58,671 bases of DNA from a virus (lineage: Duplodnaviria; Caudoviricetes). Under the pieces are notes generated by a model. That model made no database searches, had not been told where the DNA came from, and saw only the letters and a program-made list of their open reading frames with translations. Position 1 is the first letter of the stretch; each line of letters begins with the position of its first letter. The position numbers and the translations under genes were made by a program. The stretch covers positions 1 to 58,671 of the IMG/VR virus record IMGVR_UViG_3300032323_001828; one strand, given 5' to 3'. Positions 1 to 58,671 of the stretch are shown here, one piece after another.

Positions 1-89
1 AAAGACGGCGAGTTGAATTGGTGCACCAGTTGTGCGTTGGCCGTAGAGGCAACAACACTGGCCAGAACACTTATTATTATTGTTTTCAT
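1..89 (-). CDS. CsgF-like curli assembly protein, N-terminal part (runs off window edge)
   Basis: Manual translation MKTIIISVLASVVASTANAQLVHQFNSPSF: signal peptide, then an LVHQFNSPSF motif resembling the CsgF mature N-terminus (FQFRNPNF); AGGAG upstream. Confidence 0.55.
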   Translation of the reverse strand, partial: MKTIIISVLASVVASTANAQLVHQFNSPS

Positions 90-140
90 TCTAGCTCCTA
101 GTAGTATTTACTAGAAATATACTACTATTAAGTGCTGGCT

Positions 141-419
141 TTACGACTTGTTGATGATTTCGTCTTGAGCCATGCGCTCAGCTTCAATACTACGTCCACG
201 CAGGTGCAGGGTCACGTTGACTTTTTGATTGAGTCGGATCAAGTCGTTGTCCAACATGCGGATACGATCTATCAAGGCAATCAAGGTAGTATTGGCCTCG
301 CTTAATACCGGCTTGATTTCAGTAGTGGCCCATTTCCACACGTAGAAAATCAGGTATCCCATGCCACCAGCGGCCACTATGGGAAATCCATATTTGTTGA
401 TAAGTGTTACAATGTCCAT
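141..419 (-). CDS. small membrane protein (paralog of 1081..1359)
   Basis: MDIVTLINKYGFPIVAAGGMGYLIF; TM helix + coiled coil; start trimmed to Met12 of the ORF. Confidence 0.75.
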   Translation of the reverse strand: MDIVTLINKYGFPIVAAGGMGYLIFYVWKWATTEIKPVLSEANTTLIALIDRIRMLDNDLIRLNQKVNVTLHLRGRSIEAERMAQDEIINKS

Positions 420-420
420 G

Positions 421-615
421 TTATTTTTTCCAAGGTGAAGATAAGGTGCCACGTTCTATCTGTTCTATTTTTTCTTTCAACTCCCGATTGAGTTTGAGCC
501 AATCTCGACCATTCTTCAATGCTTCATCCAGGGTTAGCCAAACATACAGGCTGACGATCAAGGCCATGCTGCCCAGGATAAATCCAATGAAAGCATATGT
601 TACTTCTAAAGGCAT
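421..615 (-). CDS. small membrane protein
   Basis: 64 aa with an N-terminal TM helix, tightly packed with neighbours. Confidence 0.6.
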   Translation of the reverse strand: MPLEVTYAFIGFILGSMALIVSLYVWLTLDEALKNGRDWLKLNRELKEKIEQIERGTLSSPWKK

Positions 616-758
616 GCCACTACGCCCACAACAATACCAGCTACAAATGCTATCATGGCAAACTTGAAAACGTCACGATCGTGCCATACAGCCCGAGTGC
701 TTAGATGTTGTTTGGTATGATCAGGCAAGCTGTTGTACCAGTCTGTCCATTTATTCAT
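606..758 (-). CDS. small hypothetical membrane protein (50 aa)
   Basis: Manual translation MNKWTDWYNSLPDHTKQHLSTRAVWHDRDVFKFAMIAFVAGIVVGVVACL; GGAG upstream. Confidence 0.6.
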   Translation of the reverse strand: MNKWTDWYNSLPDHTKQHLSTRAVWHDRDVFKFAMIAFVAGIVVGVVACL

Positions 759-939
759 GTTTCTCTCCATCCTTTAAGAATTTTTCTAACGGATCTACTT
801 TGACCAACATGGCACGGCCATTGACGTTTTTAACTTGAAAATAGTCTCCGCTATGCCAGCCTAACCGATCTATGTTTAGTTCTTGGTCCAATAAAATCCT
901 GTTGGGTTCTAGGTCCCAGGTGTAATCACAGTACAACAT
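751..939 (-). CDS. hypothetical protein
   Basis: 62 aa ORF in operon-like packing. Confidence 0.65.
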   Translation of the reverse strand: MLYCDYTWDLEPNRILLDQELNIDRLGWHSGDYFQVKNVNGRAMLVKVDPLEKFLKDGEKHE

Positions 940-1081
940 CGGGTGCCTCTGGTCGGGGTGGTTGTTTGTCTAAAAACTTTACCAGTTGACGAGTTTTGAC
1001 TTCTTCGTCGTGCTGGGCCATGTACTGACGTATGATTTCTTCGTTGTTTTTGATGTAGTTCCAACGCTCTTGAGTATTCAT
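926..1081 (-). CDS. hypothetical protein (51 aa)
   Basis: Manual translation MNTQERWNYIKNNEEIIRQYMAQHDEE...; ATG overlaps the upstream stop. Confidence 0.55.
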   Translation of the reverse strand: MNTQERWNYIKNNEEIIRQYMAQHDEEVKTRQLVKFLDKQPPRPEAPDVVL

Positions 1082-1359
1082 CAGTCTCTCCTAGCGTCGC
1101 TTTGTTCGGCACGAGCTATGCGATCCAGGTCAGGTTGTAGTCCTAACGCATGGCTAACTTTGGTGTCAATGCGCATGACGTCGTGATTCATTGCGGCCAC
1201 ACGCTTGTCCAGTGCGCCAATGATTCCGGCCATGCCTTTTACGCTAGATGTTACTCCAGCAAGAATAAACTTTAATGTTAGAAATACGAAGTATCCGGCT
1301 GCGATGGCAGCGGCTATTGGAAATCCTAGTTCTGCAACTAGCTTGAAAAATTCACCCAC
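1081..1359 (-). CDS. small membrane protein (paralog of 141..419)
   Basis: ELGFPIAAAIAAGYFVF; GTG start, AGGAG RBS, TATAAATA upstream. Confidence 0.75.
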   Translation of the reverse strand: MGEFFKLVAELGFPIAAAIAAGYFVFLTLKFILAGVTSSVKGMAGIIGALDKRVAAMNHDVMRIDTKVSHALGLQPDLDRIARAEQSDARRD

Positions 1360-1394
1360 TTTAGCTCCTTTTTAGAGTCTTGTTATTATGTGGG

Positions 1395-1402
1395 TATTTA
1401 TA
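1395..1402 (-). promoter_or_regulatory. T4-type late promoter TATAAATA
   Basis: Exact TATAAATA on the minus strand upstream of 1359. Confidence 0.65.
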
Positions 1403-1407
1403 CTATT

Positions 1408-1758
1408 TTAATTTTTTAATATTACAGGTGTCCAAGTTTGGTCTAAAGGCATGTTTTTAAAAGATTCAATGCGGGTTTTTAGCTCCACATAAAAAGAATC
1501 TACTTCGCCTCCCCATTTGCCCATCAAGTGTTCTAGGGCTTGTTCACAATAATTCCAGTCTTGTTTGGCATAGTTTATGATGAGATTGGCATGTAGATCT
1601 TTGAGACTCTCAACGGCAGAAAGTTCTGCAATGGGTATCTGCTCAATCACACAACAAGCAGTATGCACAGACCCGTCTGGCAACTGAAAAGTGTCCAGGT
1701 CCAACACAGTGTATTTTTTGGCTATTTCTTCCAAATTCTCTTTAAATATTATGTTCAT
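1408..1758 (-). CDS. protein resembling the C-terminal helical domain of class III adenylate cyclases
   Basis: YTVLDLD...YAKQDWNYC...LMGKWGGEVDSFY...RI...W pattern; no catalytic core. Confidence 0.45.
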   Translation of the reverse strand: MNIIFKENLEEIAKKYTVLDLDTFQLPDGSVHTACCVIEQIPIAELSAVESLKDLHANLIINYAKQDWNYCEQALEHLMGKWGGEVDSFYVELKTRIESFKNMPLDQTWTPVILKN

Positions 1759-1783
1759 ATGCTATCCTCTGTAAATAGTTATC

Positions 1784-2569
1784 ATGACATTTGCTTTTGA
1801 TTTAATTTCCGACCTACACGTAGAAACATGGGATCAATTTGACTGGCACGGTCTGGCTACTAGTCCTTATTGTGTGGTGGCCGGTGATGTGGCACGAAAT
1901 AGAGAACGTTTACTTGGTGCGCTGGAACACCTGGGACAGTGCTATCCCGGCGGCGTATTCTATATTGATGGCAACGACGAGCATAAAGACTACTTTCATG
2001 ATCTAGGAGCCAGTTATAAAGATTTATACAAAGACATAGCAACTCTTCCAAATGTGGTTTATCTACAGGACAATGTTGTCATTGTAAACGGAGTTGCAAT
2101 CTTGGGAACCAATGGTTGGTGGACTTATGATTTTGATCCGTCTATTACTGTGGAAACTAGTATACAGTCCATACAAGATCATTTTGGAATTAGTTACAGT
2201 GATGCCAACAGTCTAAACGGCGTGGCCTACAACGATGCGGCTTATCTTATTAACAGTGTACGCAAACTGCAAACACACAAAGAAGTGTCTGCAATTGTAA
2301 TTGTTAGCCACACTGTGCCAGCACCTTGGCTGATAGCACACGACCCAGATTTAATCAACACCTGGCGATACAATGGCATGGGCAACAGTGAGATCTCCAG
2401 ATGCATCGATGCAGATACTGAAAATAAAATTAAAATGTGGTGTTTTGGTCACTACCACAGACCAGTGGATCAGTTTCTAGGTGGCATACAATATCTATCT
2501 AATCCACGCGGACGTGGTAACACTGAATGGTGTCAATCGGTCTATAACCCAAAGCGCATAGAAATATAA
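1784..2569 (+). CDS. calcineurin-like metallophosphoesterase
   Basis: SDLH, AGD, GNDEH, SHTVP and FGHYH motifs. Confidence 0.9.
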   Translation: MTFAFDLISDLHVETWDQFDWHGLATSPYCVVAGDVARNRERLLGALEHLGQCYPGGVFYIDGNDEHKDYFHDLGASYKDLYKDIATLPNVVYLQDNVVIVNGVAILGTNGWWTYDFDPSITVETSIQSIQDHFGISYSDANSLNGVAYNDAAYLINSVRKLQTHKEVSAIVIVSHTVPAPWLIAHDPDLINTWRYNGMGNSEISRCIDADTENKIKMWCFGHYHRPVDQFLGGIQYLSNPRGRGNTEWCQSVYNPKRIEI

Positions 2570-2571
2570 AT

Positions 2572-2880
2572 CTAAATGGTTTCTGGTTCTAGTTTGATCT
2601 GTAGTGGATAACTGTTGCTGCGAGCCTGTACAGTAATCTCGATGCCTTTTTGCTCGGCTATTTCGTAGGGCAATACAGCCACCACAGCGCTGCCAGATTC
2701 ATGAATGTCTTTGGTAATCTGTATGGCTGTTTGCTCACTGTAGTTAAAAGAATCTACCAGTGTTTCTATCACAAACTCCATAGGAGTAGCGTTGTCATTG
2801 AGATAAATGATTTTGAACATGGGTGGCTCAGTGAGACCTTGATTGACCTGTGTTTTTGTAACTGTGCCGGCTTGTGACAT
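2572..2880 (-). CDS. clpS: ATP-dependent Clp protease adaptor ClpS
   Basis: PPMFKIIYLNDNATPMEFV...IHESGSAVVAV...EIAEQK...YPLQIKLE. Confidence 0.93.
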   Translation of the reverse strand: MSQAGTVTKTQVNQGLTEPPMFKIIYLNDNATPMEFVIETLVDSFNYSEQTAIQITKDIHESGSAVVAVLPYEIAEQKGIEITVQARSNSYPLQIKLEPETI

Positions 2881-2898
2881 TTCTAGTCCCTTTAGTGA

Positions 2899-2919
2899 AG
2901 TGGGGAATTTCTCCCCACT
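2899..2919 (-). promoter_or_regulatory. stem-loop in the clpS leader, just downstream of a TAAATA motif
   Basis: agtgggg-N7-ccccact inverted repeat; no U tract. Confidence 0.4.
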
Positions 2920-2936
2920 GTATTTACTATATTATA

Positions 2937-3392
2937 TTATGATTCGTATGTGATAGCAATAGTTTTGGGCTTCATTGCTTCGGGAATATGGCGTTCTAAT
3001 CTGACAGTAAGAATACCGTCTTTATTAGTGGCACCAACAACCTCCACGTAGTCCATCAAGGCAAATGTGCGTATGAAACGACGAGCACTGATTCCTTGAT
3101 GTTCGTAGGTGTACCCTTCTGCCAATTCTGTGGTTTGTTTTTCTCCGGTAATGATTAAATTACCTTCGTTGACATTTACTTCAATTTCCCCTTGTGTAAA
3201 TCCAGCAACTGCTACCTCGATCAGATAGGTATGTTCGCCAGTTTTAATAACATTGTAGGGCGGGTAGTTGCCAGTGGTACCAACTGGATCGGACGCACGA
3301 TCAAATTGATCAATAATACGATCAAACAAGCGGTCAACACCAATTGAGTTACGATAGAAAGGACGCAGGTCCATAGCTGTGATTTTTGTCAT
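2937..3392 (-). CDS. small heat shock protein Hsp20 (IbpA-like)
   Basis: NYPPYNVIK, EVAVAGF, HQGISARRFIRTF, DGILTVRLE...PEAMKPKTIAI. Confidence 0.95.
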   Translation of the reverse strand: MTKITAMDLRPFYRNSIGVDRLFDRIIDQFDRASDPVGTTGNYPPYNVIKTGEHTYLIEVAVAGFTQGEIEVNVNEGNLIITGEKQTTELAEGYTYEHQGISARRFIRTFALMDYVEVVGATNKDGILTVRLERHIPEAMKPKTIAITYES

Positions 3393-3467
3393 TGTTTTCT
3401 CCTTTGTTAAGCAAGTGACATACTGTGGACCCGAACATCGGCATCCACAGTATTATTTATAACAGAT
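3393..3467 (-). promoter_or_regulatory. late promoter TATAAATA + hairpin + ROSE-like RNA thermometer (hsp20 leader, copy 1)
   Basis: Minus strand: TATAAATA atactgtggatgccgatgttcgggtccacagtat gtca CTTGCT taacaa AGGAG aaaaca ATG; CUUGCU can pair with the SD leaving a bulged G. Confidence 0.65.
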
Positions 3468-3484
3468 CCTGTTGAATCTGTTGT

Positions 3485-5423
<1,939 letters not shown>

Positions 5424-5466
5424 TCTTGTTCCTTTTAAATATAAATGTATAATACCACAACAATAA

Positions 5467-5495
5467 ATTGTAACACACATAGAGACAGGTGTCAA
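5467..5495 (-). promoter_or_regulatory. sigma70-type promoter of groES-groEL
   Basis: TTGACA-17 bp-TACAAT. Confidence 0.7.
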
Positions 5496-5570
5496 CAACT
5501 ATTTGCAAGTGGTTGATAAAGTTGAATGTTGGATGAGTGACGCTAGGTCAGATGGTCGCAGATTTGCATG

Positions 5571-5645
5571 TGTTTTCTCCTTTTAAATAAGCAAGTAATA
5601 AGGTGGACCCGCACATCGGCATCCACAGTATTATTTATAACAGAT
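5571..5645 (-). repeat. second copy of the hsp20 leader (late promoter + hairpin + ROSE-like SD hairpin)
   Basis: 5603-5645 matches 3425-3467 at 42/43 nt; CTTGCT...AGGAG also retained. Confidence 0.85.
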
Positions 5646-5666
5646 TAATTGGCAATGAACAAGAAA

Positions 5667-5888
5667 TTAGAACAATTTCTTGGGCAACTGTTGGTCTCGG
5701 AGTTTTTTACGCCATCTGGCACCAGCAGCACCTTTTTTACGTTTGCGTTCGGTGGTGGGTTTTTCATAAGTTTCACGAGCACGAAGTTCGTCCAGCAGAC
5801 CGGATTCTGAGATTTTTTTCTTGAATTTTCGTAGGGCCTGTTCTACTTTGCCTTCAACGACTTTAACCCCTCTTTTGTATTCTCTCAT
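5667..5888 (-). CDS. rpsU: ribosomal protein bS21
   Basis: [12 protein letters not shown]...[18 protein letters not shown]. Confidence 0.93.
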
Positions 5889-7084
5889 GAATTTTCTTCT
5901 AACAGTGTCATGGGTGTATTTACCTGGGTTTTATTGATAGTTACCTGCAGTATGTTGTTGTTGCGATATCTGTGCAAGTCAAACATGTGCGGCAACAATA
6001 CCCTTTCCAGTTCACTGTGTAACCCTCTAGCACCTGTGGAGGTTTTAAGTGTGCGTTCTGCTATCAACTCCAAACTTTCTTCGTCAAAATTCAAACTCAC
6101 CTGGTCCTGATCAAACAGCCACTTATACTGTGAAACAAAATTGCCTTTTATTTTGGAAAGAATATTGATCAACTGTGATTTTGTTAGAGCCTGTAAAGTT
6201 ACACAATTACTAAAACGTCCCACAAATTCTGGAATCATACCAAATCGTACCAAATCGTCTGGGGTCACTGGTTCATTTTTGCTTGTGTTGTCAGATGTAA
6301 TGTGTGCACCAAATCCCATGGCAGTGCCCTGTACACGATTTTGAATAATGCGATCCATGCCTACAAAAGCACCAGCAGCAATAAACAAGATATTACTGGT
6401 GTCTATTTCTACTGTTTCTGTGCTGTTTGTTTTTTTGGTACCAGCTGCTGGTATTCGACATTTGGTCCCTTCTACCAGCTTGAGCAAGGCCTGTTGTACG
6501 CCCTCCCCGGACACGTCTCTGCTGACTGTACTACTTTCACTGCGACGAGCAATTTTGTCAATTTCATCCAGAAATACAATTCCACGTTGACAACGTTCTA
6601 CATTGCCATCTGCGGCTGTGTACAGTCTGGTAATCATGCTTTCTACATCATCGCCCACATATCCAGCTTCAGTGAGACATGTGGCATCGGCAATCACAAA
6701 CGGTACGTCTAGATATTTGGCCACTGTGCGGGCCATCAAAGTTTTGCCAGTGCCGGTTGGGCCAATTATTAATATATTAGACTTGTCAATCTGATTGTCA
6801 GTCTTACTTATTCTTTTGTAATGATTGGCGATGGCCACACTCAGCACTCGTTTGGCCTGATCCTGGCCGATCAAATATTGGTCAAGGTAATTTTTAATGT
6901 CATGTGGATCTGGTGCCACCTTGGCACTGGTAGTTGATTGATCAACAATCTTGCCATGATTCAACAAATTGCTGCATAGATCCACACACTCGTTACATAT
7001 GGCTACCTTGTGACTCACAATCAGCTTGCCAACCCGATCCTTATGTTTGTCGCAAAAACTACAATGGTCAATAGTTATGGTCAT
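5885..7084 (-). CDS. clpX: ClpX AAA+ unfoldase
   Basis: CSFC/CNEC zinc domain, [12 protein letters not shown] pore loop, [23 protein letters not shown] loop, GARGL. Confidence 0.95.
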
Positions 7085-8631
7085 GCTGATCTTGTGTTGT
7101 TTAATCTATTTTCTATACTGATCCGTTCAGCTTCGCTCAACAAGTCCAGATCATATTCACCTGTACCGATCTTGTTAATAAGATGATCAATGTATTGATC
7201 GTTATAAGCATATTGATCACTCAGAGACTTGTCTACTTCAATCCACGTGACACCGTTGAATTTGTATAGTCTACTGGGTAATTGATCTACTCGCAGGAAC
7301 ATGTCGCCTTTGACCGATTCAGTAGGAAAACTGGTTCCAAATCCGCGCATTTCACCTGTTGTACCCATTGACACATTGTCTGCTGTTGGCGCAAACTGAT
7401 TTTGAAATTCCGGAGCTTGCCACGGCAATTGGTCAATGATTCCTGCATTGAGCAAGCGTTCTTGATGTTTTATTGTATCGTGTGGATTGAGATCTTTCCA
7501 TGCTCTAATAACTTGTTTATCTTTGCTTTCTTGTTCGGTCTGTGTACCGGCACTCAGCGGAGCATGTTCTGCTTCGCTGTCTTTGATTACTAAATTTTTA
7601 GCACGAGACCACATGTTGTCCAGACCTGCCAGCACTGATTGTTTTTTGACTGGTTGTTCTTGGGGCGGTTCATATGTGCCAGTGTCAATAGCCTGTGCTG
7701 TTTGTCTTGCCTTGTCAAAAAATTCAGGAAATTCTGGATCAAATAGCGATTGTTTAGCTATGACCGGTCCGGTTGGCAAATCAGCTTGGGCGGTGTCTTT
7801 AATTTGTTTTATTTGATCATCAGTGAGTGGGCCATCGTCAGGTTCATACCTGGGTTCTGGTCTTTTTGCCTTGGAACTGCGTTCCCACTCAATACTTTTA
7901 GTAGCTGCTAACAATAGAGTCAACGCCAAGGGATCAAACACAATCACAATCAAGATGATCACCCATCGCACTGCCTTGTCCAACAGGTTGGCTTCGGGAC
8001 TGTCGCCATATATCAAGGCTGCAATATATTTGATTGGGCCCACTTCGGCTTCAACCTTGCGTACTTCGGCGGCTATGGGTGCTCGTTGATCATTCAGCGC
8101 TTGAATTTTTCGCTGTTCAGTGTCTATTTCTTTTAGTAATCTGTTGCGTTCTGTGGCCTGGCTACGACGCAATTGTGCAGCCCGATCGGCACCTTGTTCA
8201 CTGGTGCTGCGACTCATGGTTTGATCCACTGCACTATCCATCTGTGTCAGTGCCCGGCGTGCCATGTCTATATTGTCTCGTGCCTGTTTGATCTTTTCAT
8301 CGTAAATGGATATCTTTGCAATCACATCGCCCGACACCATGCTTTGATCACTATGTGCCTTTGACAAGAAGCCAAATACTCCCATACTGGTCAACAACAT
8401 GAGTATGGCCACAGCAGCACACAAGTATGCCTTGTACTGTACTTCGGCTCGGTCCCAATATTTGTGCAACCACAGAGTTGATACAATCTTGCCTACTTCT
8501 AGGCTACTGCCCAGGATCACAATGGGCCAAAATGCCGCGGCAAATATAGCCGTAAGGCCTAGTATGCTGTAATAAGCGGCACTGATTGATATGATCAGTG
8601 CGGTTGCAAGAGTTATTATTCCAAACCACAT
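7081..8631 (-). CDS. multi-TM / coiled-coil phage membrane protein
   Basis: N-terminal TM helices, long coiled coil, a further TM segment (VIILIVIVFDPLAL). Confidence 0.75.
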   Translation of the reverse strand: MWFGIITLATALIISISAAYYSILGLTAIFAAAFWPIVILGSSLEVGKIVSTLWLHKYWDRAEVQYKAYLCAAVAILMLLTSMGVFGFLSKAHSDQSMVSGDVIAKISIYDEKIKQARDNIDMARRALTQMDSAVDQTMSRSTSEQGADRAAQLRRSQATERNRLLKEIDTEQRKIQALNDQRAPIAAEVRKVEAEVGPIKYIAALIYGDSPEANLLDKAVRWVIILIVIVFDPLALTLLLAATKSIEWERSSKAKRPEPRYEPDDGPLTDDQIKQIKDTAQADLPTGPVIAKQSLFDPEFPEFFDKARQTAQAIDTGTYEPPQEQPVKKQSVLAGLDNMWSRAKNLVIKDSEAEHAPLSAGTQTEQESKDKQVIRAWKDLNPHDTIKHQERLLNAGIIDQLPWQAPEFQNQFAPTADNVSMGTTGEMRGFGTSFPTESVKGDMFLRVDQLPSRLYKFNGVTWIEVDKSLSDQYAYNDQYIDHLINKIGTGEYDLDLLSEAERISIENRLNNTRSA

Positions 8632-8647
8632 AAGTTAATATTTACCG

Positions 8648-9058
8648 TTAATCCCAAGTCCTGTGTCGCTCGGATATCCATTCTTTGCCATCATAGTCCT
8701 CTATTTGCCAGTCTACATCAGCCGGAACACGCACCACCTTAAGACGTGCATGCTCACCATTGGCAGACTTACCTAGTTCCCTAATCAGAGTGACTAGTAT
8801 CGGGTCATCTCTTACAATGTCCTTGTCGTACCAGTGCTTACCGTTGACCATGATCATGGGACCATAACGTTCGGTACTGTGACGATCATTTCTAGGAACC
8901 AATGTGTAGGCGATCCGACTGCGTTCAAGATAGGCAATTTGTGCGTCTCTGCTGAGTCCAAATCCACCGTGTTGCGTATTGATCACAATGTCACGAAAAC
9001 CACGAAGATGTTCAATCAACAGGTCGTAATCAGGATTGGTCACTTCTTGCCTGGCCAT
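8648..9058 (-). CDS. conserved phage hypothetical protein
   Basis: IVINTQHGGFGLS...RDDPILV...LG...ANG...LKVV...WQIEDYDGKEWI pattern. Confidence 0.75.
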   Translation of the reverse strand: MARQEVTNPDYDLLIEHLRGFRDIVINTQHGGFGLSRDAQIAYLERSRIAYTLVPRNDRHSTERYGPMIMVNGKHWYDKDIVRDDPILVTLIRELGKSANGEHARLKVVRVPADVDWQIEDYDGKEWISERHRTWD

Positions 9059-9267
9059 GTTTTACTAAACAAATTAAATTCTCGCTCATTTGTAATAATT
9101 CGACCTTCAAGACGATCCACACGTCGTTGTAGATTGATGGTGCGTATCAACAGCACAATCAAGGCCACTACCACAAGAGTGAAGGTCAGACCCCAACCGG
9201 CAATCATACCATAGGTTGCAAGCCAGAGATTATCTATCGCAGTGGTGAAGATATTAACAGTGTTCAT
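9040..9267 (-). CDS. small membrane protein
   Basis: TM helix + coiled coil; start trimmed to Met13. Confidence 0.6.
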   Translation of the reverse strand: MNTVNIFTTAIDNLWLATYGMIAGWGLTFTLVVVALIVLLIRTINLQRRVDRLEGRIITNEREFNLFSKTWPGKK

Positions 9268-9527
9268 GTTTTCTCGACTTGTGTTTGGCCAAGGCGTCGG
9301 CACTGCGTTGCTGGAAGTCTACCATTGAATGATAACCCATCTGATAACAGGGACAGTGATCGCCCAGGATCTTACGAGCTAACCATATACGGAATCGTTT
9401 AATCATCATTATCTTTCTTGGCAGGCCATCTGCTGAATACTATAATAATCAACAAGGTAGCAACAGCAGTACCTGTGAATATAAATGCCAACATGTTTTG
9501 CGTAATTTCCATTTCTTTTCCTAATAG

Positions 9528-9887
9528 TTATGTACGTTTGGCTAGTTCTGCACGTTGTTCGTCAGTATATTCATCACAGCGACTGGAACGATCCGGAGCT
9601 CGTAACCAGTCTTTTCTTACTGGCGGAGTGCGGAGTCGATAGTTACGGAAGGTCCACCATGTGACAAAACACATGGTGACCACTGCAACGTGTCCTATCA
9701 TGTTGTAGCCAATGTAAAACAATTCGCCTGCATAGATACCAAATGCCAAACACCAAAACAAACTCAGCATGATCATTGCCAAGTACTTGGAAGGATCCGG
9801 CACGTTTTGCAAACTGTTGGCCCGTATATCTAACAGTCGGGGAAACTCACGCAAAACGTAGTACAACATTTTTAATAATCCAAACAT
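9528..9887 (-). CDS. two-TM membrane protein
   Basis: MFGLLKMLYY...; two hydrophobic helices; start trimmed. Confidence 0.65.
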   Translation of the reverse strand: MFGLLKMLYYVLREFPRLLDIRANSLQNVPDPSKYLAMIMLSLFWCLAFGIYAGELFYIGYNMIGHVAVVTMCFVTWWTFRNYRLRTPPVRKDWLRAPDRSSRCDEYTDEQRAELAKRT

Positions 9888-9901
9888 ATTAGTCCTAGCT
9901 G

Positions 9902-10198
9902 TTACTTCAATGTGGCTGTATAGGCAGCCAAATCCTTGATGTCTGCTGGCGAAAGCCCAGCTGCCAGTCCCCACATGAGTTGGCTTTGTTGTCCAACCTG
10001 TTGTTTGTTTTTGTAAGCAATGAGTTTCTTTTCGATCTCAGCGGCGGGCTTGCCTGCCAACTTGGGACCTACACCGCCTTGTCCTTGTGCACCATGACAG
10101 GCCGCACAACTGGCGTACTTGGTTTTGCCGGCGTTGGCATCTTGGGCTACGGTTGGCATAGCCAACAAGGTCATTACAACAAATACGATTGATTTCAT
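9902..10198 (-). CDS. class I c-type cytochrome (c553/c4-like)
   Basis: Signal peptide, CAACH heme-binding motif, GPKLAG, distal Met (LMW). Confidence 0.9.
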   Translation of the reverse strand: MKSIVFVVMTLLAMPTVAQDANAGKTKYASCAACHGAQGQGGVGPKLAGKPAAEIEKKLIAYKNKQQVGQQSQLMWGLAAGLSPADIKDLAAYTATLK

Positions 10199-10223
10199 TT
10201 TGTTTCCTTTAGGTTGAGTTGAT

Positions 10224-10895
10224 TCAGTCTTCATTGCGACCGCCAAAAAGTTGCAGTAGGCTCATAAAGATGTTGATAAAGTTCAAATACAGGCTTAGTG
10301 CGCCTAGGACCTCGGCCTTTGAGTCGGGCTCGTACACCGACAGTTCTGTGCGGATCCGTTGTGTGTCATAGGCAGTAAGGCCCAAGAACACAATAATGGC
10401 CACTGCCGATACCACCATGGCCAAGGTGCTGCTGCCAATAAAGATGTTGACAATGCTGGTGATGACCACAGCGATCAATCCTACCAGTAAAAAACTACCC
10501 CAGGATTCAAGACTTTTCTTGGTAAAGTATCCATAGATACTCATGGTGCCAAACAGGATGGCTGCACCCATGAATGCTGTCACGATACTGGTGGTGGTAT
10601 AAACAACAAAAATGGTGCTCATGCTCAGCCCCATCAGTGCGGCAAACCCATGTAGGAAGGCCCTGGCTTGTCCTTGCGTGGCCCGGTTCATCACAAATGA
10701 CATGCCCAAGATTGCCACCAAGGGTGCAAAGATTACCACCCATTTGAGTGCTGTACCAAACAGCACAGCCATTAGGGCCGGACTTGACGCCACTGCCAAA
10801 CTGACCAACATGCTGGTGACCACGGCCAAGAACATGTTGTTGTAGACCGAAATCATTCGGCTGTTGATATCACTTACACTTGCATAACTATTCAT
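10224..10895 (-). CDS. Bax inhibitor-1 / YccA (TMBIM) family membrane protein
   Basis: 7 TM helices, LTAYDTQRI and GALSLYLNFINIFMSLLQL motifs. Confidence 0.93.
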   Translation of the reverse strand: MNSYASVSDINSRMISVYNNMFLAVVTSMLVSLAVASSPALMAVLFGTALKWVVIFAPLVAILGMSFVMNRATQGQARAFLHGFAALMGLSMSTIFVVYTTTSIVTAFMGAAILFGTMSIYGYFTKKSLESWGSFLLVGLIAVVITSIVNIFIGSSTLAMVVSAVAIIVFLGLTAYDTQRIRTELSVYEPDSKAEVLGALSLYLNFINIFMSLLQLFGGRNED

Positions 10896-10904
10896 AGCTT
10901 CTCC

Positions 10905-11147
10905 TTAATTAATATTGGGTGTACCACTACTACCGGTGCACGAACCGCCGTTATCAAACCATAGATCCATGGCCTGCTGACGGTAAGCTTCTAGTTCATC
11001 TGTCTTTTGTTGTTGTGCCTGACTATCTTGATATTCGTATAGGCGTTCTTGGTATGCAGATTCAGTCAAGGCATGCCAGCCACAGCATTTACCAGTTGGG
11101 CTACGGCCACAGCCACATCTACCTGCTACTTCGGGTTTTGGCATCAT
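10905..11147 (-). CDS. CDGSH-like 3Cys-1His Fe-S/Zn protein
   Basis: CGCGRSPTGKCCGWH; AGGAG RBS before Met10 of the ORF. Confidence 0.55.
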   Translation of the reverse strand: MMPKPEVAGRCGCGRSPTGKCCGWHALTESAYQERLYEYQDSQAQQQKTDELEAYRQQAMDLWFDNGGSCTGSSGTPNIN

Positions 11148-11314
11148 AGTGTTTTCTCCTGTAATCCGCGCCATTCGTTAATTTTGATATCTGTGGACCA
11201 ACCTGTTTCAGTCCACTCAATCAAAGCTGGCCAGGGCCAGCTGTTCATATTTACTTCATACAGTCCTGGATATACAGGACTGATGGTGTTAGGGAACCAA
11301 TCAGTTGTCTTCAT
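11144..11314 (-). CDS. small Trp-rich hypothetical protein (56 aa)
   Basis: Manual translation MKTTDWFPNTISPVYPGLYEVNMNSWPWPALIEWTETGW...EWRGL. Confidence 0.65.
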   Translation of the reverse strand: MKTTDWFPNTISPVYPGLYEVNMNSWPWPALIEWTETGWSTDIKINEWRGLQEKTL

Positions 11315-13076
11315 CTACAAAGTCGATCATGTTGCCGTCGGCATCTGCAGTAACAATGCGAGTATTCCCCTGGTCGTCTGTAACTTCCAGTGGTCCCCAG
11401 ACCCAAACTTCGGTTTCATCTAGATACCAATCTCCATCTTCTTCCAATGAATACGACCCTTGTTCGTTGACCAGTTCTTCTAAGCGTTCTGCTTCTTCCT
11501 CGTCGTCGATACCTTCAATTTCAACATCAAACCAGCAACCGCCGTCGAACATTTCAACAAGTTCTGTGCTTTCAATGTTGTCACCAAAGCAGGAGTTTAA
11601 ATCAATGCTATCTAAATCAGCACTACCCCCAGGGCAGTTGGTAAAACTAAATTGCGGAAACTCGCCGTTGTTGGTTTCTACACGGTATTCTGCTGAGCGG
11701 AATCCGTCAGAGACCTTGATACGTCCAGGACCATCATTTTGTACAAAATACTCGTGTTGTTCGCAGGACTTTTTGTAGTAAGTTCGAACTGTCCACCATT
11801 TGGATTTTGATTCTGTCACTTCTGTCTCCGATATTGTTGCTGGACCATATGGCCATCCAGATTTAATCTCTGCAAGTTCCTCTGGATCTGCACCAACTTG
11901 TTCTCCAAGTTCAAGTACAATCTTTTCTAAAGATGCCACAGGATCCCATTCTTTGCAATACTTTGCACGGTTGGCACGACCTTCTTTAGTGTCTGGATCG
12001 TAGTCGATCCACGAAAACTCTGTGCCATCGCACTCAGGACAGTGATCGTTGTAGTCGTCGTCGGTGCGTCGGTCTGAACCCATGCCTACCCAGCCACACG
12101 CTTTGTTGTCACAAATGACATTTACCGGCTCAGGTGGTTGATTGACCCAGGATGTTGTGTCCCAGTTATAGCCCGACCAAGACACTATGCTGTCGTCAGA
12201 TTTGCTATGGAACTTGCCGTATTCCCAGTCACCAAAATTCTTGCCATCCCAATACAGGCTACCATAGGTGCTACCATGACCATAGTTACAACTATAATAT
12301 CCGGGATAAACTGGTCGGTGTTGTTTGAACTTGAAGCTAGGGCTCTTTTCCCAATCGCTAGGGCTAGTTCCGAACTCAGGATGACCCCAGTCTTTTTCTT
12401 CTGGTTCATAACGTTCAAAATTACCGTCATCGTCGGTAAGTCTGACCATGTTCATGTCCGAACTCTTGCCGTCTGTGCTGCCGCCGTTGTTGTCGATTTC
12501 ATCACCATCGTAGTAGACACTGGTAACGATCTCTTCACCGTCAACTTCATCATAGTGCAAAGATAATTTTTCAATTTCAAATGGTGCTCTGAGTTCAATT
12601 TCGCCTTCAAAGAAAGTGCCTTTCTCGTTGCTACTTCCAACAAACACCACTTCGCCTTTTTTACGCATACCAATCCAGACTTCATCATCACAACACCACT
12701 CTGGACTGTCTTCACAACCGTCACAGTCCCCTAAACTTTTTTCAAACACAGTATCGCCGTTTTCGTCTTCGATTTGCAAGGTACCGGCATCGCGGCTTAC
12801 ACCATTCACGTGTGCCATGCCATCGCACTCGTACCACGATCCAGGATAGAACGGCAACTGGTCTAGGTCCAGGCCCATTTCTTCTTGCACAGTATCTTCG
12901 TCACTCCAGGCTATGTCGACCAAATTAACCTGATGTTCCATACAATAGTCCCAAGACTTGGGATCCACTGTGCCCATGACTTTTTCACCACCGTAGCCCC
13001 ACATCTGGATAGTGTAGGTTCTTGGTGTAAATTTAAGTGTGTCTATAAGTTGTTGTTGCTCTTGTTCGGTTGCCAT
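11301..13076 (-). CDS. highly acidic multi-domain protein with a Zn ribbon
   Basis: 591 aa, D/E rich, CDNKACGW...HCPEC. Confidence 0.75.
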   Translation of the reverse strand: MATEQEQQQLIDTLKFTPRTYTIQMWGYGGEKVMGTVDPKSWDYCMEHQVNLVDIAWSDEDTVQEEMGLDLDQLPFYPGSWYECDGMAHVNGVSRDAGTLQIEDENGDTVFEKSLGDCDGCEDSPEWCCDDEVWIGMRKKGEVVFVGSSNEKGTFFEGEIELRAPFEIEKLSLHYDEVDGEEIVTSVYYDGDEIDNNGGSTDGKSSDMNMVRLTDDDGNFERYEPEEKDWGHPEFGTSPSDWEKSPSFKFKQHRPVYPGYYSCNYGHGSTYGSLYWDGKNFGDWEYGKFHSKSDDSIVSWSGYNWDTTSWVNQPPEPVNVICDNKACGWVGMGSDRRTDDDYNDHCPECDGTEFSWIDYDPDTKEGRANRAKYCKEWDPVASLEKIVLELGEQVGADPEELAEIKSGWPYGPATISETEVTESKSKWWTVRTYYKKSCEQHEYFVQNDGPGRIKVSDGFRSAEYRVETNNGEFPQFSFTNCPGGSADLDSIDLNSCFGDNIESTELVEMFDGGCWFDVEIEGIDDEEEAERLEELVNEQGSYSLEEDGDWYLDETEVWVWGPLEVTDDQGNTRIVTADADGNMIDFVDEDN

Positions 13077-13087
13077 AATGTCTCTTG

Positions 13088-13360
13088 TTATTGATAATCT
13101 CTATTTAACTGCGACCAGGTCATCCAAGCCTTAAATGCATTATACACAGCCGAGGCTTCTGTGTCATCCTGTTCGACTTTCTTGCCACGAACCCAAAATC
13201 CGTCTGGGCTCACTCGCAACATTTCGGTTCCGCCGGCCAAGCAGGTTATGGTGTTCATGGGTAATTCAGTATTTGACTTTGCTTGCCAATTTGAATGTTT
13301 TTTCATCTCCGCCATGGTCCGATCATGATCCTCTTGCCAATACTCATGCTGTGTTTTCAT
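13088..13360 (-). CDS. hypothetical protein
   Basis: 90 aa ORF in operon packing. Confidence 0.65.
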   Translation of the reverse strand: MKTQHEYWQEDHDRTMAEMKKHSNWQAKSNTELPMNTITCLAGGTEMLRVSPDGFWVRGKKVEQDDTEASAVYNAFKAWMTWSQLNRDYQ

Positions 13361-13439
13361 GCTACAAACTGTCTAATACGTTTTAGGGCTTTTTCAATAC
13401 GCCATTTAACGTAGGCGATCCATTCTCTGGGGTGTATTC

Positions 13440-13583
13440 TCATCGTTGAGATCCATTCAAAAAATCCATAATTTTACAAATTACAAAAACCAAGACCAAC
13501 GAGCCTAAGATCATAGCCATTGCTTCGACCATCCACGGCTCAACCCAGCTGATGTTAAAAAGTTTTACGTATTGATCAAACAT
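13440..13583 (-). CDS. small membrane protein (47 aa)
   Basis: Manual translation MFDQYVKLFNISWVEPWMVEAMAMILGSLVLVFVICKIMDFLNGSQR; coupled to the ligase stop. Confidence 0.5.
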   Translation of the reverse strand: MFDQYVKLFNISWVEPWMVEAMAMILGSLVLVFVICKIMDFLNGSQR

Positions 13584-14956
13584 TATAATTTTTCTCCCGG
13601 TTCAAATCCACGGAAACGAACAAAACGAGGAAACCGTAAACTGTAAGTTCCGTCTTGGTTTTGAGTTACAGCATCCGCCTCAACCTCAACCACGTCGCCA
13701 AGTAATTGATCTCTGGCACGCCAATATTCATCGCGATTAGCATCGGAAAGGCCGCTGCCCACATTAACACGAATAGCACGATCATTATCAACTCCTTCAC
13801 ATATTATGGCGCCCAGGCGACCAGCATTGCGACCTGTGCCTTCTTCAAATCCAACAATATTTAAATCTACCGTGATAGTGGGTTTCCACTTCATCCAAAA
13901 ACTACTGCGGCGACTTTCGTACGGTGCGTCCCAATCCTTGATCATGATACCTTCAAGCCCTTGTACCACAGCATCCTTGGCATAGCGTTCAAGTTGGTTG
14001 TGCCCTTCTGCGGTGTCTAAATCTACTAGGATGCCCGTGGTAATTTTAAGATACTGTTGACCCACTTCAACAATCGACCGATGTTCTTCAAGAAGTTCTG
14101 TGCGCTTATATTGCTGGGCATTCCAAAATCCACGCTCAAAATCTGCCAATGGCAGTATGTCAAAAATGTGATAAACCATGTTATCAGTTTTAACATCCGT
14201 CTTGCGTTGTGCTTGTTTCATTAGGTCTTGAAAACTCTTGCCTACAACTTCGCCGTCCAATACAAACGGTCCTTTCATTTTTAAACTTAAACGACCCTTA
14301 ACTACATTGATAGCATCAGCTATCTGTGGAAAGTTATCAAATGGTTTTCCGTTACGACTGAACAAGCTCACGCCATTTTTAGTAACCAATGCCAACACAC
14401 GCACACCATCCAATTTGCCTTCGAGGCGCTTGGTACCGGTCATTTTTCTAGGATGGTCTCCTGAATCTTGTGCAAGCTGGCAAGTGAATGTAGGGATCTT
14501 CCACTCAGTTTTACCAAGAACTTTGTTTAATGTTTTCTCACTGATACCACAGCGTAGATCTTTGATCAACACTCTACGAGCCAGCCCGTTCCACTCTACT
14601 GAGTCAAACATTTGGCTAATTTCTTCAATACGATCGCGGGCCGCATGTCCAGTAAGACTTCGAGTACGCAGAGCTTCCAGCATGGCCCAGAACATCGGCC
14701 AAGGATTAGATCGGTGTTCTAACCCATTGGTCTCTGGCACCTTCTTGACGCCAAATACATAGTAGGGGTTGTAGGCCTGGTAGCAGTTAAACAAGAAACA
14801 TTGAGCATTTGAAGATCCTAACTTACTTGCCATTAGGGCCTTCTCAATAACTGATTCTTTGTGTAAACGGCTGTCGCTTGCTTCAAGGTCTCTAATCCAG
14901 TCAGCGGCCACTTTGATCTCATTGAATTGATCACCGGTAAAATCTATGGTGTTCAT
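13583..14956 (-). CDS. ATP-dependent DNA ligase
   Basis: KLDGVR, LDGE, EGIMIK, WMKWK and SLRFPRF motifs. Confidence 0.96.
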   Translation of the reverse strand: MNTIDFTGDQFNEIKVAADWIRDLEASDSRLHKESVIEKALMASKLGSSNAQCFLFNCYQAYNPYYVFGVKKVPETNGLEHRSNPWPMFWAMLEALRTRSLTGHAARDRIEEISQMFDSVEWNGLARRVLIKDLRCGISEKTLNKVLGKTEWKIPTFTCQLAQDSGDHPRKMTGTKRLEGKLDGVRVLALVTKNGVSLFSRNGKPFDNFPQIADAINVVKGRLSLKMKGPFVLDGEVVGKSFQDLMKQAQRKTDVKTDNMVYHIFDILPLADFERGFWNAQQYKRTELLEEHRSIVEVGQQYLKITTGILVDLDTAEGHNQLERYAKDAVVQGLEGIMIKDWDAPYESRRSSFWMKWKPTITVDLNIVGFEEGTGRNAGRLGAIICEGVDNDRAIRVNVGSGLSDANRDEYWRARDQLLGDVVEVEADAVTQNQDGTYSLRFPRFVRFRGFEPGEKL

Positions 14957-14964
14957 TTATTTAA

Positions 14965-15696
14965 TCAGTTAGCGATTGATACTTGACCAACTACAGCACC
15001 GGGCTTTTTAACAGCTTCTGCTCGGCGAGCTTTGTACTCAGCATTTTCTACCGGCAACAAATTAAGAGTCGAGGTGGTTCCATCGGGTTGTACCACACTA
15101 ACTTCGTTACCTCGTTGCGGAGCAACTGGTGTTATCTCAACTGGTTTTTTGCCCGAGGTTACATCATCTAGTTCTTTGAACGCTTCCGGAGCACGGGTCT
15201 GTGCATCTCGGGCGGATTTCAACACATTCTTATCACCAAGTGGCAAGGCGACCAACACATAGGTACGGATGCGATTGCCTTCGCTCACATGTTTCATTTC
15301 CACAGTTTCTACACCGGTAATGTCTACATCAGCGCACATGCTACGGATTGCCATTTCACTTTGATCCACACTGGTGTCTCCAGAATCGCTTCTGAACATC
15401 TTGGTCTGTTGCCGGATCTTACCACCTGCGGCTGTACAAATCTTGGCATAGGCCATGGTTTTGGCCTTGATGTCAGCAAATCCAAAGTCGCCACTCGTGG
15501 CAGTGCCGTTTTCAAAGATGTAGCCAGGAGCCTTGGGCAATCGGCTCATCCAAACCGGAGCTTCTTTGATAGCCGAATTCATCTGTGCTGTCTGCACACT
15601 GTTCTGTCCGGAATACATGGCACTATAGTTTGGGTTAGAAGTACCACAGGCTGTGAGTACACCGGTCACTGTTAATGCAATTACAATTTTCTTCAT
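14965..15696 (-). CDS. lipoprotein (LPP20-like)
   Basis: Lipobox LTAC; APVWM...GTATS...AKTMA pattern. Confidence 0.75.
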   Translation of the reverse strand: MKKIVIALTVTGVLTACGTSNPNYSAMYSGQNSVQTAQMNSAIKEAPVWMSRLPKAPGYIFENGTATSGDFGFADIKAKTMAYAKICTAAGGKIRQQTKMFRSDSGDTSVDQSEMAIRSMCADVDITGVETVEMKHVSEGNRIRTYVLVALPLGDKNVLKSARDAQTRAPEAFKELDDVTSGKKPVEITPVAPQRGNEVSVVQPDGTTSTLNLLPVENAEYKARRAEAVKKPGAVVGQVSIAN

Positions 15697-15730
15697 TTCG
15701 ATCCCCTTGGGGTTTGTTTACGATAACAAC

Positions 15731-15759
15731 ATTTTACTACAAGGCTTACCATTTGTCAA
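15731..15759 (-). promoter_or_regulatory. sigma70-type promoter
   Basis: TTGACA-17 bp-TAAAAT upstream of the lipoprotein. Confidence 0.55.
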
Positions 15760-16309
15760 CCACTTGCCATGTGTTGCCGGCTATTTGACAAATGATGCCC
15801 TGGCGCTGTAGTAGATCACGTCCAGGGTGTACTTCGGGTTCAATGAACCATCTGCATAGATTGGTGCGATGACGAAAATGGTTAGGGAAGTTTGGATGCG
15901 GACGAACTTCACTTTCTCTAACCATTTCACCACGTTTTACCGACCTTACTTCCACAGCAGGCTGATCAGTACACACCATGTTCTGTTCCACAGTGATGCG
16001 TCCACCGTCTGCACGGCTCAGCAGTTGTATGCGGCCGGAGTTGACTGCGCCATTGCAAAGTTCCTGCTCACTCATGGTTTTTGGTCCTATCTTTTCGCCT
16101 TCGGCTGTGATCCAGGCACCGTTTACCTGTGCTCGAAACTGCACTATGCACTTGTTTTGTGTGGCCGAAATGGGCACAACCAAAGGTTCCACATCAGCAA
16201 TGCTGGTGATGCTCATGGCAGTCTGATTGTTCACGGTCGATCTAACATAGCACTGGCCCCAGGCTGTGGTCGATACCACAGCCAATATCAACGGGAGTTT
16301 TCGAAGCAT
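15746..16309 (-). CDS. secreted Cys-containing protein
   Basis: Signal peptide MLRKLPLILAVVSTTAWG; six Cys. Confidence 0.7.
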   Translation of the reverse strand: MLRKLPLILAVVSTTAWGQCYVRSTVNNQTAMSITSIADVEPLVVPISATQNKCIVQFRAQVNGAWITAEGEKIGPKTMSEQELCNGAVNSGRIQLLSRADGGRITVEQNMVCTDQPAVEVRSVKRGEMVRESEVRPHPNFPNHFRHRTNLCRWFIEPEVHPGRDLLQRQGIICQIAGNTWQVVDKW

Positions 16310-16584
16310 GATGATCTCAATGACCAAATGTTGTTTTTCAACCGACCAAAATAGCGTTGATCTTCCAGGGTGGGTTTTCGTGTGCGAAAATATTCCATAT
16401 AGTCAGCAATGTTGCGATTGAGGCTGTCAATTTGTATCTGTGCAATGGCACAGTTGGCCCTGAAATTCTGCATATCGGCTGGTTTATAACCGGAATCTGC
16501 TGCCGGATGGCTGGCACAGCCCACCAAGGCAGCCAAGGCCAATGGAGCCAAGAGTTTAACCACGTTGCTGATGGCGGTACTCAC
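16288..16584 (-). CDS. lipoprotein
   Basis: Lipobox LVGC. Confidence 0.65.
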   Translation of the reverse strand: MSTAISNVVKLLAPLALAALVGCASHPAADSGYKPADMQNFRANCAIAQIQIDSLNRNIADYMEYFRTRKPTLEDQRYFGRLKNNIWSLRSSCFENSR

Positions 16585-16714
16585 GTTTCAACCAAAATCT
16601 ATACATGCGAAAGTAGGTGTTGGCATCGCACGGCTCAAACCCCAACCCAACCGCTTCGTCCTTATGTTCCATGTAGATGCGTTGCAACCAAACTCTAAAG
16701 GCAGTAGTTTTCAT
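16556..16714 (-). CDS. hypothetical protein (52 aa)
   Basis: Manual translation MKTTAFRVWLQRIYMEHKDE...YFRMYRFWLKREYRHQ. Confidence 0.6.
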   Translation of the reverse strand: MKTTAFRVWLQRIYMEHKDEAVGLGFEPCDANTYFRMYRFWLKREYRHQQRG

Positions 16715-16926
16715 TTTTTCTCCATGATATGTTTGATCACTGCAGAGGCTTCTGGGAAGCCCTGGCGTTCTCTGCTGACAACCACTGCTTCGATCAGTTC
16801 CATTTGTGTTTCGTGCAAGCCCGACACAAAGGTCATGATCTGGTCACGATTCAAAGTCATACGGATATTGCCCATGATCTGACGTTTGCGATCAGCACCG
16901 GGGCTTTCTTCTTGATCTTCGTACAT
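16711..16926 (-). CDS. hypothetical protein
   Basis: 71 aa, AGGAG upstream. Confidence 0.6.
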   Translation of the reverse strand: MYEDQEESPGADRKRQIMGNIRMTLNRDQIMTFVSGLHETQMELIEAVVVSRERQGFPEASAVIKHIMEKK

Positions 16927-17078
16927 TACACAGTCTCCTTATTACATTCACGGGCAAAAATACGGGCCACATCTTCCGGAGTTACATAGTCTTTACAATA
17001 GATGTAGGTTTCTTCTTGAGTGCGGCCACATGCCTGCCAGTGCATGATTTCAGTTTCAATATGCTTGAAAGATTCCAT
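16926..17078 (-). CDS. hypothetical protein (50 aa)
   Basis: Manual translation MESFKHIETEIMHWQACGRTQEE...; coupled at both ends. Confidence 0.55.
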   Translation of the reverse strand: MESFKHIETEIMHWQACGRTQEETYIYCKDYVTPEDVARIFARECNKETV

Positions 17079-17395
17079 TATTGAGCCTCCCCATATGCTG
17101 CCGCATCGGCATCAGCAGACCAACTAGCATACTCTTCTGGGTCAATGATATCAGCAAACTCGGCTTCATCGATTACCCAACCTTCGGATCGAAGCTGTTC
17201 ACGACCACTGACGGTCTTCTTCATTGCATCCATAGCATCGTGGATACCGTTAATTTGTGATTCTAGCCACTCACGATCACGCCATTGTTCAGGAGTAGCA
17301 AAACGTGGACGCATACCGTAATAGTCCTTGTGGAAATCACTAAAGTAACCTTGCAATTCTTCTACATCGTACTGGGCTAAATGATTCTGGGTCAT
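17078..17395 (-). CDS. early hypothetical protein
   Basis: YFSDFHKDYYGMRPR motif typical of small T4-like early proteins; own promoter and RBS. Confidence 0.75.
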   Translation of the reverse strand: MTQNHLAQYDVEELQGYFSDFHKDYYGMRPRFATPEQWRDREWLESQINGIHDAMDAMKKTVSGREQLRSEGWVIDEAEFADIIDPEEYASWSADADAAAYGEAQ

Positions 17396-17397
17396 AT

Positions 17398-17457
17398 ATC
17401 TGCTCCTGTTTATTAACTATACAACTATTATAACAAATTGGGCATTATTGGTCAACC
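17398..17457 (-). promoter_or_regulatory. early sigma70 promoter + RBS cassette, copy 1
   Basis: GGTTGACC-17 bp-TATAAT...AGGAG; 58/60 identical to 17621-17680. Confidence 0.85.
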
Positions 17458-17463
17458 AAAAGG

Positions 17464-17619
17464 TTAATAGGCAATAGGGTGAATATACTCAGCCCGGCCA
17501 ATGTAAAAGACCCGGCCGTTGTTGAGCATCCGTGCAGTGCGAGTTGACTGTTTGATGTAGTCGTTGCCGTTTAGGTGGAACAAGCGTCCAATCCTTAGTT
17601 CTGCAAAGTCTAGTCCCAT
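17464..17619 (-). CDS. early hypothetical protein (51 aa)
   Basis: MGLDFAELRIGRLFHLNGNDYIKQSTRTA; start trimmed to follow the RBS. Confidence 0.7.
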   Translation of the reverse strand: MGLDFAELRIGRLFHLNGNDYIKQSTRTARMLNNGRVFYIGRAEYIHPIAY

Positions 17620-17620
17620 G

Positions 17621-17680
17621 ATCTGCTCCTGTTTATTAACTATACAACTATTATAACAAATTGGGCATTTTGGGTCAACC
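17621..17680 (-). promoter_or_regulatory. early sigma70 promoter + RBS cassette, copy 2
   Basis: Near-identical repeat of 17398-17457. Confidence 0.85.
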
Positions 17681-17683
17681 GTT

Positions 17684-17830
17684 TTAGTCTTGCACTTGTT
17701 TGCGGTGTTTTGTGTGGCGTTTATACAACGTGTGATTTTGTTCAGTTTTGGGGCGAAAAGGCAGGTCGCGGGCAAACAATATGCTGTGGGCACGGTGTTT
17801 TAAAACTTGGAGTTTTTTGACCTTTTTCAT
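17684..17830 (-). CDS. ArfA-like basic peptide (48 aa)
   Basis: Manual translation MKKVKKLQVLKHRAHSILFARDLPFRPKTEQNHTLYKRHTKHRKQVQD. Confidence 0.5.
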   Translation of the reverse strand: MKKVKKLQVLKHRAHSILFARDLPFRPKTEQNHTLYKRHTKHRKQVQD

Positions 17831-17839
17831 AGTATAGTA

Positions 17840-17870
17840 ATTATACGCAAAAGGTCTTTTTGAGTCAACC
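17840..17870 (-). promoter_or_regulatory. early sigma70 promoter
   Basis: GGTTGACT-17 bp-TATAAT, 9 nt before the ATG. Confidence 0.7.
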
Positions 17871-17872
17871 TG

Positions 17873-18880
17873 TTATGTAACCACTATGTTGGCTGCATCT
17901 GCGGTGGTATAATTGGACGGAATCAGGTTGGCCTGTGCCAGTGGCGGAACAGGATCCGACGGTACCACTGCATTGGTCTGTATGCCGGCATTGCCCAACA
18001 CGGCCAAGTTAACACCCTCTCTCAGTGTGGCTACCACAGCCTGGCCAGTAAATGTGCTTATGTTGGCCACACCTTCCCAAAATTGTGCCATGCCGCCTGT
18101 TTCAGTTTGTGTGCCATACACAGGCAAATTAAAAACCAAACTGTACACCGTGGGGTTGTTGTTGGCAATTAGATTTCCAAAATCTATCTGTGCCGAGGAC
18201 TGTAACGTTTGTTCTTGAGACACTTGTGCCGCCATTGAAGTAAAATACGAATTAAGTATGGCCACTTGTGCAGAGCTATTATTGGCTATATTGCCAATCT
18301 CGATCCTGGCCACTGGTATTAACCCCGGACCGGTGGGTGGAGTATCACCACCGGTGCCAGTCATTGCTGAATCTGCAGCAGAAGAAATTACTACGTTAGA
18401 AACATTTCCCACGTTGCCAATATTGGCATAGTATGTGCCAGCAGCAGGTTGTCCACCCGGAATTGTCACAGGCCCATTGACCGGATCTCCGTACACATTA
18501 CCGACCACACTGTTCATGGTTTCGTACACTGTGGTTAGATATGCAATATTGGTGTTGGCAAAAGTAGACACTGTGTTGAGAAAATTATCGGCAACTTGAT
18601 AACCGGCTGCAATCCCAAGCACATCGCATATCACAACTGGTGTTCCATCTGTGCCGGCAATGTTTGACAAGTAACCGGAAACCGAAGCAGGCACAGCTTC
18701 TGTCAATGTCGTGATCAACGGAAGATTATTAGTGGTTTTTAAATTGATCACAGCATTTGCCAGCACAGGCAAGCTCATGGTGCTGATACCAGAAATTTGT
18801 TGTAAACTGGTTGCCAGGGCTTTAGCTGCTAAGGCCTGGTCAGCAGGTATAATTTGTCCGAGTCGATCGTAAGCAATCAT
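17873..18880 (-). CDS. putative virion structural protein
   Basis: 335 aa, A/N/T/V rich, co-transcribed with PAAR. Confidence 0.6.
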   Translation of the reverse strand: MIAYDRLGQIIPADQALAAKALATSLQQISGISTMSLPVLANAVINLKTTNNLPLITTLTEAVPASVSGYLSNIAGTDGTPVVICDVLGIAAGYQVADNFLNTVSTFANTNIAYLTTVYETMNSVVGNVYGDPVNGPVTIPGGQPAAGTYYANIGNVGNVSNVVISSAADSAMTGTGGDTPPTGPGLIPVARIEIGNIANNSSAQVAILNSYFTSMAAQVSQEQTLQSSAQIDFGNLIANNNPTVYSLVFNLPVYGTQTETGGMAQFWEGVANISTFTGQAVVATLREGVNLAVLGNAGIQTNAVVPSDPVPPLAQANLIPSNYTTADAANIVVT

Positions 18881-19875
18881 ACTAGGCTGCTAATCACGTA
18901 AGGAGGTAACAATCGAGTCAATTGTGTGTTGACTGAACCAATGCTGTCAACATACACATTAACAGGGCCATTGGCAGTGGGTGCTGTGAGACTCTGGAAA
19001 CTGTTAGGAAATAATTTTAAAGGATTTAACAAATCAGCAACAGTTTGTATTCCCACGGTAGTGACTCCCAAAACCTGAAGAACTTGAGACAACTCATTGC
19101 CGGTAATTTGTGTCATGACCTGATACATGGCACGTTGGATGCTGTCTGTAACAGAAGCTGTCGGATTGGTTAAGTTTAAAACTACTTCTTCGGCAATGCC
19201 AGCATTGACAAACGCCACTGACAAAACAGGCACAGTACCGGACACAGCAAACAACTGTTGCACCAATGCCAACGGGCTTCCAAAATTATTTAGATTGCGT
19301 AAATTGATCAGTTGGCCAAGATTCTGCAGATCACTACCAAACGCCTCGGTGACCAAATTGATTGTGGTGATACTGCCAGTTATCATGCTGTTGATCGACG
19401 TGAATGTGTTGCCCAGGTATGTCTGGCTGTTGACAGCACTGTTTATAAAAATGCTAGTCTGTTCGGCATAACCTTGAGCTTGATTTACTGCTTGTGTTAG
19501 CTGGCTAACATTGTTGTTGCATATATCAACCGTGGCCTGTGCAGTGATCACAGTGGTCATCTGTTTTATATTGGCATTGGCAATGCCAATACTAATAAAG
19601 ACATTTCCAGTTCCTATGTTGGCATAAGCTGGAGGTATGCTGTTGCTAAAAGCTGAACAAGTATTGGCCGCCAATGTTTCCAAGTTGGCAATTACTCCTG
19701 CCGACAACACATTGGCAGATCCTACTTGAATGGTGTTTAAAAATGGTGATATCAGTGCGGTGTCTTGATACTGTATGATTGCCTGTGTCAGGTTGGCATT
19801 TATTCCAATTCCTTGATTTTGCAACAGTCCAGCAGCAGCATCAAGTTGTAGTGCTGTAAGGGTTCCATTGGCCAT
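18877..19875 (-). CDS. putative virion structural protein
   Basis: A/N/Q/T rich, directly downstream of PAAR; start trimmed to Met18. Confidence 0.6.
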   Translation of the reverse strand: MANGTLTALQLDAAAGLLQNQGIGINANLTQAIIQYQDTALISPFLNTIQVGSANVLSAGVIANLETLAANTCSAFSNSIPPAYANIGTGNVFISIGIANANIKQMTTVITAQATVDICNNNVSQLTQAVNQAQGYAEQTSIFINSAVNSQTYLGNTFTSINSMITGSITTINLVTEAFGSDLQNLGQLINLRNLNNFGSPLALVQQLFAVSGTVPVLSVAFVNAGIAEEVVLNLTNPTASVTDSIQRAMYQVMTQITGNELSQVLQVLGVTTVGIQTVADLLNPLKLFPNSFQSLTAPTANGPVNVYVDSIGSVNTQLTRLLPPYVISSLV

Positions 19876-19877
19876 GA

Positions 19878-20162
19878 TTATCCCACCGTTACATTTGGAC
19901 TGCCGCCAGATCTGGCATGTCCGCAAGTATCGATGTCATCGGCTAGAACCAATGGCACGCCGTTGACCAGTACAGTGGAATTTTTAGTCTGCGTTTTTGC
20001 ATTACAATGAATATTTTGACCTCTTTGTCCACATGGTACATGCGGACCCACGGAAGAATCTTTTACGGCCACAGCACGTCCGTTGATCAGTACAGTGTTA
20101 TCACCATTCAGTATGATACCACCTGCACTGTTTTGATCACCTACTCGTTGTACTGCTGGCAC
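19878..20162 (-). CDS. PAAR-domain baseplate spike tip protein (gp5.4-like)
   Basis: MPAVQRVGD, VLINGRAVA, H/C ligands, DTCGH...GSPNVTVG. Confidence 0.9.
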   Translation of the reverse strand: MPAVQRVGDQNSAGGIILNGDNTVLINGRAVAVKDSSVGPHVPCGQRGQNIHCNAKTQTKNSTVLVNGVPLVLADDIDTCGHARSGGSPNVTVG

Positions 20163-20165
20163 TGG

Positions 20166-20468
20166 TTATCCCATTAAAATTTTGCTGTTTCTTACTGGTT
20201 TAATACCAGTGGTTGCTTCCAGATAGCTATCACACACTTCGTCACGACTGGGTGCAATAATTGATACCTGTTGTTTATTTATAACCACAGTTTTGTCCGG
20301 ATCTGCTGTGAACAGGCTGTTCATCATGTTGATGCCTTGTGGGCCCGGTACCACTGTGAGCGGCTTGGATGCTGTGTAGGTGGTATCTGTTTCTTGTGTA
20401 ATTTTTGCTACAATTTCATCGCCATTGGCAATTTTAAGTGTGTAAACTTGATCTAATTCTACTTTCAT
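20166..20468 (-). CDS. Sm-like fold T4-type hypothetical protein
   Basis: TLKIANGDEIVAKI...KPL...YLEATTGI pattern. Confidence 0.65.
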   Translation of the reverse strand: MKVELDQVYTLKIANGDEIVAKITQETDTTYTASKPLTVVPGPQGINMMNSLFTADPDKTVVINKQQVSIIAPSRDEVCDSYLEATTGIKPVRNSKILMG

Positions 20469-20469
20469 T

Positions 20470-20694
20470 TTATCCTCGTAAGTGACTTCGTAAATCGGTA
20501 AATCCGCCAATGTGTTGATCGTCTAGAAAAATCTGCGGTAATGTTCTGGCGTCGGGCACCGCTTCTAGCAACTGCTCTCGTGTCCAATCTTTGCTGACAT
20601 TGCGTTCTTCATATTCAATACCACGTGCTTCTAATAATGCTTTGGCCTGCACACAAAAAGGACAGGCATCTTTTGACCAAACTATTGCTTTCAT
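20470..20694 (-). CDS. glutaredoxin
   Basis: CPFC active site, TLPQIF, IGGFTDL. Confidence 0.95.
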   Translation of the reverse strand: MKAIVWSKDACPFCVQAKALLEARGIEYEERNVSKDWTREQLLEAVPDARTLPQIFLDDQHIGGFTDLRSHLRG

Positions 20695-20713
20695 ATCGTC
20701 TCCTTACTTGCTA

Positions 20714-21814
20714 TTATAAACTAGGCAAGGCGTCATAGTCAAGACTGTCACTCATTGCACCAATAACATAGTTAGTTGATTCGTTCTCTTGGAGTGCAGT
20801 TTGTTTGTTTGAAGTATTGACGTGCTTGTTAAACCAAGGAATAGGTGTGGTTTTGGGTGCAGGTGTCAGGTACTTGATGCCAATTTCTTTAAGGGCATGA
20901 GCTGCGGTATAGTCTACAAAGTCTTTGAGGATATTGGCATTGAGTCCGATTACTGGACCGCGGTTAAACAGGTAGTCTGCCCACTGTTTTTCTTCGCGGA
21001 TCACATCCAGGTACATGTTGTAGACTTCCTGTTCACATTCCACCTTGGCACGGGCAAAGCGTGGATCTTCCTTGACCACCTGATTGATAATCCAACCAGT
21101 CCAGTCCTTGTGCAGGATTTCGTCTTGTAAAATTAGACTAATGATGTTTCCGTTTCCAATAAAGATACGATTCTCTACCATGGCCAGGCTTGTGGCAAAA
21201 CTTACCATGAAGCGGAAAGCCTCCAGACCATAACTAGCATTAAGTGCCAACCAGATGGCCTTGATGTGTTCGTATTCATCAAATTCTTCTTGGAGTTCTT
21301 TTCTACAATTGATCATGTGTAGTCTATCGTAGTATAGACCAATGCTGCTGGCCATGCTGACAATTTCTTCAGTGTCATGGATAGTGTTGAACACTTCTTT
21401 GGGTACATTATAGATGTTGCGTATGATATGACTGTAGCTACGTGAATGAATGTTGGTTTCGAAGAAACCCCAGTTGTACATCAGTGCTTCCAGTTCTGGA
21501 ATACCAACTACCGGAGTGAATACCTGTGTAGGGCCACGGCCTTGTAGGCTGTCCAATGCAGTTTGACGCAGAAGATTGCTGGTAAAGATATGCTTGACTG
21601 TGTCGCTGGCTTCTTTAAAGTCTCCGGCATCCTTAGTCAGCGAGATCTCTTCTGGAACCCAAAAAAATCCACGTGCTTCTGCTTCGAACTTTGTTAACTT
21701 CGAATATTTTACCTCTTCGAATCTCTGTATAGTTACAGGACCCGCAGGATCCAGAAACATCTTACGTTGTAAGTAATCTGTTTTTGTTTTTAAGTTATAT
21801 TGTGCTTGGCTCAT
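20714..21814 (-). CDS. nrdB: ribonucleotide reductase class Ia beta subunit
   Basis: FWVPEEISL, QTALDSLQGR, ETNIHSRSY, EAFRFMVSF, DEILH. Confidence 0.97.
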   Translation of the reverse strand: MSQAQYNLKTKTDYLQRKMFLDPAGPVTIQRFEEVKYSKLTKFEAEARGFFWVPEEISLTKDAGDFKEASDTVKHIFTSNLLRQTALDSLQGRGPTQVFTPVVGIPELEALMYNWGFFETNIHSRSYSHIIRNIYNVPKEVFNTIHDTEEIVSMASSIGLYYDRLHMINCRKELQEEFDEYEHIKAIWLALNASYGLEAFRFMVSFATSLAMVENRIFIGNGNIISLILQDEILHKDWTGWIINQVVKEDPRFARAKVECEQEVYNMYLDVIREEKQWADYLFNRGPVIGLNANILKDFVDYTAAHALKEIGIKYLTPAPKTTPIPWFNKHVNTSNKQTALQENESTNYVIGAMSDSLDYDALPSL

Positions 21815-22914
21815 AATTGTTCTAATGCCTCGTTAAGTGTTGCAACTGTTGAACTGATGTTCATCAATTTGTCTATTCCAAACAGACCAATTCGGAATGT
21901 TTGGAAGTCACTGCGCTCGCCTACCTGTAAAGGTACACCGGCTGCAGTTTGATATCCCAATGCCCTAAACCTACTGGCATTTTGCATATCTTTATCTTGT
22001 GTATAGCATACTACTACTCCTGGAGCATGATATCCAAGGGCCGCAACACTGGGGTATCCGTAACTGATCAACATGTCACGTACCTGCGTGCCTAGATTAT
22101 ACTGTAGACTTTTGAGATTATCAAATCCTATCTGTTCAGTTTCCAACATGGTATCACGTAATTCTTTAAGGGCATTGGTTGGCATGGTGGTATGATAAAT
22201 GAACGCACCCTTTTCATAAGTTTCCATTACCTGTGTCCATTTCAGCACATCCATGCTGTAACTGGTGCTGACTGTGGTGTCCAGAGTGTGTCTGGCACGG
22301 GCACTCATGGCAATCAAAGCACAACACGGAGCACTGCTCCAACCTTTTTGTGGTGCAGTGATCACTACATCAATGCCCAAGGCTTTCATATCAACCCAGG
22401 CAGCTCCTGAGGCAATGCAGTCCAACACAAACAAGGATCCTGCGTCGCGGCATGCTTGGCCTATTTTACTGAGATAGTTATCAGGCAGGATCATTCCGCA
22501 ACTGGTCTCCACATGCGGAGCAAATACCACTGCTGGCCGATGTGTGGCAATGTAATCAACCACTTGATCAACATCAGCTGGCACAAATGGCGCCTGTGGT
22601 AGATCCTCAACTTGATGACCTGTGATCACATGCACTGACCGGGCAATACCGGCCATGTCAAATATCTGTGTCCAACGATAACTAAACCAACCGTTGCGTA
22701 TGATCAAGATGTCTTTGTCATTGGCAAACTGTCGTGCCACTGCTTCCATACCAAAGGTACCTGAGCCTGGAACAATCACTGCTGAATCTGCCGCATAGGC
22801 AGTTTTCAATACTCGGCTGATGTCTTTCATGATGTCTACAAATTCGTCACTCATGTGATTCAAACTTCGATCTGTGTAGACCACCGAGAATTCTTTTAAT
22901 TTGGTATATGCCAT
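21811..22914 (-). CDS. class V PLP-dependent aminotransferase (serine-pyruvate / alanine-glyoxylate type)
   Basis: EFSVVYTDRSLNHMS, PGSGTFGMEA, HVETS, DCIASG, APQKGW (PLP Lys), FRIGLFG. Confidence 0.92.
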   Translation of the reverse strand: MAYTKLKEFSVVYTDRSLNHMSDEFVDIMKDISRVLKTAYAADSAVIVPGSGTFGMEAVARQFANDKDILIIRNGWFSYRWTQIFDMAGIARSVHVITGHQVEDLPQAPFVPADVDQVVDYIATHRPAVVFAPHVETSCGMILPDNYLSKIGQACRDAGSLFVLDCIASGAAWVDMKALGIDVVITAPQKGWSSAPCCALIAMSARARHTLDTTVSTSYSMDVLKWTQVMETYEKGAFIYHTTMPTNALKELRDTMLETEQIGFDNLKSLQYNLGTQVRDMLISYGYPSVAALGYHAPGVVVCYTQDKDMQNASRFRALGYQTAAGVPLQVGERSDFQTFRIGLFGIDKLMNISSTVATLNEALEQL

Positions 22915-22916
22915 TG

Positions 22917-23162
22917 TTATATCTTGTCTTGGTTGGTTAAATTTGGTTCATTCCATATGTTTCTATTGTGTCGTACACTTTCTTTCAACAATCTCCAGGT
23001 GCGTTCCCCGGCAGTTTCGGTCCATGTAAAATGCAAGCTATTTATTGGGGGTCGTCCTGTGGTTTCATCGTACAAGGATTTGTGCTGGTAATACCGGTTT
23101 AACCAAATCCATTTGCCACTGGTAACCTGCGTAGGTAAACACGCAAATTGTTCACTTGTCAT
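22917..23162 (-). CDS. hypothetical protein
   Basis: MTSEQFACLPTQVTSGKWIWLNRYY; start trimmed. Confidence 0.6.
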   Translation of the reverse strand: MTSEQFACLPTQVTSGKWIWLNRYYQHKSLYDETTGRPPINSLHFTWTETAGERTWRLLKESVRHNRNIWNEPNLTNQDKI

Positions 23163-23778
23163 AGTTGCCAGAAGCAAGCACAATCTTGCAAATGTGCTCC
23201 AATCTTTCAATGTGTTCGTAGGCACGCCATGGGCTGGTGTCAATAGCAACGACTCCGTGCCCTTTGATGCCCACAATATCATACTCAATATTACCAACAT
23301 GATCTAACTGTAATTTTTCAAAACATTGATTTGCTAACTCTTGGCTGATAGGAGGAACATCATCCACGTTTGGTGCTACTCGAGTATAACGATTCAGTTC
23401 TGGAAATGCCGTACTGACAGTACTGAGATCAATGCCGGCATGCATGGCTGCAATGCAGTAGGTAGGATGCACATGAACAACTACTCTGACTTCATCTACC
23501 TGTTGCCCCATTGCTCGTTGTAGACCAAAATGTAAAGGAATCTCTCCGCTGGGCCTTAAGTTAGCACTAATGTCTGTGTAATCTAGTTCCATCCAGGTTT
23601 GATTATAAATGCCAATTTTTTTAAACTGGTCCGGCTGTAGTGTTTGCTTACGCACACCCGAAGGTGTGATATAAAAGTGATCACGGTCGTGATGACGTAT
23701 TGACACGTTGCCATCACGGCTGGTGATCCAGTTGCGCTTGTAGGCATCCTCCAGCACTTCACATATGGTTTCTAACAT
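23152..23778 (-). CDS. class II aldolase/adducin family protein
   Basis: GNVS, ITPSG, PSGEIPLH, HVHP and KGHGVV Zn-binding motifs. Confidence 0.92.
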   Translation of the reverse strand: MLETICEVLEDAYKRNWITSRDGNVSIRHHDRDHFYITPSGVRKQTLQPDQFKKIGIYNQTWMELDYTDISANLRPSGEIPLHFGLQRAMGQQVDEVRVVVHVHPTYCIAAMHAGIDLSTVSTAFPELNRYTRVAPNVDDVPPISQELANQCFEKLQLDHVGNIEYDIVGIKGHGVVAIDTSPWRAYEHIERLEHICKIVLASGNYDK

Positions 23779-24479
23779 TTAATTTCTTTCCACTCTTTAT
23801 CTTTTGTAGGGACCCAGCCACTTCTAAAATATTTTACCATATTCATAAACGGTCCTACCTTTGTATAATAATCAGAATCCGTATAATTTCCATTTTCAGT
23901 TAGTGTTAATAAACGGCAATACGATGGCATATTATTTTCTAACCAAACTTTATAAATCTTATCTGCATTACTCCAAATACTTTTTGTATAATCAGTAGCT
24001 CTTGGATGTTTCCAAGGTTTTAAACCAGCGCACGGATTTTTATCACCGATCATTTTGTTTGATAATATTTCTCGACCTTTTTCTGTTAACCATTCTTCGG
24101 AAGGTGGGCGACCTTTACCATAATAATGATGTCTTGTGCCGCTACGAGGATTTAATTTTTGTGGGTTATTAGGGCCTTTCATATATTCACTAAATCTTTT
24201 CTTTAACCATCCGTACGTTTTATTATTTCGTTTAGGTCCAACAGTATGACCTGCTGACATAAACATTGCTGCTCTAACCAATCCTATATGTCCTGGATTT
24301 ATTTTAACCAACAACTGATGACAAACATAATGTTCTTCTGGTGTAAGATAAACTAAGTTATTTTTATCATCATTACCACCTAAGCATCTTGGAACAATAT
24401 GATGTTCTTCAACATATTCTAATGACTGTCGTTCTTTGCCGCGTTCAATAATAGTATTATATATTTTTTGATAATTCAT
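23772..24479 (-). CDS. free-standing HNH homing endonuclease
   Basis: MNYQKIY...EEHHIVPRCLGG...NLVYLTPEEHYVCHQLL; markedly AT-rich. Confidence 0.9.
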   Translation of the reverse strand: MNYQKIYNTIIERGKERQSLEYVEEHHIVPRCLGGNDDKNNLVYLTPEEHYVCHQLLVKINPGHIGLVRAAMFMSAGHTVGPKRNNKTYGWLKKRFSEYMKGPNNPQKLNPRSGTRHHYYGKGRPPSEEWLTEKGREILSNKMIGDKNPCAGLKPWKHPRATDYTKSIWSNADKIYKVWLENNMPSYCRLLTLTENGNYTDSDYYTKVGPFMNMVKYFRSGWVPTKDKEWKEIKC

Positions 24480-24508
24480 ACTATTATTTATTACAGTTTA
24501 CAGGACTA

Positions 24509-26830
24509 CTACAGTTTGCAGGCCAAACAATCCTCCTCTGATTTGTCAAAGTCAATTGCTTCTAACTTGCCTTCTACAGCTTCATCTTGACCTTTGCTAC
24601 CTTGCTTGTTGATCAAGCTGTAGTAAAATGTTTTCAATCCCCAACGATGTGCCAACATCAAGTTCTTGGCAATCAGTGTAGTTGGTACCTTACGGTCTGC
24701 CCAGTGTGCTGGATTATAAAATGTGTTAGTACTAATTGATTGATCCACATAGGCTGCAATTACAGCCGCTGTTTTGAGATAACCATCACAGTCCTTCTGG
24801 GCCCACATGAGTTGATATTTGTTTTTTAACTTGTTGTACTCAGGTGCTACTTGAATCAAACTTCCTGCTTTTGATTCTTTAACAGTGATCAAGCTCATTG
24901 GCATCTCGATGCCGTTGGTTGAATTGATTACAACACTGGAGCTTTCAACCGGTGCCACTGCCATCAAGGTAGCGTTGCGAACGCCGTGTACTTTCATCAG
25001 CCCACGCAACTTTTCCCAATCCAACTCTGGTTTGAAGTTTGCCAATTCGTTGACGGCAGTTGCACGACGCTCCCATGGAAATTCACCCTGACCGTAACGG
25101 GTCAATCCAGAATGGCTGCAAGGTCCACGTTCTTTGGCCAATTCAACTGTGGCTTCTGTTAAGTAGTAGGCCTGATGTTCCATCCACGATTTAACCTCTT
25201 GTAGTGCATCCTTTTCGCCGTAAAGTAGGCCACGCTTGGCATGCCAGTAGGCCAGATTGGTGATACCAATGCCCAAGGGCTGAATTTCTTGATTGCTGAG
25301 TTGACTTTGAATACTTAGAAAATCCTGATAATCTAGGATATTACATAGACTACGCTGTAGGATTCTGCAGGCTCGTCTCATGTCTTCAGGATTGCGGAAC
25401 GCACCCCAATTGATCGACCCTAATGTGCATAGTGCAATACGGCCTTCATCATCGTCTAGACGTTTGAAGCTCTTGGTTGGCAACAAGATTTCACAACACA
25501 GATTGCTTTGATAAATGGCGTGATATTCAGGATCAAACGGTCCTTGATTCATCACATTGTCAATAAACACCAGATAGATACGTCCTGTATCAGTGCGTTC
25601 TTTAAGAATGCCCGACTTGAATACTTCTTCTGCGGCCATGACTTTCTTGCGCAGATTTTTTTGTCGTTCATACTTGACATACAACTCTTCAAACAGTTCG
25701 GTATTCCGGTAAAATGCTTCGTACAGATCGGGAACTTCGTTGGGATCAAAGAATGTTATGTTTTCTTTGTTTTTGAATCTACGCCAGAACATGGCATTAA
25801 GCACAACCCCATAATCCATATGGCGTACTCGGGTTTCTTCTGTGCCTTGGTTGTTTTTGAGTACAATAAGATCATCAAACTGATAATGCCAAATAGGATA
25901 GAATACAGTAGCACTTGCATTGCGGATACCTCCTTGTGAACATGAGCGCAGGTCGCCAAACCATTTTTTCAAGAATGGGATCATGCCGGTGTGCATGACT
26001 TCTCCTCCGCGAATGGGAGCACCAAGTGGGCGCAAGCGGCCAATTTCCAAGCCAATACCAGCTCGCTTGGCCGCATACTTGGCCATCATCTCTCCAGAAG
26101 CAAATATGCTATCCAGATCGTCGTCAGTGCGGATAAGCACACAACTAGAAAACTGCTTAGTAGGAGTGCCAAGCCCAGCCAACACAGGTGTAGCAAGAGT
26201 AAACAGGCCATCGGATGCCGCATTATAATATTCTTTAATGTAACGCATCCTTGCGCTATTCGGTTCTTCTCGATGGAACACAGTTGCTGCCGCAACCATG
26301 TATCTAATTTGTGGAGTTTCATAAGTTTCCTTTGTGGCCCTATTCTTGACCAGATACTTTTCGATCAGTTGTTCGATGGCTGCATAACTATACTGTTCAT
26401 CTTTGTCATGATCCAGCATGTCGTTCATCTTGTTCCAGTCTTCTTCGGTGTACCACTCTAGTAGTTCACTGGTGTACAAACCTGTTGCCACATTCTTCTT
26501 TACAATGTCATATAGATGTGGGGGTTCGTATTGGCCATACACATCCTTGCGCAACATGCTAAGACGTTGCTTGCCAGCCACATACTGATAATTGGTGTGA
26601 CCCACATCCGGGTTAGATTCCACATCAATTAGGTCCACTATGGCTCTCAAAGTGATGCCATCAATTTCTTGTGTGGTAATGCCATCATAAAAATGCAACT
26701 GTGCTTTGATTTCCACCATGCTCTGACTTACATCTGCAATTCCCTGACATATCTTGGCCACCTGAGCCTGCCATTTTTCAATATGCAATGGTTCTTTCAC
26801 ACCATTTCTTTTAACCACTGTGATCTGCAT
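24509..26830 (-). CDS. nrdA: ribonucleotide reductase class Ia alpha subunit
   Basis: ATP-cone (VVKRNG), FSSCVL, QSNLCCEI, APVESSS, C-terminal CLAC. Confidence 0.98.
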   Translation of the reverse strand: MQITVVKRNGVKEPLHIEKWQAQVAKICQGIADVSQSMVEIKAQLHFYDGITTQEIDGITLRAIVDLIDVESNPDVGHTNYQYVAGKQRLSMLRKDVYGQYEPPHLYDIVKKNVATGLYTSELLEWYTEEDWNKMNDMLDHDKDEQYSYAAIEQLIEKYLVKNRATKETYETPQIRYMVAAATVFHREEPNSARMRYIKEYYNAASDGLFTLATPVLAGLGTPTKQFSSCVLIRTDDDLDSIFASGEMMAKYAAKRAGIGLEIGRLRPLGAPIRGGEVMHTGMIPFLKKWFGDLRSCSQGGIRNASATVFYPIWHYQFDDLIVLKNNQGTEETRVRHMDYGVVLNAMFWRRFKNKENITFFDPNEVPDLYEAFYRNTELFEELYVKYERQKNLRKKVMAAEEVFKSGILKERTDTGRIYLVFIDNVMNQGPFDPEYHAIYQSNLCCEILLPTKSFKRLDDDEGRIALCTLGSINWGAFRNPEDMRRACRILQRSLCNILDYQDFLSIQSQLSNQEIQPLGIGITNLAYWHAKRGLLYGEKDALQEVKSWMEHQAYYLTEATVELAKERGPCSHSGLTRYGQGEFPWERRATAVNELANFKPELDWEKLRGLMKVHGVRNATLMAVAPVESSSVVINSTNGIEMPMSLITVKESKAGSLIQVAPEYNKLKNKYQLMWAQKDCDGYLKTAAVIAAYVDQSISTNTFYNPAHWADRKVPTTLIAKNLMLAHRWGLKTFYYSLINKQGSKGQDEAVEGKLEAIDFDKSEEDCLACKL

Positions 26831-26863
26831 TGTTCTATCTCATTCTTTTAGTTGTGTGTACTG

Positions 26864-27280
26864 CTAGAGTATTTGATGTTGCTGGTATTGCCGTTTAATT
26901 GTGTCTACCTGATTGGTATTTACAATACATTCAGCTTCCCAATTAAGTATATATTTTTCTTTTGAGACCTGCACTAAATTACTGCTATTTCCTGTCAAAA
27001 TCAGGTGTGCAGGCGCCATATCTGCACGGTCCAACAAAGTTATAGTATACAGGATTCCTAGTCCTCTTGCAAGGTCACAATAGATATTGTCACTCAAAAG
27101 TTGCCAGGGATCGGGCCAAGCAGATTGATCGTCCCAGTGTAGATAGTAAGGTTGCCAAGGAGCGCCAAACCACCATGTGTTTACGTTTTTTAGTGCTAAT
27201 TCTACAGGAAGAGATTGTACCTGCTCTCGCAACCGATTCCAACTGGCGAGTCGTGTATCAAAAGTCGTGGGCCAGGTCAA
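26864..27280 (-). CDS. conserved phage hypothetical protein
   Basis: RLASW..LR...WPDPWQLL...YCDLARGLG. Confidence 0.7.
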   Translation of the reverse strand: MTWPTTFDTRLASWNRLREQVQSLPVELALKNVNTWWFGAPWQPYYLHWDDQSAWPDPWQLLSDNIYCDLARGLGILYTITLLDRADMAPAHLILTGNSSNLVQVSKEKYILNWEAECIVNTNQVDTIKRQYQQHQIL

Positions 27281-28869
27281 GCTAGATATGTAATGCTATA
27301 GGTCATTGTGGCGTTGGTGCCAGTGTTGGTTGCTGTATATAAGAAACTTACTGTATCGCCGGATTGATCAACTGATAAAGCGATCCCGGTATTGTTGTTT
27401 TCTACATAGTCATCACTGCTGGTGATGCCCAAACTAGAATCACCAATGTCTGTGGCCACTGTGATTGTGCCAGTACGATAAGCAAAATTTCTTACAATAG
27501 TATAATTTACACAGAATGCACGAACACGGGTGGCATTTAACTCAAACACTGTTCCGGTGTCGTCATCTACTAACGTAACACGTTGGCCACTTTCTCTTGT
27601 ATATGTGCCCATGGACAACTGTGATCCGTTGGTGGTGGCAATGCTGACTGTGTTGTTGAGATCGACTCGAGGATGAGTGGTTGAAAATGTGTCGGTTCTT
27701 TCAAACAGATCACTGATACTGATGTTGTTGTTGGACTGAATACTGATAATGCTAGTAAACGGGGTCCCGGTGGATCCTGTAAAATGATTACCCACATCGT
27801 AAAAAATATTATGACCACTGGCGTTGATGGCCAACACAAGATTACTGCCAAATATAATACCTTCTGCATAGATATTGTCAAACGTGTTGCCAACAATGCG
27901 GGTACCAGTTGGACCACCAGCTGTGACTGCAGCGGTGCCCAATACTATGCCTCTGTACAAGGTATCAAACAAGGAACTGGTCACTGTGACAGCCTTGGTC
28001 TGTTGATTGGTGTTGATACCCCAGACCAGCCCAGAAAATACACAGCCAGTAAAGGTAATCTGTTCACAAACGGTTCCACTTGTGCTGGCAAAACTGACAC
28101 CAATCGAATCGTTGGCATCTGACACCAGATCTGCTGTGGTAGAGGTTCCACGGAATCCTACATTCTGAAAACTACAGTTAGCAGCGTCCTGGACCAAAAA
28201 TACACTTTGTTCTGGATCCAGATGGGTAAAACCCATGTTGGTCACAGTAATGTATTCAGGCGGAGTAGCACCTGCATCACCTATGTTTACACCTATATTT
28301 TGTAAACTGTCTGCTGTGCGTGCCACATAATCAGCCACTCCGTCATCCATGACAATAACAGAACTGTCACTGCCTTCGCCATACAGAGTGGCATAAGGTG
28401 GAATCTTGATAACGCTGGTCACACGGTATACACCTGCTGGAAAGAACAAACTGCGACGAATCTGTGGGTTCACTTCTCTACAGTACAACTGGTACAAGGC
28501 TCGATTGATAGCTGCTGTGTCGTCGGTGACTCCGTCGCCGGTGGCTCCAAAGTCCAGCACACTGGCAAATTGATCCAACCAGTTCTGCAGACTGAGAGTA
28601 ACCGGAGAACCAGCGGTAACACCGGTTTGTACTGTGTATCCCGCTGCTTCGCCTTTGTAGGTATAGGTATTGGTAAAGTTTAAAATATCAGAGAATTCTG
28701 TAAGAATTTCAGTATTGCCTATTACAGGAGCGCCATCTTGTAGAGTCCCGTTGCCGATGTACAACTGGCGAGTATCAGTTGACCAGCCCAGTTCTGCCCC
28801 GGCTAGCTGTGGTAAGTTTTCCTGTAAACCTTTACGGTTTGTGATCTGCGATATTTGTACAATGGCCAC
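27277..28869 (-). CDS. tail spike / virion protein with Mtd-like N-terminus and pectate-lyase-3 beta-helix
   Basis: LAGAELGWSTDTRQLYIGNG; SVLDFGATGDGVTDDTAAINRAL...LFFPAGVY. Confidence 0.8.
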   Translation of the reverse strand: MAIVQISQITNRKGLQENLPQLAGAELGWSTDTRQLYIGNGTLQDGAPVIGNTEILTEFSDILNFTNTYTYKGEAAGYTVQTGVTAGSPVTLSLQNWLDQFASVLDFGATGDGVTDDTAAINRALYQLYCREVNPQIRRSLFFPAGVYRVTSVIKIPPYATLYGEGSDSSVIVMDDGVADYVARTADSLQNIGVNIGDAGATPPEYITVTNMGFTHLDPEQSVFLVQDAANCSFQNVGFRGTSTTADLVSDANDSIGVSFASTSGTVCEQITFTGCVFSGLVWGINTNQQTKAVTVTSSLFDTLYRGIVLGTAAVTAGGPTGTRIVGNTFDNIYAEGIIFGSNLVLAINASGHNIFYDVGNHFTGSTGTPFTSIISIQSNNNISISDLFERTDTFSTTHPRVDLNNTVSIATTNGSQLSMGTYTRESGQRVTLVDDDTGTVFELNATRVRAFCVNYTIVRNFAYRTGTITVATDIGDSSLGITSSDDYVENNNTGIALSVDQSGDTVSFLYTATNTGTNATMTYSITYLA

Positions 28870-28906
28870 GTGTGTTGTCCTTGAATTCTATCCAGTATTT
28901 AGCCGG

Positions 28907-29620
28907 TCACACTGTGAGATAATACTGCTCAAGCCGACGCCACCAAGCATCTGCCCAGTGGTCAAAATCCTTGGATTCTAAAGTAAATTCCTGGTATTCA
29001 GGGCGGGCTAGTGGGCGACCCATATCGTCAACAGGCGGTTTTACACACATGAGCACTACACCTTTGCGTATGTTGGTGCCATACACTTCATTGTGTGCTA
29101 GAGCATAGGCCACCAGTTGCAAGTAGTAATCAGTGATCCACTCTGACCGTTTGGGTTTGTTGGTTTGTTTAAAGTCTATTATGCTTTCATCTTGTTGATG
29201 CAGGCCCACACAATCAGTAGTGCCTGCATACAGTTTGGGAAAGTACAAAGGAACTTCTACTCCCCAGAATTCCGTGACGTTTTTAAGTCCATCCTCGATC
29301 ACTGTCTGTGCCATGGCATGGCTGGCCCAAGAATAGGGATTAGATCCTGGCTCTTTTAGTTCATTGTTTTTTACATAGTGTTCCAGATAGGTGTGCATTC
29401 TGGTGCCGCGATTGGCAGCTTCTGTGGTAATTTGTTGTGCCTTTGCGTGACCCACGTTCTTGCGCCATTGTTCCAGGGCGGCTTTGGCTTCTGCAGGTTT
29501 AGTTCGGTCCAGTATGGTTGTTACACTAGGAACCTTTGATCCATCTGGGGTAGAGTACAAGCGGCGACCTTCTTCGCTGGTACGGCTTAATTCATGATAG
29601 TTAAATTTTGGGTTGTACAT
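28907..29620 (-). CDS. PD-(D/E)XK exonuclease
   Basis: PSVTTIL, RGTRMH, YAGTTD, IIDFK, QLVAYA. Confidence 0.9.
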   Translation of the reverse strand: MYNPKFNYHELSRTSEEGRRLYSTPDGSKVPSVTTILDRTKPAEAKAALEQWRKNVGHAKAQQITTEAANRGTRMHTYLEHYVKNNELKEPGSNPYSWASHAMAQTVIEDGLKNVTEFWGVEVPLYFPKLYAGTTDCVGLHQQDESIIDFKQTNKPKRSEWITDYYLQLVAYALAHNEVYGTNIRKGVVLMCVKPPVDDMGRPLARPEYQEFTLESKDFDHWADAWWRRLEQYYLTV

Positions 29621-29626
29621 CAGTCA

Positions 29627-29655
29627 AGTATAGCACAAAATGTGTCAACAGTCAA
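29627..29655 (-). promoter_or_regulatory. sigma70-type promoter, 6 nt before the exonuclease ATG
   Basis: TTGACT-17 bp-TATACT. Confidence 0.6.
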
Positions 29656-29976
29656 CTAGATTCTAAATGACTCACCGCAACCGCACCGGTCTTTTTCTGA
29701 AGGATTGTTAAATTCAAAGCCTTCGTTAAGACCTTGCCTGACATAGTCAACATCAAGCTGACCCAAAATAGGCAAGCTCTTGGCATCGACTATAACAGAT
29801 ACGTCTTGGCTGGTAAACACAGTGTCTTCTTCATTGACACGATCCACGTACTCTAACACATACGCAAGTCCACTACAACCAGTGGTTCTAACACCTATAC
29901 GAATGCCGATGCCCGAGCCACGCCGTGCCAGATTCTGTTTGATCTTTTTAGCGGCTGCTTCAGTTACTGATATCAT
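29656..29976 (-). CDS. iscA: Fe-S cluster assembly protein IscA
   Basis: TTGCSGLAY and CGCGESF motifs. Confidence 0.96.
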   Translation of the reverse strand: MISVTEAAAKKIKQNLARRGSGIGIRIGVRTTGCSGLAYVLEYVDRVNEEDTVFTSQDVSVIVDAKSLPILGQLDVDYVRQGLNEGFEFNNPSEKDRCGCGESFRI

Positions 29977-30343
29977 GCTTTTTTTTATAATCTGCTACCG
30001 CAGCCTTGATCGCATCTTCAGCAAGTATGGAGCAATGTATCTTAACCGGCGGGAGAGCAAGTTCCTCCGCAATCTCAGAGTTCTTAATCGCGCTTGCTTG
30101 CTCCAGCGTTTTACCCTTGACCCACTCGGTAACGAGAGACGAACTCGCAATAGCCGATCCGCAACCGTAAGTTTTAAATTTTGCATCTGTTATAATTCCA
30201 TCCTCTACCTTGATTTGCAGTCGCATTACATCACCGCAGGCAGGCGCACCAACTACACCAGTTCCAATTTGTGCGGTATCCTCTAGTTTGCCCACGTTCC
30301 TGGGATTTTCATAGTGATCAATTACTTTTTCTGAATAGGCCAT
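29960..30343 (-). CDS. iscU: Fe-S scaffold protein IscU
   Basis: YSEKVIDHYENPRNVG, APACGD, YGCGSAIASS, LPPVKIHCS. Confidence 0.97.
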   Translation of the reverse strand: MAYSEKVIDHYENPRNVGKLEDTAQIGTGVVGAPACGDVMRLQIKVEDGIITDAKFKTYGCGSAIASSSLVTEWVKGKTLEQASAIKNSEIAEELALPPVKIHCSILAEDAIKAAVADYKKKHDISN

Positions 30344-30398
30344 TTTGTACTCCTTTGTACACTATAACATGTTACCTGATTATTTACAACAGTTTTGA

Positions 30399-30734
30399 TT
30401 ATTGGCGGCGCTTCATTGCCGCTTTGGCATTTGAATCTACCACTGCACGGGCTTGATCTACACTCATACCTGTGGCAACTTCAGTGTCACCTTTGAATCG
30501 AACTACTCCAGAATTTGGTTCAAGTGGTTCTAGGATGTTGCTGAGTGGTGGGCGAGCAATCATGTCGCCTAGATTATCTGGTGTAACATTTACTCCAAGA
30601 CTTTTGGCCAAATCAATAAATGCCGTGGTACTAATTTGTTTTTTGGCCATTTCGTCTTTGCTACGACCCAGCAAGAACTGGCTCAGCGCAACAAGTTTTT
30701 GTGCGCCGGGATCAGCCACTTCACAAATTAACAT
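30399..30734 (-). CDS. putative internal head protein
   Basis: MLICE N-terminus; located in the head-protein cluster. Confidence 0.55.
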   Translation of the reverse strand: MLICEVADPGAQKLVALSQFLLGRSKDEMAKKQISTTAFIDLAKSLGVNVTPDNLGDMIARPPLSNILEPLEPNSGVVRFKGDTEVATGMSVDQARAVVDSNAKAAMKRRQ

Positions 30735-31606
30735 TATCTACGACCGCGACCTAGACTGGCAGCCAGTGTGCCTGAATCACTTCCATCATCGACTTCAATA
30801 TCAGTTTCGATTTCTTCTTCGCCTGGTGCAGGAAGTTCCGCAGGCAATTCGCCTGCAAGACCTGCGGCCATGTCAGCGCCTGGCACTACCGGAGCTTGTC
30901 CTGTGACCACGCCCAGGGCCTGCTCCAATTGTGTCTTGGTACCTTGTAGATTTTGCAACAAACCTGCCAAAGCAGCTGTGGCATCGGTATTGAACTGCAT
31001 GGCCTGATCAACGCCCACTTCGTTCTTGATCTGATCAACCAGGGCTGGCAGGTCTTTGAACTGCATGGCACTGATTTGCTCGCTCATTTTTTGCACTTGA
31101 TCAACCATGTCCTGGCTAGCCAAAACTACTTGTGCCTGTTGTACTTCACTTTCTTTCAAGCGCTGACGTAGACTTGGACGACTTTCCATTGCGCTCATTA
31201 CAGGATTGTTCATTTGCTGTTGCAAGTCCTGAATTTCTTTTTGCTTGGATTTGATAGTATCTTGCAGTTGGCGTTTTTTCTGCTGGGCCTGCGCTGTCAT
31301 TAGAGCTTTTTGCTTTTGTGCATCTGCTGGGCTTGCACCGGTCATTGTGGTAGGGTCTTGTTCCATAACTCTAGCTGATAGAGCCTGCTCCATCACAATC
31401 AATTTTAAATAGTCTGGATTCTGTTCGCTACGATGAAAATCAGGAGTGCGGCGATGTTCGGCAACCAGTGCCCTCACACGTTGCAACATGCCCTGTGCCT
31501 GTGCTCTTGTAATTGTGTTGAATTTTACACGATTACCAAAATAGCTTTCAAAAACCTTAGCGGCTTGTTTTGATGGGTTGGCTACGGCCAGTTCTTGCAG
31601 TTTCAT
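30734..31606 (-). CDS. putative prohead core / scaffold-like protein
   Basis: MKLQE N-terminus, coiled coil, acidic tail ending LGRGRR. Confidence 0.55.
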   Translation of the reverse strand: MKLQELAVANPSKQAAKVFESYFGNRVKFNTITRAQAQGMLQRVRALVAEHRRTPDFHRSEQNPDYLKLIVMEQALSARVMEQDPTTMTGASPADAQKQKALMTAQAQQKKRQLQDTIKSKQKEIQDLQQQMNNPVMSAMESRPSLRQRLKESEVQQAQVVLASQDMVDQVQKMSEQISAMQFKDLPALVDQIKNEVGVDQAMQFNTDATAALAGLLQNLQGTKTQLEQALGVVTGQAPVVPGADMAAGLAGELPAELPAPGEEEIETDIEVDDGSDSGTLAASLGRGRR

Positions 31607-32054
31607 TATCAAATCCTCGTTGTTGACAATATTTAGCCCAGTTCACACATTTGGTCAGTTGATTTTCCAACTGTTTTTTGTGTATAATCTTGCTTTCTAA
31701 TTTGGTCAGGATAGTTTCGCGCAGTATTGGATTTTGACTGCGATCCCCCACCGCGGCTCGGGTGTTTATGTCGTGGGTCGTGCTGGTCAACTTGTTGTCA
31801 AGAGTCAGTATTTCTCTGGCGGTGTTATATGCACTGTGTTTGTCAGCTATGCACCAGCTGAGTGCAGTTCTAGTAGTGGCAAATACACCCACATCTGTGG
31901 CGCCACACGATACACGAAATCCACCCGACACCGGCTCTATGCGATAGTGCCCAAATACCTCGTAAATTCCATTGTCATTTTCCCAAATCATATTGGGCAT
32001 AAGCTCGCGAAATTCCAAGCGGAACAGACGTTCCATGTCTTTTTCTCGAATCAT
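31557..32054 (-). CDS. hypothetical protein
   Basis: 165 aa ORF, coupled to neighbours. Confidence 0.7.
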   Translation of the reverse strand: MIREKDMERLFRLEFRELMPNMIWENDNGIYEVFGHYRIEPVSGGFRVSCGATDVGVFATTRTALSWCIADKHSAYNTAREILTLDNKLTSTTHDINTRAAVGDRSQNPILRETILTKLESKIIHKKQLENQLTKCVNWAKYCQQRGFDNETARTGRSQPIKTSR

Positions 32055-32314
32055 TTAAAAACGTAAGTGGTCAATAGATACACAGTGCTGGCTACCAGGG
32101 CGCCAATGATGGCCATTCCCCAACTGATCAGTTGATCTGTGCGTTTTTCAGACATTTTTTGGACCATGTCATGCACTTCACGCACTATGATTTCTAGGCT
32201 GCCAATCTTGGCATCCACATGCTTAAATTGCTGTTCTAATTGATTGTATCGTTCAGCGCACAACTCTACGTGTGCTTCCAAACTTTTTTTCTCAATTTCA
32301 GTAGGCTCTGACAT
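32051..32314 (-). CDS. coiled-coil + C-terminal TM protein
   Basis: IEKKSLEAHVELCAERY; C-terminal TM helix. Confidence 0.75.
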   Translation of the reverse strand: MSEPTEIEKKSLEAHVELCAERYNQLEQQFKHVDAKIGSLEIIVREVHDMVQKMSEKRTDQLISWGMAIIGALVASTVYLLTTYVFK

Positions 32315-32326
32315 GTGTTTTCTCCA

Positions 32327-32755
32327 TTATGTATTTATGGGCATGCCAGCAAACCAAATATTCTGATCAGCTCCTGCTGTAACCAAAACGGACACAGTGT
32401 CAGCAGTGCTTCCAATTTGCCCCAACATAGGAACTCCTGCTGCGTCTGCACGTAAGACTGCCACTGGATCAGACTCGGGTCCATATATTCCGTCGGTTTC
32501 TGTTTCAAATTCAAACATCCATCTGGTGCCAGTTTGATCAGACACAGGTTCGGTCAAATTAAACAACTGAGCACGTAAACCTAGTATTTGTGTTAGAGTT
32601 TCCCAGTTGCGTTGCCGATTTCGGCTGCGATGCCATGACTCAGAATCACTGATTAGGCACCCCGAACGATCATAAAAAGGCATGTGGCTGGATTTGCAGT
32701 GTCCAGTGGTGCCGGTTGCTGTAATATCAAACAGAGTCTGGCAGGCATATTTCAT
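32327..32755 (-). CDS. hypothetical protein
   Basis: TLFDITATG...RNRQRNWETLTQILGLRAQ. Confidence 0.75.
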   Translation of the reverse strand: MKYACQTLFDITATGTTGHCKSSHMPFYDRSGCLISDSESWHRSRNRQRNWETLTQILGLRAQLFNLTEPVSDQTGTRWMFEFETETDGIYGPESDPVAVLRADAAGVPMLGQIGSTADTVSVLVTAGADQNIWFAGMPINT

Positions 32756-33006
32756 TTGGTTCTCCGGCCGAGCTCATACAGTATCTCTACCTGTTCACAC
32801 AAGTGGTCTAATTCGGCGTTGTTGTCTCTAGCTTGGAATATGTCTACCCAGCGTTTCTGACTTTCTAATTCTTTGAGTTCTTGTTGCAGATTGGGATCTT
32901 GATAATGCAGTTCTCTTTTGTTGGAGCCAGGACGACGAGCATATACTGTACGGCCACCGTCGGGACTTTCAAAAATGGTTACTTCTGTAATTTTACTAAC
33001 TTGCAT
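32752..33006 (-). CDS. hypothetical protein
   Basis: IFESPDGGRTVYAR motif. Confidence 0.75.
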   Translation of the reverse strand: MQVSKITEVTIFESPDGGRTVYARRPGSNKRELHYQDPNLQQELKELESQKRWVDIFQARDNNAELDHLCEQVEILYELGRRTK

Positions 33007-33051
33007 GATTGTATTTAACTATTGTAGCAGGCTATCAAATAAAGTCAACAA

Positions 33052-33073
33052 AAAAGCCCCGGGTGGGGCTTTT
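33052..33073 (-). terminator. intrinsic terminator
   Basis: aaaagcccc-accc-ggggctttttt after 33095..33508. Confidence 0.75.
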
Positions 33074-33094
33074 GTGCAATCAAATAAGATTTGA

Positions 33095-33508
33095 TTAGGT
33101 TGCTACGGATGCCAAGTTTGTAAACGTTGCAGTACCGGTAACGTTGGCTGTTGGAACACCAATAGCGGCATTGGCTGTTTGAACAGCAGCAACGAATGTG
33201 GCTGTGTTAGCAAATGCGCCTGTTGGGTAAATTGCAAAGTTCATAACAGCTGGGTTGGAACCAACTTGGAAAATTGCTACTGTGCATTCTTGTTGAACAG
33301 CTTGGATTACGTTAGCAACGTAACCGTTAACGCCGCCTTGTGTAGCAACACTAGCGTTGGCTGTAACGCTGAAAAAGTCTAACTTGGGACCTGCAAAATT
33401 TGTAGGACCTTGAGCAGCAATGTTTGCTGTTTGTGCAATTGGCCCGTTGAGGACGTCTGTTGCAAATACTGGTTGTGAACCACCAGAAACTTTAGTAATA
33501 AATGCCAT
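33095..33508 (-). CDS. abundant virion structural protein (putative)
   Basis: A/T/V rich; TATAAATA at 33549-33556, AGGAG RBS, own terminator. Confidence 0.7.
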   Translation of the reverse strand: MAFITKVSGGSQPVFATDVLNGPIAQTANIAAQGPTNFAGPKLDFFSVTANASVATQGGVNGYVANVIQAVQQECTVAIFQVGSNPAVMNFAIYPTGAFANTATFVAAVQTANAAIGVPTANVTGTATFTNLASVAT

Positions 33509-33577
33509 GATAAATCTCCTTAATATATGACCGCAATGGGTCTACTTTTATTTATACCGTTTGGACAAAATTAACGG

Positions 33578-35443
33578 TTAGGAGATCAATTCTGGGTTGT
33601 TTAGAGCACGATTTCCGGCACTGAATCCAAATCTGTTGACCAGTTTGGCGCGACCTGCGTCGGTGGCCAGGACCCAGCCTTCTTGTCCGGGCTGTTGCCG
33701 ATCCAACTGAGCCAGCAAATCTGATTTCAAGTCGTGCATGCCCAAAAACGCTGTAAAGGCTGCAACAATTCCGTCGGTGTTGGATCTAGGACTTTGTAGG
33801 TATTCCACTATGTTGGCAAATTTTCTTGGTGTTACATTGGTGCGTAGCCAGGTACCAAAGCCGGGCAAAAGATCAGTGTAGTCAGTGGTTATTCTAGAAT
33901 TTATGTAGCGTTTACAAAGCTGTGGCAGGTCTGTAATACCTGCAGCACGCAGGTCGGCTGGATTGAACAGACCGTCAATTGCCGCACCTTTGGCACGCAC
34001 CAACTGTGCCAGTTCCTTGCTGAGTTTGGCATTGGGCACAATATTTTTGATGTCATTTACACTGGGTTCTACCAACAACAGACCCGGTACAGGTTCTAAT
34101 CTCACAGACTTGATGGCTTCTGCTGGTGCACCTGGTTCTGCATAACGAGTGTGTACTGCTACTCCTACTTCGCTGGAGCCAATACGCTGACCCAACTTGC
34201 TGGCCGCTGGAATCTTATATTCTACAAAGTTTGGCTGGAACACATAGGCACCACTCACTTCGGGCGGCGTTTCAGTGTACAACAGGTCTCCTAGGATATA
34301 CCCGCGAAAGTTTTCTGGTGTGGCCGCTCTCAACATGGGAAACAACTTGCTGTAGATTCCGATCAGTTCGCCGCGCTCGCCGCCACGTTGACGCATGATT
34401 CGAGCAATCTGTTCTGGAGACGTGGCCAAGCCGTCATAGCCTTTTGCAGTGAATCCAGACTTGTCAGTGAGTACAAACTCTCCTGTGGGCTTGCGACCAA
34501 ATATAATAGCGGGCTTTCCGTCCCATTTGACTGTGACTGTTCGTGCAGTGTTTTCGGCGGCCTGGGCAATTATGGCCAGAGCTTCTCGAATTCCTTGGCT
34601 GCCACGTTCAAACACTAGATCTTCAAGATGTTCAATTCTAGGATTGGCCGCTTCCATGATAGGTACCATGCCTTGGTTTACAATGCGGTCTCTTAGCCGA
34701 GCAAGAAAATTAACATCGGTAACTGGGGTGTACAATTGGGCACTTTCCAGGAACGGCAGGCCTTCGCGTTCCATGTGCTGTTTAAAGTCTGCCAGTTTGG
34801 CTTCACGTTTGGGATCTGTGCTCAAGGCCTGTAGTATCGTTTCTACACTGGCAAGATCTTGACGTGTAGCTGTTCGGTTTAATAATAGTTTAGCCACAGC
34901 ATCTGGATTGTCAGTGATGATTTCATTAGTGGTACGATCAGCAATGCCACTAACTTGGTTTAATTTATATCCCATGCTTTTGGCAATTGAATTCATCAAC
35001 ACATTACGCTCACGACCTTTGTACTTTGAATCTAAAGGCATGGCACCAAGCACAAACTTTGACCAAGGCACATTGTTGAGAAACATAAAGTCGGTCTGCA
35101 CGTAGCCAAGGTCTGGTCGACCATTGATGGGTGTTTTGAAATGCACAGCAGTGCCTGACTTGCGCACCCAATCAGCTGGCTTGAAGCCTTGGCTCTCGGC
35201 CCAACGACCAAGTTGTGCTGTCATTTGTTCTTTGCTTACTACGGCACTGTCTACTGCAATGTCCAGATCGCCCGACGTGTCTCGAATACCGGTTGATCCA
35301 AGTGTGTTGTTTTGTAAGTCTAATCCGGGTACTAGTTCTTCCAACCAGGCCAGAGTGCTTTTTACATCTGTTTGATTGATGCGTTGGGTTTCGGCCCGAC
35401 CATTGGCATCTTTGAATACGTTGCCGCCTTCGTTGAGTTGCAT
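33578..35443 (-). CDS. fusion of a Pol-beta-type nucleotidyltransferase and a ligase-like (KxDG) domain
   Basis: LGSTG...SGDLDIAVD...VQTDF; then IEHLED...TVKWDG...GDLL...EGWV...KLV. Confidence 0.6.
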   Translation of the reverse strand: MQLNEGGNVFKDANGRAETQRINQTDVKSTLAWLEELVPGLDLQNNTLGSTGIRDTSGDLDIAVDSAVVSKEQMTAQLGRWAESQGFKPADWVRKSGTAVHFKTPINGRPDLGYVQTDFMFLNNVPWSKFVLGAMPLDSKYKGRERNVLMNSIAKSMGYKLNQVSGIADRTTNEIITDNPDAVAKLLLNRTATRQDLASVETILQALSTDPKREAKLADFKQHMEREGLPFLESAQLYTPVTDVNFLARLRDRIVNQGMVPIMEAANPRIEHLEDLVFERGSQGIREALAIIAQAAENTARTVTVKWDGKPAIIFGRKPTGEFVLTDKSGFTAKGYDGLATSPEQIARIMRQRGGERGELIGIYSKLFPMLRAATPENFRGYILGDLLYTETPPEVSGAYVFQPNFVEYKIPAASKLGQRIGSSEVGVAVHTRYAEPGAPAEAIKSVRLEPVPGLLLVEPSVNDIKNIVPNAKLSKELAQLVRAKGAAIDGLFNPADLRAAGITDLPQLCKRYINSRITTDYTDLLPGFGTWLRTNVTPRKFANIVEYLQSPRSNTDGIVAAFTAFLGMHDLKSDLLAQLDRQQPGQEGWVLATDAGRAKLVNRFGFSAGNRALNNPELIS

Positions 35444-36090
35444 TATCCGCCCTGTGCCAGAGCCAGTTGTTGGTCAAGGAAGTCCTGAGTGGGCCCATCA
35501 AGCACACGTCCAGTCTTTTGATTGGCCCATTCGCCTTGATCATTCTGCGCATAAACAACATTTCTAAATTCGATCACAGCCGGCTGGGTGCTGATGATTT
35601 TTACACCGTCGGCATCAATGCGTTGTTGACTGGCAGCGGCCTGTTGAACCAGTTTGGGGAACAGTTGTGTGACCTGTTGCGGATTGTCCGATGCTGTAAT
35701 TATTTGATCCATAATGGCGCGAATTTCTTGCTGGTTGATCGCAGAATTGAGTCGTTGTCCCGACAGTAGATTTTTTTGCACAAATGCTTCAAGTGCTTGT
35801 TTATATAGAGTGGAATATCTTTGTGGGTCGGGTGTCGCGGCTTTAAGTGTTTCAGCATAGGCATTCCATGCTCGAGCAGCCTTGGCAGATATCTGTCCTA
35901 TGCCAGAAGTGCCGGCGGCGGTTTGATATGCGCCCTTGACCGCTCGAAAAGGACTGGCCACAGCCGAGCCAGCACGTCCTAATGCGGCCACACCACTGCC
36001 AACTGCGCCAGCTGCTTTTTTGGCCAGATCCAGAAGACCTTCGTCCACTTGGCTATTTTTCTTTCGTTGAGTTATTTCATGAATTTGCAT
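35443..36090 (-). CDS. putative internal head protein
   Basis: MQIHEI...VDEGLLD, Ala/Gly-rich. Confidence 0.55.
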   Translation of the reverse strand: MQIHEITQRKKNSQVDEGLLDLAKKAAGAVGSGVAALGRAGSAVASPFRAVKGAYQTAAGTSGIGQISAKAARAWNAYAETLKAATPDPQRYSTLYKQALEAFVQKNLLSGQRLNSAINQQEIRAIMDQIITASDNPQQVTQLFPKLVQQAAASQQRIDADGVKIISTQPAVIEFRNVVYAQNDQGEWANQKTGRVLDGPTQDFLDQQLALAQGG

Positions 36091-36325
36091 CGGTGCGTCT
36101 CACTGTTCGGGTAAATTTGCCTGGATCACGCTGATTGATAGCGTTCAGCAATTTGCGCTGTAGGTTCTGTGCATCTTCAGTGCTGTAACTTGAGTCAATC
36201 TGCTCCAACAGGCGAATGGCACTGGCAATAATGTTGGTAGCCCGGGTCTCAATCACATGGCGTTGATCGCGCTCGATGTACATTGAGTCTAGTTCTTCTA
36301 GTAAACTTCTAGTCTTTTTTTGCAT
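36077..36325 (-). CDS. hypothetical protein
   Basis: TRSLLEELD...RKLLNAINQRDPGKF; TAAATA upstream. Confidence 0.75.
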   Translation of the reverse strand: MQKKTRSLLEELDSMYIERDQRHVIETRATNIIASAIRLLEQIDSSYSTEDAQNLQRKLLNAINQRDPGKFTRTVRRTDANS

Positions 36326-36386
36326 AATAGTCCAGGACCTTTTTATTATTTATTCTATTATAGCATACATTGTCCTTAAATACAAG

Positions 36387-37421
36387 ATGGATACATTTTG
36401 CGTTTTGCCCTGGTATAGTTTAGAATTACCGAGTAATTCGCCATGTTGCTTGTTACCAAAAAACACCAATGTTGAGCAATTAAAACAGGACCTGCTGGCT
36501 GGAATCAAGTCCGACAGTTGTAAAAAATGTTGGTTCATTGAGGAAACTGGCAATATGAGTCGCCGGCAACTGGAAAATCAATTTTTAGACCACAAACTAA
36601 ATTGTGATTTAAGTAAAATACAGAAAGATTGCGTAGATAATAAAAACAAGACGTTGTTGTATCAGTTGACTACTAGCAATCTTTGTAATCAGGCCTGTGT
36701 ATCGTGCGGTAGTGGTGCCTCTTCAAAATGGGCAGAACTTAATAGAAAAAATAATCTACACTATGTCAAACACAAACAGTTGGACATTGGCTCTTTCGAT
36801 ATTGACTATGCGCAAATGCAACGACTTTCATTGCTAGGAGGGGAACCTTTGTTTGACCCTCAAACCTATGACATTTTACAAAATCTAGTAGATCACAACA
36901 ACACCGGCTGTTTTGTAACTCTGGTAACCAACGGCAGTATCCAGTTAAATTCATTGCAGGTTGATTTATTGAAGAAATTTACAGATTTAAATATTTGTAT
37001 CAGCATCGATGGCATCGAGTCTGCATTTGAATATCTGCGTTGGCCTGGTAATTGGAAAAACTTAATAAACAACTTAAATCATTATCAAGAAATAACTTCA
37101 AATATCAGTATAAGCTATACTATTAGTTCCCTCAATACATTGTACTATGATCAAACCACTGAGTGGTTTAATAAAAATAATTTAAGGTACAATCATAACA
37201 TAGTTGAATTTCCAAACTGGCTTTCAGTTAAAAATATGCCAATTGAGTTTAAAGAATTATTGAAAAATCATAGATTTTTCAAAGATCATTGTGTTGTTAA
37301 TGGACAGGAAAATTCATTGTCAGACTTAAGAAATCATGTTCTTCAGCAAGATAAACTCAAAAAAATTTCAATTCAAGACTACATGCCAGCGGTAGCTAAA
37401 TTGATTTTTGATACTGTATAA
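36387..37421 (+). CDS. radical SAM protein with N-terminal Cys-rich (Twitch/SPASM-like) region
   Basis: CNQACVSC, LGGEP, TNGS, SIDG. Confidence 0.9.
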   Translation: MDTFCVLPWYSLELPSNSPCCLLPKNTNVEQLKQDLLAGIKSDSCKKCWFIEETGNMSRRQLENQFLDHKLNCDLSKIQKDCVDNKNKTLLYQLTTSNLCNQACVSCGSGASSKWAELNRKNNLHYVKHKQLDIGSFDIDYAQMQRLSLLGGEPLFDPQTYDILQNLVDHNNTGCFVTLVTNGSIQLNSLQVDLLKKFTDLNICISIDGIESAFEYLRWPGNWKNLINNLNHYQEITSNISISYTISSLNTLYYDQTTEWFNKNNLRYNHNIVEFPNWLSVKNMPIEFKELLKNHRFFKDHCVVNGQENSLSDLRNHVLQQDKLKKISIQDYMPAVAKLIFDTV

Positions 37422-38511
37422 ACTTTGCCACTGCGGGGAAAACTTCTGACAGATCAAGTGCGCGACGATGATCATTGTTTTGAATAGTCTCGATTATTTG
37501 GGGTAAATTTTCCACTGCTGTACCCAGATTTGAAAAATTTTGTATCCAAGGCTGGCAATAGTTGTTTATACTTTGTAACTCTTGTATCATGTCAGCAGGC
37601 ATAGATTCTAATCCATAAATGCCAAATGCTTGATGGACATAAATTTCTATAGCATCTCCAAATTTTGAATGTGTAAAATTATTGCGGTGCCATTCAAACA
37701 CTGAATTTAAATCAAGTACATTTAAAATACTTGCAGTCACAGTCATTGATAACATACTGTTATGAGGTAAGTTATTCTTCCACCAAAACAGATTTTGTTC
37801 AACATCTGCCCATTTACCAGGATATCTTAGATAATCAAATTGATTACCAATGGCATCCACGCTAAAACTAATTCTGGCAAACTTAAATCTTTCAATCAGT
37901 TGTCGGGTGTCATTATCAATGATTTGGGTTCCATTGGTATTATACATTAATTTAACCAAGGATGTGTCCACTCGAGTCGCTATAAATTCTAATATTTTTT
38001 TGTGTGTCAAGGTAAGAAATGGTTCTCCTCCCCAAAATCTAATTTCTTTAAGTTGAGAAAAATCCAATTGTTCTAAATAATCTTTAATAAATTGATCTAA
38101 ATTAGGACGTACATCTACTCCTTTGATTTTCAGTTCATTTCTCCAGGTTGTACTCAACTCTGGGCCGCAGGTAACGCAAGCTAGATTACAAGTGTAGTCA
38201 ATGTTGATATCAAGATATTGCAAACTTGGAGTGTATGTGACAGTGCCATGTGTTTCCAAATACCCTAGCCGCATGCTTTTTTTAGAAGCTTGTTCCTGAC
38301 TCATACAGTCGTGACAGTGCTTAGATGGCAACACATCAGTTGCGTTGATATCTCTAAGAGATTGTATATCACTGTGATAGAAATCAACTTGTCCACTGCT
38401 GCGAATTGTACTATTTTTTGCCCAGCAACATACACTATAGTCAATGCTATTTTTTGTAATATTAGATAAAGTCAATCCGTGGTATATTCGCGGACAATAA
38501 AAATTACTCAT
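37396..38511 (-). CDS. radical SAM protein with N-terminal Cys-rich region
   Basis: CNLACVTC, WGGEP, NTNGT, SVDA. Confidence 0.9.
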   Translation of the reverse strand: MSNFYCPRIYHGLTLSNITKNSIDYSVCCWAKNSTIRSSGQVDFYHSDIQSLRDINATDVLPSKHCHDCMSQEQASKKSMRLGYLETHGTVTYTPSLQYLDINIDYTCNLACVTCGPELSTTWRNELKIKGVDVRPNLDQFIKDYLEQLDFSQLKEIRFWGGEPFLTLTHKKILEFIATRVDTSLVKLMYNTNGTQIIDNDTRQLIERFKFARISFSVDAIGNQFDYLRYPGKWADVEQNLFWWKNNLPHNSMLSMTVTASILNVLDLNSVFEWHRNNFTHSKFGDAIEIYVHQAFGIYGLESMPADMIQELQSINNYCQPWIQNFSNLGTAVENLPQIIETIQNNDHRRALDLSEVFPAVAKFIQYQKSI

Positions 38512-38523
38512 TGAACATTATTT

Positions 38524-38742
38524 TTAATTGAACCTAACAATTGTTTTAGCTTGGCACTTTGCACATCGGCTGTTATTTTCCATACGCTTATGGAATTGGA
38601 TTTGGTTTTTGCGATGATCTACTGTAGCCGAGTCAAGGTGCACTGATCCCTTGACCAAGCCACAAGGAAATACTCTGATGCCCACTTTTCCTCTGCTGAA
38701 TGAATAACCGTTTGAAAGATATCTACAAAAACTATTGGGCAT
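38524..38742 (-). pseudogene. possible truncated radical SAM N-terminal remnant
   Basis: FC...PC...CAKC pattern like the neighbouring rSAM N-termini, but no CxxxCxxC core. Confidence 0.4.
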
Positions 38743-39770
38743 TATTTTGCTCCTGGATATCTAAAATGATTTATCAACTCTAGCATGATTTGTTGTAGAT
38801 CAATTGGTAATGTAGCAATTTGCTCATCAACATACTGTCCCAGTCTATTGTTCAGCAAAAGTTCACGGTTTTTCAATAGACGTTGTTTATTTTGAAGTCT
38901 GAGTTCACGCAATTGGTCTATGTCGGACAATAAATGCAAATTGTTAGCAAAGGCATAGTAACATCGTTCTATCAAGGTATCATATGATTGATAACTGTGA
39001 TCAATAATGTCGTCAAATGTGTCAAACCCAATGTCAGCCCATTCCTTGGCCTGTTCATACCCACCCACCCATATAGGAAAAGTCAGCCCTAGAACTGCAT
39101 AAATGGTTTTTTCTGTAAAAATGCTGACCTTTTCTGTTCTTGCGCTTTCAGTTATCAGAGAGACTGCCGAATGTGAAAACATTTTGTCTAGTCCATTCTT
39201 CCAGGTCCATGCATTGCCGCCGTAACGACTAAAGGCACTATTCTCCACCATCTGATTCACATGGTCAACCCATCGTTTTGGCACCTGGATCGCTTGCAAG
39301 ATAAAAGATCTGGATGCGCTATCCAATGGTGACTTCGGGCCCAGATCATTCAACTCGTTTATCACATGACTCATGTTAAAAGTTGGATCTACAGCACTCC
39401 AGGTATAATCAAAGTCCGTGAGTTGGAAAAGTTCAACCAGTTTGATGCATAAAAATCTGTTGATTTGTTTTTTATTGATCATGAAATTAAAGGCAAAATC
39501 GGTGTTTATCTTTTCATTCCAACACAGATCTTTTGTAATGAATTTCACTTGTTGCTCAAGCCACAATGGCAGTCCAATGATTTCAACTCCGTTGTATTCT
39601 GTTTTGATATAATGGTCACTTATAATACATCTTGGAGTGCCTTTTTCTAAAAGACGATCTAAAAAATTCTGATCAAATTGGTCATTGATATGTAAAACGT
39701 GTTGTTGAGAGAAAGAAGGAACATCTTCAAAAGTTGATCTAGCTTTTGGGTGGACGAGTAACTGATACAT
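38742..39770 (-). CDS. hypothetical protein (glycosyltransferase-like C-terminal motif)
   Basis: SLITES...FTEKT...PIWVG...GFDTFDDIIDHSY. Confidence 0.6.
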   Translation of the reverse strand: MYQLLVHPKARSTFEDVPSFSQQHVLHINDQFDQNFLDRLLEKGTPRCIISDHYIKTEYNGVEIIGLPLWLEQQVKFITKDLCWNEKINTDFAFNFMINKKQINRFLCIKLVELFQLTDFDYTWSAVDPTFNMSHVINELNDLGPKSPLDSASRSFILQAIQVPKRWVDHVNQMVENSAFSRYGGNAWTWKNGLDKMFSHSAVSLITESARTEKVSIFTEKTIYAVLGLTFPIWVGGYEQAKEWADIGFDTFDDIIDHSYQSYDTLIERCYYAFANNLHLLSDIDQLRELRLQNKQRLLKNRELLLNNRLGQYVDEQIATLPIDLQQIMLELINHFRYPGAK

Positions 39771-41177
39771 TTAATTTGTCTTTATTTTGCCCAACAACTG
39801 TTTGAGCTTGGCACTTTGCACATCGGCTATGACTTTGCCAGACTCAATGACTTCTTCTTGTGCAGAATCTGCCGCCAAGGCCAGTCGACTTTGTGTTTTG
39901 ATACTGTTCAAGATATCAGGTTTACGGAACGCATTAACTGGTCCAGCTTCTTCGCCTGGATCAGTAATACGCATGGTTTCAATATTGTAGTCCAAGTCAA
40001 TCTTTTGCCCTACACCTGTACTGCTACGCGACTTCATACACTGTATTTGATACTTGCCACGCTCACGCATAGCACGACTTGTAAAGATACCAAACACGTT
40101 GTCTGCTGTGTTAATCTTACTGATACCACCCGAAATATGACTATGATCAAATTCAATTTCTTCCACTGCACTTCGATTTAACTGACTTGCTGTCACAAAC
40201 AACACATTAAGTTCTTTGGCCAAATTACGCAGTTCTTCACTAACATACTTGTCTTTGACAAACAAATCATTGGGACTGACCTTAGCACTGACTGGCATTA
40301 GTAAGTCCAAGTAGTCACACATGATAAAATCTACTCGAATGCCTGTTTGTACTTGCACTTCTTTGATGTAACTGCGAATGTCATTGATATTTGATTGTGC
40401 AGGCAATGCCTTGATACGATACTGCCCAGCTTTCTTGCTTACCAGTTTGACCTTGAGTTCGGTTTGATCAATGTCTTTACGAATTTCTTTTGTGCTCATA
40501 CCGGCCAACATGGCATCAGTACGCAACGCACACAGTTCTTCACTGAGTTCTAAACTGATATACACACCACTAAGTCCGGCCTGCAACCAACTCAAGGCTA
40601 TGTTCATCATGACCAAGCTCTTGCCCGATCCAGATCCACCAGCAAATATGTTTAGTTCGCCGCGACTGAATCCACCATACAAGATCTTGTCCATCTGTGG
40701 CCACCCGGTGCTCACTTGCCCACCGCTATTAAAATATTTGTCGATACGCAATCTAGGATCTGCCCAGTAATCTGTGCCCATGTCCTTGGTCAGACTGATC
40801 TGTACTGCATCCTTGATCAGTTTTTCTACTGGATCATACTCGCCTTTTTCCAGCAAGTCTGCACTCTTTAAGATTGCACGTTCTAGTTCTTGACGTCGAG
40901 TAAAGCCTTCAAACTCGGTCATGAACCATTCAAAGTGTCCGTCATTCAAGTCAGGAATATGTTTTAGTTCTACGCCAGTGGCTGCTCGAATTTGATCTGT
41001 GCCAGGCAATGTTTTGTATTCATTACTATGTGTGGCAATAAACTCGGCTACTGGGCGTAAACTTCTATCAAAGTTTTCTGGATTATAAATGTTCTGCACA
41101 CGCACATACGACTCTGCGTCTTGCAACATCATTTCTAAGAATAGTCGTTGGACCTCAAGCCCGTAGTCTTTTAACAA
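39771..41177 (-). CDS. replicative DnaB-like helicase (gp41-like)
   Basis: GGSGSGKS, SLELSE, DYLDL, TASQLNR, KSR; TTG start. Confidence 0.95.
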   Translation of the reverse strand: MLKDYGLEVQRLFLEMMLQDAESYVRVQNIYNPENFDRSLRPVAEFIATHSNEYKTLPGTDQIRAATGVELKHIPDLNDGHFEWFMTEFEGFTRRQELERAILKSADLLEKGEYDPVEKLIKDAVQISLTKDMGTDYWADPRLRIDKYFNSGGQVSTGWPQMDKILYGGFSRGELNIFAGGSGSGKSLVMMNIALSWLQAGLSGVYISLELSEELCALRTDAMLAGMSTKEIRKDIDQTELKVKLVSKKAGQYRIKALPAQSNINDIRSYIKEVQVQTGIRVDFIMCDYLDLLMPVSAKVSPNDLFVKDKYVSEELRNLAKELNVLFVTASQLNRSAVEEIEFDHSHISGGISKINTADNVFGIFTSRAMRERGKYQIQCMKSRSSTGVGQKIDLDYNIETMRITDPGEEAGPVNAFRKPDILNSIKTQSRLALAADSAQEEVIESGKVIADVQSAKLKQLLGKIKTN

Positions 41178-41185
41178 GTTGTTTC
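41170..41185. repeat. direct repeat flanking the radical SAM gene (copy A)
   Basis: tttaacaagttgtttc vs tttaacaagttgcttc at 42303-42318 (15/16). Confidence 0.65.
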
Positions 41186-42310
41186 CTTTTGTATTTCTGG
41201 TGACAGCGATTTACGCCAATCAATTTTTCTTAAAATGCTAAGACGATCTAAATAATCAACCCAGGCATTATCAGGCTGACTGTTTTGTTTTATATAGTTG
41301 ATTACAGTGTTTACTCCTGGGTATTTACTTAACGAGTATAACATATCTAGTGCCAGCAATGCTTGGTTTTTGGTAAGATGTTTTAAATCCAAAACCCGGC
41401 CGCCGTAGGAACTAGGCTCAATGCATCGTACAAATAGCTGGCTAGGATCGCCTTGACTACCAGTTTGACAATGCTCTTCCCACCAATGGAAAAACTCTGG
41501 CATGTTAAAAATATTGTGTATTCCAATTATAGCATTAACTTCTATTAGGATACTGATATTATTAAGCGATCTAAAATATTGTATGTTGTCTTGCACTTTG
41601 CTCCAAACCGCCGGGAATCTTGTAAATTCAAATGTGCTCTCAATTCCATCTAAACTAAAAAATAAACGTACAAACCGACACCGTTCCCAGAGCTCTAGTG
41701 TTTCCGCATCAGGTATAATAGTTCCGTTTGTGTTATACGATATCATAAGATTTGGTAACACTCCCAGTGTGTCTAAATGTTGTAATATTTTTTTATTGTC
41801 TCGATTTAGCAACGGCTCACCGCCGGTAAAGTGTAACTTTTTAATATGATTGAGATCCAAATGTTGCCATACTGACTCAGGGTTTTTCTTCAAGGTTATC
41901 TGCGGAGTGGATGGATCAAACAACTGATACTCGCCGCTCCAAGAACTACTATATGTAGAACTACAACTAATACATTTTAGATTGCACGCCAATGATTGCT
42001 CAAGGTGTAGGCTATGTATTACTTTTGATGTTGTGTCTTGCGATATTAATGAATTCCATTCCAACAACGATCGTTCTCGTTCATTGGCTATGTGCCCAGG
42101 TATGCTACAATAATGCGAACACGATTTAGGAACTGCTGTTTTACTCTCTTTGCGAATATTTTCCAAGGTTTGATGGTCAAAGGTAATTTTTTCTACCGTT
42201 TGTTTTTGTTGCCAACAACACATGGAAATAGTGTTTCTCCCCGAGGCTGTTGCTCCTATAAACAAACCTTGATTATAATAAGGGCAATGGGTGTCTGAAT
42301 TGTTTAACAA
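41171..42310 (-). CDS. radical SAM protein inserted between primase and helicase
   Basis: CNLKCISC, TGGEP, NTNGT, SLDG. Confidence 0.9.
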   Translation of the reverse strand: MLNNSDTHCPYYNQGLFIGATASGRNTISMCCWQQKQTVEKITFDHQTLENIRKESKTAVPKSCSHYCSIPGHIANERERSLLEWNSLISQDTTSKVIHSLHLEQSLACNLKCISCSSTYSSSWSGEYQLFDPSTPQITLKKNPESVWQHLDLNHIKKLHFTGGEPLLNRDNKKILQHLDTLGVLPNLMISYNTNGTIIPDAETLELWERCRFVRLFFSLDGIESTFEFTRFPAVWSKVQDNIQYFRSLNNISILIEVNAIIGIHNIFNMPEFFHWWEEHCQTGSQGDPSQLFVRCIEPSSYGGRVLDLKHLTKNQALLALDMLYSLSKYPGVNTVINYIKQNSQPDNAWVDYLDRLSILRKIDWRKSLSPEIQKETTC

Positions 42311-43250
42311 GTTGCTTCTTTCTCAGTTCTATCTTAATTTTGCTGGTTTCTTTTGCTTGCATTATAGTTATCAATGTGCCTAATCTGCCCAAACGAATCA
42401 CAGCATCGTTTACATCTTTGACCCCCGCGGGCCATTCGGGCATACTGACCGCCCAACCCAGTTCCACTGCACGATCTACTAACTTCATTCCGGCTTCATC
42501 CTGATCCGGCACCACAACCACCTCACGTCCAAGACTGCGTATCAGTCTTACTTGAGCATCATTAATGTCAGCATGCATAACCGCTAAACCGTTGATACTG
42601 AGTGCATCAAATACACCTTCTACCATAATTGCATACTGCCAGTTAGCGCCTTGAAGATCTGTTCCAAACACATAGCCATGCTGTATGTCCTGTATGTACT
42701 TGGGCATACGATCATCTAGAAATCTAGTAGTATGCCCAACCACTTGATTGTCATGTGTAAATGGAATTACTATGCCGGGACGTGGCATGGTTTTATACAT
42801 GAATGGATAGTCTAGTAGAATGCCTCTACCACGCAAATACTTTTCAGCTGTTTCATTTAACGGTTGGGTGTCTGCTGGTAGGTCTCGATCTTCAAATTCA
42901 ATGTTTTGTAACTTGTTGACAATCTCTTGTCGCTCGCCCAGCAGGCCTTCAATTGATTTGTGCTTTAGGCTTTCAAGATTGATGCGTTCAATTTCTTCCT
43001 GCGGCACATTCATCCACTCTAATAGTCGACGAGCTTTGAATGTTAAGTTGCGTCCCAGAACAAAACTGGCAGTATAGCCGCAGTTGAAACAGTGATAACT
43101 CCACGACCCGTCTGTGCCGGGTTTGATACCGCCACGCTGTCGACGATCCTGTGTGTCGCCGCGATGGATGCAACAGGGTGCGTTGAAGCTGATCCAGCCA
43201 CTGGCTGTTTGTTTACGCTTGCCGGGTAAAAAGGAAATCACATCAATCAT
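42273..43250 (-). CDS. DNA primase (gp61-like)
   Basis: Zn finger (PCC...HCFNC), TOPRIM EGVFDA, PDQD, KDVND. Confidence 0.92.
   Translation of the reverse strand: MIDVISFLPGKRKQTASGWISFNAPCCIHRGDTQDRRQRGGIKPGTDGSWSYHCFNCGYTASFVLGRNLTFKARRLLEWMNVPQEEIERINLESLKHKSIEGLLGERQEIVNKLQNIEFEDRDLPADTQPLNETAEKYLRGRGILLDYPFMYKTMPRPGIVIPFTHDNQVVGHTTRFLDDRMPKYIQDIQHGYVFGTDLQGANWQYAIMVEGVFDALSINGLAVMHADINDAQVRLIRSLGREVVVVPDQDEAGMKLVDRAVELGWAVSMPEWPAGVKDVNDAVIRLGRLGTLITIMQAKETSKIKIELRKKQLVKQFRHPLPLL
42303..42318. repeat. direct repeat flanking the radical SAM gene (copy B)
   Basis: 15/16 identical to 41170-41185; both copies contain a TTG start codon. Confidence 0.65.
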
Positions 43251-43256
43251 GCTACA

Positions 43257-43285
43257 ATTATAGCAGGATTTTTGACAAAACTCAA
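43257..43285 (-). promoter_or_regulatory. sigma70-type promoter, 6 nt before the primase ATG
   Basis: TTGAGT-17 bp-TGcTATAAT. Confidence 0.6.
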
Positions 43286-43297
43286 CGACGTTTGGTG

Positions 43298-44449
43298 TTA
43301 TCTGTACAGTAGGTCGACCACATAACCTGTGCTGATAATAACAGCAGCTCCAGTTTGATTGGGATTGACTGGGAATACGCCTGGGCCTTGGCCAGCATTG
43401 GGCAGATACCAGTAACCCGATCCGCCATTGGTCACAGTAATGCCCGTAACCACACCTTCGGTAATCTGTGCTGTGGCTGTAGCACCGGCGCCTGTGCCAA
43501 TGATGTTGACTTTGGGTGGTGCCAAATAGCCCGACCCACCCTCGGTCACAGTGATACTGGTGACCACACCATTTTCTGTTGTGGCATACGCTATGGCCGG
43601 AATACCGGGCTGATCAGGTACAGCAAAAATACTGTTGTTGAAACACAATCTCATTATTGGATACCAGCCCACAAGATTCATGTAGATTGTACCAGTTTTG
43701 TTGAGATATGTAGTGGATTCGGTTATGTTGTAAAAGATGCTTTGATAGTTTTCCGCTGCCTGTGCCTTGATTGTTCCGGTATATCCGTCCAAGGTCATTT
43801 GTACTGTGGTCACTGCGTTGACCGGTTCAATAAAACTACTGAAAAATTCTGTATTTAAAAAACTGTTGTAGTAATTGGCACCATTAGGATTGCCGCCTGC
43901 CCAGTAAGGACTGGAGGGATATTGTCCCCAGGTGGCCCCATCATAACTGACCTCAGCAGAAAGTTTTGTGGTGGGAATTGTAAGTGGTGCGCTGGGCACA
44001 TACTGCGGCAATACGCTGTCCACAATGTTTACGGGAGCACGAGCACCCGCCTGCGCATTGGTAAACACCGCTTCGGTCAATCCGCCGGGCTGTGTTCGTT
44101 GTATGCTGTAGGTGGCCGGTTGTGCCAAGACTTCCAACAATTCTGTGCTGGTTAGCGTAACTTTGGCTCGGCCAGTTGCAGCATTCAGAGCCTCCAAGGG
44201 TTTTTCAACCAGTATTTGATCGCCTTGTGTGTTGATTGCGCGAAATAAAAAAGTACTGCCTGTGATGTTGACAGGTTTTTCTTCTTGATTTATAAATTCA
44301 AACAAGAGCACGTTGTCCACGCCTTTGTTTATGGTCAGTTGTTTTGCGTACACAGGATCGTACCTATAAGTAAAAGTTTCCCCCGCGCCAGTGTCTATGA
44401 GTAACACTCGTGTGAGCTGTTGATAGATATAAACCTGGGTAGAGTACAT
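43298..44449 (-). CDS. virion structural protein (baseplate/tail associated)
   Basis: KGVDN.L.F N-terminal domain; two ITVT.GGSGY repeats. Confidence 0.7.
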   Translation of the reverse strand: MYSTQVYIYQQLTRVLLIDTGAGETFTYRYDPVYAKQLTINKGVDNVLLFEFINQEEKPVNITGSTFLFRAINTQGDQILVEKPLEALNAATGRAKVTLTSTELLEVLAQPATYSIQRTQPGGLTEAVFTNAQAGARAPVNIVDSVLPQYVPSAPLTIPTTKLSAEVSYDGATWGQYPSSPYWAGGNPNGANYYNSFLNTEFFSSFIEPVNAVTTVQMTLDGYTGTIKAQAAENYQSIFYNITESTTYLNKTGTIYMNLVGWYPIMRLCFNNSIFAVPDQPGIPAIAYATTENGVVTSITVTEGGSGYLAPPKVNIIGTGAGATATAQITEGVVTGITVTNGGSGYWYLPNAGQGPGVFPVNPNQTGAAVIISTGYVVDLLYR

Positions 44450-44509
44450 ACAGAGTATTTAGTGCCTTTGTGCGTGGTCGAGATATGGTTTGGTAAATAT
44501 TCACACTAT

Positions 44510-44887
44510 ATGAACAATGATTTTTTTGAAAAACTGGCTGAAAAATACCCATTTATAACATTGTGTGTCTATGCCACAACAGAATACGTGGGCATTATAC
44601 AAAATCAAGATGAGGCAATAACTACCATCTACGATTTTGGTGCCATACAAGACTTGGAAATCAAACGTCAGTTTTTGGAACTGGCCAATATTTGGTGGTG
44701 GGAAAGCAATAGAACTGTGCCCATCAATATATTCCTCAAAGGCGACTGGGATCAATTCAAACCCTACTTACGAACTTTTACCAACAAAGACCTGGAAGTC
44801 TTGCATGGCCCAGTGTGCAGTCTCAGCGAAATGAGTCGCAAAAAAAGCAAGAGAAAATCAATTACTCTGGTCAGACGCCTTGACTGA
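44510..44887 (+). CDS. conserved phage hypothetical protein
   Basis: KYPFITL...EYVGIIQN...WWWESNRTVPINIFL; TAAATA upstream. Confidence 0.75.
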   Translation: MNNDFFEKLAEKYPFITLCVYATTEYVGIIQNQDEAITTIYDFGAIQDLEIKRQFLELANIWWWESNRTVPINIFLKGDWDQFKPYLRTFTNKDLEVLHGPVCSLSEMSRKKSKRKSITLVRRLD

Positions 44888-45440
44888 GCAAGTTCATGTG
44901 CAAGGCCACTAGAGCGGCATAGCCGATGGCATGTGCATGTTTGAACACAAATCCTCTACTATCGTCGCCGTCCCACACTGATTTAAATACAACGTCCCAG
45001 GATTGATTTTGCAGGTGTGCTTTACCCGGGCGGATTATACTAATAAATGCAGCCATACGAGTAATAGAATCTGGACGCATTGATTCTAGTAGTTGCGTAT
45101 AATTGCCCACGTGCACCAACTGACTGACCCATGCAGTATCGGTCCATAAACGACTCCACGGCGGTTCTTGTGCCAGCAGTTGTTCATAGTGTTCATAACT
45201 TTTTATCAGCTGATACACACTCATGTTCAGCAAGTCAATTTTAAAATAGCCCAGTTGTTCAGCTGTTTCATAATCTATGGCCGCACATCCGTGTACTGGA
45301 TCCTGTGGTATATCAGTCACGTACACACCGCTGTTGTGTCGCCGTATTTGAGTTTGGTGTGTTTGACGTGCTGGTGTTGCCCGAATTAGTTGTAGTAACT
45401 GTTCTCTGTCGGCCAAATCGATGTCAATGTCTGCGCTCAT
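44871..45440 (-). CDS. miniature DNA polymerase III alpha (DnaE) palm-domain protein
   Basis: DIDID, HNSGVY, GYFKIDLL, IIRPG and FKHAHAIGYA are collinear with E. coli DnaE DFDVD, HAGGVV, GLVKFDFL, LFRPG and FNKSHSAAYA. Confidence 0.8.
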   Translation of the reverse strand: MSADIDIDLADREQLLQLIRATPARQTHQTQIRRHNSGVYVTDIPQDPVHGCAAIDYETAEQLGYFKIDLLNMSVYQLIKSYEHYEQLLAQEPPWSRLWTDTAWVSQLVHVGNYTQLLESMRPDSITRMAAFISIIRPGKAHLQNQSWDVVFKSVWDGDDSRGFVFKHAHAIGYAALVALHMNLLSQGV

Positions 45441-45444
45441 GATC

Positions 45445-46434
45445 TTATTTTACACGAAAATCCAACACATGTCTACTGTTGGTGAACCATGTGGTAGTAG
45501 CTGCAGGAAATTCACAGTTCCATAAGTTTTCTAACTGTGCCAAAATATAACTTTCCTGCATGAGATCCAACTTGGGCAATTCAAAATCTTTACCTTGACA
45601 TATTTGATCTATCAACTGATCGCAATGTATCTTTGAGTTTCGATAAGGTTGCTTGCTTAGAAATATTTCATGCAGTTGCCGGATGGCGGTTTCTTGTTTG
45701 AATTCATATCCGGACCATTGTGCTATGTGTTGTAGTTGTTGTACAAACTGGTCTGTATTGTAAAAACTTGCAAATGGAAATATCTTTACATCATTGCTGG
45801 AGTCGTAAATCATTTTTTCCTGCTGTGTTATAAATCCTGATTGATAGGGTTTTTTAAAACCAATTTTGAAAAATTCTCTAAGTACATTCCGTGGACAATC
45901 TACATGTTCGGAGTCTAATCGTAACAGGCGCAAATTGTGTTGACCCAGACATTCTGATTTTATCCATTCCGGTAACTGATCAAAATCATCAAGGTTGTTA
46001 CAATCAGGCCAGCTTTCATCCTTGACTGCTGCATAACTATCAGCAAACTGTGTTTTAAAAAAACTTGCAATCAAGTTGTCCAGTACCCACTTATAGTCTG
46101 GATTATTAAGTTTGTTATAGGTGTTGATTTCCAACAGGTCATTGTCAAGACCGTGATCACCGGCTCGTAACAAACTAATAGACTGCAACGGCAATAGATC
46201 AGATGTGGTTATTTGTATGCTGATTATTTTGCTGTCGAAGATCTCTGTTCGTACGCCACGAAAGTCAGAGTAGTGCCAGCAGTCAAATTGTTTCTCTTCA
46301 TGATACCGTTTAGCATGTGAAGCTCCTTGCTGGTTGAATGGCGTATCATTGCAGGCTACGCCGGCTAGGAATTTATTACAGACAAAATCCAAATAGTTGC
46401 CGTGAGTACCACCATGAAAATCGATATAGATCAT
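45445..46434 (-). CDS. hypothetical protein (possibly sulfotransferase/P-loop-like)
   Basis: IDFHGGTHGNYL N-terminal Gly loop; AT-rich. Confidence 0.55.
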   Translation of the reverse strand: MIYIDFHGGTHGNYLDFVCNKFLAGVACNDTPFNQQGASHAKRYHEEKQFDCWHYSDFRGVRTEIFDSKIISIQITTSDLLPLQSISLLRAGDHGLDNDLLEINTYNKLNNPDYKWVLDNLIASFFKTQFADSYAAVKDESWPDCNNLDDFDQLPEWIKSECLGQHNLRLLRLDSEHVDCPRNVLREFFKIGFKKPYQSGFITQQEKMIYDSSNDVKIFPFASFYNTDQFVQQLQHIAQWSGYEFKQETAIRQLHEIFLSKQPYRNSKIHCDQLIDQICQGKDFELPKLDLMQESYILAQLENLWNCEFPAATTTWFTNSRHVLDFRVK

Positions 46435-47109
46435 TTACCAACCGGCCCTTTGCAACATGTCGCGCACATATTCTTGGTCAGCTACATAATCACGAAACTT
46501 TTTCATCCATACTTCCGAATCAATGTAGGGCCATAATATGGCAATTTGTGTAGCATCTAATTCGCCTAAGAACTTTTGTCCTGAATCACAGTTGTACACT
46601 ATCCAAGGACTGATCCTACCAGCGGTCACAGCATAGACCATGGCATTGACATTGCCATAGCGTAGGCAATCCTCTGCAGGATGTCCTGTTTTTTCTGCCC
46701 AGTCGATGCCAAATTCCATGGCACGAGCCAGGGCATCATTGATGTTTTCAACTTTTAAATAGTCGATAAGATATTCTGTATACACAGTGTCTTTGCACCA
46801 GTGATCAATTTTTTTGTTTTGTTTTAACACCCACTTGGTAAATTGCTCTGGGTTAATAGCCTTGACATCTACACAGTATCGACCAAACTTTACAAATGCA
46901 CGATAGTAAGGACTGTCACAAAAGTCATCATAGGTTTTTAATTTGGCACTGCCTTGAGTAAGTTCATAAAACTTGATGTATGAATAGAACCCCAGTCTGA
47001 CACCAGGCTCATCTTGTTGCTGTCGACGACGACGCGGTTCGCACGAATGCACTGCAAGACTAGACTCTTTGACAAAGTCTTTTTTGCAATACTGACATGT
47101 GTATTTCAT
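46435..47109 (-). CDS. Zn-finger protein in the replication cluster
   Basis: YTCQYCKKDFVKESSLAVHSC C2H2/C2HC-like finger. Confidence 0.7.
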   Translation of the reverse strand: MKYTCQYCKKDFVKESSLAVHSCEPRRRRQQQDEPGVRLGFYSYIKFYELTQGSAKLKTYDDFCDSPYYRAFVKFGRYCVDVKAINPEQFTKWVLKQNKKIDHWCKDTVYTEYLIDYLKVENINDALARAMEFGIDWAEKTGHPAEDCLRYGNVNAMVYAVTAGRISPWIVYNCDSGQKFLGELDATQIAILWPYIDSEVWMKKFRDYVADQEYVRDMLQRAGW

Positions 47110-47555
47110 TTTTTAACTTCTTGTCCCATCTGTTTGAGATAGGCATCAATGTCTTTTTTGGTTGTAATCTTGGCCAGCAAATCAATCTCATCATCATTGA
47201 AATGTGGATAAAGTTCTGCCAATTGTTTACGAATACTGCCAGCACCGGATTCTTTTTTCTTGGGAGCTATCCATTGATGTCGATGTGTGCCCATTCCGGG
47301 ACTCACTGCTGTGGCCATGAGCCACTGTAGCTTGGGATGTCGACTCAATGCAAAGAAGTGTTTGTTTAGATAATGATTACAACTCTGTACATAGTACTCT
47401 TGCAATTCACGACTACCTTGTATACTAGATCCCCAGCGTATCATCAAGAATGTACTAAACTTTTTGCGTTCTTCGTCGGTCAAACTTTCGTAGAATGTTC
47501 GATCCTTGCGATCAAACACACTCATTTCATTGGCTATGTTTAGTTTATCGCTCAT
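47106..47555 (-). CDS. putative clamp-loader small subunit (gp62-like)
   Basis: KFSTFLMIRWGS...N...HPKLQW...HQWI pattern. Confidence 0.5.
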   Translation of the reverse strand: MSDKLNIANEMSVFDRKDRTFYESLTDEERKKFSTFLMIRWGSSIQGSRELQEYYVQSCNHYLNKHFFALSRHPKLQWLMATAVSPGMGTHRHQWIAPKKKESGAGSIRKQLAELYPHFNDDEIDLLAKITTKKDIDAYLKQMGQEVKK

Positions 47556-47557
47556 CT

Positions 47558-48058
47558 TTACCAAGCTAGATTGTAGTTTACCACTTCACAGTTGCGACTG
47601 ATGTCTTTGACAAAGTACACACACTCTGGCTTGGGCCCATTGTTGATTGGCACGCACAGCATTTGGCCGTTTTTTAGTTTAGGAGCATACCAAGTGACTT
47701 CTTGATATACATCAACAATTTCAATGTCTAGAAAACTGGGACGAAAACTACTAAGGGGATTGAACTGAAATGCTTTAAATCCGCGATCATTAATACTAGT
47801 AAGCGGTAACACTTCTAAGTCGCCAAGATCAGGTTCACCGATTAAGATTTGCCAGTCTACGGGCATACGAACTCTGTGTTCGCCAACACGTAAAACTAAT
47901 GCGGGTGCTGTAAAACTTTCTAAAAAGATCAGGGGAATATAATGATAGTCAGGATCCTTGGGATCGCTGTTATCAAATATAGCAAACCGCATGTCATCTA
48001 CTTCTTCTGGTAGATGATCGAGGTCAAACGGGGTATTGTCTAATGTAAGTATACGCAT
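47558..48058 (-). CDS. hypothetical beta-rich protein
   Basis: 166 aa with its own extended -10 promoter. Confidence 0.7.
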   Translation of the reverse strand: MRILTLDNTPFDLDHLPEEVDDMRFAIFDNSDPKDPDYHYIPLIFLESFTAPALVLRVGEHRVRMPVDWQILIGEPDLGDLEVLPLTSINDRGFKAFQFNPLSSFRPSFLDIEIVDVYQEVTWYAPKLKNGQMLCVPINNGPKPECVYFVKDISRNCEVVNYNLAW

Positions 48059-48095
48059 GAATTTATTATAACATATTTTGTAGTAGTTGCAACCT

Positions 48096-49556
48096 TTATT
48101 TCCAAGCTAGTTTTTCTTGTGTAAATGGATATGAAGCCTCCTTATAAAACTGCTTGCGTTTGGTCAAGTGACGTTTTGCAAATCTACATGTTGATGTCAC
48201 GTCCCAGATCTGTACATGATCCTTGTCTTCGGCCTTGCGGATACCTCGCCCTATGCTTTGTATCACTCGGACAAAACTCTTGCCAGGTTCCACAAGAACC
48301 AGATTGAAAATCCTAGGTATATTGATACCCACCGCAGCCACGCCATACGTGGCCACAATGATCTTGCCTGTTGCATCAGCCACTTCATCATATTCATCCT
48401 GTCTCGCCTTGGCCTTGGTTGCACCCGATACCATTACAGCGTTATCACCCAAGCGTTCTATTAGGCCCTGTCCGGCTGCAATACGATCTACCAACACAAG
48501 AGTGTTGCCTGTGAGATTGACTTGCCGGATCAAATTGGCTATGGTGTCTAATCTGCCAGGCTCTTCCAACAGGTATTTTAGCTCGCTTTGATAATTGGTA
48601 AACTCTGCATGATCTTCCAATTGTACAATGTTCACATGACATTGTGCCAGCACACCTTGGCTTTGCAGTTCGCTGGCGCTGAGCTTGCCAATCACCGGGC
48701 CAAGACTACACTTCAGGGCTTGGAATTCGAATGGTTCCTTGGGTATGGTTCCTGTGAGTCCCCAGCGCAAGGGAATACGACTCATGACTCCGGTCAGCAG
48801 GGTCTTTAATGCGTCGGCCTTGGCCATGTGTACTTCATCCACAATAACACACACTACATCTTCAAGAAACTCACCGATAGTAACATCACCTACAGAATTT
48901 TTTGTATTCTTCAGTAGCACATTTAAACTTTGCCAGGTACAGATGGTGTGCTGGCGTCCCCACTCTTTGCGGTCTCCAAAGTACACACCCACATCCTGTT
49001 GCATGTTGATGTAGTCTTTTTCTGTTTGTGTGACCAGACTCTTGTTGGGCACAATCACAATAGTACGGCCTAAGGGCGCCACAGCGTTGCTAAGTGCGGC
49101 TGTAATAACAGTCTTACCAGCGCCAGTGGCAATCTCTTGTATGCACTGTGGATTGGATAAAAAGTTGTTGATAATTTCCACTTGATAGTCACGCATGACC
49201 ATGGGTTCGCCGGCCTGCGGATGACCCTTGGGCCAAGTGATATGGCCAAATGAATCCTCAGTGACCTGCTCAAATTCAAATGTGGTAGAATAGTCTCGCT
49301 GATCATTTAAGTCAATATCGTAGTTGAACTTCTCTAGAATAGGAATAATTTCTGGCAACAAGTTTACATAGGTACTGCCGCCCAGTTGAAAATAACTGAC
49401 TTTACCGTCCCAGCGTCCGAGGCGCACTGCTGGCAGGTATCTGGCCCCGGGCACATCATACTTGAAGGCATTTACTAAGGCGCGCCGAGCATCAAGTTCT
49501 AAGCCTTCTATTTTGATATTGACTTCATCGCGGATAATGATAGTGGCTGTTTTCAT
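48096..49556 (-). CDS. uvsW: SF2 helicase, UvsW-like
   Basis: RDYQ, ATGAGKT, DEVH, GLTGT, QSIGRGIR. Confidence 0.9.
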   Translation of the reverse strand: MKTATIIIRDEVNIKIEGLELDARRALVNAFKYDVPGARYLPAVRLGRWDGKVSYFQLGGSTYVNLLPEIIPILEKFNYDIDLNDQRDYSTTFEFEQVTEDSFGHITWPKGHPQAGEPMVMRDYQVEIINNFLSNPQCIQEIATGAGKTVITAALSNAVAPLGRTIVIVPNKSLVTQTEKDYINMQQDVGVYFGDRKEWGRQHTICTWQSLNVLLKNTKNSVGDVTIGEFLEDVVCVIVDEVHMAKADALKTLLTGVMSRIPLRWGLTGTIPKEPFEFQALKCSLGPVIGKLSASELQSQGVLAQCHVNIVQLEDHAEFTNYQSELKYLLEEPGRLDTIANLIRQVNLTGNTLVLVDRIAAGQGLIERLGDNAVMVSGATKAKARQDEYDEVADATGKIIVATYGVAAVGINIPRIFNLVLVEPGKSFVRVIQSIGRGIRKAEDKDHVQIWDVTSTCRFAKRHLTKRKQFYKEASYPFTQEKLAWK

Positions 49557-50419
49557 TGTAGTTTTACTTGTGTGATATGCTGTTGTTGGGCAATGCGTTG
49601 TATCAATTCTTCTCTTGGCAGAGTTTCTATCAATTCAGCCACTGGAAAACGCAAGGGCAATAGTCTAGGATCTTGAAAAGTTGTAAATCCTTGATCAAAG
49701 AAAAACTCTCTGTGCTGGTTATAATATTCTTGCATGCGGCACAGTTTTTCCGACAGGTAATCTGCAGTTTCCTCGTGCATGCGAATCACAAAGTCTGCAG
49801 AGTAGTGGAGGAATGGTTTAAATGCATCGTCGCTTATGTAGTTATCACGATCCTGTGTCAGGTCCTCAAGAGTCTTGCCTATTTCAGCATAGTTCAAACA
49901 TACTGCGCCAAAGCTAGGATCAAGAGTGCCGTATTTCTGCATAAGATCCACAGGTAATCTTTCGGTCTTGGGCATGCCAAACCAGGTGCAAACAAATCTT
50001 GCCCGATTACCCCGAGCCGCACTTTCGCATCTATGTACAGCAACATTCAATAGAGCCAATTGTTGTCTAACCCAGTCAGGAATCTTGCCATAGGTCGGAT
50101 GTTTTGTCTGTTGGTCCAATAGGCCGTGCCACTGTTCAAAAATGTTGTGCAGGTAATTCAACGTGTCCTGATCGTGTACTGCTAATAAAGTGCGATCAAT
50201 CAAGGGTTTCCAGGTGTTGATTTCTGCAACACATTCTTGTATCTTTTCTAAAGCAATCTGTTGATCCTGTTCAGGGCTGTTAAACCCATAAAATCTGTTT
50301 GGATCATCCAGGGGCCACGAGTTTCGCAGAGCCATGCGTTTGACCCAAAGATCAGCCACAGGTGTATCTAGCACACGAAATTCAAGTTGTAAATCAGAAA
50401 GATCAATAGTCAAGATCAT
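49553..50419 (-). CDS. hypothetical protein
   Basis: DQDTLNYLHNIFE...LNVAVHRCE...LNYAEIGK. Confidence 0.7.
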   Translation of the reverse strand: MILTIDLSDLQLEFRVLDTPVADLWVKRMALRNSWPLDDPNRFYGFNSPEQDQQIALEKIQECVAEINTWKPLIDRTLLAVHDQDTLNYLHNIFEQWHGLLDQQTKHPTYGKIPDWVRQQLALLNVAVHRCESAARGNRARFVCTWFGMPKTERLPVDLMQKYGTLDPSFGAVCLNYAEIGKTLEDLTQDRDNYISDDAFKPFLHYSADFVIRMHEETADYLSEKLCRMQEYYNQHREFFFDQGFTTFQDPRLLPLRFPVAELIETLPREELIQRIAQQQHITQVKLQ

Positions 50420-50452
50420 ACGCTAGTATAACATACTCTGGGCCACAAGATC

Positions 50453-50477
50453 AAAAAAACAGGCACCGAAGTGCCTG
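50453..50477 (-). terminator. intrinsic terminator with cUUCGg loop
   Basis: caggcac-TTCG-gtgcctg followed by T7. Confidence 0.85.
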
Positions 50478-50541
50478 GTGAAGTGGGTAGAACTTAGTTC
50501 TACCCAGGAGCTACCGATTACTTACCCGTTTGTCGGTCCGA

Positions 50542-51567
50542 TTAAGAATTTTTCATACAAGTTGTGGCAGCAAGTGCTCTCCAATTTGTATCTGATACAC
50601 GAGTCAGATCTGCAATCTTTAGTGCCATGCGCAGGCTCATCTCACGCAGGCGAGTTTGATTCTGTTCCATAAACTCGATCACCATGTCACCTTGTTCTTG
50701 CGAGAAGTCGTAGTCTGCAAACAGTTCGCCCTTGCGATAGATTTGCTTGATACGCAAGAAACGATCACGCATGGTGTTAAGGGTCAAGTCCAGGAAGTGA
50801 CAACGACTCTGTAAGGCTTCCAAGTGGTCTTGTAACTTCTTGCTCTTAAGGTTGCTGAACTGCAAGTTGGTAATAAAGATACAAGCACCTTTGAAGTCAA
50901 ACATGTCTGGAACGCCTTCACGACGCAACATGGCACTGTCACTGTTCCAATAGATCCTACGCTTCTTGCCCGAATCCAAAGCCGCTTTCAAAATGTTCAA
51001 GCTCAAGTCATCTTGGAACACCGAGTCACAGTCGTCGAACACCAGCACATTGTTCTTGTCTGAATGTTTGTATAGAGTGCAGTACAGGCCAATCGGAGTC
51101 ATGGCACCTTTGATCACTTCATACTTGATCTTACGGCCTGACAATTTGTCAAACAAGCCCGAATGCTCCAACTGTTTTTCCACACCATAACTCTTGCCCA
51201 CACCAGGAGGGCCAACCACAATCATGGCACGCACATCGCCGGCAATGGTGGCCTTGGTCATTTGATCAAGAATGTCAAATCTTTGACCAATACGTTCCAT
51301 GATTTCTTCGTCAGTTTCTACCGGTGTCTTTACAACCGGCGACATCATTTCGCCAACCACTGCCGATTCGCCTACAAATTCTACGTCTTCGATTGAGTTC
51401 ACATTGATACGAACTACTTCGGGCAAGTCTGGGCCAAAATAGCCATCTGCATTCACAGTCACATAGCCTCCTCGGGCACCTGTTTGAAAACCCTTAACCA
51501 AGTTAAAGATCATGTTGTTTACGGGTTGATTACGGTATGTTCCGTTTATAATTTTTACTACGCTCAA
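50542..51567 (-). CDS. AAA+ ATPase
   Basis: GPPGVGKS, FDDCD, ALQSR; TTG start with AGGAG. Confidence 0.85.
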   Translation of the reverse strand: MSVVKIINGTYRNQPVNNMIFNLVKGFQTGARGGYVTVNADGYFGPDLPEVVRINVNSIEDVEFVGESAVVGEMMSPVVKTPVETDEEIMERIGQRFDILDQMTKATIAGDVRAMIVVGPPGVGKSYGVEKQLEHSGLFDKLSGRKIKYEVIKGAMTPIGLYCTLYKHSDKNNVLVFDDCDSVFQDDLSLNILKAALDSGKKRRIYWNSDSAMLRREGVPDMFDFKGACIFITNLQFSNLKSKKLQDHLEALQSRCHFLDLTLNTMRDRFLRIKQIYRKGELFADYDFSQEQGDMVIEFMEQNQTRLREMSLRMALKIADLTRVSDTNWRALAATTCMKNS

Positions 51568-51599
51568 GGTTAGCTCCTTAATTTATTGTTGATAATACT

Positions 51600-51630
51600 A
51601 TTATAAGCGATTTGGATTATTTGGTCAACC
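51600..51630 (-). promoter_or_regulatory. early sigma70 promoter
   Basis: GGTTGACC-17 bp-TATAAT. Confidence 0.75.
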
Positions 51631-51739
51631 GTTCTGCGAGGGCTTTGTACACACGATAATCTTCAAAATCACTTACTGCTCTAGCGGCTTCTGCTTTAAT
51701 GAGTAATATAACATATTGTTTCTGTGTTTCTGCACTCAT
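51617..51739 (-). CDS. early small protein (40 aa)
   Basis: Manual translation MSAETQKTICYILIKAEAARAVSDFEDYRVYKALAERLTK; GGAG RBS. Confidence 0.55.
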   Translation of the reverse strand: MSAETQKQYVILLIKAEAARAVSDFEDYRVYKALAERLTK

Positions 51740-51768
51740 TTCGGCTCCGTTTTTTAATTGTATATACT

Positions 51769-51799
51769 ATTATAGCAAATTGGGTATTAGTGGTCAACC
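51769..51799 (-). promoter_or_regulatory. early sigma70 promoter
   Basis: GGTTGACC-17 bp-TGcTATAAT. Confidence 0.75.
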
Positions 51800-51802
51800 G
51801 GC

Positions 51803-51928
51803 TTATTTGCGGTAAATGCTTTCGGCCATTTGGGCACCTTTATAGTAACCCTGGGCACGACCCAAACAGTAGCCCATAAAAGCACCATATGCCAGGGCTA
51901 TTAAAACGATAATTGTGTTTGATTCCAT
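51803..51928 (-). CDS. early small membrane protein (41 aa)
   Basis: Manual translation MESNTIIVLIALAYGAFMGYCLGRAQGYYKGAQMAESIYRK; AGGAG RBS. Confidence 0.6.
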   Translation of the reverse strand: MESNTIIVLIALAYGAFMGYCLGRAQGYYKGAQMAESIYRK

Positions 51929-51958
51929 TTAAAACTCCTTATTAATTGTTATACTATT

Positions 51959-51989
51959 AGTATAGCAAAATGGGCATTTCTGGTCAACC
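51959..51989 (-). promoter_or_regulatory. early sigma70 promoter
   Basis: GGTTGACC-17 bp-TGcTATACT. Confidence 0.75.
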
Positions 51990-51991
51990 AT

Positions 51992-52020
51992 AAAAAAACC
52001 CTACTCAAAGTAGGGTTTTT
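51992..52020. terminator. intrinsic (bidirectional-type) terminator
   Basis: aaaaaccctact-caa-agtagggttttt. Confidence 0.8.
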
Positions 52021-52036
52021 GGGGACTTGGGTTGGT

Positions 52037-52552
52037 CTAAACATTGCCAATGTTGCCGGCACTGGTAATTTCTAAGTTATAGGCCAGTGTTGCTGGAGCG
52101 TCGATAGTGTACCACCAGGTACCTGGCAGGTCCCTAGGATCCGGATCAGTGGGCACTCCATTGATTGTCACACTGGTACGCGAATCTATATTGCCATTGT
52201 TCGTGCCGATAAATGTGCCAGGACCACTGGTTTCAAAACTAGGGGGAATATTTGCTGCTACATTTCCCGGAATGAATATATTTGTGTAATTTGCTTGAAT
52301 TTGTGCAAAAATTACTGTTCCGTTTGAAACTTGACAAGTCATTGGAATATTTCCAACAAAATCCATGGGAATTTCAAAACTAAACAACTGAACAGTTTGA
52401 CCTACTAACTCTAAGTTTGGCAATGCAGGTACCGGGCTGTTGACTGTCGGCACTGTACCATTGAATACAGTATTGCCATTGAGCGTGGCAACCACTGTAG
52501 CGGTAGTTTCACCAAATCCGGCACCTAAAATTTGAATAGTTCTTAAAGTCAT
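52037..52552 (-). CDS. putative virion structural protein
   Basis: Beta-rich, T/N/G rich; TAAATA and AGGAG upstream. Confidence 0.6.
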
Positions 52553-52579
52553 TTTTGAAATCTCCTATACTGTTATTTA

Positions 52580-53308
52580 TCATTGCCAGTGGGCTACTAC
52601 CGTTTGATCCGTTATCTGCTCGGGTTTAGGATTACCGTGGAATACCATAATGCTGGTACTGTCTGTAATCTGTGTGCCAGTACCAGGCGCCTGATGACGT
52701 CGCTTACGGAAATTGTAGCCGCCATCTAAACACTGCCAACGCCAGCTTTGTATACGATTTGTGTCAAAAAACCTACGTTGATTTTGTGGAATTACTGCCG
52801 AAATGTAGTCTTGGTCTCCAGGGTATTTTCGCATAGTTGTGATTAGGTCTTGTTGAGCAAATGTGTTCCATATGTTTTGGTACTGTTGAGTATTCCACCA
52901 CATGACGCTGGAATTTATTCCTGTGTGATTTGGGCGCCACAGGTATTTAAAATCTCGGATGGCCCAAAAATACGTGGTGGGTGTTTGCCAGATCCAGTCT
53001 ATGTTACCCACTATCACAGTATCTAGGTCAAAATACAACAAGGGCCCGGCGTGATGCGCTGGATTGAATAACTGCATTTTGTACCACCAAGATTTTTTGG
53101 CACTAGTAATAGGCCACGGTTCAAGCACATGCTTGATCATGTGCTCGGGCACTGATCTATCAGCTTCGGTGTAAACGTGTAGTCTAATGCCCAGAGTGAT
53201 GTGTCGACTCAACATATTATGCAGTCGTTCTACATAGTCCCATGAATAAGCTGTACCGTGTATAACACAGGCGCAGTCTACAGGGCCGTGCATAATCTCT
53301 TGAGCCAT
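52580..53308 (-). CDS. GT-A glycosyltransferase (GT8-like)
   Basis: WWYKMQLF, YFDLD, NSSVM, GDQDYI, VFHGNPKP. Confidence 0.85.
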   Translation of the reverse strand: MAQEIMHGPVDCACVIHGTAYSWDYVERLHNMLSRHITLGIRLHVYTEADRSVPEHMIKHVLEPWPITSAKKSWWYKMQLFNPAHHAGPLLYFDLDTVIVGNIDWIWQTPTTYFWAIRDFKYLWRPNHTGINSSVMWWNTQQYQNIWNTFAQQDLITTMRKYPGDQDYISAVIPQNQRRFFDTNRIQSWRWQCLDGGYNFRKRRHQAPGTGTQITDSTSIMVFHGNPKPEQITDQTVVAHWQ

Positions 53309-54114
53309 AGGCCTTGTTTGATTTCGTGTAGGGTATATTCTGTGTGGCAAATTTCCACTAACCATTGATCTCTGTCGCAATTGTATGGTTTTTCTATATC
53401 TGTTATTGATATGCCAACTGGATGTGCTAAACTACTTGAATCAACCACGGGTCTGGTACCGGCCAATGCAGCCTGTATTCCGGGACCCGAATTGTAATTT
53501 ACTAAGGCATGGCAATCAAATGCCAAATTATAACTGTCATAGGTGCTGATTATTTTTTTAGGTTGCTCTATGGTCACATTTTGAAATTGTGTTTGATCCA
53601 ATGGGCTTCTAGGATGTGGACGAATCACAATTGGTCTATCTGTTACAGCTCGAATATTATCTATTTGTGTGTAAATCCAATGTTCCACACTGACTAGTGC
53701 TGCAACTTGTAAACTTTTTTTATGTTGTGCGGCAATTACAATTTGCGGATTACGACTGAGATTCAAAGCCAGGCTGATGCCCAGCTTTCTAGGACGATCC
53801 CAATCCAAGTTTTCGTTGTGTCCGTAGTAGCCATTGGCTGTGATAGAGTTGACTGCAATCTTCCAGGTTTCGCCTCGATACAGTGCGCCAATATCAACTA
53901 TTATAACTGGACGGTCAGTCTCTCGATACTTTGCCCAAACTTCGTAGTTCGGCGACATACGGCCTGCCCATAATGCTGACCAAATAATCGCTGCATCAGC
54001 TTCCATACTGTCCGGTTCAACCGTGTGACCGGCGCTACGTAGGCTATCCAGCATGGCCTGCATGACAGGAGCACTGTTTTGAGCACATTGATTTGGGAAG
54101 TAGGTCACACGCAT
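53278..54114 (-). CDS. GT-B-like / capsule-synthesis-type protein
   Basis: IVIRPHPR, VNYNSGPGIQAALAG. Confidence 0.65.
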   Translation of the reverse strand: MRVTYFPNQCAQNSAPVMQAMLDSLRSAGHTVEPDSMEADAAIIWSALWAGRMSPNYEVWAKYRETDRPVIIVDIGALYRGETWKIAVNSITANGYYGHNENLDWDRPRKLGISLALNLSRNPQIVIAAQHKKSLQVAALVSVEHWIYTQIDNIRAVTDRPIVIRPHPRSPLDQTQFQNVTIEQPKKIISTYDSYNLAFDCHALVNYNSGPGIQAALAGTRPVVDSSSLAHPVGISITDIEKPYNCDRDQWLVEICHTEYTLHEIKQGLWLKRLCTAL

Positions 54115-54116
54115 AA

Positions 54117-54132
54117 GGTTAAATATTTAACC
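54117..54132. promoter_or_regulatory. palindromic bidirectional late-promoter element
   Basis: Perfect 16-bp palindrome GGTTAAATATTTAACC between divergent ATGs; TAAATA on both strands. Confidence 0.6.
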
Positions 54133-54921
54133 ATGAAGCTATCACCACTACTAGGAAATCTAGACCAACCAAAGTTCTTTTTATATGCCGCTGCAGATAC
54201 TGTGTACTTTGACCTACACGCACGGCCATTGATCAACAGTATTATGGCCAATACTCCCGAGTACGGTGTACACATACACATCTATGATCCTACCCCAGAT
54301 CAGATTGAGTTTTGTCGTACTCGTCCCGGTGTTACTTGCACCCACGAAACATTAGATGATGCAGAATTTCAACAGGCCGCCGATTATTGGTTAGCAAGAT
54401 CCACATTCTCAAATGATCGCCAACGTCAGATGCATAAAAAAGGACAAAAATTAGGCCGTGAACAACTGTTGACCTTGATCCGACAGACCTACTATGCCTG
54501 CGGTAGATTTACTAGACTGGCAGAATTACTTCGTCCCGGGCAACGTTGTTTGAGCATAGATGTAGATGGGCTGGTACGCAGGTCGTTTACTGAGCAGTTA
54601 GGATCAGAAGATTTTTATCTGTATGAGAAACCCAAGGATGGCACACACCTTGCTGGAGCGATACTGTTTAACGGAACAGCCGGATCTCATGAGTTTTTAC
54701 AGAAATATGCTCAACAGTTGCGAGCCAGTATAACCCAGGATGATTTATATTGGTTCTTAGATCAGGTCATATTGGATCAGTTGGTGCCACAGTACCGCAA
54801 AGGATTGTTGCCTATGAGTTATATTGACTGGGCCATGCGTGACGAAAGTGCCATATGGTCAGCCAAAGGCCCACGCAAAGAATTAGAACTATTTAAAAAC
54901 GAACAAAGAAAGTATCTATGA
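54133..54921 (+). CDS. putative GT-A glycosyltransferase
   Basis: YYACGRF, IDVDG (DxD), WFLDQ. Confidence 0.65.
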   Translation: MKLSPLLGNLDQPKFFLYAAADTVYFDLHARPLINSIMANTPEYGVHIHIYDPTPDQIEFCRTRPGVTCTHETLDDAEFQQAADYWLARSTFSNDRQRQMHKKGQKLGREQLLTLIRQTYYACGRFTRLAELLRPGQRCLSIDVDGLVRRSFTEQLGSEDFYLYEKPKDGTHLAGAILFNGTAGSHEFLQKYAQQLRASITQDDLYWFLDQVILDQLVPQYRKGLLPMSYIDWAMRDESAIWSAKGPRKELELFKNEQRKYL

Positions 54922-55688
54922 TATCAATTGTAATGAGTTACTTTAATCGGCTTGACCAATTGAGATATACTCTTAAAACCATTGGACGTAGCCAAGTTAA
55001 AGATTTAGAAATTGTCATTGCTGAAGACTTTTGTGATCCAGGCGAACAGTTACATACCATAAAGTCTGAATTTCCACACTTAGATATACAAGTGATACGT
55101 ATGAGTGACACTCGTGATCAAAAAGATTACTGCAATCCCTGCGTGCCTTACAATACTGCATTCAGAGCTACCCGTGGTGATACGATTATTATTCAAAATC
55201 CAGAATGTTGTCACATGGGTGATGTACTGCAATACACGAGAGAAAATTTAACCAACGAAAATTATCTTACTTTTCATTGTTATGCGGCCACCAAAGCTGA
55301 AACCAGAGTAATGCAGTCAGGCGAACCATTGCCCATGTTTACTGACAAAAAATCTCGCTGGTATAATCATGTGGTTGAGCGACCATATGCTTATCACTTT
55401 ACTACAGCAATTACTCGTGAAAATCTAGTGAAGCTAAATGGTTTTGATGAGAGATTTGCAAAGGGGCAGGACATGGACGATGTAGAGTTAATCTATCGTG
55501 TCAAGGCCTTGGGCTTGGAACTAAAATTTGTAGAGGATCCGTGGGTGGTGCATCAGTATCATAGAAAAACCTACGACAACCCACACAACCCGCCGGTTAC
55601 AGTAAACAACCGAGAACTATGGGCCAGTATCAAAGACAATTTGCAAGTGAGAGCCAACAACAACGGTAATAACATATGTGGCATCTAA
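54918..55688 (+). CDS. glycosyltransferase family 2
   Basis: ISIVMSYFNR, LNGFDERF...DDVEL, HQYH. Confidence 0.88.
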   Translation: MISIVMSYFNRLDQLRYTLKTIGRSQVKDLEIVIAEDFCDPGEQLHTIKSEFPHLDIQVIRMSDTRDQKDYCNPCVPYNTAFRATRGDTIIIQNPECCHMGDVLQYTRENLTNENYLTFHCYAATKAETRVMQSGEPLPMFTDKKSRWYNHVVERPYAYHFTTAITRENLVKLNGFDERFAKGQDMDDVELIYRVKALGLELKFVEDPWVVHQYHRKTYDNPHNPPVTVNNRELWASIKDNLQVRANNNGNNICGI

Positions 55689-56512
55689 CACAGATACCGC
55701 AAGTGGCACACTTCTATTGGGGTGGTGGGCCGCTCTCATACTTGAGATTTTTATCCGTTGAAAGTTTTAAAAAACAAAATCCCAACTGGCAGGTAAAAGT
55801 TCATGTTCCATTGGTTAATAGTGTAGCACCAGAGTCGTGGACAAATGATATCAAACAAGATTACCGTAGTCAGCTTGGAGAGCTTGATGTAACTATTGTT
55901 ACCCACGAGTTCAACGTGTACGGATTTAGCAATCAAGCACACGAAGTACACAAATCAGATTTTCTGAGATGGAGATTGCTGGCCACGGAAGGTGGACTAT
56001 GGTCAGACATAGATATTTTTTATGTAAAACCCATGGAGTGCCTGGCAGAAAATACAACACAGCATTCCAATATCAATGTGGCACTATGTCCACTAAAACC
56101 GCCGCACAAGCACACAGTTGGTTTCATGCTTGGTTCTAAAAACAATGACTTTTACGCTTACATCGGTCAACTGGCGCAAAAGAACTACAATAAAGATGTG
56201 TATCAATGCATGGGCAGTGATTTGATCAACAATCACTTTGCAAGTTTTGAAAGTTTTAGTGGTCAGTTTCCAGATAATCAATTTATATTTTTAAACAAGA
56301 AAAGTGTGTATGCAATCACCAGCAAGACTATTGATCATTTTTATCAACCAGTTGACCCTGCATTATCCAAGAAGTTTAACAGCCCACAGGTTATAGGATA
56401 TCACTGGTTTGGTGGTCATCCTAGGTCTCAAGATTTTGAAAACAATTTACAGCCAGAAACGATAACTGATTACAATCATTTTTTAGCTCGGGCAATACAG
56501 GAACAATTATGA
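55676..56512 (+). CDS. DxD glycosyltransferase (GT32/OCH1-like)
   Basis: IPQVAHFYW, KSDFLRW..L...GGLWSDID. Confidence 0.85.
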   Translation: MWHLTQIPQVAHFYWGGGPLSYLRFLSVESFKKQNPNWQVKVHVPLVNSVAPESWTNDIKQDYRSQLGELDVTIVTHEFNVYGFSNQAHEVHKSDFLRWRLLATEGGLWSDIDIFYVKPMECLAENTTQHSNINVALCPLKPPHKHTVGFMLGSKNNDFYAYIGQLAQKNYNKDVYQCMGSDLINNHFASFESFSGQFPDNQFIFLNKKSVYAITSKTIDHFYQPVDPALSKKFNSPQVIGYHWFGGHPRSQDFENNLQPETITDYNHFLARAIQEQL

Positions 56513-57036
56513 AACACAAAGTAAAAGGAAAAAGAGCTTTCAGCAACGATGATTTGGTTGCATACTTACAAGCCGAGGTGGCCACAGGATCAAGCCTATT
56601 GGACTTGGGGTGCGGTCCAAAAATGTACAGCAATCCTTTGCGTGAACAATGCAGTCGTATGCTAACAGTTGATGCGTGGGCTTGGGTTGAGCCAGACGTT
56701 GTGGCTGACTTGGAAACCACTCCACTCACGGACATTACTACAGACCGCTGGGACTATGTACTCATGTTGGACTTTATCGAGCACCTGGATAAATCAGCTG
56801 GATTGAGCTTGATCGAACAGGTCAAACAAATAACCAATCAACGAATATTTCTACTAACACCAATGGAAGAAATTTGGACAGAGAATCACGAGAATGTGGA
56901 CAATCCAGAACTATGGTGTCACGGCAACGAGTACGATCTACACAAGAGTCTGTGGCGGCCAGAAGATTTTGTAGGATTCACCCGTGTCCAGGTTCGAGGA
57001 TTTGACAATTACTACATAGGCTACTATGAAGCGTAA
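56509..57036 (+). CDS. class I SAM-dependent methyltransferase
   Basis: LLDLGCG, DFIEHL. Confidence 0.85.
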   Translation: MKHKVKGKRAFSNDDLVAYLQAEVATGSSLLDLGCGPKMYSNPLREQCSRMLTVDAWAWVEPDVVADLETTPLTDITTDRWDYVLMLDFIEHLDKSAGLSLIEQVKQITNQRIFLLTPMEEIWTENHENVDNPELWCHGNEYDLHKSLWRPEDFVGFTRVQVRGFDNYYIGYYEA

Positions 57037-58087
57037 AGTATTGACCATACTGGGTACCAGACCTGAAATTATCAGACTCAGCCGTGTAATTCCCAAATTA
57101 GATCTGGCTGCAGATCATCGTGTGTTACACACAGGACAAAACTATGATCCTACACTTAACGACATCTTTTTTGAAGAATTAGAATTACGTAGGCCAGATG
57201 TGGTGTTAGAGAGCCGCGGAACCATTGGCCAACAACTGGCAGCAACATTCGTAGGTGTGGAAAAGTATTGCCAGGAATTTCAACCTGATGCTGTGCTTGT
57301 ATTAGGCGATACCAATTCAGGCCTGGCAGCTGTTGTGTGTGAACGCATGGCCATTCCGGTATATCACATGGAAGCTGGCAATCGTTGTTACGATCTTTCA
57401 GTGCCGGAAGAAAAAAATCGTAGAATCATTGATCATGTAGCCAGCGTCAACTTGCCGTACACTGGATTCAGCAGAGAAAACTTGCTACGCGAAGGCCTAC
57501 CAAACAACAAAATTTTTGTCACAGGTAATCCCATCCGAGAAGTATTGGATTACTACAGTGGAGCTATACAGTACAGCACAATTCTTAAACAGTTAGGTCT
57601 GGTTCCGTATCAATACATTGTGGCCACTGCACACCGAGCTGAGAATGTAAACGATCCTGTTCGCTTGGCAAATATACTAGAAGCATTTGAAACCATCAGT
57701 CAAGACTTGCCTATTGTGTTTAGTTGTCATCCTAAGACCGAACAACGCATGACCAAACAATTAAACAGCCGCATCATTGTATCCAAGCCTATGGGCTTTT
57801 TTGACTGGGTCAATTTGGAACGTAACAGTAGATTAGCCATCAGTGACTCAGGCACAGTACAAGAAGAAATGTGCTTGTTTCAACGACCCACGATAACTAT
57901 ACGAGCAACCACAGAACGACCAGAAACTGTCATGTGCGGATCAAACATTGTGACCGGACTCGAGACTGCGGATATTGTAGCAGGTTACCAGCAGGCACTG
58001 ACACTGGGCTCATGGACTGTGCCCGAAGAGTATACCAGGGCCAATGTCAGTGACGTAGTTGTGAATATCATAATGGGAAAGATGTAA
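57026..58087 (+). CDS. wecB: UDP-N-acetylglucosamine 2-epimerase (non-hydrolysing)
   Basis: GTRPEII, HTGQNYD, LGDTNS, HMEAGNR, PEEKNR, SDSGTVQEE, TERPE. Confidence 0.93.
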   Translation: MKRKVLTILGTRPEIIRLSRVIPKLDLAADHRVLHTGQNYDPTLNDIFFEELELRRPDVVLESRGTIGQQLAATFVGVEKYCQEFQPDAVLVLGDTNSGLAAVVCERMAIPVYHMEAGNRCYDLSVPEEKNRRIIDHVASVNLPYTGFSRENLLREGLPNNKIFVTGNPIREVLDYYSGAIQYSTILKQLGLVPYQYIVATAHRAENVNDPVRLANILEAFETISQDLPIVFSCHPKTEQRMTKQLNSRIIVSKPMGFFDWVNLERNSRLAISDSGTVQEEMCLFQRPTITIRATTERPETVMCGSNIVTGLETADIVAGYQQALTLGSWTVPEEYTRANVSDVVVNIIMGKM

Positions 58088-58671
58088 ATGGATCATAATC
58101 GAGAATTTTGGAACCAACAGCACGATCAAGACAACCAGCGTACACTATCAGGTTGTGGATTTGATGCCACTGTGGATTTTTTAAATGTAAAAGATTTAAT
58201 TGTGCCAGGCATGCGTGTGTTAGAGATTGGATGCGTACTAGGTTATGTGACCACGGGCTTTGCAGAAATAGCCAAGATCAGTGTGCTGGATATCAGCGAC
58301 TCTGCTCTAGATCGTGTTCGTCCTATATGTGAGTCAGTGTATCATATCGACAATGTTGAATCTTTGCCCACCAATTACTTTGATTTGATCATTTGCCATA
58401 ATGTTGTTCAGCATGTTGTTACCGAATCATTAGTCAACGAACTCAAACATGCAATTCGTAGTTTAGCACCCACAGGAACATTTGCTTTAGAGTATGTTTG
58501 GGCCGACGGAGTTGAAGACAATGGAGCAGATCCAGATCCAAAATGGGCTACAGCCGGACATCTTTGTCGCAGTGACAAGTTTATGATCGACTTAGTCGAT
58601 ACACTAGGTGGTAACTGTACAATATCCAGAACAAATGCCGTGCCTAATCATAGAAAAATTAATGGCCTAAC
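58088..58671 (+). CDS. class I SAM-dependent methyltransferase, partial (runs off window)
   Basis: MDHNREFW...VLEIGC.LG...DIS...FDLIICHNVVQH; final codons checked and open to the window end. Confidence 0.8.
   Translation, partial: MDHNREFWNQQHDQDNQRTLSGCGFDATVDFLNVKDLIVPGMRVLEIGCVLGYVTTGFAEIAKISVLDISDSALDRVRPICESVYHIDNVESLPTNYFDLIICHNVVQHVVTESLVNELKHAIRSLAPTGTFALEYVWADGVEDNGADPDPKWATAGHLCRSDKFMIDLVDTLGGNCTISRTNAVPNHRKINGL

Follow-up and report, generated by a model that had tools for sequence, protein, structure and literature searches.

A 189-residue jumbo-phage protein as the predicted C-terminal unit of a split minimal DNA polymerase III alpha

Described C-family polymerases, split and unsplit

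A split minimal form of the DNA polymerase III alpha subunit (Pol III alpha) in group 2.2 jumbo phages has been described by Iyer et al. in a comparative-genomics study (Viruses 2021, 13:63, PMC7824862). As presented there, a standalone C-terminal unit that binds Mg2+ and template and a distant N-terminal NTP-binding unit are encoded alongside a family B polymerase, with no other Pol III domains. The locus analysed here has a C-terminal unit of this kind, and the distant unit and the family B polymerase are found in relatives. This locus encodes a 189-residue protein and lies in a window of 58,671 nucleotides, which is the whole stretch of DNA that was analysed. Set against the text of that study, nothing essential differs; the present protein comes from an environmental IMG/VR record, and the closest isolate counterpart shares about 42% identity with it. 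The phage group is shared as well, given that matches to the 189-residue protein (hereafter the C-unit) include Atu_ph07, which is named in that text in group 2.2; PA5oct, 121Q/PBECO4 and Rak2-like phages are also among the matches. We infer identity with both families of that study from its text and from the shared phages. A split minimal Pol III alpha has been known since 2021 from that account, and the sequence-only reading that took the ORF for a miniature, probably split DnaE-type polymerase was right but not new: the gene family that it recognised, correctly, was obscure but already in print, and the missing partner was predicted as well. Our search of the literature returned the 2021 comparative paper and genome notes only, and no experimental work on the split enzyme.

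Bacterial DnaE and PolC (E. coli alpha 2HNH, Taq 3E0D, Geobacillus PolC 3F2C) have a palm and fingers core homologous to that of the C-unit, with the three catalytic aspartates, K553, the R-P-G motif and the steric-gate histidine in common. By contrast, they are roughly 1160 residues in length, against about 190 for the C-unit and 360 for the pair of N- and C-terminal units, and the phage fold is broken at a point between G-S loop and DxD strand and is devoid of PHP, thumb, (HhH)2, clamp-binding motif, OB and tau-binding domain. A second phage version of this core, again without PHP, is a single-chain DnaE-like protein in the genome of a close relative (L089 of G002, 557 aa), which passes the Pfam thresholds (PF07733, 133 bits; PF17657, 54 bits) but differs in being unsplit, in possessing full palm and fingers and in not occurring in the window. 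In cyanobacteria, split dnaE genes are joined through trans-splicing inteins into full-length DnaE. That arrangement likewise derives a C-family polymerase from two distant genes, whereas the phage units are without intein sequences and both products are small and separate; no intein or Hint family was found among the Pfam matches of the C-unit (E<=10) or of its N-terminal counterpart (E<=0.1).

Motifs, fold and missing domains of the C-unit

Table 1. Positions in the window of the C-unit gene, its motifs and neighbouring genes.
Feature	Position	Strand	Remarks
DnaB-like replicative helicase	39771..41177	-	phrog_19, E 5e-69
DNA primase	42273..43250	-	phrog_47, E 1e-38
Conserved convergent small ORF, phrog_11637	44510..44887	+	E 1e-33; overlaps C-unit 3' end by 17 nt
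Predicted C-terminal (Mg2+- and template-binding) unit of split minimal Pol III alpha	44871..45440	-	189 aa; start ATG, stop TGA; coordinates include stop
FVFKHAHAIGYA, residues 164-175	44916..44951	-	fingers helix; H170 = E. coli H760, A169 = S759
IRPGK, residues 136-140	45021..45035	-	fingers motif; = E. coli R-P-G 639-641 (profile alignment)
GYFKIDLL, residues 64-71	45228..45251	-	K67 = E. coli K553; D69 = E. coli D555
HNSGVY, residues 35-40	45321..45338	-	palm strand at the DnaE thumb-insertion site
DIDID, residues 4-8	45417..45431	-	D4/D6 = E. coli D401/D403; D8 = D405
phrog_11058 protein, Cys/His-rich N-terminus	46435..47109	-	E 1e-51; usual upstream neighbour of C-unit
UvsW-like DNA helicase	48096..49556	-	phrog_16, E 3e-70

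Five DnaE motifs had been claimed for the ORF, and all five are present and collinear with Pol III alpha (Table 1). Three absolutely conserved aspartates (E. coli D401, D403 and D555) belong to the criteria for the C-family (Timinskas et al. 2014, PMC3919608). Their counterparts D4, D6 and D69, whose retention had likewise been proposed, do not vary across a set of 83 diverse homologues, nor do K67 and P138, while H35, R137 and H170 are each kept in 82 and D8 and G38 each in 81 of these sequences. Both K67 and D69 were placed on E. coli residues by profile alignment (within E. coli 539-641), and the counterpart of DIDID in a fused homologue was aligned to the E. coli motif containing D401 and D403. 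The HNSGVY strand we take to be the H-x-G-G strand of DnaE. As for H170, its E. coli equivalent H760 is given as the presumptive steric gate in the source consulted (PMC8485763).

Homology of the whole ORF was detected at several levels. The family phrog_11778, annotated as 'DNA polymerase', matches residues 3-187 at E 8e-55. With the single sequence, Pfam yielded DNA_pol3_finger (PF17657) only, at 12.7 bits and under the 22-bit cut-off, and no match to DNA_pol3_alpha (PF07733). A family profile was required for matches in the PDB because phmmer with the single sequence gave a chance match only (a mannanase, E 0.36). With the profile built from 83 homologues, nine sequences of Pol III alpha in the PDB were matched, at E-values from 5e-6 (E. 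coli alpha) to 1e-4, and the alignment to E. coli ran in two pieces of the same order, 55-140 on E. coli 539-641 and 151-180 on 739-769. The AF2 model of the C-unit has a pLDDT of 96.7 and a pTM of 0.89, and its comparison by VIA-align returned C-family polymerases in all of the top 16 rows (Z 9.9 to 6.0), followed by an unrelated fold at Z 3.6. PolC was matched at Z 9.9 with 186 of 189 residues aligned, and E. coli DnaE 399-779 at Z 8.3 with 184 residues aligned and with large deletions. The resemblance of the C-unit to Pol III alpha is well beyond chance.

As the sequence-only reading had it, the protein has lost most of its fingers, and PHP, thumb, OB and clamp-binding regions are missing altogether. 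PHP has no Pfam match in the ORF, and PF02811, which matched all 14 control genomes, matched none of the 5 complete relatives. Spacing between D6 and D69 is 63 residues, compared with 152 between E. coli D403 and D555, and the model has at the thumb site a simple hairpin (strands 22-28 and 31-40) in place of a thumb. In the fingers, about 100 residues between R-P-G and the steric-gate helix are cut to about 25, and the chain terminates at a position corresponding to E. coli ~779; there are no Pfam matches to (HhH)2, the beta-clamp-binding motif or OB in the C-unit. A complete palm including the G-S (GRGS) loop is not found in this one polypeptide, the ORF beginning at the DxD strand, and a GRGS motif occurs neither in it nor anywhere in the window. 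Among the relatives, the finger-domain profile matched the C-unit itself, one extra gene in G002 and nothing else, and, as far as finger and alpha profiles detect, the thumb, (HhH)2 and OB are not encoded elsewhere in these genomes.

dN/dS was calculated in a sample of 69 coding sequences, giving 92 pairs with 0.05<dS<1.5; dS was saturated in 60 of the 68 comparisons involving the window's own gene. The median over these pairs was 0.08 and the maximum 0.19. The C-unit is under strong purifying selection, and decay, against which the clean deletions around an intact active site had been argued, is excluded by the median. The family is a large one, with 6349 of 6561 scored candidates matching at E<=1e-3 (90% clustering) and 352 matches at the same threshold in a 50% representative library.

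A distant partner carrying the GxGRGS loop

A separately encoded GRGS-bearing subunit had been predicted from the ORF. A PF07733 search found an ORF of ~170-185 aa containing GxGRGS (the N-unit) far from the C-unit gene in each of the 9 isolate jumbo phages searched, where this short ORF is the only PF07733 match, and likewise in 4 of 5 long IMG/VR contigs, the exception being a 32% fragment. Detection relied on PF07733 positions ~16-98 and gave one ORF per genome, in 4 of 4 isolates and then in 5 of 5 further ones, with an N-unit score of 23.4 bits against a cut-off of 23.9. N-unit and C-unit are 30-224 kb apart in isolates and long contigs, and about 100 kb apart in close relatives. An N-unit gene at about that distance adjoins a GroES-like gene. 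The N-unit family is as large as that of the C-unit (7995 of 8000 scored candidates).

The ends of the two units fit each other. N-unit ORFs finish '...GxGRGSS...EFL[RKNE]' and stop, just past GxGRGS, while the C-unit opens M-x-x-DIDID, so that the point where the N-unit is split off is where the C-unit begins, with no extra sequence at the junction. A fused form (P0170) joins both units in 375 residues with a linker of about 9; its E-values are 9e-21 to the N-unit and 4e-40 to the C-unit, and its alignment to E. coli alpha 319-417 spans the N/C junction. This protein came from the 50% representative search as a singleton on one 2415-bp contig; 18 pattern matches to it in IMG/VR included no confirmed relative, and no longer fused C-unit homologue was present among 1505 candidates. 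P0170 could be an assembly or gene-calling artefact.

In the window itself, a six-frame PF07733 search was without match, a regular expression for GRGS-like motifs over its 303 ORFs returned only a spurious GRAS in a 54-aa ORF, and the best tblastn match of two isolate N-units had an E of 0.84. This window, which is the complete record, represents 17% of the genome, and the N-unit locus of close relatives would fall outside it. Prediction of a heterodimer was made with the window's C-unit and a stand-in N-unit from a relative (G004), using custom alignments. The predicted complex scored an ipSAE of 0.91 in 3 of 3 runs, compared with 0.00 for the best of three controls, with 163-171 contacts, at least 98% contact agreement and a partner pLDDT of 89-90. 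The ipSAE mark had been calibrated on known cases, being reached by 58 of 80 solved complexes and by 2 of 110 mismatched pairs. Modelled alone, the N-unit is poor (pLDDT 67.5). The heterodimer reassembles a fold that has often been solved as a single chain, and part of its high score may come from DnaE structures already known to the model. For the window's phage the heterodimer would be expected by extension from relatives whose C-units are 78-83% identical.

The C-unit gene is located in a conserved replication and recombination module. Matches in the window (Table 1) bear out the primase, helicase, UvsW and clamp-loader-like neighbours that had been named, the last being a clamp-loader-like AAA protein. 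The convergent phrog_11637-type neighbour stands beside the C-unit in 9 of 9 isolate relatives inspected. In PAC2, the gene at the phrog_11058 position is annotated 'C2H2-type domain-containing protein', a match by position only, and the one at the corresponding module position is annotated UvsW. Promoter-like sites around the C-unit gene numbered 10 against 11.7 expected, and terminator-like sites 9 against 3.5 expected, none of them placed tellingly. A family B polymerase (PF00136), which had been expected as the replicase, is absent from the window fragment and was found in each of the 3 complete relatives that were searched.

Predicted assembly, activity and role

The ORF is very probably the C-terminal unit of a two-piece minimal Pol III alpha of group 2.2 (Rak2/PA5oct/121Q/Atu_ph07-like) jumbo phages, with polymerase activity as the predicted function. 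Computation provides homology, fold, residue conservation, purifying selection, N-unit co-occurrence and a predicted interface, and it is from these that we infer catalytic activity, substrate and biological role. In the proposed mechanism, the C-unit would supply the palm strands with the metal-binding carboxylates D4, D6 and D69 and the invariant K67, as well as reduced fingers consisting of the R-P-G motif and a helix on which the steric-gate H170 lies. The N-unit would bring in the GxGRGS loop for triphosphate binding and the initial strand of the Pol-beta-like nucleotidyltransferase fold. Pairing of N-unit strand 134-147 against C-unit strand 3-11 would assemble one palm with minimal fingers, and the resulting heterodimer may carry out two-metal, template-directed addition of dNTPs. 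The putative enzyme should be distributive and non-proofreading because thumb, (HhH)2, clamp-binding motif, OB and PHP are all missing. Alongside the family B replicase it would probably serve as an accessory polymerase, filling gaps or taking part in repair or in synthesis linked to recombination, following a suggestion in the text of Iyer et al. (PMC7824862). One observation that speaks against a polymerase is that neither a thumb nor the duplex-binding (HhH)2 is there to hold a primer-template.

Such an absence raises the question of whether the two units form a heterodimer that is not a template-directed DNA polymerase, but rather serves in tailing, priming, nucleotide or DNA modification or signalling-nucleotide synthesis, or as a non-catalytic scaffold. 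The parts by which DnaE holds DNA (thumb, (HhH)2, clamp-binding motif, OB) are all gone, the Pol-beta-like nucleotidyltransferase fold supports many chemistries, and the literature search found no activity data. We nevertheless regard this as rather unlikely, since what has been kept goes beyond a generic transferase core: the DnaE-specific fingers are conserved (R137 in 82 and P138 in 83 of 83 homologues), and the gene resides within the replication and recombination module. The helix with the histidine whose E. coli equivalent is the presumptive steric gate (PMC8485763) is also kept in 82 of 83, pointing to selection of deoxyribose opposite a template. Priming, end-tailing and DNA modification, which the sequence-only reading had put forward as new roles, found no support, and the retained histidine argues for dNTP use.

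That the C-unit alone folds with very high confidence, and that the partner gene is absent from the window, might suggest a self-sufficient mini-enzyme for which no GRGS partner is needed. We consider this highly improbable, given that the protein by itself has neither of the elements, G-S loop and first strand, by which the nucleotidyltransferase fold is defined, that the N-unit co-occurs with it in every isolate and in all long contigs but the fragment, that the N-unit ends exactly at the C-unit start, and that the window covers so small a part of the genome. Finally, one might take the ORF for the remnant of a bacterial dnaE that was captured and is decaying, or for one exon or extein belonging to a full-length dnaE split by an intron or intein, for which the cyanobacterial genes are a precedent. 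This reading has a negligible chance of being correct in view of the low dN/dS, the same length in thousands of homologues, the lack of an intein or any other Pfam domain among the matches of either unit, the absence of PHP from the 5 complete relatives searched, the restriction of PF07733 matches to the short N-unit, and the failure of finger and alpha profiles to detect the remaining DnaE domains elsewhere in relatives.

Beyond the two-piece Pol III alpha that we favour, the splitting may matter in its own right. The placement of the halves in different genome modules might confine assembly to a particular infection window, or else the heterodimer may carry out a reaction other than ordinary templated DNA synthesis; this is a speculative suggestion to which we attach a small probability. 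In both cases, the heterodimer would represent the smallest C-family catalytic core, operating without thumb, PHP or clamp contact.

The C-unit belongs to a large, strongly conserved family in the replication module of a major jumbo phage group, and the split minimal Pol III alpha could, as proposed in the text of Iyer et al. (PMC7824862), be a present-day model for what the ancestral Pol III module was like. If two proteins of about 180 residues indeed rebuild an active polymerase, the minimal catalytic core of the C-family would be defined. Such a result would bear on the origin of the bacterial replicase, and it would explain the second polymerase kept by phages that already possess a family B replicase.

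A probable catalytic-aspartate half of a split minimal DNA polymerase III alpha

The C-unit, a 189-aa ORF in the window (the whole of an IMG/VR virus record, with a CheckV completeness of 17% and a G+C content of 43.6%), was described in a sequence-only reading as a miniature DnaE-type polymerase with five motifs, and all five were found in the ORF in collinear order. Pfam returned only DNA_pol3_finger for the C-unit alone, at 12.7 bits against a cut-off of 22 bits, and phmmer with the single sequence gave no meaningful match among PDB sequences. The family-level evidence for homology beyond chance is decisive. The phage family phrog_11778 ('DNA polymerase') matched the C-unit end to end (E 8e-55), while phrog_405 (1190 positions) matched a 33-residue stretch (E 2e-5). 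Homologues at E<=1e-3 numbered 6349 of the 6561 scored candidates in a 90%-clustered collection and 352 in a 50% representative library, 216 of the latter reaching E<=1e-10. An alignment of 83 diverse full-length representatives (A1), used as a profile, matched nine Pol III alpha sequences in the PDB (E. coli, T. aquaticus and M. tuberculosis; E 5e-6 to 1e-4) in two collinear segments, with profile positions 55-140 corresponding to E. coli 539-641 and 151-180 to 739-769.

The AlphaFold2 model built from A1 (mean pLDDT 96.7, pTM 0.89) led to the same family, C-family polymerases occupying all of the top 19 Foldseek matches in the PDB and all of the top 16 entries upon re-alignment with VIA-align. 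The best VIA-align match was PolC 3F2C (Z 9.9, rmsd 3.3 A, 186 aligned residues), followed by Taq 3E0D at Z 9.2 and E. coli 2HNH at Z 8.3 (chain residues 399-779), with the first unrelated fold below the C-family rows at Z 3.6. Motifs, profile and fold matches to Pol III alpha thus confirm what had been noticed in the ORF.

Within A1, D4, D6, K67, D69 and P138 were invariant (83/83), D8 was present in 81 of the 83 homologues, and H35, R137 and H170 were each kept in 82. The alignments equate D4/D6/D8 with E. coli D401/D403/D405 and K67/D69 with K553/D555; across the C-family, the catalytic residues D401, D403 and D555 are reported to be conserved without exception (Timinskas et al. 2014, PMC3919608). 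Given that the C-unit helix F-K-H-A-H-A aligns with E. coli F756-N-K-S-H760, H170 is equivalent to H760, and A169 to S759. H760 is described as the presumptive steric gate against ribonucleotides, and the S759A variant as viable in E. coli (Vaisman et al. 2021, PMC8485763). Judged from residue conservation, retention of this histidine argues for dNTP rather than NTP as the putative substrate.

The complementary half and its predicted pairing

The first element of the C-unit ORF is the DxD strand, so two parts of the Pol-beta-like nucleotidyltransferase fold are missing from it: the strand ahead of DxD and the GxGRGS loop. A six-frame search of the window with PF07733 gave no match, a regex for GRGS-type motifs over its 303 ORFs returned nothing relevant, and tblastn of two isolate N-units (the separately encoded GxGRGS-bearing ORFs) found no N-unit in it (best E 0.84). 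In each of four isolates (Phosso, PAC2, Atu_ph07 and PBECO4), PF07733 hit exactly one other site per genome, a pattern repeated in five of five further isolates (Vibrio 2.275.O, KP13-7, XaC1, PA5oct and G17), and in every case the match covered only profile positions ~16-98. The isolate ORFs concerned are about 170-185 aa long and lie 30-224 kb away from the C-unit. Four of five long IMG/VR contigs, whose C-units are 78-83% identical to that of the window, show the same PF07733 pattern, with the N-unit about 100 kb from the C-unit; the fifth is a 32% fragment. The N-unit ORF ends in '...GxGRGSS...EFL[RKNE]' followed by a stop; in E. coli alpha, this end point is followed by a short linker and then by the D401/D403 motif, where the window ORF starts. 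The N-unit family is as large as that of the C-unit (7995 of 8000 scored candidates), and its members are frequently labelled 'DNA polymerase III alpha subunit' in database sources. At the N-unit loci of PBECO4 (L006), PAC2 (L007) and the relatives G001 (L091) and G002 (L093), a conserved ORF of about 113-160 aa comes next, followed by a 108-133-aa ORF that looks GroES-like by eye only.

This co-occurrence is one of three lines for joint working. The second is P0170, a natural 375-aa fusion in which residues 77-180 match the N-unit (E 9e-21) and residues 190-372 the C-unit (E 4e-40), the two parts being bridged by about 9 residues. P0170 exceeds the PF07733 threshold (59.6 bits) and aligns to E. 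coli 319-417, spanning the junction of the halves. The fusion evidence is thin because P0170 is a singleton on one 2415-bp ENA contig from an A+T-rich source, with no relatives found in IMG/VR; it could be a form that predates the split, the product of a re-fusion, or an artefact.

The third line is a predicted complex in which the window's C-unit was paired with a stand-in partner, the N-unit from relative G004, using alignments made for this analysis. The ipSAE was 0.91 in three of three runs and 0.00 for the best of three controls, a score that may mirror the model's memory of DnaE because the fold that the pair reconstitutes has often been solved as a single chain. The runs gave 163-171 contacts, sharing at least 98% of them, with a partner pLDDT of 89-90; upon calibration, the tool's mark was reached by 58 of 80 solved complexes and by 2 of 110 mismatched pairs. 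The lowest-error contacts, between C-unit residues 7-9 and N-unit residues 137-139, are in this model the expected pairing of the pre-G-S-loop strand with the DxD strand. The N-unit on its own gave a poor model (pLDDT 67.5), which fits a half-fold, though its shallow alignment may also be a cause. The sequence-only reading had noted the missing GRGS motif and suggested a possible separate subunit carrying it; its interpretation is supported, this subunit included. The evidence is computational throughout (homologous sequence and fold, conserved residues, purifying selection, joint occurrence and a predicted interface), and we regard the identity of the C-unit and its heterodimer reading, taken jointly, as very probable.

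Predicted activity and competing explanations

In the proposed mechanism, the N-unit would contribute the G-S loop that binds the triphosphate, along with the palm's helical half, and the C-unit would bring the three carboxylates, K67 and a minimal fingers subdomain that includes R137 and, as steric gate, H170, so that together they could perform two-metal, template-directed dNTP addition. The enzyme would probably be distributive and non-proofreading since it has neither a thumb nor (HhH)2, and no clamp motif or PHP/exonuclease either. That the pair is an active templated DNA polymerase is the reading we favor, with some reserve; that the same pair serves as a scaffold, or carries out some other transferase chemistry, appears unlikely.

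A self-sufficient mini-enzyme, in which the C-unit would act without a GxGRGS-bearing partner, is highly improbable. Even less credit is due to a decayed or intein-split gene. None of 5 complete relatives showed a PHP domain, whereas 14 of 14 control genomes did; neither unit contained an intein or any further domain, and the finger profile matched nothing but the C-unit, where it stayed below threshold, and a single additional G002 gene. The thumb site is a hairpin, with D6 and D69 63 residues apart versus 152 for E. coli D403-D555, and since the C-unit stops at a point matching E. coli residue ~779, it has no (HhH)2, clamp-binding motif or OB domain. With no PHP, intein or further DnaE domains, an ordinary intron- or intein-split dnaE was ruled out in the relatives searched, as was, with no hidden remainder, a decaying dnaE fragment. 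Decay had also been argued against from the sequence, and coding sequences of the window and 68 of 80 IMG/VR loci (the full ORF of the other 12 was missed by the start-motif regex) showed purifying selection, with a median dN/dS of 0.08 and a maximum of 0.19 over 92 pairs with 0.05<dS<1.5; synonymous sites were saturated in 60 of the 68 comparisons with the window.

Gene neighbourhood and the known split enzyme

Features of the C-unit and its neighbourhood, with window gene order from PHROG scans
Feature	Position	Strand	Basis or remark
DnaB-like helicase	39771..41177	minus	PHROG
Radical-SAM protein	41171..42310	minus	PF04055, E 2e-11
Primase	42273..43250	minus	PHROG
Protein with structural-protein-like repeat	43298..44449	minus	PHROG
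Convergent small ORF phrog_11637	44510..44887	plus	E 1e-33; 17-nt overlap with C-unit 3' end
C-unit ORF	44871..45440	minus	ATG start, TGA stop, 189 aa
DIDID	C-unit residues 4-8	minus	motif 1 of five
HNSGVY	C-unit residues 35-40	minus	motif 2 of five
GYFKIDLL	C-unit residues 64-71	minus	motif 3 of five
IRPGK	C-unit residues 136-140	minus	motif 4 of five
FVFKHAHAIGYA	C-unit residues 164-175	minus	motif 5 of five
329-aa ORF	45445..46434	minus	directly upstream of C-unit; no PHROG/Pfam match
phrog_11058	46435..47109	minus	PHROG
phrog_11758 and phrog_11279	between phrog_11058 and UvsW-like helicase	minus	PHROG
UvsW-like helicase	48096..49556	minus	PHROG
288-aa ORF	49553..50419	minus	directly upstream of UvsW-like helicase; no PHROG/Pfam match
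Clamp-loader-like AAA protein	50542..51567	minus	PHROG

In Phosso, PAC2 and PBECO4 the core genes follow one another as in the window: UvsW-like helicase, then small ORFs, the C-unit, its convergent neighbour, primase and helicase. Atu_ph07 has a matching layout, its helicase and primase positions being annotated as hypothetical proteins only, and the tail-to-tail pairing of C-unit and phrog_11637 occurred in all nine isolate relatives inspected. The window's radical-SAM gene separates primase from DnaB-like helicase, two genes that directly neighbour each other in PAC2, Phosso and PBECO4. Its 329-aa ORF parts the C-unit from phrog_11058; in PAC2, a C2H2-type domain protein at the phrog_11058 position abuts the C-unit. 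A PBECO4 'DNA polymerase exonuclease subunit' lies at the relative position of the 288-aa ORF, the likeness being one of position alone.

The split minimal Pol III alpha is not novel, having been published as a computational discovery, and GenBank labels the C-unit 'DnaE-like DNA polymerase III alpha' in Phosso and 'DNA polymerase III alpha' in PAC2. The window C-unit is the same thing as the group 2.2 jumbo phage system of Iyer, Anantharaman, Krishnan, Burroughs and Aravind (Viruses 2021, PMC7824862), a group including Atu_ph07, with a standalone C-terminal unit for Mg2+ and template binding and an NTP-binding N-terminal unit encoded at a distant locus; we infer identity at the accession level from the account in that paper. 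A literature search for experimental follow-up of the split enzyme found none.

A family B polymerase is not in the window fragment and is present in three of three complete relatives searched. G002, a close relative with a complete 337-kb record, also encodes a 557-aa single-chain DnaE-like ORF without PHP (L089, 517..2190, minus strand), above the Pfam thresholds for PF07733 (133 bits) and PF17657 (54 bits); since it carries the split units as well, it has two distinct C-family cores besides its family B polymerase. The split enzyme may serve as an accessory polymerase beside the family B replicase, in gap filling, repair or recombination-linked synthesis. Iyer et al. suggest that the two enzymes cooperate, in one-strand synthesis or repair, and that the split enzyme models an ancestral Pol III module (PMC7824862).
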